From IMG/VR virus record IMGVR_UViG_2744054675_000005, positions 1 to 6,961 of that record: a stretch of DNA of 6,961 nucleotides. One strand, given 5' to 3'. This DNA is from a virus. Lineage: Duplodnaviria; Heunggongvirae; Uroviricota; Caudoviricetes. The number at the start of each line of letters is the position of its first letter. Within the stretch, counting starts at the first letter, position 1. The translations under genes were made by a program, and so were the position numbers. Below the pieces are notes generated by a model. It worked only from the letters and a program-made list of their open reading frames with translations, was not told the DNA's origin and ran no database searches. Positions 1 through 6,961 of the stretch are shown here, one piece after another.

Positions 1-1108
1 CCAGTTGCAGGGAAGAGTATCTGCTATAAGAAAAATCACATACGTAATACCCTTCTGGCATATATGCAGCAACACTTTCCTCATCAGGAGCACATCCGGT
101 ATGATATGCACTAATTTTTGCACCAAAGCTACCATGAATTCCAACGTAGAACTTTCGAGCACCTGAATACGGATAGAAATTAAGTTCAGCTTTTTGAGTT
201 ACAATAAATGCACAAACATCGCTATCATCTCTATTTTCTTCAATCTGAATAGCAAATACAGGACTTTTTGCTGCATCGCAAATGTAAAATAAATATTTGT
301 ATTCGTAATACGTCCTAACAGTTTTAGTAAACAAACTGGTATCAGAGAAAACCACTGAGTCTTCTGATATTATTTTAATCCATGATAAGTCACATCCTGC
401 TGAAATTTCTATTTGCTCATTGAGCACAAAACCGGAAAGAATTTTAATTATGCAAAAATCAATGCCATTTTTCCATAGTGGACGCAGTGCAACAGCTGAG
501 TTTAGAGCATCACTAATAGATTTAAAATTACCATATTCCCCAACTGTTATTGTGAATGCATACCTGGAATTAAATACTGCGGCACTCTCTCCAGAGTTAA
601 TAGCTGCAGATATCATGTCATAATTTGATATAAAATCATTTGGCGTGATTATTTCTGCGTTTTTATTGTGCTGTGTTCTAAGTTTTGAATTTACATAAAC
701 ACTTTTAACTGCAATACGGGAGTCGTCAACAAGTATTTCATTACCCTCTGTTGCTAACTCTTGTCTTAACTGATCCGGGTCATACTTCAGCACATTCGGA
801 AAATAGAACTGCTGCACACCGTACGCATCATAAACAGCCATAGAATGGCCCTGTACAGTAACGAATTTGGCAATCTGTCCGTTATATACCGGATATCCAG
901 CAGCGTTAATGATGATTGGTTGCGAAACAGGAACGTGAGATCCATCTTCGTTCTCTACATAAACCTGAATCTGGTTTTCAGGATTTACCGGGTCAGTGTC
1001 AATTTTACCGATATAAATTTTGCCATTAGCTACGGCTTTAAAAGAACGCGCCATAGTGAAGAGTTGCGAAGGCATCGATACGATCACATTGGCTGTAATG
1101 TCTGTCAT
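1..1108 (-). CDS. Tailspike protein, 5' portion (3' end lies beyond the window start). Conserved P22-type N-terminal head-binding domain followed by a divergent receptor-binding domain.
   Basis: Hand translation of the minus strand from ATG at 1108..1106 gives [113 protein letters not shown]..., which closely matches the P22 gp9 N-terminus as I recall it ([11 protein letters not shown]...[34 protein letters not shown]...[12 protein letters not shown]...NVLKYDPDQ). I scanned this frame triplet by triplet and found no stop codon from 1108 down to position 2. SD GGAG lies 8 nt upstream (complement of 1117..1120). Not in the ORF track, presumably because its stop is outside the window. Confidence 0.85.
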
Positions 1109-1165
1109 TTAATTTGCTCCAGATACAAGGAATCGCCGCAGCATGGCTACGGTGAATTTTGGGCA

Positions 1166-1190
1166 TAAAAAAACCCAGCCGAAGCTGGGT
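1166..1190 (-). terminator. Rho-independent terminator downstream of ant
   Basis: Minus-strand RNA reads ACCCAGC-UUCG-GCUGGGU followed by UUUUUUU: a 7-bp GC-rich stem (1173..1179 with 1184..1190), a UUCG tetraloop, and a U7 tract (plus-strand A run 1166..1172). It lies between the ant stop (1209) and the tailspike start (1108). Confidence 0.7.
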
Positions 1191-1208
1191 CGTTGCGTTG
1201 GTTATCTG

Positions 1209-2111
1209 TCAGTAGTTATGTGCTGAAGGAGGTAATTCTTTATTCTTAAGTCTCATCCATGCGGAAAGATTCGTTGGTCCGTCTGGCTCATTAATATCAA
1301 CATCTCGTGTGTGGTTTATTAAAACGTCTCTCGCCATTCCGATAACATACGAGAATTCATGACCGTAGTCGTAGCATCTGCCGGAATAGTTCGATTGAAT
1401 TTGTTTTAATGCCGGATACAGTTCGCGGAATAATGCCTGTGAACGGTTAGCATAATCCCATAGCCATACAAGGCTGTTTGCTTCTTTTGCAGAAAGCTCG
1501 TTGGTTTTCTTCTCTTGTTTGCCAATGAGCTCACCTTCAAGCACTACCCTGTGGATGTACTCTACTGCTTGCGGTATCTGAGATGCATCAAGCTCTTCAA
1601 TACTTTCCACATTGAAACGCTGATGAATCATTGCATAAGCTTCTGGGTACATTAGATGCTTTTTGCTGACCAGCATATTTACAGCATCACGAAGCGGAGT
1701 CCTGTCATCAACAGATGTTTTCTTACGTGCATTTTCTTCCTTTCCCTTTGTCCAGTAGTCATGCAGCACAGTAAAGCATTCTTCCTGGTACTGAATAAGT
1801 TTATCGCGGATGTCAGCACGAACTTTCTCAGGGTTGATGCTGAACAGCCATCCATTTAACTTCTTCAAAGGAAGGCAGAGTAGCTTACGAAGCTTCCCAT
1901 CAGCGGCAACCATGTTCATATGAACACAGTTGAATTTGCTAATCTGCTTCATGAGTTTTGTTTGCTGCGTTGACCAGCTCATTCCAAGGTTTTCAACGAT
2001 TGGCTTCATCGCAACATATGCAACTCCGGCAGCCATGGCGGTGATAATTTGCTGACCGTTGAATGGTACGTAAGAGGTGTTCACTGCTTCTAAAATTGCT
2101 ATACTATTCAT
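1209..2111 (-). CDS. ant: Antirepressor Ant (300 aa)
   Basis: The ORF track lists 1209..2141, but position 2141 is a TTG. The ATG at 2111..2109 has SD GGAGA (complement of 2121..2125) 9 nt upstream and gives exactly 300 aa beginning [53 protein letters not shown]..., which matches my recollection of P22 Ant (length and N-terminus). The position arc -> ant -> tailspike reproduces P22 immI synteny. Confidence 0.9.
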
Positions 2112-2185
2112 GTTGGTTTTTCTCCAAGGATTTACCGACAACCGAAGCCCTGACTGTTACCGCAGTTGGGGCTTCAACTTTTCAC
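2112..2185 (+). ncRNA. Candidate sar-like antisense RNA covering the ant ribosome-binding site
   Basis: A -10-like TATACT at 2100..2105 (inside the first codons of ant, plus strand) would start a transcript near 2112 that is antisense to the ant SD (2121..2125). It would end at a hairpin (gaagccc 2144..2150 pairs with gggcttc 2169..2175, with an inner actg/cagt stem) followed by the U-rich run aacttttcacttcttt. Size (about 70 nt) and position mirror P22 sar. The -35 is weak (tgttca 2078..2083). Confidence 0.35.
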
Positions 2186-2398
2186 TTCTTTAAAGTGCCT
2201 ACCTTCTACAGTTGCTCTGAGATAAAAATTCTTATCTTTACCGTTTAGTGCTTCCCAAGCATCAACAATGCACTTATTACAGATGTGGACTTCTCGATAA
2301 CCAATAGCTTTCCTGTCAATATTAGTGAACATAACAGCTTCTTTATCTGTCAATGTGGATGCATGACAGAAGTCGCAATCTATATAAGATACCTTCAT
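2174..2398 (-). CDS. Small Cys4 zinc-ribbon protein (74 aa) inserted between arc and ant
   Basis: ORF MKVSYIDCDFCHASTLTDKEAVMFTNIDRKAIGYREVHICNKCIVDAWEALNGKDKNFYLRATVEGRHFKEVKS carries two CxxC pairs (C8/C11 and C40/C43). Its ATG (2398..2396) overlaps the arc stop codon (GTATGA), with a G-rich SD-like stretch (GAGAGGGG) just upstream inside the 3' end of arc. Same strand and operon as arc and ant. Confidence 0.55.
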   Translation of the reverse strand: MKVSYIDCDFCHASTLTDKEAVMFTNIDRKAIGYREVHICNKCIVDAWEALNGKDKNFYLRATVEGRHFKEVKS

Positions 2399-2553
2399 AC
2401 CGTTATCCCCTCTCTCTTCAGGCTGTCCAACACTCGCTTGTAAATCTCAGAGTTAACAGATCGCCCGTTCTCTTCAGCTACCTTGCGCACCAAATCCAAT
2501 ACTTCTTTAGGCCACCGCAAATTGAACTGAGGCATTTTTCTTGCACCTTGCAT
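2395..2553 (-). CDS. arc: Arc repressor (52 aa, ribbon-helix-helix)
   Basis: Hand translation of the minus strand gives MQGARKMPQFNLRWPKEVLDLVRKVAEENGRSVNSEIYKRVLDSLKREGITV, near-identical to P22 Arc as I recall it (MKGMSKMPQFNLRWPREVLDLVRKVAEENGRSVNSEIYQRV...), including the DNA-contacting strand PQFNLRW. SD GGAG sits 6 nt upstream of ATG 2553. Missing from the ORF track because it is shorter than 61 aa. An in-frame upstream ATG at 2574 (MSEMELN-) has no SD and no counterpart in P22 Arc. Confidence 0.85.
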   Translation of the reverse strand: MQGARKMPQFNLRWPKEVLDLVRKVAEENGRSVNSEIYKRVLDSLKREGITV

Positions 2554-2577
2554 ATTCAACTCCATTTCACTCATTGA

Positions 2578-2590
2578 TAGTACCGTACTA
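2578..2590. promoter_or_regulatory. Perfect 13-bp palindrome TAGTAC-C-GTACTA; candidate Mnt-type operator at the Pant start site
   Basis: Positions 2578..2590 form a perfect inverted repeat around a central C. The core ACGGT (read on the minus strand) is shared with the centre of the P22 Mnt operator AGGTCCACGGTGGACCT as I recall it. It sits just downstream of the predicted Pant -10 and just upstream of the predicted Pmnt -35, the arrangement expected for an operator that represses Pant and autoregulates Pmnt. Confidence 0.5.
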
Positions 2591-2593
2591 CTA

Positions 2594-2622
2594 TTGAAAG
2601 CGTACTACTACCGTTCTAGCAT
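2594..2622 (+). promoter_or_regulatory. Candidate Pmnt promoter (-35 TTGAAA, 17-bp spacer, -10 TAGCAT)
   Basis: TTGAAA at 2594..2599 and TAGCAT at 2617..2622, followed by SD AAGGAG (2635..2640) and the GTG start of mnt at 2647. The spacer contains the second copy of the CGTACTACTA repeat (2601..2610; first copy 2584..2593). Confidence 0.4.
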
Positions 2623-2627
2623 GTCAA
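2599..2627 (-). promoter_or_regulatory. Candidate Pant promoter (-35 TTGACA; weak -10 TACGCT), overlapping and divergent from Pmnt
   Basis: The minus strand reads TTGACA (complement of 2622..2627), a 17-bp spacer, then TACGCT (complement of 2599..2604). The consensus -35 matches the P22 Pant layout TTGACA-operator-(-10). The -10 is a poor match, so the exact start site is uncertain. Confidence 0.4.
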
Positions 2628-2646
2628 CAAATAAAAGGAGAACGAC

Positions 2647-2889
2647 GTGGCTAGAAATGATCCACAATTCAACGTAAGAATGCCTGATGAGATAAAACAG
2701 CAACTTACGCATATTGCTGCAACAAATCGCCGCTCGATAAACGCAGAGATTATTTCAGCTATCGAACTATGGATAAAAATTCATAAAGGGCAGCTAATAC
2801 CTTCAAGTAGTCGAATCCTGACAAAGTCTGAGCAAGAGGCGTTTGATGTAGCTATTGATGTGTTAAAACGTGTAAGAGATGGAGGATAA
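2647..2889 (+). CDS. mnt: Mnt-like repressor (80 aa, ribbon-helix-helix, maintenance-of-lysogeny type)
   Basis: GTG start with SD AAGGAG 6 nt upstream. The protein MARNDPQFNVRMPDEIKQQLTHIAATNRRSINAEIISAIELWIKIHKGQL... resembles P22 Mnt (MARDDPHFNFRMPMEVREKL...ANGRSMNSELL...) as I recall it. Divergent from arc across a short shared control region, as in P22. Confidence 0.85.
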   Translation: MARNDPQFNVRMPDEIKQQLTHIAATNRRSINAEIISAIELWIKIHKGQLIPSSSRILTKSEQEAFDVAIDVLKRVRDGG

Positions 2890-2891
2890 CC

Positions 2892-3125
2892 ATGGAGCAA
2901 CAACAAGGGTCGCCATTATCATTGATTATTATGGTGATTTTTTTCGTTTTTATCTTTTTTATACCTGCGTTAAAAATATCCAAAAAGGCCGGTTTTGACT
3001 GGAAGATGGCTGTATGTTTAACAATCCCTGGCTTTAACGTGGTGGCGTGGCTCGCGCTTGCGTTCATGGATTGGCCAATTCACAAGTATCTACCAAAAGA
3101 TGTGAATCGTAAGGATGCAAAATGA
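2892..3125 (+). CDS. Small two-helix inner-membrane protein (77 aa), translationally coupled to mnt; function unknown, superinfection-exclusion candidate
   Basis: ATG at 2892 lies 2 nt after the mnt stop codon, with SD GGAGGA (2881..2886) inside the 3' end of mnt. The protein MEQQQGSPLSLIIMVIFFVFIFFIPALKISKKAGFDWKMAVCLTIPGFNVVAWLALAFMDWPIHKYLPKDVNRKDAK has two hydrophobic segments separated by a short basic loop. The region is AT-rich. Confidence 0.6.
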   Translation: MEQQQGSPLSLIIMVIFFVFIFFIPALKISKKAGFDWKMAVCLTIPGFNVVAWLALAFMDWPIHKYLPKDVNRKDAK

Positions 3126-3331
3126 ATAAAAAACAGCTTATTAAGTCAAAAACGTCAAGCAAGGAAGAATTAGAGAAGGAGCTAAACTCCCTGAAATATG
3201 CTCTGTGTCTGGTTTACTCAAGACTGCCAATGGAAGATAAAAACGCCATTTACAATGAAATGATTAGCAGCCTTGATTTTAACGATAGAGACCTAGCATC
3301 CCACCTCAACAGCTTCCGCGTCCCTGAGTAA
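3122..3331 (+). CDS. Hypothetical protein (69 aa), translationally coupled to the upstream membrane-protein gene
   Basis: Its ATG overlaps the upstream stop (ATGA at 3122..3125), with SD AAGGA about 7 nt upstream. The protein MNKKQLIKSKTSSKEELEKELNSLKYALCLVYSRLPMEDKNAIYNEMISSLDFNDRDLASHLNSFRVPE is charged and predicted helical. I recognise no family. Confidence 0.5.
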   Translation: MNKKQLIKSKTSSKEELEKELNSLKYALCLVYSRLPMEDKNAIYNEMISSLDFNDRDLASHLNSFRVPE

Positions 3332-3491
3332 TTCTGTTGCGGATTTGCTTCTTGCGGTGGTTTAAGCTGGAGAGCTTGGCTTCTGCTTCTGATATTTGCG
3401 CATCTAGATCTTTAAGCTCAAGATCTGAAAGTCGCTGGTCAAGCAGGGTTTGATTCAACTCAATGTTGTTCAGGCGTTCTTCTATGGTCAT
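3306..3491 (-). CDS. Hypothetical coiled-coil protein (61 aa), convergent with and overlapping the 3' end of the 69-aa ORF
   Basis: Strong SD on the minus strand (TAAGGAG, then 5 nt, then ATG at 3491..3489). The protein MTIEERLNNIELNQTLLDQRLSDLELKDLDAQISEAEAKLSSLNHRKKQIRNRITQGRGSC has a heptad-like Leu/Ile pattern. Its 3' end overlaps 3122..3331 by 26 nt on the opposite strand. Its start is only about 15 nt downstream of the terminator hairpin, so it has no obvious promoter of its own. Confidence 0.4.
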   Translation of the reverse strand: MTIEERLNNIELNQTLLDQRLSDLELKDLDAQISEAEAKLSSLNHRKKQIRNRITQGRGSC

Positions 3492-3504
3492 GATTTCTCC
3501 TTAT

Positions 3505-3536
3505 AAAAAACCCACCTGACGGTGGGTTTCATTTCT
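3505..3536. terminator. Bidirectional rho-independent terminator between the lipoprotein gene and the mnt-side accessory genes
   Basis: Stem cccacc (3511..3516) pairs with ggtggg (3521..3526) around loop tgac, extendable to 9 bp by A/T pairs. On the minus strand it is followed by UUUUUU-AU; on the plus strand by UUUCAUUUCUU. Confidence 0.65.
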
Positions 3537-3955
3537 TAATCTTGCTTCGTGGAAGGTATAAGAGATGCGTTTGCCTCTTTTGGCTTCAAGGTATACATCC
3601 CACCATTAAATGGATCAACAGCAAGCCAACCAATTAACCCACCAAACACAAGGTTTCCACCAATATACCAACCATTAGCATTGGCTTTGATTGGCAGGGT
3701 AACTGGTTCGTACCCATCCTTTTCCATAGTGATCTGGTAGCTCTTTTTGCCAAAATAACTACCATCTGACTTGGCAAGAGTTACTCCTTGTGGAGTTTTA
3801 CCTTGCGCAACAATCACACCTGATTCATCTTTTACCTTAAAGCTCGCACCAGAAGGATTGCTGTTCACTTGCACAAGTTGCGTTTCATCACCAACAATAG
3901 TTGCGCACCCAGATAACATGATAGCGCCAGCAACGACGCTAATAATCCTCTTCAT
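3536..3955 (-). CDS. Lipoprotein (139 aa from MKRIIS; the alternative ATG at 3967 adds MEID) with a PEGA-like beta domain and a Gly-rich C-terminal segment; sits in the sieA-equivalent position
   Basis: Signal peptide with lipobox MKRIISVVAGAIMLSG|C. The mature part SNPSGASFKVKDESGVIVAQGKTPQGVTL...YQITMEKDGYEPVTLPI fits the PEGA-domain pattern (P-x-G-A ... G-x-TP ... K-x-GY). C-terminal GWYIGGNLVFGGLIGWLAVDPFNGGMY. Located directly downstream of the large ejection-protein gene on the same strand. Confidence 0.8.
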   Translation of the reverse strand: MKRIISVVAGAIMLSGCATIVGDETQLVQVNSNPSGASFKVKDESGVIVAQGKTPQGVTLAKSDGSYFGKKSYQITMEKDGYEPVTLPIKANANGWYIGGNLVFGGLIGWLAVDPFNGGMYTLKPKEANASLIPSTKQD

Positions 3956-4050
3956 ATCAATTTCCATATCTAAAAAACCGGAAACATCCTAATGACAAAC
4001 TATTCAAATGTGAAGCACGAGATAAGATCAATCCATCCGTGGACGACTAA

Positions 4051-6162
4051 TTACTCCTGTGTCATTCCGCTTAGCGATGCCACAATCCCAGCCCTCGACA
4101 AACGCTGGAACTCTTCGTTTCCTAGTGCATCGCGAATTGCTTTTACGGCGGCCTTATTTGCCATAAATCTGCGTTCCGCCGCCGCTAATGCTTCTTTACT
4201 TCCGCCAGCTCTTACTGCTTTCGTGGCTTCCTGAACTGCTTTCTCTATCGCATATCGGCCGCTACGCGTGGTGGCAATTTTAGATACAGCACCTTTTAAC
4301 CCGGCGCCAACTAAAGCACCTGCGGCAGCGCCTGCAATGCCCCCTCCTGCTCCACCAACAATGGCACCTGATGTTGAGTTGGCAATTGCATTTAACACTG
4401 TTGATGTGACGTTGGATAAACCGGCATCCAGATCGCGTAGTACATTGGCAGTTCTCCCTGTTCTTTCAATATACTGCTGAGGTTTCACTGCTGCTCTTGC
4501 AAGAGTGCCATATGCATCAGCAATTCTTCCGAGTTCTGAGGAATATCTGCTAATGGCTTTTACATTTTGTGGGGTAAGTATCCCTGCGATATGGTTAATT
4601 CCTGCTGCATCAGCTTTGCCACCACGTACACCATGCGAGATAGCATCTTGCAACATTGATGATATAGCAGGAACACGCTCTGATTCTGGCAGCGCGCGGA
4701 TCATAGAATGGAACCCAGCAGGACCATTAAGACCTTTAGCTGACGATGATTGAAGGGATTTTACTCCATTCGTAATCAGTGCATCTGTTGCCAAATCACG
4801 CCCGAAAACAGACTCTGCACTCTCTTGTGCTGATAACCTCGCTTTAGACAGATCATTAGCTTTCTGCCAGTCATCAAGAAATCCGCCGTTTTCCGCCATT
4901 GTGCGCATATCATCAGTAATTGCCCGGCGTATTTCCCCTGCTCTCCTTGCCGCATTTGCCTCTCCGCTACGCTTATATTTTTGCTCCGCATCAGCAAATT
5001 TCGCTCTCCATGCTTTCATGCCATCAAATGTTACTCCACCTTGATTGTTTGCCTGAACAAACTGTTTCATTTCAGGAGTAAGCGGTATGCCAGCAGATCG
5101 CTCTGCCTGAATAACGGCATTACCATTTAGCATTCTTGCTTTTTGATTTGGCATTGTTGACCGCACGTCATCCCATGCCGCGCGCTCGGCATCCTTCATC
5201 TGATCAAGATTTTGAAGAATCCTTTGTTTTATAGCCGCACTTTTTTCTGATGCCGTTCCAGATGCGGCCCCAAATTCATCAAGGTTTCGACTTAACTTTG
5301 ATGATATTTCGTTAAATGCTGCCTGATGGGCGTCCTGAACAATTCCTGGTGTTGATGCCAATGCGCCTTCGGCTTGTGCAATTCCACGACTTCCAGATCG
5401 CATTCCTGGTGTTAATGCGTTTATATCAATTCCAGCAGACTCAGCCGCTTTTGCTACATCTTCGGACACATTAGCGGCCTGACTGGCAATTGACTGACGC
5501 CCAGCACCTGACTTTGCCATCCTGGAAACATCATTAGCAGAATTCAGTGCTGCACCACCAAGAGCCTGTGAAACCCTTGGCGCAATAACGCGCCCGACAC
5601 CTGAAAGAACGCCTTGAGCACCAATATTGATACCACCGTTAATGGCAGCATTTTGTGCAAAGTCGCCCTCCTGATTTGCAGCATCAGCAAGAGAACCTGC
5701 AATCATGTTTCCTGCGGAACCGATATCTCCAGCGAGCTTTGCTGGCGCTCCAGCAGCTTTTGCCGCTGTGCCAATTGGCAGGAGATACCCACCAATTGTT
5801 TCACCGGCTTGCGCATAAGGGTCTGTCGGTCGATCGACTGGACGATAGACATCATCCAAAACCTTGGGGCCACCAAGCCCCTGGCTGATTGCATTAATCA
5901 GACTTGCGCCACCCTGCAATACGTCAAATGGTATGTTTACCAGACCACGGCCAGCCTGTTCTGCAATTTGCCCTGCGCTTTGACCACCAGTGAGCCAGTC
6001 AGTGGCTTTTCCTACCAGAGATTGTTCTTCTGGCTGCGATTGGTTTTGAGTGGATTGATCACCAGAAGACAGCATCTGAGCAATGCGACGTGCTCCCTCA
6101 GTATCACCGGCAGCATCAGCATTCCTTAACGCCGTCATCAACTGTTCGCGACTATAGGCCAT
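4051..6162 (-). CDS. Virion ejection (DNA-transfer) protein, P22 gp16-like by position (703 aa)
   Basis: Long GC-rich ORF with SD GGAGGG. Its start is coupled to the upstream ORF through a TAATG stop/start overlap at 6160..6164. It is the last large gene before the sieA/mnt region, which is where gene 16 sits in P22. The protein is Ala/Gly/Gln-rich and has a glycine-zipper-like hydrophobic stretch [27 protein letters not shown] (about 4288..4368). Function is assigned by synteny and composition only. Confidence 0.7.
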
Positions 6163-6961
6163 TACTGCCCTCCGAGATATTTATTAATCAGGTCATCATC
6201 AGAAAGCTGCTGTTGAGACGGTTGTATGTCCTTCCCGTATTTCTGTTGCATACGTTTCTGAGCCATCTCAGTGGTTTTTATGATTGTTTTGATAGCTGCT
6301 CTGGCTGATTTTTCAGACTGATTTGGGGACAAACTACCAATAGCATCCATTACCTTTTGCCCCTCGGCATTACTTAAAGCCCCCATCCCTTTCATCTGCT
6401 GAATGCCAGATAAGAATCCCTGAGATTTCAGTGTGTCAACCAGAGTTTCTGTATCAGCAGCCTCTGTTCCTGGAATGAATCTACTCGATAGTGGGTTTAG
6501 GTTTGTTCCGAAATATCCAGTGAATCCTGGGCTATTAAGAACTTTTGTAGCCGTCTCTATCGTTCTGGAAAGATTATCCATTCCAGAGTTGTACGCATCA
6601 GCCTTATCTCGCTTTGCCTGCTCCATAGCTTGCTGATTCTGCAATCTCTTGTCATGCAATTCAGCAAGTTTTAAGGCATTAGTTTCATTTGCGATGAGTC
6701 TGTCGTATTTCTTGTCCTCTAATTCCATTCGACGAAGATTGACATTTTGTTGCGCAATATTGTTGCTTGCCCACCCTCTGGCATTTGTCATGTCATTATT
6801 GCGGATTGTTTCGTTAATTCTTTGCTGCTCCTGCTGGCGACCAACCATCTTATCCTGATAATCCAGCATTTTATCCGGACCAACAGCCCCTAGCGTCATA
6901 GTAGTCAGCATGTGTGATAGCTGCTCTGGATTCTGGATACCTGTCTGAATCATCCAGTCAG
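6162..6961 (-). CDS. Virion ejection protein, P22 gp20-like by position (C-terminal portion; 5' end beyond the window)
   Basis: The reading frame stays open to the window edge (codons upstream of the listed Met at 6953 are not stops). Gln/Asn-rich with coiled-coil-like segments; the stop overlaps the start of the 703-aa gene. Assigned by synteny only. Confidence 0.6.

Follow-up and report, generated by a model that had tools for sequence, protein, structure and literature searches.

The closest described counterparts of the gene reported here are the tailspike genes of phages P22 (gp9), Sf6 (gp14) and HK620 (gp9). Their products are O-antigen-specific endoglycosidases, and O-antigens are the target of most characterized P22-like tailspikes. 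The tailspikes of temperate phages usually match a surface polysaccharide of their lysogens. CUS-3, for example, is a K1-capsule-specific P22-like prophage of E. coli RS218, and its endosialidase spike targets the group 2 capsule of the lysogen. Among the phages of Gram-positive hosts, phi29 carries an appendage (gp12) that digests wall teichoic acid, and the receptor-binding protein of Staphylococcus phage Andhra (gp15) has been inferred to bind the same polymer. A mosaic tailspike architecture is textbook knowledge and quite ordinary for P22-like phages.

We analyzed a stretch of viral DNA of 6,961 nucleotides (IMG/VR record IMGVR_UViG_2744054675_000005, positions 1 to 6,961), hereafter called the window. 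It very likely contains the first part of a tailspike gene from a P22-like temperate phage, with a head-binding domain joined to a foreign, AT-rich receptor cassette. The gene shares with P22 gp9, Sf6 gp14 and HK620 gp9 the PF09008 domain, the KYDPDQ linker, the gene position, a module predicted to be a beta-helix and the same point of exchange, but its receptor module has no detectable sequence similarity to theirs and the O-types of its carriers are mixed. It resembles CUS-3 in belonging to a temperate P22-like phage in extraintestinal pathogenic E. coli and in its head-binding domain (94% DNA identity over nt 1-342), whereas its module is entirely different and is not an endosialidase, and the capsules associated with it appear to be teichoic-acid-like rather than polysialic acid. 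Compared to Andhra gp15 (PDB 8egr) and phi29 gp12 (3gq7), the modeled helix domain is closely similar in structure, a likeness at the level of the fold only, with 12-17% identity (17% for Andhra) and no profile-level match; the hosts of these two phages are Gram-positive and the N-terminal attachment differs. A homologous receptor module (47% identity over 548 residues) is found in gp55, the tail fiber of the SP6-like Vectrevirus VEc3, which is a lytic phage whose protein has an adaptor of ~20 residues in place of the head-binding domain and whose specificity is probably different.

The tailspike gene and its main junction

On the minus strand, a single open frame of 369 codons begins at window position 1108 and is cut by the window edge at position 1; it matches PHROG 5662 ("tail fiber protein", E=9e-158). 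The copy of window 1-1108 in phage HZ41 is 99.3% identical, and the HZ41 frame (L001:4001-6058) encodes 685 amino acids with 99.7% identity to the window tailspike over 369 residues; the window therefore shows 54% of the gene. The gene is already present in GenBank, uncharacterized and either unannotated or named generically as a tail protein. The features of the region are as follows.

1..1108, minus strand: tailspike gene, 5′ 54% (codons 1-369 of 685), an open frame extending past window coordinate 1
770..1108, minus strand: P22-type head-binding (virion attachment) domain, residues 1-113; PF09008 positions 1-113 of 113, E=2e-66
753..777, no strand: main mosaic junction right after the conserved KYDPDQ motif, codons ~111-118, where E. 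coli and phage matches end
632..679, minus strand: "neck" motif RTQHxKN...DF, 16 residues (144-159) at the start of the receptor module, from a 23-member alignment
2..571, minus strand: N-terminal half of the predicted right-handed beta-helix, residues ~180-369, AT-rich (GC3 ~0.23)
389..415, no strand: inner junction, from which HEMP4/118UI-type genes share at least 90% DNA identity; upstream (nt 421-720) about 50-56%
1117..1120, minus strand: ribosome-binding site GGAG, 8 nt before the ATG (1108-1106), read from the sequence
1172..1191, minus strand: intrinsic terminator, tANT-like, between ant and the tailspike gene; 8-bp stem with 5 GC pairs, then a T run

Judged from PHROG matches, the genes that follow in the window are, in order, ant, arc and mnt (for two repressors of the Arc family), several small genes without known function and the genes for two DNA-transfer (ejection) proteins. 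The window is thus the end of the late operon together with the immI region of a P22-like phage. The tailspike gene lies downstream of the ejection genes and of immI (arc/mnt/ant), which is its position in P22, and the same gene order is found in the FORC_082 and MS 198-1 prophages alongside the P22 capsid, portal, gp4 and gp10 genes. The window terminator (1191-1172) has its counterpart in HK620, where a tANT is annotated at this position.

Several observations were made on the neighboring genes. The Ant protein of the window (310 aa; 1209-2141) and that of HZ41 (333 aa; L001:2899-3900) have common ends and a different middle, so ant is itself mosaic. Between mnt and the ejection genes, window 2892-3967 contains four small open reading frames encoding a 77-aa membrane protein, proteins of 69 and 61 aa and a 143-aa lipoprotein, each with a full-length match to a PHROG of unknown function; they resemble moron-type cargo, with a local GC of 0.37-0.41, and lie at the place where P22 carries sieA. 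The gp20-like frame at 6162-6953 appears truncated at its N-terminus, an appearance accounted for by the window edge.

The head-binding domain is identical to that of Sf6 gp14 at 104/113 residues (92%) and to that of P22 gp9 at 85/112 (76%), and its matches in the PDB are 7sg7, 2vky, 8tvr and 1lkt. The initial annotation had described the first ~110 codons as matching P22 almost residue for residue, a description that suits the wider family (Sf6, CUS-3, HK620) but overstates the likeness to P22 itself. It had also placed the junction at ~778/779, which is right to within a few codons. A search of the window against the 5,426 complete genomes of E. coli gave matches in 1,625 of them, and the best matches (flank identity 93-98%) all ended at window 753-777. 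The DNA matches of phages CUS-3, HK620, Sf6 and epsilon34 end at gene nt 339-355, and in a binned profile the identity to CUS-3 and HK620 falls from ~28/30 to ~10/30 (about 93% to about 35%) past gene nt ~345.

Beyond the junction, the sequence is unlike the P22 endorhamnosidase, as had been claimed: a phmmer search against the PDB aligned P22 gp9 over residues 1-116 only, and no homology to the gp9 beta-helix (residues ~125-666) was detected with phmmer or with the family profile. The term "unrelated" is accurate for the sequence of this distal part, but not for its fold class, as the module is predicted to be a right-handed beta-helix like gp9.

The base composition also changes across the gene. 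GC is 0.43 in codons 1-114 versus 0.35 in codons 115-369, with 0.32 in window 201-400, and GC3 falls from 0.43 before the junction to 0.23 after it (Fisher p=1.8e-4). The GC3 of the other genes of the window is 0.38, compared to 0.23 in the distal module (p=3.6e-6), and in the complete gene of HZ41 the GC3 remains between 0.15 and 0.27 up to the gene end. The distal part is therefore AT-richer, as had been noted by eye, and the GC3 profile along the gene is non-uniform. The shift resides in third codon positions; a single-base change-point test on GC was weak to marginal and did not reach significance, with 211 of 2000 permutations reaching the observed value.

The receptor module as a mobile cassette

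When the 254 visible residues of the module were used as the query in a word-indexed protein search, two truncated fragments were recovered; the longer HZ41 query gave 23 homologs with 36-100% identity, carried on PF09008, PF18668, PF12571 and PF03906 anchors. With an E-value limit of 1e-30, an exhaustive search of 1.84 billion cluster representatives returned 14 clusters, and with a limit of 1e-3 it returned 255; the module family is small. In the 23-member alignment, neck residues R144, K149, D158 and F159 are nearly invariant, and a set of acidic and basic residues further on is invariant (D240, D250, E291, R293, R318, K319, D358, D419, H442, D494, R496). The neck motif also aligns with Sf6 gp14, and a profile of the 23 members compared to all PDB sequences found no match past profile position ~160, beyond the neck. 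Pfam gave nothing beyond PF09008, either within the visible residues or in the complete protein, and thus no phi29-type C-terminal autochaperone domain. Two of the 23 homologs weakly match PF13229; no match to a curated beta-helix or pectate-lyase family was found for the tailspike.

A monomer model of the full-length protein P0003 (WP_004015050), which is identical to the HZ41 protein, was calculated with AlphaFold2 using the family alignment as input. The model has a pLDDT of 86 overall and above 90 for residues ~180-680, and the module is predicted to form a right-handed beta-helix of about 500 residues. Its nearest structural neighbor is the receptor-binding protein of a Gram-positive phage, the Andhra gp15 mentioned above. 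Two homologs, P0015 (863 aa) and P0019 (841 aa), have an added C-terminal SGNH/GDSL esterase domain (PF13472, PF00657), which suggests that some versions of the family also deacylate an O-acylated substrate.

Swapping of receptor-binding domains, which had been proposed for this gene, can be seen directly: the module occurs at 89-100% protein identity behind four anchors, namely the P22-type anchor of the window and those of the JEP4, 92CQ and HEMP4 types. In JEP4, a module of 100% protein identity follows a divergent head-binding domain, and the DNA identity to the window is 71-86% before gene nt ~300 and 96-100% after it. Over window 749-868, the comparison with JEP4 (L002) shows the mosaic reversed, with a divergent head-binding domain, a near-identical module and a breakpoint inside the end of the domain, so two different P22-like backbones have exchanged the module. 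The 130-kb phage 92CQ has a module of 97.5% identity behind an unrelated N-terminus, with DNA identity from gene nt ~429 and a junction at about window 680. In the 40-kb phage HEMP4 and nine E. coli chromosomes, a module of 89% identity follows a 184-aa anchor unlike the head-binding domain; megablast matches of these HEMP4/118UI-type genes begin at query nt 694, with DNA identity of at least 90% from nt ~694-720. More distant homologs (36-70% identity) have PF18668, PF12571, PF03906 or PF09008 anchors. The two protein clusters of the module comprise ~380 database members. The presence of the same module on at least four anchors besides that of the window, VEc3 included, means that the cassette moves between phages.

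Two observations concern the JEP4 records. The annotated start of JEP4_20 (L002:3876-6026, 716 aa) is apparently 31 codons early, as the domain and its relatives begin at the Met at L002:3969; the PHROG 5662 profile has the same N-terminal extension, as the match begins at profile position 37. The publication on JEP4 (PMC8425383) describes a myovirus with a ~100-nm tail, but the 39-kb genome is P22-like (Lederbergvirus) with a head-binding tailspike, so that the reported morphology and the genome disagree.

Directly after the tailspike gene, outside the window, lies a gene for a predicted membrane protein of ~99 aa (PHROG 1443, unknown function, no Pfam match). Its locations are given here.

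L001:6055-6354 (HZ41): ~99-aa membrane protein
L002:6023-6322 (JEP4): ~99-aa membrane protein
L004:7374-7658 (118UI): ~99-aa membrane protein
L008:4362-4658 (HEMP4): ~99-aa membrane protein

In the phage copies this frame overlaps the tailspike stop codon, and the protein is 90% identical between the P22-type and 118UI-type elements. It is absent after the module in the lytic phages 92CQ and VEc3. It sits where CUS-3 carries its capsule O-acetyltransferase. We regard the protein as a candidate factor for lysogenic conversion or exclusion that accompanies the receptor module.

Carrier genomes and their capsule loci

The module was found in 16 records (15 distinct genomes) among the 5,426 complete E. 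coli genomes, and these records were typed because of the usual correspondence between temperate-phage tailspikes and lysogen polysaccharides. For each chimeric query, 1,365 nt of the module were joined to 600 nt of a candidate locus as a tag. Carriers then came first among the hits, the number of places matched in a given genome indicated whether the tag was there too, and the totals gave the overlap. The presence of the K-locus was obtained from such counts in 13 of the 16 records and confirmed directly in 118UI, FORC_082 and EC332. The carriers include isolates from human, chicken, pig and seawater, and their prophages occupy argW, bio and yfgI, far from kps. Published serotypes of module-carrying lysogens were not found in the literature, nor was anything relevant on HZ41, HEMP4, VEc3 or 92CQ.

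The O15 wzx/wzy genes were present in 6/16 carrier records, including 118UI, versus 100/5,426 genomes (p=2e-7). FORC_082 is O5 and is the sole O5 carrier, MS 198-1 is O11 and has the module on two prophages, and of the other carriers seven belong to neither O15 nor O5. The carriers thus have no O-antigen in common, and an O-antigen is not the likely target. The carriers are not phylogenetically independent, as five of them look like one ST69 O15 clone. Two copies of the module each were seen in NZ_CP146687.1 (MS 198-1), NZ_AP039429.1 (EC332) and NZ_CM142789.1 (GPEC1186); of the two copies in MS 198-1, one lies on a P22-type prophage at argW, and a 729-aa version with another anchor is presumably the second.

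A kpsE tag, which marks group 2 kps loci, was positive in 16/16 carrier records compared to 31.5% of all genomes. The K-specific region of 118UI encodes a 1,248-aa protein of the CDP-glycerol glycerophosphotransferase family (TagF-like), a galactosyltransferase-related protein, a GT2 protein, an 829-aa acyltransferase and two proteins of unknown function; kpsT lies within this group of genes. This type of locus is present in 40/5,426 genomes, 10 of which are carriers, and four further tags recovered the same set. The K-locus of FORC_082 is simpler and has homologous core genes; the two loci share 47% identity in the TagF-like polymerase, 63% in the galactosyltransferase and 71% in the acyltransferase domain. 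It was found in nine genomes, of which five carry the module. The K-specific regions have a GC of 0.28-0.30 and are thus AT-rich like the module (0.37), the rest of the phage being at 0.43-0.45.

Altogether, 15 of 16 carrier records (14 of 15 distinct genomes) have one of these two K-loci, which make up 0.9% of genomes; the combined Fisher test gives p=3e-29, calculated on distinct genomes, which are not phylogenetically independent. The lysogens thus mostly carry a related type of capsule locus, as lysogens of CUS-3 carry the cognate one, and both prophage backbones occur with both K-types. The single exception, EC332, has an unrelated K-locus of the glf/dehydrogenase type. EC332 shares with FORC_082 a prophage remnant at the bio site and an island at pheV. 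Both are chicken-meat isolates, and when their loci were compared (L022 vs L024-L026) the protein accessions were identical up to KpsF and all differed from KpsE to yghD. This break indicates a later replacement of the K-locus in EC332, after lysogeny, and K-locus switching has been reported as frequent.

TagF-like polymerases are a hallmark of teichoic-acid-like capsules. K52 is the commonest K-locus in multidrug-resistant CC69 (PMC13171598). It is among the K-types with rearranged kpsM/kpsT, and 118UI, which shows such a rearrangement, belongs to ST69; taken together, these features make it probable that the 118UI-type K-locus is K52. K52 is a galactose-phosphate polymer with fructose and O-acyl substituents, and the genes of the locus, for a galactosyltransferase, a polymerase of the phosphotransferase family and acyltransferases, would be in keeping with this structure. 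Among capsule types, K52 is reported to have the highest estimated invasive potential (PMC13171598); the list given in PMC12488582 of the E. coli capsules for which phage depolymerases are known does not include it.

A candidate receptor and its implications

The near confinement of the module to strains with two related and rare K-loci suggests that its target is probably a capsule rather than an O-antigen. On this genomic evidence, we consider it likely that the module recognizes, and probably cleaves, a group 2 teichoic-acid-like capsule (the 118UI type, probably K52, and its rarer relative). Two independent leads point to a teichoic-acid-like polymer: the nearest structure comes from a phage protein linked to wall teichoic acid, a polymer that the related appendage of phi29 digests, and the associated K-loci have TagF-like polymerases. 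Recombination after the KYDPDQ linker has joined the head-binding domain (residues 1-113), which would plug the trimeric spike into the tail hub, to the foreign AT-rich cassette of neck and predicted right-handed beta-helix. In the proposed mechanism, binding and probable cleavage of the capsule would let the short-tailed virion reach the outer membrane. Such a spike would be like the CUS-3 tailspike in its biology and like the phi29 gp12 and Andhra gp15 appendages in its chemistry. Recombination at the linker, at the neck and at the inner site carries the cassette from one phage type to another, unrelated one, with the conserved neck stretch as a putative foothold.

Other explanations of these data differ considerably in their probability. 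It is quite improbable that the module is an O-antigen-specific endoglycosidase of the P22, Sf6 and HK620 kind directed at O15. This would be in keeping with the usual target of P22-like tailspikes and with the enrichment of O15 among the carriers, but those carriers also include the O11 and O5 strains and the seven of neither O15 nor O5 type, and the K-locus association is far stronger than that with O15. Moreover, the 118UI-type K-locus is present in all six O15 carriers, and this lineage with its capsule accounts for the enrichment of O15. A distal part that is simply a highly diverged gp9 endorhamnosidase, with the AT-richness due to drift or amino-acid composition and no swap, is hardly conceivable; gp9 and the module would both be right-handed beta-helices, yet this reading is refuted by the E. 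coli matches that end together at the junction and by the occurrence of the module behind other anchors.

It is also unlikely that the link with the K-loci merely reflects common ancestry or ecology and that the module binds another surface structure or is a non-enzymatic adhesin. Five carriers appear clonal, FORC_082 and EC332 share islands and a prophage remnant, and the invariant residues of the module did not point to a catalytic site. The host range of JEP4 points the same way: this phage, which like FORC_082 comes from Korean chicken, is reported to lyse 32/67 chicken isolates, including 74% of phylogroup A (PMC8425383). Such breadth would hardly be expected if the target K-types occur in 0.9% of complete genomes, unless the isolates are clonal or the spot tests over-call. 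Against this, the association is seen with two K-types and at least three O-types, in two prophage backbones, at three integration sites and in isolates from human, chicken, pig and seawater. More than half of the genomes with the rarer K-type (5/9) carry the module. Recognition of the two capsules remains the preferred reading.

The architecture of this tailspike teaches little, and the value of the finding is as a lead on specificity. What is new here is that the cassette is widely shared, together with a testable hypothesis of a capsule receptor. As a portable, sequence-defined module that tracks capsule loci, it is a candidate for use in capsule typing, in depolymerase-based therapy and in the engineering of host range, and one that can be tested directly. 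We tentatively suggest that it may be the first recognized phage receptor-binding and depolymerase family for teichoic-acid-like group 2 E. coli capsules (K52 and its rarer relative), that it may have its fold and perhaps a phosphodiester-cleaving chemistry in common with the wall-teichoic-acid-degrading appendages of Gram-positive podoviruses, and that among temperate phages it travels with the 99-aa membrane protein, which may modify or mask the receptor of the lysogen. If true, this would link the recognition of Gram-negative capsules to the teichoic-acid-binding appendages of phages that infect Gram-positive bacteria.

Follow-up and report, generated by a model that had tools for sequence, protein, structure and literature searches.

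The locus considered here raises the question of whether the short spacer upstream of a prophage antirepressor gene (ant) encodes the antisense RNA sar of phage P22, and whether such an RNA can persist in spite of an open reading frame (ORF) located between arc and ant. The stretch of DNA analysed, called the window in the following, comprises 6,961 bp. It belongs to a P22-like prophage, of which it represents the immunity I region ("ant moron"); the late operon is read from the minus strand (Table 1). The sar module with mnt, arc and ant is flanked by the tailspike N-terminus and the gp16/gp20-like genes, and this is the placement of immunity I. The Ant protein is 86% identical to P22 Ant, the 5' 111 bases of ant contained in our nucleotide query (2001-2111) are approximately 90% identical to P22 ant DNA, and the intrinsic terminator behind ant matches the annotated P22 ant terminator in position. 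The mnt-like region shares 99.6% identity with the arc/mnt region of phage Emek.

Table 1. Features of the window, with genes of the minus strand listed in their order of transcription
Feature	Position	Strand	Remarks
gp20-like and gp16-like DNA-transfer genes	6953..4051	(-)	first in transcription order
Lipoprotein gene	3967..3536	(-)	between the gp16-like gene and arc in transcription order
arc (Arc repressor)	2574..2395	(-)	Pfam Arc, 91.6 bits; start at ATG 2574 or ATG 2553
74-aa CxxC...CxxC ORF	2398..2174	(-)	between arc and ant; TGA in the hairpin base
ant (antirepressor, 300 aa)	2111..1209	(-)	proposed sar target gene; Pfam P22_AR_N, 151.6 bits, and P22_AR_C, 103.6 bits
Intrinsic terminator	1172..1191	(-)	after ant, before the tailspike gene; terminator scan
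Tailspike gene, N-terminal part	1108..1	(-)	last in transcription order
mnt-like repressor gene	2647..2889	(+)	divergent from arc; Pfam Arc domain, 47.3 bits; followed by two small ORFs
Psar -35-like hexamer GTGTTC	2077..2082	(+)	aligned (alignment A1) to the 5' end of the annotated P22 promoter (NC_002371)
Psar extended -10 element TGCTATACT	2097..2105	(+)	putative; inside ant codons 2-5 of the opposite strand
sar antisense RNA, 68-69 nt	2112..2180	(+)	predicted; Rfam RF00262; +1 at G2112, adjoining the ant ATG
sar stem-loop I	2112..2139	(+)	MFE fold; 6-bp stem GUUGGU/ACCGAC, 16-nt loop
Anti-Shine-Dalgarno CUCC in loop I	2122..2125	(+)	complement of the ant SD GGAG
sar stem-loop II, terminator hairpin	2144..2175	(+)	RNAfold; 14 bp, 2144-2157 paired with 2162-2175, loop UACC
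sar terminator U-tract UUUU	2179..2182	(+)	four U only; AAC between hairpin and UUUU

Among all Rfam 15 families, cmscan reported only one match to the window at the gathering threshold. This match is RF00262 (sar RNA) on the plus strand at 2112-2179, with a score of 97.4 bits (gathering score 43), an E-value of 1.1e-20 and coverage of the model positions 1-68 of 68. Our own covariance model (R1) assigns 101.1 bits to the same element. In comparison to the annotated sar misc_RNA of P22 (NC_002371), 67 of 68 positions are identical. In the blastn alignment 86 of 87 positions agree over 2095-2181, a stretch that spans the last 11 of the 29 bases of the annotated Psar and the whole annotated sar, and in alignment A1 the annotated sar promoter, misc_RNA and terminator of P22 occupy exactly the aligned columns. 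Identity to P22 amounts to 98.9% over 2095-2181 versus 90.1% over 2001-2181, and from these two values about 82% follows for the adjacent coding part of ant (2001-2094). Judged by these identities, conservation is much higher in the sar segment than in the ant codons next to it.

There are only few differences to the P22 element. A C at position 2136 (T in P22) turns a G-U pair of stem I into a G-C pair, the last base of the -35 hexamer is C and not A, and the U-tract reads UUUU in place of the UUUA found in P22. Furthermore, the gene ending at the terminator is the 74-aa zinc-ribbon ORF, whereas it is arc in P22, and the host is E. coli and not Salmonella. The start next to the ant ATG, the two stem-loops with an anti-SD in loop I and a terminator hairpin, and the mnt-arc-ant context upstream of the tailspike gene are the same in both. 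Hence, it is very probable that the plus strand at 2112-2179/2180 encodes sar, the cis-antisense RNA of a P22-like immunity I region, in an E. coli prophage. As far as its sequence goes, the element is an already known one, a near-identical copy of P22 sar. The earlier note on this DNA, which had suspected the P22 sar arrangement here, was correct in this respect, although the element is shorter than the 2100-2185 given there.

The predicted structure is in good agreement with this assignment. RNAfold yields -33.1 kcal/mol for a 96-nt stretch (z = -6.1), and none of 200 shuffles was equally stable, so that the fold-energy check proposed for the hairpin region turned out positive; the exact 69-nt RNA has an MFE of -32.4 kcal/mol. 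The MFE structure contains both expected stem-loops, the first with the anti-SD in its large loop and the second with the features of an intrinsic terminator. Of the hairpin and U-rich run claimed earlier, the hairpin is there with its full 14 bp, but the U-run consists of merely four U. In the structural alignment of 61 distinct relatives, stem I shows changes on both sides at all six pairs, while in stem II covariation occurs at four of the 14 pairs, with G-C to A-U swaps in the upper stem. Altogether, 98.4% of the cells pair and 10 pairs show double changes, counts that come from a covariance-model alignment fitted to the model and thus favour the structure. None of 500 shuffles reached the observed pairing values, and pairing drops to 27-47% when the partners are slid by 1-3 columns. 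A MAFFT alignment of the sar variants had been dropped for the pair counts because in it the 3' arm of stem I was shifted by one column between the classes; it was replaced by folding of each sequence together with the covariance-model alignment. When folded individually, all of the 29 distinct 5' halves form a hairpin beginning at +1, and their stem I arms fall into the classes GUUGGU/ACYGAC, RUCAAU/GUUGAU, GUCGU/ACGAU and GUCGA/UCGAU.

The base of stem II reads CCGAAGCCC...GGGGCUUCA in all 13 phage and prophage loci of a further alignment (A3), whose members were chosen without the hairpin pattern, 11 of them via blastn, which may have seeded on this block, and one via protein lookup. The invariance of this base in our larger IMG/VR survey (see below) is partly imposed by the hairpin pattern used for the search. 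A related base, GAAGCC...GGGGCUUC, is present in a locus of K. grimontii that was found with a protein seed.

The earlier note had also pointed to a -10-like TATACT on the opposite strand of the ant 5' end, and it is indeed present at 2100-2105 (+). Together with the preceding TGC it constitutes an extended -10 element that is identical to the one of P22, and the putative promoter Psar as a whole agrees with the annotated P22 Psar in 28 of 29 positions. The -35 hexamer is weak (two of six matches to the consensus); GTGTTC is the commonest variant among 136 loci. In these loci, the -10 hexamer is TATACT in 114 cases, TA...T is kept in all 136, and a TGn precedes it in 132. This conservation persists in ant alleles whose neighbouring codons differ, the rare Ile codon ATA being part of it, and speaks for selection acting on the promoter as such. 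In a generic consensus scan, no promoter was called at Psar and no terminator at the sar hairpin. Both can be explained by the poor -35 hexamer and a T-run of less than five. Since the experimentally defined Psar and sar terminator of P22 are equal or weaker features as annotated and do not satisfy its criteria either, we do not count this result against sar.

The position of the element relative to ant is that of an antisense RNA to the ant leader. The start codon ATG of ant is complementary to 2109-2111 and the ant SD GGAG to 2122-2125, so that the 5' end of sar abuts the start codon and the SD is covered; on the minus strand, the ant leader reads GGAGAAAAACCAACATG. The postulated transcript path across the ant SD thus exists on the plus strand from G2112 onwards. 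RNA polymerase would start at Psar, whose extended -10 element TGCTATACT is embedded in ant codons 2-5, and transcription would begin at G2112, the base adjoining the ant start codon. The transcript would then cross the ant ribosome-binding site in antisense direction and end at the 14-bp hairpin and the UUUU following it. As expected from P22, the RNA of 68-69 nt would fold into two stem-loops and expose the anti-SD CUCC in loop I. It may then pair with the ant leader on Pant transcripts as well as on read-through transcripts of the late operon heading to the tailspike gene, which would hide the ant SD and block translation of Ant. In view of the genetics and biochemistry of P22, such a cis-antisense control of Ant translation is most likely also exerted in the prophage studied here.

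Since 1987, sar of P22 has served as a textbook example of cis-antisense regulation: an RNA of 68-69 nt that pairs with the ant leader and thereby prevents Ant translation. It matters late in infection, when late-operon transcripts, which can be stopped by neither Arc nor Mnt, traverse ant on their way to the tailspike gene. The primary work on P22 sar is said to be that of Liao et al. 1987, Wu et al. 1987 and Schaefer & McClure 1997. In P22 infection sar has been detected by sRNA-seq (PMC13397905), and it is annotated in epsilon34 (PMC2629481). A block of translation from Plate transcripts by sar is described in PMC12111858, where, citing Wu et al. 1987, the blocked gene is named as arc; ant as the target rests on the P22 work and PMC13397905.

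Two other small phage RNAs invite comparison. The C4 antisense RNA of the phages P1 and P7 likewise prevents synthesis of an antirepressor (ant). It belongs to a different RNA family (RF01695), for which no match was obtained in the window. Processing of C4 takes place from the same strand and its targets are sites located upstream; it is not a convergent cis-antisense RNA. The lambda OOP RNA acts through RNase III-dependent decay and not by masking of a ribosome-binding site. It resembles sar in being a short, terminator-ended cis-antisense RNA that lowers a regulator of the lysis-lysogeny decision (PMC5415839). Unlike sar, it overlaps the 3' end of its target gene cII, and the two sequences are unrelated.

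The comparison to closer relatives is of special interest with respect to the ORF between arc and ant. The sar elements of epsilon34, 611R6, phiv205-1, Emek, EC.P3, CUS-3 and Kapi1 all score above the Rfam threshold (57-96 bits), and several of them have other stem I sequences with compensating arms. As in the window, an ORF is located between arc and ant in 611R6, phiv205-1, Emek and EC.P3, but these ORFs are unrelated to the 74-aa ORF (15-21% identity). The 14 related loci from phages and prophages that were collected by similarity are all recognised as sar (44-98 bits), and a pattern scan of IMG/VR for the hairpin added 120 further loci. Of 137 loci carrying the hairpin, 75 have the layout arc-ant as in P22 and 59 the layout arc-X-ant, with sar being kept in every one of the latter. 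X belongs to at least seven mutually unrelated families: a CUS-3-like zinc ribbon (67 aa, 19 loci), a phiv205-1-like ORF (57 aa, 10 loci), the 74-aa ORF of the window (9 loci), an EC.P3-like membrane protein (89 aa, 9 loci), an ORF similar to orf73 of Emek (73 aa, 8 loci), an unnamed ORF of 80 aa (2 loci) and a ClpX-type zinc finger (60 aa, 2 loci). More distant relatives of ant were found by a protein-seeded scan with one genome per species. Among the nine loci obtained, the one from K. grimontii possesses a sub-threshold sar-like element and the others have other RNAs or none; the ant homolog from Azomonas, for instance, is flanked by RNAs of the C4 and isrK families.

The point at which the different ORFs end is always the same. 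Every X stops on the TGA complementary to the TCA in GGGGCUUCA, within the base of the hairpin (59 of 59 arc-X-ant loci), and the sar U-tract is complementary to its last codons (AAA AGT, AAA CAG or AAA CGT). In the window, the stop codon TGA of the 74-aa ORF (complement of 2174-2176) overlaps the last two bases of the stem, which bears out the former observation that the hairpin abuts the stop codon of the inserted ORF; the U-tract is the complement of a Lys codon and part of a Ser codon. In the arc-ant loci the stop of the upstream gene lies mostly within about 10 nt of the hairpin-base TGA, and in three loci at +32. The sar terminator of the window does not end at the arc stop but at that of the 74-aa ORF. 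We consider this a variation of the context and not a reason for exclusion, since 59 of the 137 loci are built in the same way and still score as sar. The junction of the 74-aa ORF coincides precisely with the 3' base of the hairpin. As this position is past the 3' end of sar, the whole sar-complementary leader of ant is intact. Rather than interrupting the element, the 74-aa ORF fills a variable cargo slot located upstream of the sar terminator. The sar element has been kept, as supposed in the earlier note, but the notion of its being retained despite an insertion overstated the oddity of this arrangement.

The classes of sar 5' halves travel with the ant alleles and have been shuffled against the X and arc families, most combinations being present. 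Therefore, the hairpin is also a mosaic joint. This reading fits the "rapid flux" described for the ant moron in P22-like phages (PMC2629481) and with the CUS-3 record, in which the region is labelled "boundary sequence". One could hence assume that sar is a silent relic or hitch-hiker in this prophage, a sequence kept between selected genes as a recombination joint, with a Psar that no longer fires. The hairpin base common to loci with unrelated flanks on both sides, such as Emek, would fit such a view, as would the free reassortment of the 5' halves with the downstream ORF families, the boundary label of CUS-3, and the weak -35 hexamer at which the consensus scan called no promoter. However, the compensatory changes at all six stem I pairs indicate that RNA structure is under selection, whereas a DNA joint could do without such structure, and the extended -10 element with its rare Ile codon is kept across divergent ant alleles. 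Moreover, the near-identical P22 allele is transcribed, and one sequence can be both a recombination joint and a working RNA. A mere relic is thus very unlikely.

The constant position of the stop codons could also indicate that the hairpin serves mainly the sense strand, as a structure of the arc-ORF-ant mRNA at the stop codon of the upstream gene, and that an antisense transcript is secondary. Such a structure could set ant translation by ribosome-dependent unfolding or be an RNase III or stability element. As a mere speculation, a ribosome that terminates on the TGA within the hairpin might affect sar pairing or the translation of ant. In favour of this, the upstream ORF ends on the hairpin-base TGA in all 59 arc-X-ant loci and mostly close to it in the arc-ant loci, and the complementary hairpin also appears in the predicted fold of the mRNA. 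A function in the sense strand, however, leaves unexplained why an extended -10 element is present on the opposite strand with a +1 abutting the ATG, and why stem I, with the anti-SD in its loop, shows covariation. In addition, there is no T-run after the hairpin on the sense strand and hence no terminator in that direction, and the P22 work credits the phenotype to the sar RNA. We regard a mainly sense-strand role as highly improbable. That a -10-like hexamer and a GC-rich hairpin were brought together by chance is practically negligible and can be regarded as refuted, for although the hexamer TATACT by itself is common and nothing was called by the consensus scan, the Rfam E-value, the z-score of the fold and the 86 of 87 positions shared with an experimentally defined RNA locus all speak against it.

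With sar as a cis-antisense RNA, there is little new for RNA biology, since it is already a curated Rfam family. Mildly new is the observation that the sar terminator marks a conserved joint for the exchange of small ORFs, of which at least seven are unrelated and some resemble the ClpX zinc finger. The known flux of the ant moron (PMC2629481) is thereby described in more detail, and attention is drawn to uncharacterised small proteins that are co-expressed with the antirepressor. Going further, one might speculate that the sar hairpin, beyond its role as terminator, is a fixed docking joint for the arc-X-ant cargo, which is swapped at GGGGCUUCA, that it thereby delimits a hypervariable slot within the Pant operon, and that some cargoes, the 74-aa ORF of the window among them, are mimics of the ClpX zinc-binding domain (ZBD) disrupting recognition by ClpXP. 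Unrelated small ORFs would recombine in at GGGGCUUCA and borrow its TGA as stop codon, and their last residues (Lys-Ser, Lys-Gln or Lys-Arg) would be provided by the complement of the sar U-tract. The cargoes would be co-expressed with Arc and Ant, leaving the control by sar undisturbed, and free-standing ZBD mimics might hamper substrate or adaptor recognition by ClpXP in superinfection or induction. Taken as a whole, we consider this proposal rather doubtful.

The 74-aa ORF itself looks like a real gene, since its homologs in E. coli, Citrobacter and Salmonella are always found in the layout arc-ORF-ant. Its ATG overlaps the arc stop (ATGA) behind the SD-like run GAGAGGGG, and to judge from this overlap the ORF is translationally coupled to arc. 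In comparison to a homolog with 81% identity, the differences are distributed 13/6/20 over the three codon positions, and the cysteines C8, C11, C40 and C43 of the CxxC...CxxC motif are the same in seven members of the family, whose identity goes down to 44%. This family is very small: word-indexed and exhaustive HMMER searches yielded only seven clusters and five representatives, the latter among 1.8 billion proteins, and therefore no function can be transferred. The ORF is not that of Emek, 611R6 or phiv205-1, as is evident from the low identity to their ORFs and from a tblastn search without a match in 50,697 phage records.

Several comparisons tentatively suggest that the 74-aa ORF encodes a zinc ribbon similar to the ClpX ZBD. 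The ClpX C4 zinc finger (PF06689) matches it with 18.9 and 18.3 bits, which is below the gathering score of 27. The 60-aa ORF occupying the same slot in other loci (L060) passes PF06689 with 43 bits, and hhalign of the profile of the 74-aa ORF against this ClpX-type ORF gives a probability of 90.5%. A first AF2 model, built from five near-identical sequences, had a pLDDT of 49.8 and was unusable; the second reached 65.8, and the top PDB matches of this second model in Foldseek were the ClpX ZBD structures 2ds5 and 2ds6, with non-significant E-values of about 0.8-1.2. A sequence search of the PDB with the family profile returned T-cell-receptor matches alone, which were rejected as spurious.

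The recognition of sar also has consequences for the annotation of the locus. It fixes the true start of ant and explains the strong conservation of the spacer between arc and ant. In RefSeq, sar is without annotation in the E. coli carriers, as seen in the closest match inspected, and the ant call of this match begins at an upstream TTG and would traverse sar stem-loop I; arc is annotated there in a 52-aa form. Positions 2060-2420 of the window are 100% identical to chromosomes of E. coli strains from chicken; full identity over this stretch is shown, for example, by the strains VTB96933v and GPEC856. A query of 361 bases, comprising sar, the 5' end of ant and the ORF, has a partial or fuller match in 305 of 5,426 complete E. 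coli genomes, and at least 80% of it is matched in 23 of these genomes.

The spacer between arc and ant is a cargo slot. A small ORF occupies it in 59 of the 137 loci that bear the hairpin, and these ORFs belong to at least seven mutually unrelated families, which reassort freely with the sar and ant classes. All of them share their stop codon, a TGA inside the conserved hairpin base GGGGCUUCA, and the complement of the sar U-tract supplies their last codons.

Three of the families, including the window ORF (2174-2398, minus strand), a 60-aa ORF of locus L060 and the ORF at 1580-1783 (minus strand) of phage CUS-3, are zinc ribbons of the CxxC...CxxC type. The 60-aa ORF passes the Pfam model zf-C4_ClpX with 43 bits. 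The 74-aa window ORF reaches 18.9 bits with this model, which is below the threshold; hhalign of the window ORF against the 60-aa ORF gives a probability of 90.5%, and its best Foldseek matches are the ClpX zinc-binding domain structures 2ds5 and 2ds6, with an E-value of about 1. There appears to be no earlier description of free-standing proteins that resemble this domain and share a transcript with an antirepressor.

In CUS-3 (CP000711), the only annotation of positions 1518-1986 is 'bsq2 boundary sequence', and the region holds a sar RNA and two overlapping ORFs (see table); according to the epsilon34 paper (PMC2629481), CUS-3 apparently lacks arc. In the RefSeq E. coli genome L137, sar is unannotated and PGAP starts ant at an upstream TTG (window position 2141), so that the resulting 311-aa gene (4117-5052 in L137) crosses sar stem-loop I; the stretch concerned is window 2109-2141. 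The start equivalent to that of P22 is the ATG at 2111, with a GGAG 10 nt upstream.

Coordinates of the features in the window and the compared loci
Feature	Location	Strand	Remarks
Cargo-slot ORF	window 2174-2398	-	further examples in L002-L005, L010, L013, L014, L053, L060 and others
sar RNA	CUS-3 (L010), within 1518-1986		84.6 bits
67-aa zinc-ribbon ORF	CUS-3 (L010), within 1518-1986
Arc-fold ORF, overlapping	CUS-3 (L010), within 1518-1986		Pfam Arc, 33.8 bits
Divergent sar-like element	L142 2440-2507	-	Klebsiella grimontii
Divergent sar-like element	L038 4268-4337	+
RNA-family matches near ant homologue	L143 2251-2431, 4332-4513, 5376-5577		Azomonas macrocytogenes
Predicted lipoprotein, 143 aa	window 3536-3967	-	signal peptide ending in LSGC; weak PEGA-domain match
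Strong hairpin	window 3508-3529		AAACCCACC-TGAC-GGTGGGTTT

The sar architecture may extend beyond what RF00262 covers. Two divergent sar-like elements, in L142 and L038, lie under the Rfam threshold (29.4 bits with Rfam, 25.7 bits with our own covariance model) and have in common an extended -10 element, TTGCTAnAnT, and the hairpin base GA(A/G)GCC...GGGCUUC. In both loci the element starts right next to the antirepressor ATG, and a ribbon-helix-helix ORF lying upstream has its stop codon at the hairpin. The L038 copy is situated upstream of a different antirepressor, next to an S24-type repressor. Around the distant ant homologue of L143, there are repeated matches to the C4 antisense RNA, c4-a1b1 and isrK families, and RNA control at this antirepressor is of the P1/P7 type rather than sar.

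The arc-mnt intergenic region of the window (2575-2646) is 99.6% identical to that of phage Emek, and not P22-like. The window is therefore a mosaic of an Emek-like arc/mnt and a P22-like sar/ant part. This region contains repeated TAGTAGTACG motifs around TTGACA and a promoter-like site, TTGAAA-17-TAGCAT, facing mnt, which presumably represent Emek-type Arc/Mnt operators and Pant/Pmnt.

The gene of the 143-aa lipoprotein is likely a moron gene expressed from the prophage. Directly downstream of it lies the strong hairpin, which has a flanking run of T on each strand and might therefore be a bidirectional terminator.

What the first reader, a model, noticed from the sequence alone, without database searches (positions are those of the whole stretch)
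2174..2398. Extra Cys4 zinc-ribbon ORF inserted between arc and ant
In P22, as I recall it, arc is followed after a short intercistronic region (the sar target) directly by ant. Here a 74-aa ORF with two CxxC pairs is wedged between them, start-coupled to the arc stop, while the sar-like region and ant RBS are retained downstream. A small zinc-binding protein co-expressed with the antirepressor could be an additional anti-immunity or anti-defence factor, or a regulator of Ant.
Basis: partly seen in the sequence, partly recalled or inferred. Interest (0 to 1): 0.6.

Follow-up and report, generated by a model that had tools for sequence, protein, structure and literature searches.

The report
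ClpX-like zinc-finger gene between arc and ant
A real, conserved 74-codon gene sits between the arc repressor and ant antirepressor genes of a P22-like E. coli prophage and encodes a small four-cysteine protein that is most likely a distant free-standing copy of the zinc-binding head of the ClpX unfoldase; its function is untested.

Summary
Window 2174-2398 (-) is a 74-codon ORF with C8xxC11 and C40xxC43. Its ATG overlaps the arc stop (ATGA). The sar RNA (Rfam, 97 bits), the ant RBS and ant lie intact downstream. P22 and epsilon34 have only the 68-nt sar region at this position.

The ORF is a real gene. Seven distinct nucleotide alleles carry no indel or stop, and dN/dS is 0.11-0.53. Homologues down to about 44% identity always lie between arc and ant with the same 4-nt overlap.

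The family is tiny: 19 clusters among 5.8 billion proteins, 23 of 5,426 complete E. coli genomes, and no deposited phage genome. It has no Pfam, PHROG or NCBIfam assignment.

It is one of at least seven alternative cassettes in this slot. Four are Cys4 proteins, and one of those (orf61, Pectobacterium) is a bona fide ClpX C4 zinc finger. Profile comparison links ORF74 to the E. coli ClpX zinc-binding domain at 92-94% probability and survives a shuffle control. So the fold is probably treble-clef, not a classical zinc ribbon.

Function is inferred only: an early-burst protein-binding module, possibly a ClpX-ZBD mimic. This is a new variant of a known kind, of moderate interest.

The parts
2174..2398 (-). 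ORF74: 74-codon gene (stop included) for a small Cys4 protein (C8, C11, C40, C43), a ClpX-ZBD-like zinc finger with a roughly 25-aa C-terminal tail
   Evidence: The ORF and its sequence are. PGAP annotates it as CDS WP_000868958.1. dN/dS is 0.11-0.53 with no indels in 7 alleles. Synteny is conserved in all homologues. ClpX ZBD similarity is shown.
2395..2553 (-). arc (52 aa, MQGARKMPQF...). Its TGA stop overlaps the ORF74 ATG (ATGA at 2395-2398), and its last codons carry a GAGGGG Shine-Dalgarno-like motif for ORF74.
   Evidence: Pfam Arc at 91.6 bits.
2112..2179 (+). sar antisense RNA. It is complementary to the ORF74-ant intercistronic region, including the ant RBS, and its 3' end overlaps the last two codons of ORF74.
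   Evidence: Rfam RF00262 at 97.4 bits, model positions 1-68 of 68. The same position is annotated in P22 and epsilon34.
2112..2173 (-). 62-nt ORF74-ant intercistronic region holding the GAAGCCCC...GGGCTTC hairpin and the ant RBS (GGAG)
   Evidence: Near-identical to the P22 and epsilon34 arc-ant spacer. All cassettes end with TGA followed by AGCCCCAACTGCG.
1209..2111 (-). ant antirepressor (300 aa from ATG 2111, [10 protein letters not shown]...)
   Evidence: Pfam P22_AR_N at 1.3e-44 and P22_AR_C at 6.2e-30. The start is aligned with P22 ant.
2077..2105 (+). Psar promoter, assigned by position only, inside the first codons of ant
   Evidence: P22 annotates Psar 7-35 nt into ant. The window sequence is identical to P22 here apart from one base. 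This assignment is an inference.
2599..2627 (-). Pant candidate: -35 TTGACA at 2627-2622, a 17-nt spacer, and -10 TACGCT at 2604-2599. It overlaps operator-like repeats and would drive arc-ORF74-ant.
   Evidence: The TTGACA aligns with the annotated P22 Pant -35. The consensus scan did not call it because the -10 is weak. This assignment is an inference.
2647..2889 (+). mnt-like repressor gene, divergent from arc
   Evidence: Pfam Arc-like domain at 1.8e-12. The same protein is annotated mnt in phage Emek.
1..1108 (-). 5' part of the tailspike gene (P22-type head-binding domain, [17 protein letters not shown]...), which runs off the left end of the window
   Evidence: Translation. A tailspike follows ant in all related loci.

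Best explanation
ORF74 is a genuine protein-coding gene of the P22-type immI operon (Pant-arc-ORF74-[sar target]-ant) of a Lederbergvirus-like E. coli prophage.

Expression (inferred from anatomy). It is transcribed from Pant together with arc and ant. It is translated by coupling to arc through the ATGA overlap plus a GAGGGG motif 8 nt upstream. Because sar covers only its last two codons, it should be made whenever arc is made. That means the immediate-early burst after infection or after loss of Mnt, even while sar blocks ant translation.

Product. The protein is a small C4 zinc-binding protein. Its core (residues about 5-52) is a divergent, free-standing homologue of the N-terminal zinc-binding domain (ZBD, treble-clef) of ClpX. 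It carries a roughly 10-residue insertion between the two knuckles and a conserved roughly 25-residue tail.

Context. It is one of several interchangeable cassettes that recombine precisely between the last codons of arc and the TGA-AGCCCC start of the sar hairpin. Four of the seven cassette types seen are ZBD-like Cys4 proteins.

Mechanism (inferred, not shown). It acts as a protein-protein interaction module. The specific version is that it mimics the ClpX ZBD. It would bind ZBD ligands or ClpX itself and so shift ClpXP-dependent turnover of a phage or host protein during the Pant burst.

How sure each step is:
- Real gene: about 0.95.
- Slot cassette: about 0.9.
- ClpX-ZBD-like fold or homology: about 0.7.
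- ClpX-related mechanism: about 0.25.
For: Coding status:
- Seven nucleotide alleles carry no indel or stop. dN/dS is 0.11-0.53, and third-position bias also holds in codons 1-22, which contain the first CxxC.
- The four Cys are invariant across the family down to 24-47% identity.

Synteny:
- Every homologue found lies between arc and ant (or downstream of arc) with a 4-nt start/stop overlap. These include P0008, P0009 and P0010 at 44-56% identity.

Slot and cassettes, from 80 Arc-containing IMG/VR loci:
- 45 carry no cassette, most of them with the P22-type 68-69-nt gap.
- 13 carry orf73, 11 orf89, 7 ORF74 and 1 orf57.
- 3 carry other Cys4 ORFs.
- All right junctions are TGA followed by AGCCCCAACTGCG.

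ZBD link:
- The same-slot orf61 scores 42.6 bits on PF06689 (threshold 27) and matches PDB 1ovx, the ClpX ZBD, at E=1.5e-5.
- PF06689 is the top Pfam hit for each ORF74-family member tested, at E 0.0015-0.0095.
- hhalign of the ORF74 family against orf71 gives 96% probability.
- Against the orf61 plus ClpX mini-profile it gives 92.4%, E=5e-7.
- The slot Cys4 profile built without orf61, against the E. coli ClpX ZBD fragment alone, gives 93.6%, E=2e-7, with 35% identity.
- With the Cys columns fixed and the rest shuffled, the score falls from 36.3 to 12.9 +/- 3.2, and 0 of 200 shuffles reach the real score.
- The AF2 model (pLDDT 70) puts C40xxC43 at the N-terminus of helix 41-50. The top Foldseek PDB hit is the ClpX ZBD 2ds5_A.

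Independence from Ant type:
- ORF74 is found with P22_AR_N, KilA-N and Bro-N type Ants.
- It or its relative persists with ant frameshifted (L093) or absent (L079).
Against: - No ORF74-family member reaches the Pfam gathering score (16-19 bits against 27).
- The spacing between the CxxC pairs is 28 residues, against 18 in ClpX.
- hhalign probabilities on short Cys-rich profiles with Neff about 2 can be inflated.
- There is no evidence of translation, of zinc binding, or of any interaction.
- The slot also holds unrelated cassettes (orf73, orf89, orf57). So the position by itself does not imply a ClpX-related role.
- Nothing found in the literature links P22 immI to ClpX.
Confidence: 0.55

Rival explanations
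1. Accessory early-burst gene unrelated to ClpX. The zinc finger binds some other host or phage target, for example a defence-system component, a nucleic acid or RNA polymerase. The arc-ant slot would then simply be a favoured landing site for small counter-defence or host-takeover genes, because Pant fires immediately after DNA entry.
For: - The slot holds at least three unrelated non-Cys4 cassettes: orf73 (phrog_11805), orf89 (phrog_27312, transmembrane plus coiled coil) and orf57.
- ORF74 has lower GC (36%) than arc (45%) and ant (43%).
- A single 100%-identical allele sits in varied flanks in 23 E. coli genomes, which points to recent horizontal spread.
- The 'ant moron' is known to be in rapid flux (PMC2629481).
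Against: - Four of the seven cassette types are ZBD-like Cys4 proteins, and one is a bona fide ClpX-type finger. That is a non-random enrichment for one fold.
- There is no hit to any PADLOC defence model.
- No anti-defence library was available to test against.
Confidence: 0.25
2. Dedicated modulator of the immI circuit. The protein binds Ant, Arc, Mnt or the C2-type repressor and tunes antirepression, for example as a chaperone or inhibitor of Ant.
For: - There is strict linkage to arc and, usually, ant across 44-100% identity.
- It is co-transcribed and translationally coupled within the operon.
- Overproduction of Ant is known to be harmful to P22 (own knowledge: Susskind 1980, cited in PMC2629481).
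Against: - P22 and epsilon34 run the same circuit without it.
- The same ORF74 family pairs with Ants that have different N-terminal domains: P22_AR_N, KilA-N and a 292-aa type.
- The orf71 relative is retained with no ant (L079), and ORF74 is intact beside a frameshifted ant (L093).
- Unrelated cassettes substitute for it.
Confidence: 0.15
3. The act of translation, not the product, is what matters. ORF74 would be a leader or spacer ORF that couples ribosome traffic from arc towards ant or sets sar access, as icd does upstream of ant in the phage P1 immI operon. A weaker form of this rival is that it is a non-functional or spurious ORF.
For: - The ATGA coupling to arc is conserved in all cassettes, whatever they encode.
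- sar overlaps the last two codons.
- A small ORF upstream of ant exists in P1 immI (own knowledge, not tested here).
Against: - Purifying selection acts on the amino-acid sequence, and the Cys ligands are invariant.
- ant keeps its own RBS 62 nt downstream, identical to the one in P22, which works without any upstream cassette.
- There are no frameshifts in any allele.
Confidence: 0.05

Closest known systems
ClpX N-terminal zinc-binding domain (Pfam PF06689 zf-C4_ClpX; PDB 1OVX, 2DS5)
   Same: - It has a C-x-F-C ... [HY]-I-C-x-x-C-[IV] signature with four Cys ligands, and the second CxxC leads into a helix.
- PF06689 is the top Pfam hit for every family member tested.
- hhalign gives 92-94% probability and survives a shuffle control.
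- 2ds5_A is the top Foldseek PDB hit.
   Different: - It is free-standing, with no AAA+ module.
- It has a roughly 10-residue insertion between the knuckles, giving a spacing of 28 against 18.
- It has a roughly 25-aa C-terminal tail.
- It scores below the Pfam threshold.
- Dimerisation and adaptor or substrate binding are unknown.
orf61 of a Pectobacterium P22-like prophage (P0011; UniRef name 'ClpX C4-type zinc finger protein'), plus orf71 (P0018) and orf75 (P0019)
   Same: - They occupy the same slot between arc and the sar hairpin, with the same ATGA overlap, similar size and the same Cys4 pattern.
- orf71 is clearly homologous to ORF74 (hhalign 96%, E=4e-9).
   Different: - orf61 is a canonical-length ZBD that scores above the Pfam threshold (42.6 bits) and has no insertion.
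- Identity to ORF74 is only 23-33%.
- orf75 is linked only weakly (67%).
P22 / epsilon34 immI region (mnt, Pant, arc, sar, ant)
   Same: - mnt, arc, sar and ant are homologous and in the same order and orientation.
- The sar and ant-RBS sequences are nearly identical.
   Different: - P22 and epsilon34 have no gene between arc and ant.
- The last four arc codons differ (GITV* against RIGA*).
- The operator-region sequence differs.
orf73 of Salmonella phage Emek / Escherichia phage vB_EcoP-611R6 (phrog_11805) and orf89 (phrog_27312)
   Same: They are alternative occupants of the identical slot, with the same junctions and the same arc coupling.
   Different: - Their sequences are unrelated to ORF74 (no BLASTP alignment).
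- They have no cysteine motif.
- orf89 has a predicted transmembrane segment.
Phage-encoded protease modulators (own knowledge, not tested here): T4 PinA and T7 Gp4.5 (Lon inhibitors), lambda RexB (ClpP)
   Same: The concept is the same: a small early phage protein that alters host ATP-dependent proteolysis.
   Different: There is no sequence or fold relationship. No activity has been shown for ORF74. The resemblance is at the level of hypothesis only.

Membership tests
ClpX-type C4 zinc finger (PF06689, treble-clef ZBD) | Four Cys zinc ligands arranged CxxC ... CxxC | tested here: met
   C8/C11 and C40/C43 are invariant in all family members and slot relatives.
ClpX-type C4 zinc finger (PF06689, treble-clef ZBD) | Score at or above the Pfam gathering threshold (27 bits) | tested here: not met
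   ORF74 scores 18.9 bits (E=0.0015). P0008, P0009 and P0010 score 16.3-18.1 bits. The same-slot orf61 does pass, at 42.6 bits.
ClpX-type C4 zinc finger (PF06689, treble-clef ZBD) | Profile-level similarity to the ZBD that extends beyond the cysteines | tested here: met
   hhalign gives 92.4% (E=5e-7) and 93.6% (E=2e-7). The Cys-fixed shuffle control gives 12.9 +/- 3.2 against the real 36.3, with 0 of 200 shuffles reaching it.
ClpX-type C4 zinc finger (PF06689, treble-clef ZBD) | Canonical spacing of about 18 residues between the two CxxC pairs | tested here: not met
   ORF74 has 28 residues between C11 and C40. The alignments place a 10-residue insertion after the first knuckle.
ClpX-type C4 zinc finger (PF06689, treble-clef ZBD) | Treble-clef fold: a zinc knuckle, a beta-hairpin, and the second ligand pair at a helix N-terminus | tested here: inconclusive
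ClpX-type C4 zinc finger (PF06689, treble-clef ZBD) | Zinc binding, constitutive dimerisation, and binding of adaptors or substrates (SspB XB, lambda O, MuA) | not testable with these tools
   This needs biochemistry or multimer modelling.
   The model places the second CxxC at a helix N-terminus. No zinc-ribbon Pfam family appears among the hits. The medium model confidence prevents a firm rejection.
P22-type immI operon | A divergent mnt, then Pant-arc-sar-ant, with arc and mnt in the Arc/MetJ RHH family and Ant carrying P22_AR domains | tested here: met
   Pfam results are and Rfam sar.
Moron (Hendrix/Juhala sense: an independently expressed insert with its own promoter and terminator) | Own promoter and terminator flanking the inserted gene | tested here: not met
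   There is no promoter-like site on the - strand within arc and no terminator of its own. The start overlaps the arc stop and the end abuts the sar hairpin. The compositional offset is present: GC 36% against 43-45%.
P1 icd-type leader ORF of an ant gene | The small ORF overlaps, or is translationally coupled to, the downstream ant start and is needed for ant translation | tested here: not met
   A 62-nt gap separates ORF74 from ant, which has its own P22-identical RBS. tblastn of ORF74 found nothing in 50,697 phage records.

The most novel reading that the evidence does not exclude
The arc-ant junction of P22-like immI operons is a dedicated dock for free-standing mimics of the ClpX zinc-binding domain. 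These would form a new class of phage-encoded modulators of ClpXP substrate selection. They would be delivered in the immediate-early Pant burst to stabilise a phage factor or to blunt a ClpXP-dependent host response, such as antitoxin turnover, SOS or sigma-S control. That would add a proteolysis-control layer to the classic secondary-immunity circuit.
Probability: 0.2. Interest if true: 0.7.

Novelty: new variant of a known kind. Interest (0 to 1): 0.45.

Why it matters
P22 immI (mnt/arc/sar/ant) is a textbook regulatory circuit, yet a recurrent extra gene inside its operon has gone unremarked and is annotated only as 'hypothetical protein'.

Three findings turn an anonymous ORF into a concrete, cheap-to-test hypothesis. 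The gene is under purifying selection. It stays locked to this position across deep divergence. And it is probably a free-standing copy of the ClpX substrate- and adaptor-recognition domain. The tests are zinc content, ClpX N-domain or SspB binding, ClpXP assays, and deletion in a clpX background.

The work also defines a precise recombination slot, from the last codons of arc to the TGA-AGCCCC start of the sar hairpin. Small genes expressed in the immediate-early Pant burst are swapped there. Such a slot is a natural place to look for counter-defence or host-takeover factors.

If it turns out to be just another small accessory gene, the practical gains are modest. They are corrected start codons for the Salmonella copies and a family definition for annotation.

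Tried and rejected
- tblastn of ORF74 against 50,697 deposited phage genomes found no hit. The gene is known only from prophages and IMG/VR contigs.
- Two scans of GTDB species-representative genomes found no relative.
- A profile search against PDB sequences returned only T-cell-receptor alpha chains at E of 0.002 or higher. The alignment runs through a non-cysteine stretch, and I judged these chance matches.
- The first AF2 run, with a shallow alignment, gave pLDDT 50.6 and was not used for fold search.
- The second model gave only non-significant fold matches.
- PHROGs, PADLOC and NCBIfam gave no usable hit for ORF74.
- BLASTP of ORF74 against the orf73 cassette gave no alignment, so they are not divergent alleles.
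- The last large profile search (all slot Cys4 proteins, without orf61) recovered only 19 clusters and no ClpX. That does not bridge to ClpX, though the tool's word index limits its reach.
- Literature searches found only the general 'ant moron' variability (PMC2629481). The queries covered P22-like arc/ant/immI, stand-alone ClpX zinc domains in phages, antirepressor plus ClpXP, 'ClpX C4-type zinc finger' plus phage, and phage-encoded ClpX inhibitors. None described this gene or slot.
- I considered the Salmonella '52-aa' versions as N-terminally truncated proteins lacking the first CxxC and rejected that reading. The full 74-codon frame, with an ATG or GTG overlapping the arc stop, is open and conserved.
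- The consensus scan found no sigma-70-like promoter for ORF74 inside arc.
Full report
**What the window is.** The 6,961-bp window is the 'ant moron'/immI region of a P22-like (Lederbergvirus-type) E. coli prophage, with the late operon on the minus strand.
- A gp16-type DNA-transfer protein gene lies at 4051-6162 (-).
- A set of small accessory genes lies between 2890 and 4050.
- mnt lies at 2647-2889 (+).
- arc lies at 2395-2553 (-), the ORF in question at 2174-2398 (-), and ant at 1209-2111 (-).
- The 5' part of a tailspike gene with a P22-type head-binding domain runs off the left end.
- Identical 551-bp stretches covering arc, the ORF and the start of ant occur in complete E. coli chromosomes. 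There PGAP annotates the ORF as 'hypothetical protein' WP_000868958.1.

**Checking the observation.**
- The ORF is 74 codons and has CxxC at residues 8-11 and 40-43.
- Its ATG overlaps the arc TGA as ATGA. A GAGGGG motif lies 8 nt upstream, inside the last arc codons.
- Downstream, Rfam finds a full-length sar RNA on the opposite strand at 2112-2179, scoring 97.4 bits against a gathering score of 43.
- The hairpin, the ant RBS and the first ant codons are nearly identical to those of P22 and epsilon34.
- In the annotated P22 and epsilon34 genomes the arc stop abuts the sar terminator, and ant starts 68 nt later with nothing in between.

**Is it a gene?**
- I collected 12 copies from E. coli, Citrobacter freundii, Salmonella and metagenome assemblies, giving 7 distinct nucleotide alleles at 80-100% amino-acid identity.
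- None has an indel or a stop.
- Variable columns fall 18/15/31 by codon position. Pairwise Nei-Gojobori dN/dS is 0.11-0.53, mostly about 0.2-0.3.
- The same third-position bias holds in the first 22 codons (5/4/11).
- That matters because gene callers gave the Salmonella copies a 52-aa product starting at Met23. In fact the full frame is open and starts with an ATG or GTG overlapping the arc stop, and the first CxxC is conserved.
- An exhaustive phmmer scan of 1.84 billion cluster representatives found just five representatives.
- A profile search of 5.8 billion proteins found 19 clusters.
- The more distant homologues (P0008 at 56%, P0009 at 47%, P0010 at about 44-54%) are again directly downstream of arc with the 4-nt overlap. 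They are followed by ant wherever the contig is long enough.
- The four cysteines, F10, I39 and I44 are conserved throughout the family.
- This is a real gene under purifying selection that has stayed in one genomic position through substantial divergence.

**How common is it, and is it an insertion?**
- The gene is present in 23 of 5,426 complete E. coli genomes, all with a 100% identical nucleotide sequence.
- The flanks vary: arc is 97.4% identical in the ST131-type copies, and the genes beyond mnt are unrelated.
- It is absent from all 50,697 deposited phage genomes.
- It has no PHROG, PADLOC or NCBIfam match.
- To see what normally occupies the interval, I fetched the 80 IMG/VR loci whose Arc is closest to this one and read the arc-ant interval in each.
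  - 45 have no ORF coupled to the arc stop. Most of these show the P22 state, a 68-69-nt gap.
  - 13 carry an unrelated 73-aa ORF. This is Emek orf73, phrog_11805, also present in Escherichia phage vB_EcoP-611R6.
  - 11 carry an 89-aa ORF with a hydrophobic segment and a coiled coil (phrog_27312).
  - 7 carry ORF74, and 1 carries a 57-aa ORF.
  - 3 carry other Cys4 ORFs of 61, 71 and 75 aa.
- Every cassette starts with [AG]TGA on the arc stop. Every cassette ends with a TGA that runs directly into the AGCCCCAACTGCG hairpin of sar.
- Arc proteins next to a cassette end ...REG[IV][TV][VIM], whereas those of empty loci end ...EGRIGA. So the left junction lies in the last codons of arc.
- These frequencies are biased towards relatives of this Arc and should not be read as population frequencies.
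- P22 reads GCG-TAA-AGT-TGA-AGCCCC where ORF74 reads GTG-AAA-AGT-TGA-AGCCCC. The empty state may therefore be a deletion derivative rather than the ancestral state, and the direction of change is undecided.
- ORF74 has lower GC (36%) than arc (45%) and ant (43%).

**What is the protein?**
- Against Pfam, ORF74's top hit is the ClpX C4-type zinc finger (PF06689), below threshold at 18.9 bits, E=0.0015.
- The same family is the top hit for P0008, P0009 and P0010 (E 0.003-0.01). For P0009 and P0010 the alignment spans both CxxC pairs.
- The decisive lead came from the slot survey.
  - The 61-aa cassette of a Pectobacterium prophage (MIKDGVRHCSFCGKSQ...SICNLCI) is a bona fide ClpX-type finger. It scores 42.6 bits against a threshold of 27.
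  - It matches the solved E. coli ClpX ZBD (1ovx) at E=1.5e-5, and one source names it 'ClpX C4-type zinc finger protein'.
- Profile comparisons give the following.
  - The ORF74 family is clearly homologous to the 71-aa cassette (96%, E=4e-9).
  - It is more weakly related to the 75-aa cassette (67%).
  - It matches a mini-profile of orf61 plus the ClpX ZBD at 92.4%, E=5e-7.
  - A profile of all slot Cys4 proteins, excluding orf61, matches the E. coli ClpX ZBD fragment alone at 93.6%, E=2e-7, with 35% identity over 31 columns.
- Short Cys-rich profiles can give inflated scores, so I ran a control. I shuffled the non-cysteine columns of the ZBD profile while holding the four ligand columns fixed. 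The score fell from 36.3 to 12.9 +/- 3.2 (maximum 25.2), and 0 of 200 shuffles reached the real value.
- The alignments place a roughly 10-residue insertion (about T16-N26) after the first knuckle. This explains the 28-residue spacing, against 18 in ClpX.
- An AF2 model built on a more diverse alignment reached pLDDT 70.4 and pTM 0.58. It puts C40xxC43 at the N-terminus of helix 41-50, the treble-clef arrangement.
- My reading: ORF74 is probably (about 0.7) a divergent, free-standing ClpX-ZBD-like treble-clef zinc finger with an insertion and a conserved C-terminal tail.
- It is not shown to be a member of PF06689 by the family's own cut-off. The 'zinc ribbon' label is probably not the right fold class.

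**How it probably works.**
- The following is shown by anatomy. The gene sits in the Pant transcript between arc and the sar target. It is start-coupled to arc. Only its last two codons are covered by sar.
- From established knowledge of P22 immI (PMC2629481 and the work it cites), three things follow.
  - Pant is repressed by Mnt in the lysogen.
  - Pant fires immediately after infection until Arc shuts it off.
  - sar blocks ant translation by pairing with its RBS.
- I therefore infer that ORF74 is produced in the same transient early burst as Arc, and independently of the sar block on Ant.
- A roughly 50-residue treble-clef ZBD is a protein- and peptide-binding and dimerisation module in ClpX (own knowledge of the ClpX literature). 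So the most economical mechanism is protein-protein interaction.
- The specific hypothesis I commit to, at about 0.25, is ZBD mimicry. The protein would bind ligands of the ClpX N-domain, or ClpX itself. It would thereby change ClpXP-dependent turnover of a phage or host protein during establishment or superinfection.
- The enrichment of ZBD-like proteins among slot cassettes (4 of 7 types, 10 of 35 occupied loci) supports this hypothesis.
- Several facts count against it. Unrelated cassettes occupy the same slot. There is no known link between immI and ClpX. And sequence similarity to ClpX outside the core motif is low.
- A role as a dedicated Ant partner is less likely.
  - The same family is found with Ants carrying P22_AR_N, KilA-N or other N-domains.
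  - ORF74 is intact next to a frameshifted ant in L093.
  - The homologous orf71 sits between arc and the tailspike gene with no ant at all in L079.
- A pure 'leader ORF' role, like P1 icd, is unlikely given selection on the protein sequence and ant's own unchanged RBS 62 nt downstream.

**Comparison with what is known, and novelty.**
- Villafane et al. [quoted passage not shown] They did not single out the arc-ant junction.
- I found no paper on a gene between arc and ant, nor on free-standing ClpX-type zinc fingers in immunity regions.
- The gene is already in databases as a hypothetical protein, so its existence is not new.
- Three things do appear to be new:
  - the definition of a precise cassette slot;
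  - the finding that ORF74 and at least three other cassettes form a ClpX-ZBD-like group;
  - the expression logic, an Arc-like early burst that escapes sar.
- I rate this a new variant of a known kind, of moderate interest (0.45). Small unknown ORFs in phage accessory regions are commonplace. This one, however, sits inside a classic circuit, is strictly position-locked, and yields a sharp, testable hypothesis.

Noticed in passing
window 2395-2398 and 2174-2182; loci L033-L112: The arc-ant junction is a recombination slot with at least seven alternative cassettes: none, orf73, orf89, ORF74, orf57, orf61, orf71 and orf75. All start with [AG]TGA on the arc stop and end with TGA followed by AGCCCCAACTGCG. 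The Arc C-terminal residues co-vary with cassette presence (...GITV against ...RIGA).
   Followed up: partly
L017 (P22) 1195-1215 compared with window 2174-2185: P22 reads GCG-TAA-AGT-TGA-AGCCCC after arc, where ORF74 ends GTG-AAA-AGT-TGA-AGCCCC. The in-frame AGT-TGA after the P22 arc stop looks like a vestige of the ORF74 3' end. That hints the 'empty' P22 state could be a deletion derivative.
   Followed up: no
L009-L013 (Salmonella) 2935-3159; proteins P0005, P0006, P0016: The Salmonella and some Citrobacter copies are annotated as 52-aa proteins starting at Met23. The full 74-codon frame, with an ATG or GTG overlapping the arc stop and including the first CxxC, is open and conserved. The deposited starts are probably wrong.
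   Followed up: yes
L079 2483-3300; L093 2656-3907: In L079, arc and the Cys4 orf71 are followed by about 390 nt and then the tailspike gene, with no ant. In L093, ORF74 is intact (GTG start) but ant is split by a frameshift into 99-aa and 284-aa ORFs.
   Followed up: partly
window 3536-3967 (-): This is a 143-aa ORF with a lipoprotein-like N-terminus (MKRIISVVAGAIMLSGC) between gp16 and mnt. It has a weak PEGA-domain hit (E=0.004) and a weak signal-peptide-level hit to the phage exclusion lipoprotein Cor (E=0.06). It may be a superinfection-exclusion moron taking the place of sieA.
   Followed up: partly
window 2892-3125 (+), 3122-3331 (+), 3306-3491 (-): Three small ORFs lie downstream of mnt. 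One is 77 aa and hydrophobic or membrane-like, one is 69 aa, and one on the opposite strand is a 61-aa coiled coil. They are the same set as Emek orf77, orf69 and orf61 and as the E. coli prophage annotations. No family assignment was found.
   Followed up: partly
window 2575-2646 compared with L017 960-1040: The Pant/Pmnt operator region differs substantially from that of P22 and epsilon34, although the -35 TTGACA is conserved (TAGAACGGTAGTAGTACGC against TAGAAGCACTCTACTAT). This suggests a different Arc/Mnt operator specificity. The -10 (TACGCT) is weak, and the consensus scan did not call it.
   Followed up: partly
E. coli genomes, hits H41-H63 and H71-H93: The ORF74 allele is 100% identical at the nucleotide level in all 23 E. 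coli genomes, including several ST131-type strains. Meanwhile arc is 97.4% identical and the genes beyond mnt are unrelated (a PIN-domain gene in one, small ORFs in another). The cassette has moved recently among mosaic prophages.
   Followed up: partly
window 1209-2141 (-): The mechanical ORF list starts ant at a TTG (2141, 310 aa). That extension would read through the sar target. The real start, by alignment with P22, is the ATG at 2111 (300 aa).
   Followed up: yes

Follow-up and report, generated by a model that had tools for sequence, protein, structure and literature searches.

Predicted Arc and Mnt operators within the overlapping divergent promoters of a P22-like immI region

Arc and Mnt serve as models of how β-sheets recognise DNA. 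Of the variable immI region, only the P22 version has been studied so far (PMC2629481). The question here concerns a stretch of DNA, 6,961 nucleotides long, from a virus of the Caudoviricetes (positions 1 to 6,961 of IMG/VR record IMGVR_UViG_2744054675_000005). We refer to the whole of this stretch as the window. Between divergent genes for homologues of Arc and Mnt, the window has a compact region where a palindrome and a direct repeat are interleaved with promoter elements. Which repressor reads which element, and how far does the arrangement depart from P22? The original prediction was that operator specificity or architecture may differ from the textbook system. We put the probability at about 0.7 that this control region (55 bp, 2576-2630) is the arc/mnt bidirectional promoter-operator switch of a P22-like prophage immI. 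The genes and the RNA that define the locus are as follows.

1209..2111, minus strand: ant, the antirepressor gene (300 aa; matches to PF10547 and PF10548, P22_AR_N and P22_AR_C)
2112..2179, plus strand: sar antisense RNA (Rfam RF00262, 97.4 bits against a gathering score of 43)
2395..2553, minus strand: arc (52 aa, MQGARKMPQFNLRW...; PF03869 at 92 bits)
2647..2889, plus strand: mnt homologue (80 aa; GTG start, with AAGGAG at 2635-2640; PF03869 match)

The open reading frames and Pfam matches (Arc twice, P22_AR_N and P22_AR_C) fall in the order expected of immI: ant, sar RNA, arc and a divergent mnt homologue. The sar match, opposite the ribosome-binding region of ant, confirms that the region is the immI module. 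Judging from the translated reading frame and the position of sar, ant likely starts at the ATG at 2111 (MNSIAILE...). An additional 74-aa reading frame, on the minus strand, lies between arc and ant. Across the arc-mnt stretch, the window is 99.8% identical to Salmonella phage Emek, where an arc-ant operon and divergent mnt are also annotated in GenBank. Chromosomal prophages of E. coli match the same stretch at 100% identity, and E. coli phage N7 matches it at ~85%. At least 34 of 5426 complete E. coli genomes carry the module, with at least 80% of the arc-mnt stretch covered.

The Arc protein is 82% identical to P22 Arc, and has PDB matches to 1arq/1par. Its reading strand, PQFNLRW, with Gln9, Asn11 and Arg13, is part of a ribbon-helix-helix fold and is identical to that of P22 Arc, as originally noted. 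In the N-terminal arm, Ala4-Arg5 replace Met4-Ser5 of P22, and resemble Ala1-Arg2 of Mnt. With GGAG upstream (2563..2560), and a resulting length the same as that of P22 Arc, the ATG at 2553 is the true arc start. Note that an in-frame ATG at 2574, inside the control region, would give a 59-aa Arc reading frame. This start was rejected because the ATG is not conserved in close relatives (it is absent in L007 and L015-L018).

The Mnt homologue begins ARNDPQFNVRMP and has Gln6 in place of His6 in P22 Mnt. Its closest PDB match is 1mnt_A (E = 1e-5; the N-terminal ribbon-helix-helix domain). Identity to P22 Mnt is 45%, over residues 1-40 only, and sequence similarity is not detectable past residue 40. 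Where Mnt (1MNT) has its C-terminal coiled-coil tetramerisation domain, a single-sequence AlphaFold model tentatively places a helix at residues 60-78 after a linker, with a mean pLDDT of only 54. We take the reading residues of P22 Mnt to be Arg2, His6, Asn8 and Arg10. The homologue (ARNDPQFNVRM) keeps Arg2, Asn8 and Arg10 and departs from this set at residue 6. Its triad, Gln6-Asn8-Arg10, is the same as Gln9-Asn11-Arg13 of Arc. For annotation, the arc start codon should be corrected, as should the label 'partition protein ATPase' attached to the mnt homologue.

The hexamers of the two promoters, with the aligned hexamers of P22 (GenBank X01916), are listed below.

2594..2599, plus strand: -35 element of Pmnt, TTGAAA (promoter scan; homologous to P22 TTGAGA, 330-335 of X01916)
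2617..2622, plus strand: -10 element of Pmnt, TAGCAT (promoter scan; homologous to P22 TATCAT, 307-312 of X01916)
2627..2622, minus strand: -35 element of Pant, TTGACA, plus strand TGTCAA (invariant in all immI types aligned; 302-307 of X01916)
2604..2599, minus strand: -10 element of Pant, TACGCT, 17 bp from TTGACA (aligns with P22 TATATT, 325-330 of X01916)

For the plus strand, the promoter scan returned TTGAAA-17-TAGCAT (2594-2622, 9/12 matches). Pant was not listed because its weak -10 element matches TATAAT at only three of six positions. Each -35 element overlaps the -10 element of the opposing promoter by 1 bp, exactly as in the P22 annotation. The proposal that Pant and Pmnt overlap is borne out by this register with the annotated P22 promoters, and we consider them to be divergent promoters that probably share one 17-bp spacer. 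The symmetric and repeated elements, and the two operators that we propose, are distributed over the same sequence.

2578-2590: palindrome TAGTAC-C-GTACTA (TAGTACCGTACTA; 6-bp arms, central C)
2574..2594: site 1, proposed operator of the Mnt homologue (21 bp; core 2578-2590; centre 2584)
2602..2622: site 2, proposed Arc operator (21 bp; core TACTAC-C-GTTCTA, 2606-2618; centre 2612)
2584..2593, plus strand: direct repeat, copy 1, CGTACTACTA (forms the left half of site 1 when that site is read on the minus strand)
2601..2610, plus strand: direct repeat, copy 2, CGTACTACTA (forms the right half of site 2 when that site is read on the minus strand)

The palindrome, both copies of the direct repeat and both -35 hexamers are present precisely as originally described. 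A second 13-mer, TACTACCGTTCTA (2606-2618), is located 28 bp from the palindrome and agrees with it at 11 of 13 positions; at up to three mismatches, these two are the only matches to the palindrome in the window. This 13-mer, a half-canonical site at the Arc-operator position, had been overlooked originally, as had Gln6 of the Mnt homologue.

The window has five palindromes with 6-bp arms. When the 93-bp intergenic region was dinucleotide-shuffled 5000 times, 4.8% of the shuffles had at least one. We do not regard the palindrome, by itself, as a significant feature. A 10-bp direct repeat within 40 bp appears in 0.1% of shuffles; none of the 5000 contains such a palindrome together with such a repeat. 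The block from the Pant -35 element to the centre of site 1 is conserved at 46 of 46 positions between the window and an N7-like locus (L064), while identity in the mnt-side flank is 119/150 (79%). The significance of the region comes from the direct repeat, conservation and comparison with other loci, not from the palindrome alone. We conclude that the control region is real and functional; the proteins are assigned to it below from position and covariation, and the use of the palindrome and repeats as operator elements gains support from both.

The direct repeat had been considered an element in its own right. It is better described as the adjoining half-sites of two predicted operators. The copies are 17 bp apart, start to start, and the half-site dyads have the same separation, which puts them out of helical phase. 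Furthermore, the repeat is absent in close relatives (type C and two other loci, L077 and L111), all of which keep both operators.

Site 1 is a symmetric 13-bp element at the predicted start of Pant. It spans approximately +1 to +19 of that promoter and sits upstream of the Pmnt -35 element. On the minus strand, it consists of two inverted half-sites, ATAGT|AGTAC and, from the other end, TTGAT|AGTAC, with local dyads 11 bp apart. In extended form, the inverted repeat has arms of 13 nt with 77% complementarity. Site 1 is in register with AGGTCCACGGTGGACCT of P22; the ACGGT centre is invariant, the arms are unlike those of P22 and the 21-mers are identical at 9 of 21 positions. The +1 position at the Pant start is what we take, from the Sauer laboratory literature, to be the Mnt operator of P22.

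To compare sites between phages, related loci were gathered via Arc (80 loci and 119 loci) and via the Mnt homologue, giving ~200 overall. Note that a scan of genome contigs with the Mnt homologue yielded only 3 loci; scans of viral contigs were far more informative. Among phages with a PQFNLRW Arc, the +1 site varies with the Mnt strand. This tracking holds in types A-D, and the pairs of Mnt strand and +1 site are as follows.

PHFNFR: +1 site GGTCCAC-S-GTGGACC, in P22 and a second type
PQFNVR: +1 site TAGTAC-S-GT[A/G]CTA, in the window and relatives
PQFKLR: +1 site GAACCAC-S-GTGGTTC, in type C (the third type), with the Arc N-terminus of the window

Brenneria, Acinetobacter and several contigs of uncultured phages have the exact palindrome, TAGTAC-S-GTACTA, beside a PQFN[V/L]R protein. 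At these loci, the divergent partners have unrelated strands (PQTNLRI, PPTSIRL and TQMAVRI). More widely, sites with an AC-S-GT core are found within 130 bp upstream in 72 of 75 distinct Mnt-like loci, with two or three such sites in 68. The chance expectation is estimated as ~0.25 per locus, and each strand type goes with arms of its own. Since the type of site tracks the Mnt strand, whatever the partner, the palindrome most likely serves the Mnt homologue, not Arc, as its operator. Nor does the palindrome stand out as the likeliest altered Arc operator, given its place at the P22 Mnt-operator position and its co-occurrence with PQFN[V/L]R proteins.

Site 2 fills the spacer common to Pant and Pmnt and reads TAGAAC-G-GTAGTA on the minus strand. 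It is in register with the P22 arc operator, ATGATAGAAGCACTCTACTAT. The position of that operator, and repression of both promoters from it, have been described (PMC2724298). Similarly, the record of phage epsilon34 has arcO annotated over the equivalent 29 bp. By position, site 2 is most likely the Arc operator. Its sequence is not the canonical one. We found no P22 arc operator 21-mer, at three mismatches or fewer, anywhere in the window, and no TAGA-N5-TCTA, at up to one mismatch, in the intergenic region. The reported lack of a P22-type site therefore stands, and alignment with P22 immI revealed no canonical arc operator that had been missed. Instead, the homologous position has TAGA-ACGGT-AGTA (minus strand 2618..2606), where the left box alone is kept.

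The left half of site 2 (minus strand ATGCTAGAAC) matches ATGATAGAAG of P22 at 8 of 10 positions. In the right half, GTAGTAGTAC, the TAG box is direct rather than inverted, and the six-base contact window is still 11 bp from the left one. Because of this orientation, Arc would need to accept a flipped half-site. In the 1PAR structure, Gln9, Asn11 and Arg13 of both strands contact six consecutive base pairs, AGTAGA in one half-site and GATAGA in the other (PMC12645479). The four half-sites of the control region (GCTAGA, AGTAGT, AGTAGT and GATAGT) each keep five of the six Arc-contacted base pairs. Comparison of types B and C is informative. Their Arc proteins share an N-terminus (MQGARK), and their site 2 sequences agree at 16 of 21 bp; their Mnt proteins and +1 sites differ. 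That type C shares so much of site 2, despite a different Mnt, favours Arc as the reader.

Some data argue against a site 2 for Arc only. The P22 arc operator matches site 2 at 12 of 21 positions, compared to 15 of 21, in reverse orientation, for the palindrome. Spacer sites with an [A/T]C-G-GT core also occur at loci where the partner strand is unrelated (KTSTIRL at L113 and PPTSIRL at L117), and promoter regions across the wider family usually contain two or three sites of Mnt type. Site 2 may also, or instead, be a second, weak Mnt site, and this would imply negative autoregulation by Mnt. As a separate matter, we considered whether Arg5 of the Arc arm reads the AC-S-GT centre. All Arc types with Arg5 have this operator centre and all Ser5 types are without it. 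Mnt type is a complete confounder of this association, and two loci (L113 and L117) run counter to it; we rejected the idea and keep it as a lead only.

The sequence comparisons establish homology, collinearity, conservation and covariation; the pairing of protein with site, the transcription starts and the regulatory effects are predicted from them. Together, these elements suggest the following scheme. Two σ70 promoters would face each other across a single 17-bp spacer, with Pant driving arc, the 74-aa reading frame and ant, and Pmnt driving the mnt homologue. Control would be exerted from two ribbon-helix-helix operators, each formed by two half-sites with local dyads 11 bp apart. In a lysogen, the Mnt homologue at site 1 would block arc-ant transcription and leave Pmnt free; occupancy of site 1 would also relieve promoter competition on Pmnt. 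This is the logic of P22 Mnt, where Pant is blocked at its start and Pmnt is free (summarised in PMC11016777). Conversely, Arc at site 2 would shut both promoters, as in P22. The operators would differ from those of P22 because the proteins differ (Gln6 in Mnt, and Ala4-Arg5 in Arc). Since the two repressors share the Gln-Asn-Arg triad and the Ala-Arg arm, both operators would draw on one Arc-type half-site, R-R-T-A-G-W, flanking an AC-S-GT centre.

Three other explanations merit consideration. The palindrome could be the Arc operator, as a symmetric counterpart of TAGA-N5-TCTA, TAGT-N5-ACTA, relocated to the start of the transcript, leaving site 2, or both sites, for Mnt. The Arc strand is that of P22 Arc, 2574-2594 is the best match to the P22 arc operator in the region, and the palindrome half-sites, AGTAGT and GATAGT, equal the asymmetric P22 pair, AGTAGA and GATAGA, except for the final base. 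We think this unlikely. The palindrome is at the Mnt-operator position in the gapless P22 alignment, and the same exact palindrome accompanies partners with strands unlike Arc. Moreover, type C phages combine the same Arc N-terminus with a wholly different +1 site, GAACCAC-S-GTGGTTC, that matches other PQFKLR Mnt-like loci. Far less probable still is that no protein binds the palindrome and repeats, which would reflect chance or a hairpin in the arc mRNA leader. While 6-bp-arm palindromes are indeed common, the joint occurrence of palindrome and repeat is not reproduced by shuffling, the conserved block stands out from its flanks and the same type of site is found again in distant hosts. We rejected the hairpin, as the arc leader RNA folds no better than shuffled sequence (-4 kcal/mol, z-score 0.31).

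The remaining alternative overlaps with the explanation we prefer, in which Mnt reads site 1 and Arc reads site 2. Here, the targets would be shared: the Mnt homologue would bind site 1 tightly and site 2 weakly, producing negative autoregulation of Pmnt, and Arc would bind site 2 and perhaps site 1. Unlike in P22, the repressors would then be non-orthogonal. The recognition segments of Arc (ARKMPQFNLRWP) and Mnt (ARNDPQFNVRMP) match at 8 of 12 residues, compared to 5 of 12 for the P22 pair. Likewise, sites 1 and 2 are identical at 14 of 21 positions, and the P22 operators, counted from their sequences, at 6 of 21. Arrays of two or three AC-S-GT sites, with 25-28 bp spacing, are typical of Mnt-like proteins, including at loci whose partner is without an Arc-like strand. 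However, the argument is drawn purely from sequence, P22 repressors are orthogonal, the arms of site 2 (TAGAAC and TACTAC) depart from the preferred TAGTAC arm and the similarity between sites is partly forced by the overlapping promoter hexamers. On balance, shared targets are a possibility that we hold tentatively. Slightly more doubtful is the stronger proposal, that the repressors cross-bind or compete at both sites, with Mnt autoregulating via the spacer site and Arc also reaching the +1 site. Note that overall similarity between Arc and Mnt is no higher here than in the P22 pair. In addition, five of the eight residues shared by the recognition segments are specified by different codons in arc and mnt, indicating that recent gene conversion is not responsible. 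If cross-binding were true, discrimination would depend on half-site orientation, operator centre and oligomeric architecture, not base contacts. The module would then be a natural counterpart of engineered Arc/Mnt hybrids, and a test bed for insulation of ribbon-helix-helix paralogues.

Whichever repressor occupies site 2, the most likely reader of site 1 is the Mnt homologue. With respect to the possibility that specificity or architecture differ from P22, the operator sequences do differ, while the architecture is the same in a gapless P22 alignment. We conclude that the module, as read from its sequence, is a specificity variant, so far uncharacterised, of the well-known P22-type immI switch. 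In the literature searched, we found no paper describing this operator variant, and no binding, footprint or transcript data for it. The allele and related types amount to a natural series, in which a change in strand residues is accompanied by changes in arm residues and in the operator arms. Such a series could be used for deriving and testing a recognition code for the Arc/Mnt family. The allele also predicts immunity, or non-immunity, between P22-like phages and prophages at the level of the antirepressor.

Comparison with known systems places these features in context. The P22 immI region (GenBank X01916) has the same gene order, with mnt, divergent arc and ant, and sar RNA. It also has the same TTGACA -35 element, 17-bp spacer, 1-bp overlaps between -35 and -10 elements, and distribution of operators, one in the spacer common to both promoters, the other at the start of Pant. 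From the Pant -35 element through the +1 site, a 54-bp block aligns without insertions or deletions (minus strand; P22 TTGACATGATAGAAGCACTCTACTATATTCTCAATAGGTCCACGGTGGACCTG and window TTGACATGCTAGAACGGTAGTAGTACGCTTTCAATAGTAGTACGGTACTATCA). However, only 30 of the 54 positions are identical. The +1 operator is GGTCCAC-G-GTGGACC in P22 and TAGTAC-G-GTACTA in the window. In the spacer, TAGAAG-C-ACTCTA of P22 is replaced by TAGAAC-G-GTAGTA, so that the centre is Mnt-like and the TAG box of the right half is flipped. The proteins differ too: His6 of P22 Mnt is Gln6 here, the C-terminal halves of the two Mnt proteins are unrelated, and Met4-Ser5 of P22 Arc are Ala4-Arg5. The window also has a weaker Pant -10 element (TACGCT) and the extra 74-aa reading frame between arc and ant.

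A further parallel is with engineered Arc/Mnt hybrid repressors where, reportedly, specificity was found to reside in a short N-terminal segment (work attributed to Knight & Sauer 1989 and to Raumann, Knight & Sauer 1995, as cited in PMC3413123). Similarly, the window pairs a natural Mnt-type protein, bearing an Arc-like segment (A-R-x-x-P-Q-F-N-x-R), with Arc-like half-sites. The difference is that this is a natural allele rather than an engineered swap, and that its specificity is predicted. Finally, some other ribbon-helix-helix operators, such as that of CopG, have a 13-bp symmetric element that overlaps the promoter (PMC2724298). Those proposed here share the 13-bp symmetric element, the dyad through a central G:C, one dimer per half and a location inside the promoter. 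They differ in box sequence and because, within 50 bp, there would be two such elements for two paralogous repressors.

The mnt homologue (2647-2889) carries the label 'partition protein ATPase' both in the Emek RefSeq record (NC_018275, from a Salmonella phage 99.8% identical over the arc-mnt stretch) and in two PHROG families (2685/795). This label is wrong; the product is an 80-aa ribbon-helix-helix repressor. A recently solved structure, chain G of PDB 9pio (79 aa), named 'Arc family DNA-binding protein', matches the Arc of this window with 81 bits. Note that a 10-nt inverted repeat, 90% complementary, links arc and mnt (2530-2539 and 2676-2685, 136 nt apart). This is no regulatory element; the repeat consists of homologous K/R-M-P codons in the two divergent paralogues.

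The following ORFs lie beside these regulatory genes:

2174-2398, (-) strand: 74-aa ORF, in the slot between arc and ant
3536-3967, (-) strand, and 2892-3491: four small ORFs downstream of mnt, in PHROG families with no function given there

The start of the 74-aa ORF overlaps the arc stop codon. Its product has a CxxC...CxxC pattern (Cys 8, 11, 40 and 43) and the sole domain match, to the ClpX zinc-finger, is sub-threshold. The PHROG search assigned it to no family, and a search of phage DNA with window positions 2182-2390 found no match. In Emek and other relatives the equivalent slot is occupied by unrelated ORFs some 73 aa long, so this part of the arc-ant operon appears to be a position for variable cargo. 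The four ORFs downstream of mnt are typical cargo of the variable 'ant moron' region. Among them is an ORF for a putative lipoprotein of 143 aa that faintly matches the Cor superinfection-exclusion family.

We compared the 130 bp upstream of each Mnt-like gene in collected loci L111-L190 and L004-L027. In many hosts, the Mnt-like proteins (M[A/S]RxDPQF...) are nearly always preceded by two or three palindromes, spaced by 25-28 bp. The AC-S-GT core is invariant, and the arms change according to which residues occupy positions 8 and 9 in the DNA-reading strand:

Strand PQFKLR: arm G[G/A][A/T]CCAC
Strand PQFRIR: arm TCACAC or CCCCAC
Strand PQFNVR: arm TAGTAC

A recognition code could be worked out from such covariation.

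A further immI type, comprising L061/L062 and the MKGASK loci, retains both the P22 Mnt protein and the Mnt operator. The spacer site, at the Arc-operator position, is different (TAGGAC-C-ATGGTA or TAGGA[C/T]-G-ATGCTA). The Arc of this type departs from P22 Arc at Met4Ala and a few more residues, all of them outside the strand. The operator at the Arc position thus drifts even with the reading strand fixed.

Follow-up and report, generated by a model that had tools for sequence, protein, structure and literature searches.

The small gene orf61, which lies in the immI region of a P22-like prophage, appears on balance to be a coiled-coil ORFan that is fed by antiterminated late transcripts reading through a terminator hairpin, and that would sit nested, in antisense, inside the transcription unit driven by Pmnt. 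Judged by their substitution patterns, orf61 and its convergent partner orf69 are genuine protein-coding genes under purifying selection rather than annotation noise. They are uncharacterised cargo genes of the hypervariable P22-like ant moron, both already annotated as hypothetical proteins.

The DNA analysed, hereafter the window, is the whole 6,961-nucleotide stretch at positions 1 to 6,961 of virus record IMGVR_UViG_2744054675_000005. It is the immI or "ant moron" region of a P22-like (Lederbergvirus) prophage, both by location, between homologues of gene 16 and gene 9, and by content, with mnt, arc, ant and sar arranged as in P22. Its features are listed below.

Start at 1107, minus strand: tailspike gene, N-terminus.
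About 2111 to 1209, minus strand: ant (Pfam P22_AR_N/P22_AR_C), followed by a terminator.
2112..2179: sar RNA (Rfam, 97.4 bits).
Between arc and ant, minus strand: a 74-aa ORF.
2574..2395, minus strand: arc (Pfam Arc match).
2594..2622, plus strand: candidate Pmnt (TTGAAA-17-TAGCAT) between arc and mnt, a consensus match only.
2647..2889, plus strand: mnt, an Arc/Mnt family repressor of 80 aa (PF03869, E 1.8e-12; also so annotated in Salmonella phage vB_SemP_Emek, hereafter Emek).
2892..3125, plus strand: orf77, a small hydrophobic membrane-type protein, between mnt and orf69 (phrog_32536).
3122..3331, plus strand: orf69, 69 aa, last gene of the mnt-orf77-orf69 cassette (PHROG 16466).
3306..3491, minus strand: orf61, 61 aa, with an ATG start (ORF call; phrog_7586).
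3306..3331, both strands: dual-coding overlap of 26 nt between the C-termini of orf61 (..ITQGRGSC*) and orf69 (..NSFRVPE*).
3406..3411 and 3421..3426: two AGATCT sites within the imperfect palindrome AGATCTT-N7-AAGATCT.
3497..3503, minus strand: Shine-Dalgarno sequence TAAGGAG of orf61, 5 nt before the ATG.
3508..3529, both strands: G+C-rich hairpin, AAACCCACC-TGAC-GGTGGGTTT, annotated as a terminator in Emek and epsilon34.
3536..3967, minus strand: lipoprotein gene, 143 aa, upstream of the hairpin, homologue of epsilon34 gene 15.
3986..4014, minus strand: promoter-like site (TTCACA-17-TAGGAT) upstream of the lipoprotein gene, a consensus match only.
6162..4051, minus strand: gp16-like ejection protein, 703 aa (ORF call).
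6953..6162, minus strand: gp20-like ORF with a P22 injectosome translocase domain (Pfam, Inj_translocase).

Homologues of the gp16-like protein in related loci are assigned to PF26808 (Phage_P22_gp16), and the candidate Pmnt occupies the position that Pmnt has in P22 and epsilon34. From 2600 to 3533 the window is 99.6% identical to Emek, in which mnt, orf77, orf69, orf61 and a rho-independent terminator are annotated at the same place. The segment 3505..4000 matches phage epsilon34, in which gene 15, the lipoprotein gene, and this hairpin directly adjoin mnt. The window thus has about 620 bp more than epsilon34, an insertion made up of orf77, orf69 and orf61 and located between the body of mnt and the old mnt 3' end with its terminator. 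The first of these genes is missing from Kapi1, L006 and L114, in which orf69 directly follows mnt. On the other side of the hairpin, the true start of the lipoprotein gene is probably the ATG at 3955, the phrog_6823 alignment beginning at residue 5; the promoter-like site at 3986..4014 and the hairpin would together make this gene a classical promoter-gene-terminator moron.

Both small genes match a PHROG over their full length: orf61 matches PHROG 7586 (E 3.3e-44, residues 1-61 of 61) and orf69 matches PHROG 16466 (E 1.7e-50, residues 1-69 of 69), two families of unknown function. The former is annotated as a hypothetical protein in Emek (orf61), in Kapi1 (Kapi1_061) and, as WP_000151196.1, in RefSeq E. 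coli genomes; orf69 likewise has hypothetical-protein entries in Emek, Kapi1 and RefSeq E. coli genomes. When orf61 was set against homologues from Serratia, Salmonella, E. coli and metagenomes that are 72-89% identical to it in nucleotides, dN/dS came to about 0.07-0.27, dS being saturated or nearly so; these ratios are approximate because two of the NG86 dS estimates are undefined. Not a single stop codon interrupts the frame in 54 distinct coding sequences, and in the 52 codons outside the orf69 overlap the variable sites are distributed 28/17/46 over the three codon positions. The other five frames contain 11-54 stops or have a higher dN/dS. For orf69, dN/dS is 0.03-0.13 and the variable sites are distributed 11/9/44.

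The preliminary description, a reading of the sequence alone, had credited orf61 with one of the best Shine-Dalgarno sequences of the window, and this is borne out: the predicted pairing of TAAGGAG with the 3' end of 16S rRNA (-9.3 kcal/mol) ranks joint third among the 291 ATGs of the window. Whatever the upstream context, a Shine-Dalgarno-like sequence is retained 5-8 nt ahead of the ATG. Versions of 89-92 aa, which PGAP names "hemolysin XhlA family protein", have an N-terminal extension that is tied to one upstream context and lies antisense to a signal-peptide gene. On this comparison of contexts the 61-aa start is the right one and the longer versions are context artefacts.

AlphaFold2 predicts the orf61 product to be one continuous helix spanning residues 3-59 (pLDDT 94). 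Its N-terminal half is conserved, acidic and leucine-rich (EERLxxIELNQTLLDQRLSDLELKDLD), its tail is variable and basic, and the protein is hydrophilic along its whole length. Judging from this model, the product most likely works by forming a coiled-coil oligomer or by binding a helical partner. For the orf69 product the prediction consists of three short helices (pLDDT 78).

The convergent overlap of 26 nt (3306..3331) that had been proposed between the two genes is exactly that in the window, and it is a constant feature of the pair: it measures 26 nt in all 83 fetched loci that carry orf69, from E. coli and Salmonella to Serratia, a set that includes 39 loci retrieved using orf69 itself as the query, plus the Serratia locus. 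At its other end, orf69 starts within the stop codon of orf77 (ATGA). Mean nucleotide identity is 87.9% in the overlap versus 76.5% and 81.7% in the single-coding flanks, and 7 of the 26 overlap columns are variable, against 81 of 160 in the part belonging to orf61 only. The overlap is thus more conserved than either flank, a pattern that dual coding is expected to give.

A pair of AGATCT sites does exist inside orf61, as had been noted; it had been placed at about 3408..3429 with the sites 10 bp apart, whereas it spans 3406..3426, with 15 bp from start to start and 9 bp between the sites. These are the only AGATCT sites of the window, and two is the number expected by chance (1.85). The palindrome encodes S-D-L-E-L-K-D-L-D, each GATCT motif being an Asp-Leu codon pair, and diverged homologues with the same amino acids lose one or both sites through synonymous Leu codons. 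A signal function of the AGATCT/GATC pair, related to Dam or to restriction, was rejected on account of the chance-level count and the loss of sites in diverged homologues, and I treat the pair as incidental, a by-product, as far as the codons tell, of the Asp-Leu pairs.

How orf61 is expressed depends on the hairpin that precedes it. The base of the hairpin is 16 nt from the ATG, in keeping with the earlier estimate of about 15 nt. Its predicted folding energy is -16.2 kcal/mol as minus-strand RNA and -14.2 kcal/mol as plus-strand RNA, and none of 200 shuffled sequences folded as well in either orientation. On the minus strand the stem is followed by T6 (complement of 3505..3510) and on the plus strand by TTTCATTTCTT (3527..3537). 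The arrangement A6-CCCACC-TGAC-GGTGGG-TTT is that of a bidirectional intrinsic terminator as far as sequence goes, and the minus-strand tail, TTTTTT, is the more canonical of the two. A terminator scan scored the hairpin on the plus strand only, because the scan extends the stem into the A/T tracts. In epsilon34 and P22 the left arm of the hairpin encodes the last mnt codons and the stop (KKPT*/KKTT*). Wherever it occurs the hairpin lies at the end of the mnt-strand unit, even where another mnt-strand gene separates it from orf61, and it is found beside at least six different upstream genes. It has a weak match to the terminator end of sroH only. At the convergent junction of P22-like ant morons the hairpin is most likely a shared bidirectional terminator, one that most likely halts late-strand transcripts that are not antiterminated as well as bringing the Pmnt transcript to its end.

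On the plus strand there is no terminator after the orf69 stop (3331) until the hairpin itself (3508..3529). Plus-strand transcripts coming from the mnt side would traverse orf61 (186 nt) antisense along its whole length before ending at the hairpin, so that orf61 would be nested antisense in the Pmnt unit. Turning to the strand of orf61 itself, a consensus scan found no promoter of its own in the window, either between hairpin and ATG or in the 250 nt upstream, and in 33 of 36 contexts the 250 nt upstream likewise lacked a sigma-70-like site; the scan is a crude consensus match that weak or non-canonical promoters could escape. Promoter-like sites are in fact rarer upstream of orf61 than at the background rate. 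Nor did the terminator scan find a minus-strand terminator just after 3306, the next being a weak site at 2720..2697, antisense of mnt. By these scans the gene has neither the promoter nor the terminator of its own that define a strict moron, and read-through from upstream appears the most plausible feed.

The preliminary description had left a choice: either read-through from the lipoprotein gene feeds orf61, or the hairpin terminates mainly plus-strand transcription. The first limb is favoured by the lack of a promoter-like site in 33 of the 36 contexts and by the late orientation of the gene, but the choice itself falls away, since the hairpin has a bidirectional anatomy and is the shared terminator of the junction, and the two alternatives are therefore not exclusive.

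The most economical scheme for the expression of orf61, which treats it as a passenger gene, is as follows. In P22, polymerase that initiates at PLate passes through the ant moron to the tailspike gene (PMC2629481, citing Adams et al. 1985), and late transcription in P22-like phages is antiterminated by Q/gp23 (PMC2629481, PMC8022706). A late polymerase modified by this type of antitermination would read through the hairpin on its way to the tailspike gene, and orf61 would then be made. In the prophage state, the hairpin would halt ordinary transcripts of the late strand, for example those of the lipoprotein moron, and orf61 would be silenced further by convergent transcription from Pmnt and the resulting complementary RNA. 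Late in lytic growth the interference would run the other way. The mutual antisense interference between the mnt-side and late-strand cassettes suggested by the preliminary description is plausible from this layout. Its reach would far exceed 26 nt, since a transcript from Pmnt has all of orf61 to traverse on the way to the hairpin, and the interference would be generic to the region, because the late transcripts of P22 are antisense to mnt as well.

Published RNA-seq of a Kapi1 lysogen is relevant here, the Kapi1 prophage carrying the same orf61/orf69 pair. In that study (PMC12922286) mnt was not detected, so that antisense RNA driven by Pmnt may be weak in Kapi1 lysogens, and neither Kapi1_061 nor Kapi1_062 is in the list of undetected genes. 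There may thus be some orf61 signal in Kapi1 lysogenic cultures, which also contain spontaneously induced cells.

The distribution of the two genes was examined in 111 fetched loci, in 109 of which a marker gene was detectable. In these 109 loci orf61 lies between gene 16 and mnt on the late strand; its orientation is that of ant (103 loci), of the tailspike gene (99) and of gene 16 (32), and is opposite to that of mnt (91). Upstream, homology ends at the Shine-Dalgarno sequence; what lies further up differs among at least 10 unrelated contexts, which are not fully independent as evolutionary events. A conserved promoter owned by the gene is therefore impossible. The contexts fall into two classes. 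In one, the Shine-Dalgarno sequence is preceded by the hairpin with its T6 tract, and the hairpin in turn by at least six different genes. In the other, a divergent mnt-strand gene has its start codon only 25-30 nt from the orf61 ATG; these divergent genes encode SieA homologues, lipoproteins and small membrane or secreted proteins. On the downstream side, mosaic breakpoints are located at the orf61 stop codon, slightly past it, or within the last few orf61 codons, and those slightly past the stop leave just the C-terminal codons of orf69. The latter gene was never seen without an intact convergent orf61 in the 83 loci that carry it, while orf61 occurs without orf69, and intact, in about 27 fetched loci. 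About 240 of 5,426 complete E. coli genomes match part of 3100..3540, many of them in the hairpin only, and 74 of these contain at least 80% of the segment. Named members of the orf61 family come from E. coli, E. albertii, E. marmotae, Salmonella and Serratia; a scan of one genome per species (GTDB) gave no confirmed match.

Several other explanations of these data can be considered. One possibility, which I regard as unlikely, is that orf61 is an independently expressed moron gene, transcribed in lysogens or in a carrier state from a weak or non-canonical promoter that lies in the 3' part of the preceding gene or still further up, the hairpin acting mainly on the plus strand or serving as a stabilising 5' structure. 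There is precedent for morons of P22-like phages having weak, eroded or distant promoters, for example that of pid, which in P22 lies 174 nt upstream of the start codon and is weak (PMC8835761); the plus-strand-only score of the hairpin in the terminator scan, and the omission of Kapi1_061 from the genes listed as undetected in Kapi1 lysogens (PMC12922286), point the same way. Such a promoter would, however, have to be reconciled with homology that stops at the Shine-Dalgarno sequence in front of at least 10 differing contexts, with promoter-like sites below background, with an orientation that is invariably that of the late operon, and with the hairpin and T6 that stand between any upstream promoter and the Shine-Dalgarno sequence in the window and in 16 other context variants. 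A different view, and a very doubtful one, takes orf61 for an accidental antisense ORF and the conserved element for a plus-strand leader, promoter or RNA that serves the mnt-strand moron genes (sieA, lipoproteins) found next to it in many phages. It draws on the mnt-strand genes that start 25-30 nt beyond the orf61 ATG in most diverged loci and on P22, whose annotated sieA promoter is inside the 5' end of a late-strand ORF at the equivalent position. Against it, the orf61 frame has the pattern of a protein, with dominant third-position variation, a dN/dS of about 0.1-0.2 and no stops, whereas all frames antisense to it carry stops; the window has no plus-strand gene after orf61; and antisense promoter-like matches are confined to a subset of near-identical loci. 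A structured plus-strand RNA opposite orf61 was likewise rejected, since plus-strand folding is not unusual (z -1.56) and comes mostly from the hairpin; on the minus strand the folding z-score at orf61, hairpin included, is -3.3.

The remaining explanations concern the relationship between the two proteins. They could form a functional pair of interacting proteins, an antagonist with its neutraliser or a lysogenic/lytic toggle, the overlap keeping them linked. The invariable presence of an intact orf61 beside orf69, also in the 39 loci found with orf69 as the query, the overlap of constant length from E. coli and Salmonella to Serratia, and the membership of the genes in oppositely regulated transcription units are what such a pair would look like. 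Yet orf61 does not need orf69, because it is intact in the roughly 27 loci that lack it, and the linkage in the other direction is in part a constraint of the layout, orf69 having its stop codon within orf61; moreover, neither protein has a toxin-antitoxin or defence match above noise in PADLOC, Pfam or NCBIfam. I consider a pair of this kind improbable. A long shot is an elaborated version in which orf69 would be made together with Mnt in the lysogen and orf61 only from antiterminated late transcripts, the two silencing each other by way of fully complementary transcripts. During lytic growth the helix of orf61 would target a partner from the lysogeny side, for example orf69 or Mnt at its coiled-coil tetramerisation domain, and thereby commit the immI switch; if true, this would add a new layer of control to the classic immI circuit of P22. 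Expression of orf61 by antiterminated late read-through, in antisense to the Pmnt unit, is the reading retained below.

Searches for a function met with coiled-coil noise or PHROGs of unknown function in Pfam, PHROGs, PADLOC and NCBIfam. A sequence profile search of the PDB returned only generic coiled coils such as HY5, KCNQ1 and M protein, relatives of orf61 turned up only within its own narrow family among the 1.84 billion representative proteins searched by profile, and Foldseek gave no match for orf69 against the PDB and none for orf61 against BFVD. Both proteins are ORFans, and the literature search found no paper that names either of them by accession. The XhlA family (PF10779) shares with orf61 a short N-terminal coiled-coil segment, the basis of a weak profile match. 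In XhlA proteins the coiled coil is followed by a C-terminal transmembrane segment. Membership of orf61 was rejected: the match scores 14.1 bits (E 0.056) versus a gathering threshold of 34.7, there is no NCBIfam match, and orf61 is a hydrophilic protein without a membrane segment, predicted to form one helix from residue 3 to 59 with a basic C-terminus. A type I toxin-antitoxin system with convergent 3' overlap, of the txpA/RatA type, is defined by a small hydrophobic toxin peptide and a non-coding antisense RNA; it was discarded, both partners here being hydrophilic helical proteins under purifying selection, with no PADLOC match above noise. Two genes of P22 were also dismissed as counterparts: pid as a positional analogue, its transcription start site being elsewhere in P22 (nt 40,880 of NC_002371.2; PMC8835761), and orf59a as a homologue of orf69, with which it has no similarity.

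The closest known arrangement is the ant moron of P22 and epsilon34 (Villafane et al. 2008, PMC2629481). As in the window, it lies between homologues of gene 16 and gene 9, has a core of mnt, arc, sar and ant, with mnt convergent to the late strand and the same hairpin at the junction, carries small genes of unknown function beside mnt, and is traversed by PLate transcription on the way to the tailspike gene. Unlike the window, P22 and epsilon34 lack orf77, orf69 and orf61; in their place P22 carries orf59a, sieA and a 121-aa late-strand ORF that is unannotated. The same genes as those of the window are present in Emek (orf69 and orf61) and in Kapi1 (Kapi1_062 and Kapi1_061), with 98-100% amino-acid identity and the same 26-nt overlap, but the late-strand genes upstream of the hairpin are different in Emek, and Kapi1 lacks both orf77 and the hairpin. 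The Kapi1 orf61 is annotated with a 31-residue N-terminal extension, probably spurious because it is context-specific and antisense to a signal-peptide gene. Complementary transcripts of convergent units are known in immI from sar and ant of P22, and the window has sar too. However, sar is a dedicated non-coding RNA of 68 nt with its own promoter and terminator, whereas in orf61/orf69 both strands are protein-coding and no dedicated antisense RNA is evident.

These results settle a few points of annotation: both small ORFs are genuine, the 61-aa start is correct, and the hairpin is a shared junction terminator. What is modestly new is the picture of orf61 as an autonomous late-strand ORFan that would be nested antisense in the mnt unit, the finding that orf69 never occurs without orf61, and the assignment of the hairpin to the junction rather than to one gene. 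As it stands, this is a tidy yet ordinary case of mosaic prophage cargo, in which orf61 is a widespread ORFan. A role of orf61 in the immI switch is conceivable, and a textbook regulatory region would gain a component if the product were shown to act on that switch or on the exclusion genes nearby.

Upstream of orf61, the 61-aa ORF of the late strand, lies a lipoprotein gene, from which it is separated by a G+C-rich hairpin read as a bidirectional terminator. The lipoprotein gene and its promoter-like site map as follows.

3536..3967, minus: lipoprotein gene, 143 aa, homologue of epsilon34 gene 15
3986..4014, minus: promoter-like site before the lipoprotein gene

A promoter-like site in front and a hairpin behind is the classical moron layout. 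The lipoprotein gives a weak match to the PEGA domain, and PGAP names it transthyretin-like/peptidase-associated in other genomes. The start annotated for this gene, at 3967, probably lies 12 nt upstream of the true one, since the alignment to the PHROG profile begins at residue 5. The hairpin sequence alone (42-46 nt) recurs outside this context in many E. coli genomes, with matches on E. coli chromosomes, which suggests that it is a terminator or a recombination joint widely common to prophages; in several of these genomes it is found under genes annotated as YafO-family toxins.

P22 has a slot of the same kind as that of orf61, likewise occupied by an ORF on the late strand that borders directly on the start of sieA.

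L070 (P22, BK000583) 2350..2727, record about 13849..14226, plus: late-strand ORF of about 121 aa, unannotated in this record
L059 2372..2737: further occurrence of the P22-type late-strand ORF

In BK000583 this ORF has sieA on one side and the terminator annotated for mnt on the other. The product starts with MKKVNIGNVPKML and contains HECAH, an HExxH-like motif; it is probably the 'hkcC' named by Villafane et al. 2008 (PMC2629481).

Three further elements were located downstream on the ant side of the window.

2174..2398, minus: Cys-rich ORF, 74 aa (CDFC...CNKC), between arc and ant
2112..2179, plus: canonical sar antisense RNA (Rfam RF00262, 97.4 bits)
1160..1185, minus: strong hairpin resembling a terminator, CCCAGCTTCGGCTGGG with T7 after it

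The start of the Cys-rich ORF overlaps the arc stop, and the sar RNA overlaps the start region of ant. P22 has no gene at the position of the Cys-rich ORF, where it carries instead sar and the ant leader. The counterpart in phage Emek is orf73. No PHROG or Pfam family was found for the 74-aa product, which gave only a weak ClpX zinc-finger-like match. The hairpin at 1160..1185, which follows the stop of ant and precedes the start of the tailspike gene, is the counterpart of the P22 ant terminator, which gates tailspike expression.

Outside its standard setting, orf61 was met in two forms. P0040, a 58-aa protein of E. coli, is a natural fusion of residues 1-28 of orf61 with the C-terminus of Ant, indicating a deletion that brought together orf61 and the 3' end of ant, both on one strand. 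The other form is an orf61 beside gene 16 in prophages without detectable mnt, namely L044 (3161..4299), which has at the mnt position a 213-aa ORF that by eye resembles a cI-type repressor, and L111 (2692..4668), which has a SocA_Panacea-domain gene nearby. Its presence in these prophages means that orf61 is not strictly tied to immI.

Follow-up and report, generated by a model that had tools for sequence, protein, structure and literature searches.

The window analysed here (the whole stretch of 6,961 nucleotides, positions 1 to 6,961 of IMG/VR virus record IMGVR_UViG_2744054675_000005) comes from a P22-like (Lederbergvirus) prophage and covers the end of its late operon, which reads on the minus strand; it raises the question of what a small lipoprotein gene does at the place of P22 sieA. 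The stretch between genes 16 and 9, which varies among such phages, was named the "ant moron" by Casjens and colleagues (PMC2629481), and in P22 it holds sieA (PMC2629481; PMC10883804; P22 annotation). Envelope-altering prophage morons drive phage resistance, serum resistance and virulence, and the present gene is carried by about 2% of complete E. coli genomes, by Salmonella phage epsilon34 and by the Crohn's-associated strain LF82. Since 2008 its annotation has been that of a hypothetical protein. The gene itself is already known as epsilon34 gene 15 and belongs to an uncharacterised lipoprotein family; it is a familiar kind of element, and nothing forces a new mechanism.

Gene neighbourhood and boundaries of the module

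The window contains the following genes, listed from its right end:

6162-6953, minus strand: 3' part of a gene 20 homologue (Inj_translocase, phrog_2534)
4051-6162, minus strand: homologue of gene 16, "DNA transfer protein" (phrog_770)
3536-3967 as first called, minus strand: lipoprotein gene under study
3306-3491: 61-aa open reading frame, in late-operon order beyond the lipoprotein gene
2647-2889, plus strand: mnt-like gene of the Arc family
next after the mnt-like gene, plus strand: open reading frames of 77 aa and 69 aa
2395-2574: arc
listed between arc and ant: open reading frame of 74 aa
1209-2141: ant
from about 1108, running off the left end of the window: tailspike head-binding domain

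The lipoprotein gene sits in the gene 16-to-mnt interval, which is the place of sieA in P22. The initial annotation had assigned it to the P22 sieA position, and this is right as to the interval but not as to orientation: the lipoprotein gene is co-directional with gene 16, whereas P22 sieA is antiparallel to it. No terminator was found in the gap between gene 16 and the lipoprotein gene (4050-3968), and given the shared direction the gene is therefore probably also read late.

The features of the gene and its immediate surroundings, in the direction of transcription, are:

4009..4014, minus strand: candidate sigma70-type -35 hexamer TTCACA (motif scan); TTCAC(A/G) is kept in both diverged upstream types
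3986..3991, minus strand: candidate -10 hexamer TAGGAT, separated from the -35 hexamer by a 17-nt spacer; the common upstream variants listed for 74 IMG/VR contigs all read TAGGAT or TAAGAT here
3961..3965, minus strand: Shine-Dalgarno-like GGAAA, 5 nt before the ATG at 3955; invariant in the upstream alignment
3536..3955, minus strand: coding sequence of a 139-aa prolipoprotein (stop codon TAA at 3536-3538)
3908..3955, minus strand: signal peptide, residues 1-16, read from the sequence
3905..3907, minus strand: Cys17, predicted lipid-modified first residue of the mature protein
3677..3883, minus strand: PEGA-like transthyretin-fold beta-sandwich, residues 25-93
3593..3676, minus strand: family-defining Gly-rich hydrophobic motif NGWYIGGNLVFGGLIGWLAVDPFNGGMY, residues 94-121
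3505..3529, minus strand: intrinsic terminator, AAACCCACC-GTCA-GGTGGGTTT followed by a T-run, read from the sequence; 3' edge of the mobile module

The promoter that the initial annotation proposed (TTCACA at 4014..4009 and TAGGAT at 3991..3986) is present at these positions and conserved across upstream types. Its hexamer score alone is not above chance (4 sites found against 3.8 expected), and the promoter is supported instead by the conservation pattern, the module boundary and the RNA-seq data of an orthologue. Two diverged upstream types occur, type A in the window and type B in prophage Gally of E. coli LF82; between them the hexamers are identical at 10 of 12 positions and the spacer at 7 of 17, and both types share the 17-nt spacing and the GGAAA. 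Inspection by eye of the region upstream of the gene gave no convincing PhoP-box-like element. At the other end of the module, the hairpin that is annotated in epsilon34 as a rho-independent terminator retains its stem (CCCACC/GGTGGG) and T-run (T6) in 72 of the 74 IMG/VR contigs, with variation in its loop and in the sequence beyond the T-run; a palindrome scan flagged this hairpin on the plus strand only.

According to megablast, the block common to the window and epsilon34 consists of 3505-4015 only, ending on one side with the terminator and on the other with the base next upstream of the -35 hexamer. The sequences on either side come from other lineages, gene 16 being HK620-like and the downstream module Emek/Kapi1-like. 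In epsilon34, gene 15 has the same terminator and the same "ant moron" position as the window gene, but mnt takes the place of the Emek/Kapi1-type module to which the window gene is joined downstream; in the window the gene directly follows gene 16, whereas in both epsilon34 and Gally a gene on the opposite strand lies between. These comparisons show the unit exchanged between phages to extend exactly from the predicted -35 hexamer to the predicted terminator. The GC content of the lipoprotein gene is about 42%, against 48-52% in gene 16, and the gene is missing from P22, HK620 and Sf6, most P22-like phages having no copy.

The gene thus has the properties by which morons are recognised (Juhala/Hendrix): a promoter and a terminator of its own, as found computationally; presence or absence between genes that are adjacent in relatives, together with a differing composition; and expression from the repressed prophage, the last for the 98.6%-identical Gally orthologue only. 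Judged from its sequence, it is a self-contained moron made up of its own promoter, one gene and its own terminator.

The lipoprotein, its orthologues and its family

The open reading frame first called at 3536..3967 exists on the minus strand, but translation most likely begins at the second in-frame ATG (3955) and not at 3967. The start at 3967 would add MEID and is probably not used. The PHROG 6823 profile aligns from residue 5 of the longer frame, i.e. from the 3955 start, and 54 of 54 aligned homologues begin with MK(K/R). The annotated coding sequence has 139 aa in epsilon34, Gally and phage vB_EcoP-720R6 (720R6), and the position of the upstream ATG holds no ATG in 720R6 and Gally.

The N-terminus of the precursor, MKRIISVVAGAIMLSG/C (the slash marks the predicted cleavage), reads as a canonical lipoprotein signal peptide and has the attributes of a signal peptidase II substrate, namely a charged n-region (K2, R3), a 10-residue hydrophobic core and a lipobox of the form [LVI][ASTVI][GAS]C with its Cys at about position 15-35. 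The clean lipobox LSG/C described in the initial annotation is upheld by the family as a whole: Cys17 is invariant in 54 close homologues, and of the 270 family members collected, 228 have a lipobox, in 208 of which Ala stands at +2. The mature protein has 123 aa. In E. coli, Ala after the lipid-modified Cys leads to Lol-dependent sorting to the outer membrane (the +2 rule), and the Ala at +2 here thus predicts an outer-membrane location for the lipoprotein, as the lipobox predicts its lipidation.

The beta-rich segment had been described as PEGA-like, and that wording fits the result: Pfam PEGA (PF08308) scores 17.5-17.6 bits (E 0.004), under the gathering threshold of 20.8 bits, so the resemblance is PEGA-like and falls short of formal membership. 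PEGA matches at E<=0.1 occur in 25 of 46 relatives, the best at 3e-5, and the segment has the transthyretin or carboxypeptidase-regulatory-like beta-sandwich fold. A fold search of BFVD returned one viral protein of 35% identity, the other matches being generic sandwiches. The Gly-rich C-terminal segment, also noted initially, is real; GGNLVFGGLIGWLAVDPFNGG (residues 99-119) lies within the best-conserved part of the family, whose signature is NGWYIGGNxxFGGLIGWLxVDPxxGxMY. Mean column conservation in the motif is 0.90 among close and 0.74 among distant relatives, the highest of any region, and Y97, G100, G109, D114, P115 and G118 are invariant in the family. NCBIfam gave nothing meaningful; a sub-threshold match to the Leptospira family LEPBI_I2678 (22.8 against 240 bits) spans the C-terminal motif. 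A sequence search of the PDB returned nothing beyond chance similarity to RNA polymerase beta' (E 0.1-0.2).

The motif is uniformly hydrophobic and not amphipathic (<H> 0.74, muH 0.08). In the AF2 model residues 95-112 form a helix of low confidence (pLDDT about 55), followed by a C-terminal hairpin that is packed confidently (pLDDT 88), and insertion of the motif into a membrane is a prediction. A reading of the hydrophobic segment as the transmembrane helix of a bitopic inner-membrane protein was rejected on account of that hairpin, of the five Gly and one Asn within the 18-residue segment, and of a relative with an OmpA-like barrel after the motif. Many family members have C-terminal extensions, of which this fusion to an OmpA-like beta-barrel is one; it shows that whatever follows the hydrophobic motif in the polypeptide is exported, and it links the module with the outer membrane.

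The same gene is present in epsilon34 (gene 15, ACF16641.1, 99.3% amino acid identity), in Gally (GALLYPH_14 / LF82_139, 98.6% identical to the window protein) and in phage 720R6 (URC09765.1), the orthologue identities spanning 97.8-99.3%, and all three copies are annotated as hypothetical only. Against epsilon34 and 720R6, 17-22 synonymous and 1-4 non-synonymous codon changes correspond to dN/dS values of 0.015-0.045, showing strong purifying selection on the protein. The 139-aa frame is undamaged in every one of 74 near-identical IMG/VR contigs, which together with the low dN/dS argues that it is not a chance open reading frame; a reading as a pseudogene was rejected, as was one as a virion component. 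A relative is encoded by 111 IMG/VR contigs, and the module occurs in 127 of 5,426 complete E. coli genomes (about 2%), always in the chromosome.

The wider family has 715 relatives among clusters at 90% identity and, among representatives at 50% identity, 3,705 with E<=1e-3, including 1,329 with E<=1e-10; it ranges over Gamma-, Beta-, Zeta- and Deltaproteobacteria. Most copies outside E. coli are chromosomal and lie outside prophages, and the window protein is 50-79% identical to such chromosomal genes across Proteobacteria. The closest of these, in Erwiniaceae (79% identity), lies between ABC permease genes; the Photorhabdus copy lies between rimJ-like and murJ genes, the Lonsdalea copy adjoins lpxM-like, EAL and mtfA genes, and others adjoin mutS, adhE, ydbH, pgaA or T6SS genes. 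Chromosomal copies are also found in Arsenophonus. Synteny analysis of 80 genomic loci gave no conserved partner gene, conservation being at genus level only, and the chromosomal homologues lie outside defence islands.

Other temperate phages carry the family at different places. A 68%-identical copy in lambdoid prophages of E. coli and Proteus separates the tail chaperone T gene from the tape-measure gene, and a copy in Pseudescherichia-type prophages lies between gpI and gpJ; the lambdoid-prophage copies are inside the late tail operon and on the same strand. A distant member (hhalign probability 99.1%, E 4e-19) is directly downstream of, and co-oriented with, the repressor of the temperate Caulobacter phage DMCA. 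Family copies in three unrelated prophage contexts have a terminator of their own, and the phage copies keep all family-invariant residues. Temperate phages have captured the family repeatedly, at no fewer than four kinds of phage site. Literature searches on PEGA prophage lipoproteins, on prophage outer-membrane lipoprotein exclusion and on the "ant moron" brought up no functional study of any family member. A function, once assigned, would annotate thousands of chromosomal proteobacterial homologues.

Transcription of the Gally copy in LF82

Expression was taken from S1 Table of Misson et al. (PMC9928086), which covers every Gally gene, in units of log2(fpkm+5). The ranges below span replicates and, for DMEM, both time points (1 h and 6 h):

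LF82_139 (lipoprotein gene): LB stationary 6.2 and 4.8; DMEM 9.8-10.5; macrophages 11.0 at 1 h, 9.4-9.5 at 6 h
C2 repressor: LB 8.9-9.9; DMEM 10.5-11.0; macrophages 12.0 at 1 h, 11.2-11.3 at 6 h
Injection protein LF82_137 (gene 16 homologue): LB 3.6-3.9; DMEM 3.6-3.7; macrophages 4.0 at 1 h, about 4.1 at 6 h
Bor lipoprotein of prophage Perceval: LB 4.4 and 4.1; DMEM 8.1-8.5; macrophages 10.8-11.1 at 1 h, 10.9-11.1 at 6 h

In DMEM and in macrophages the transcript of the Gally copy comes near that of the repressor while the late genes are silent, and in stationary LB it is weak; among the Gally genes, only the repressor gives more transcript than LF82_139 in DMEM and in macrophages at 1 h. Transcription of the gene takes place while the prophage is repressed, does not depend on the late operon and varies with the conditions, which supports the expression in the lysogen expected by the initial annotation. 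These data belong to the Gally copy, whose upstream region shares the hexamers with that of the window and is only about 60% identical to it. The induction in DMEM relative to LB could be in part an effect of growth phase. Misson et al. scored morons in LB only, with a 5-fold cut-off, and concluded that Gally has none (PMC9928086); in LB, LF82_139 is 3.3-fold over background, below that cut-off, and was overlooked for this reason. Gene 15 is likewise missing from the genes for which the epsilon34 paper expects prophage expression, and in the examined text of a CRISPRi study of LF82 gut colonisation no phenotype is given for the lipoprotein gene.

Possible roles in the envelope of the lysogen

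Taken together, the product is very probably a prophage-expressed moron lipoprotein that acts on the envelope. As to what it does there, we tentatively favour, in line with lambda Bor, a condition-induced lysogenic-conversion factor that conditions the envelope. According to this reading, the moron would have been inserted into the variable "ant moron" of a P22-like prophage, which when repressed would express an envelope lipoprotein to the benefit of the lysogen. The precursor would be exported by Sec and, as its sequence predicts, lipidated at Cys17 by Lgt, LspA and Lnt; the PEGA-like beta-sandwich would then stand in the periplasm, and the hydrophobic Gly-rich segment would lie hidden within the inner leaflet of the outer membrane, inside a homo-oligomer or at the contact with a conserved envelope partner. 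Any exclusion of phages would be a by-product of the envelope change and not a dedicated receptor block.

Since the phage copies keep the invariant residues and the window protein is 50-79% identical to chromosomal genes, the target is most likely a conserved envelope component and not a phage-specific one. It is this argument, joined to the Bor-like induction in DMEM and macrophages, that favours an envelope-conditioning factor. The serum-resistance protein Bor/Iss of lambda is likewise a small prophage-expressed moron lipoprotein, and the LB, DMEM and macrophage profile of Perceval Bor in LF82 is almost identical to that of LF82_139. The two differ in that Bor has no sequence or family match to the window protein and adjoins lysis genes, and also in fold, the window protein having a PEGA-like sandwich and a Gly-rich motif. 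The sites that the family occupies (the sieA interval, the HK97 gp15 site, beside gpJ and beside a repressor) are classic exclusion-gene sites, which counts against the favoured reading.

Those sites are the case for a dedicated superinfection-exclusion lipoprotein, which, working from the periplasmic side of the outer membrane, would obstruct a receptor in that membrane, in the way Cor and Llp act on FhuA, or would keep the ejection or tape-measure proteins of incoming phages from assembling their channel across the envelope, and would replace SieA where that is missing. We regard such a role as possible but doubtful. In its favour, besides expression from the prophage, the gene is in the place of P22 sieA; the 68%-identical copy is exactly at the site of the HK97 exclusion moron gp15, the interval between tail chaperone and tape measure (PMC3594210); another copy is between gpI and gpJ; and the distant member follows a phage repressor in the manner of rexAB. 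P22-type SieA was found within 6 kb in none of 80 viral loci carrying the gene, in a search blind to SieA of types B and C (about 25% identical to type A). The function of this gene would also show whether envelope-acting genes can reside equally at the sieA and the gp15 hot spot.

This support is positional only. The window protein is not homologous to HK97 gp15 or to P22 SieA (for the latter, BLASTP E 0.04 over 31 aa), and SieA and gp15, which resemble it in being prophage-expressed morons found in the same intervals as family copies (gene 16-mnt and tail chaperone-tape measure, respectively), are alpha-helical inner-membrane proteins that have no lipobox, SieA being multi-pass, unlike the window protein with its single signal peptide and single Gly-rich segment. 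Cor (phi80, N15, HK022, T1) and Llp (T5) are closer in kind, as phage-encoded outer-membrane lipoproteins near tail or host-range genes, but the Cor HMM NF047972 reaches only 13.3 bits against a cut-off of 31, over the signal peptide alone (residues 5-33), the match to Cor phrog_1119 covers residues 5-24 only, and mature Cor is about half the size of the window protein; profile searches gave no matches to Bor or spanins either. The initial impression that the protein resembles none of SieA, Cor, Llp and Bor was therefore correct. To our knowledge Cor and Llp are phage-restricted and lack a broad chromosomal family, and we know of no link between the window lipoprotein and FhuA. The HK97 protein gp15 does share with the window gene the possession of chromosomal relatives (YebO) but has diverged from them, whereas the phage copies of the present family have not diverged from their widespread chromosomal homologues outside defence islands. 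No defence family of PADLOC-DB v2.0.0 matches at E<=0.1. Expression that is weak in stationary LB and strongly condition-dependent would be unusual for a standing exclusion function, and the receptors and delivery machines of the carriers differ (tailspike podoviruses, J-type siphoviruses), with no single phage target evident. The chromosomal kin and the induction in DMEM and macrophages point to a general role in the envelope or in host fitness as much as to dedicated exclusion, which is no more likely than a Bor-like role in the envelope or in fitness.

It is less probable still, although conceivable by analogy, that the protein is a SlyB-like, oligomerising outer-membrane remodelling factor that, once induced in host-like conditions, would harden the envelope against serum, antimicrobial peptides and macrophages and broadly block trans-envelope DNA delivery by unrelated phages. 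In that case it would be the phage-borne form of a large, uncharacterised proteobacterial family of outer-membrane lipoproteins, which is defined by a PEGA-like sandwich and the invariant hydrophobic motif WY-G-N...G-x4-DP-x2-G and which temperate phages have captured repeatedly at exclusion-gene hot spots. The SlyB/Pcp glycine-zipper outer-membrane lipoproteins (PF05433), which serve as an analogy only, have, like the window protein, a lipid anchor, a beta-sandwich domain and a hydrophobic element rich in Gly, and like it they are induced in host-like or stress conditions. Their domain order is reversed with respect to the window protein, however, and they have a two-helix hairpin in place of its single 18-residue segment; neither the window protein nor 46 relatives gave a Pfam match to the glycine zipper PF05433 at E<=0.1. 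If true, such a function would amount to a new, receptor-independent mode of prophage protection.

A role in the lytic cycle is improbable. The gene would then be transcribed by late read-through from gene 16, and its product would change the envelope of the infected cell, for instance so as to keep progeny from readsorbing to debris and being inactivated, as T5 Llp has been proposed to do, or would aid lysis. The shared direction with gene 16, the terminator-free gap at 4050-3968 and the position of the lambdoid copies inside the late tail operon, on the same strand, all agree with late transcription. Against such a role stand the gene's own promoter and terminator, the high transcription of the orthologue while late genes are silent, and the distance from the lysis cassette; moreover, most P22-like phages (P22, HK620 and Sf6 included) do without the gene, which is accordingly not needed for growth. 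An Rz1-type o-spanin was considered and rejected: no i-spanin is nearby, the gene lies between 16 and mnt, the mature protein is a 123-aa beta-sandwich, and Gally has a separate Rz. Identity as a virion or lysis component, such as a spanin, had been named at the outset as one result that would overturn the initial proposal, and the protein is neither.

Finally, a neutral passenger hitch-hiking in a recombination-prone region, or a gene whose role is unrelated to the envelope, would suit the rapid flux of the "ant moron" (PMC2629481) and the lack of a reported phenotype, but is very improbable in view of the dN/dS of 0.015-0.045, the frame intact in 74 of 74 contigs, the conserved promoter hexamers and terminator, the independent capture at four or more kinds of phage site, and the signal peptide and lipobox conserved throughout the family.

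Small genes and a mosaic junction beside the lipoprotein gene

Three short reading frames lie close to the lipoprotein gene, and two further features of the window concern the antirepressor and the tailspike.

Features of the window
2892-3125, + strand: 77-aa protein (phrog_32536) for which two transmembrane segments are predicted
3122-3331, + strand: 69-aa protein (phrog_16466)
3306-3491, - strand: 61-aa coiled-coil ORF (phrog_7586); its Shine-Dalgarno sequence, AAGGAG, is strong
2174-2398, - strand: 74-aa ORF with a CxxC...CxxC pattern in the arc-ant interval (weak zf-C4_ClpX match, E 0.0015)
1-1108, - strand: tailspike gene with a P22 gp9-type head-binding domain, starting at about 1108 and extending past the window end

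The start of the phrog_7586 ORF directly follows the terminator of the lipoprotein gene. The module at 3200-3533 matches Salmonella phage Emek at 98.8% identity and E. coli phage Kapi1 at 97.4%, which makes the locus a mosaic junction. The mnt-like gene is followed immediately, on its own strand, by the genes of the 77-aa and 69-aa proteins; in the lysogen, both may share a transcript with mnt. The 77-aa small membrane protein is also a candidate exclusion or conversion factor.

The arc-ant interval and the tailspike gene

The start of the 74-aa CxxC ORF overlaps the stop of arc (ATGA), and a PHROG search with this ORF gave no match. Since the corresponding interval of P22 is not known to hold anything besides the sar antisense RNA, the insert could alter the control of ant. 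Positions 1-750, within the tailspike gene, have a GC content of 34-36% and gave no match by megablast against 5,426 E. coli genomes, which together suggests a tailspike with an unusual receptor-binding domain.

Relatives of the lipoprotein

Some family members are extended: in the 365-aa protein P0141 the lipoprotein module is fused to an OmpA-like transmembrane beta-barrel at the C-terminus (PF01389, E 2e-15), and others bear long Pro/Ala-rich tails. A distant member, DMCA_071c of Caulobacter phage DMCA (L096 3998-4387; hhalign 99.1%, E 4e-19), lies 71 bp after the repressor gene on the same strand, a position resembling that of rexAB.

Four of the collected loci (L003-L006) are E. coli lambdoid prophages, e.g. 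of strain ED1a, with a 68%-identical lipoprotein gene ahead of the tape-measure gene. These also carry a porin gene (Porin_1, about 12260-13425) between the gpM and gpL homologues, which gives their tail operon a second envelope moron. In one Proteus prophage (L008 8490-9209), the lipoprotein gene is followed, within the tail gene region, by a cI-like repressor on the opposite strand (domains HTH_3 and Peptidase_S24) and a Bro-N antirepressor, a second immunity-like module adjoining the lipoprotein gene.

Expression of the orthologue in prophage Gally

The lipoprotein gene has an orthologue, GALLYPH_14, in prophage Gally of E. coli LF82, which is said by its source paper to carry no morons (PMC9928086). 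This statement is at odds with Table S1 of the same paper (rows LF82_138, LF82_139 and LF82_765), where GALLYPH_13, GALLYPH_14 and GALLYPH_17 are up 10- to 60-fold in DMEM and in macrophages while the late genes are silent.
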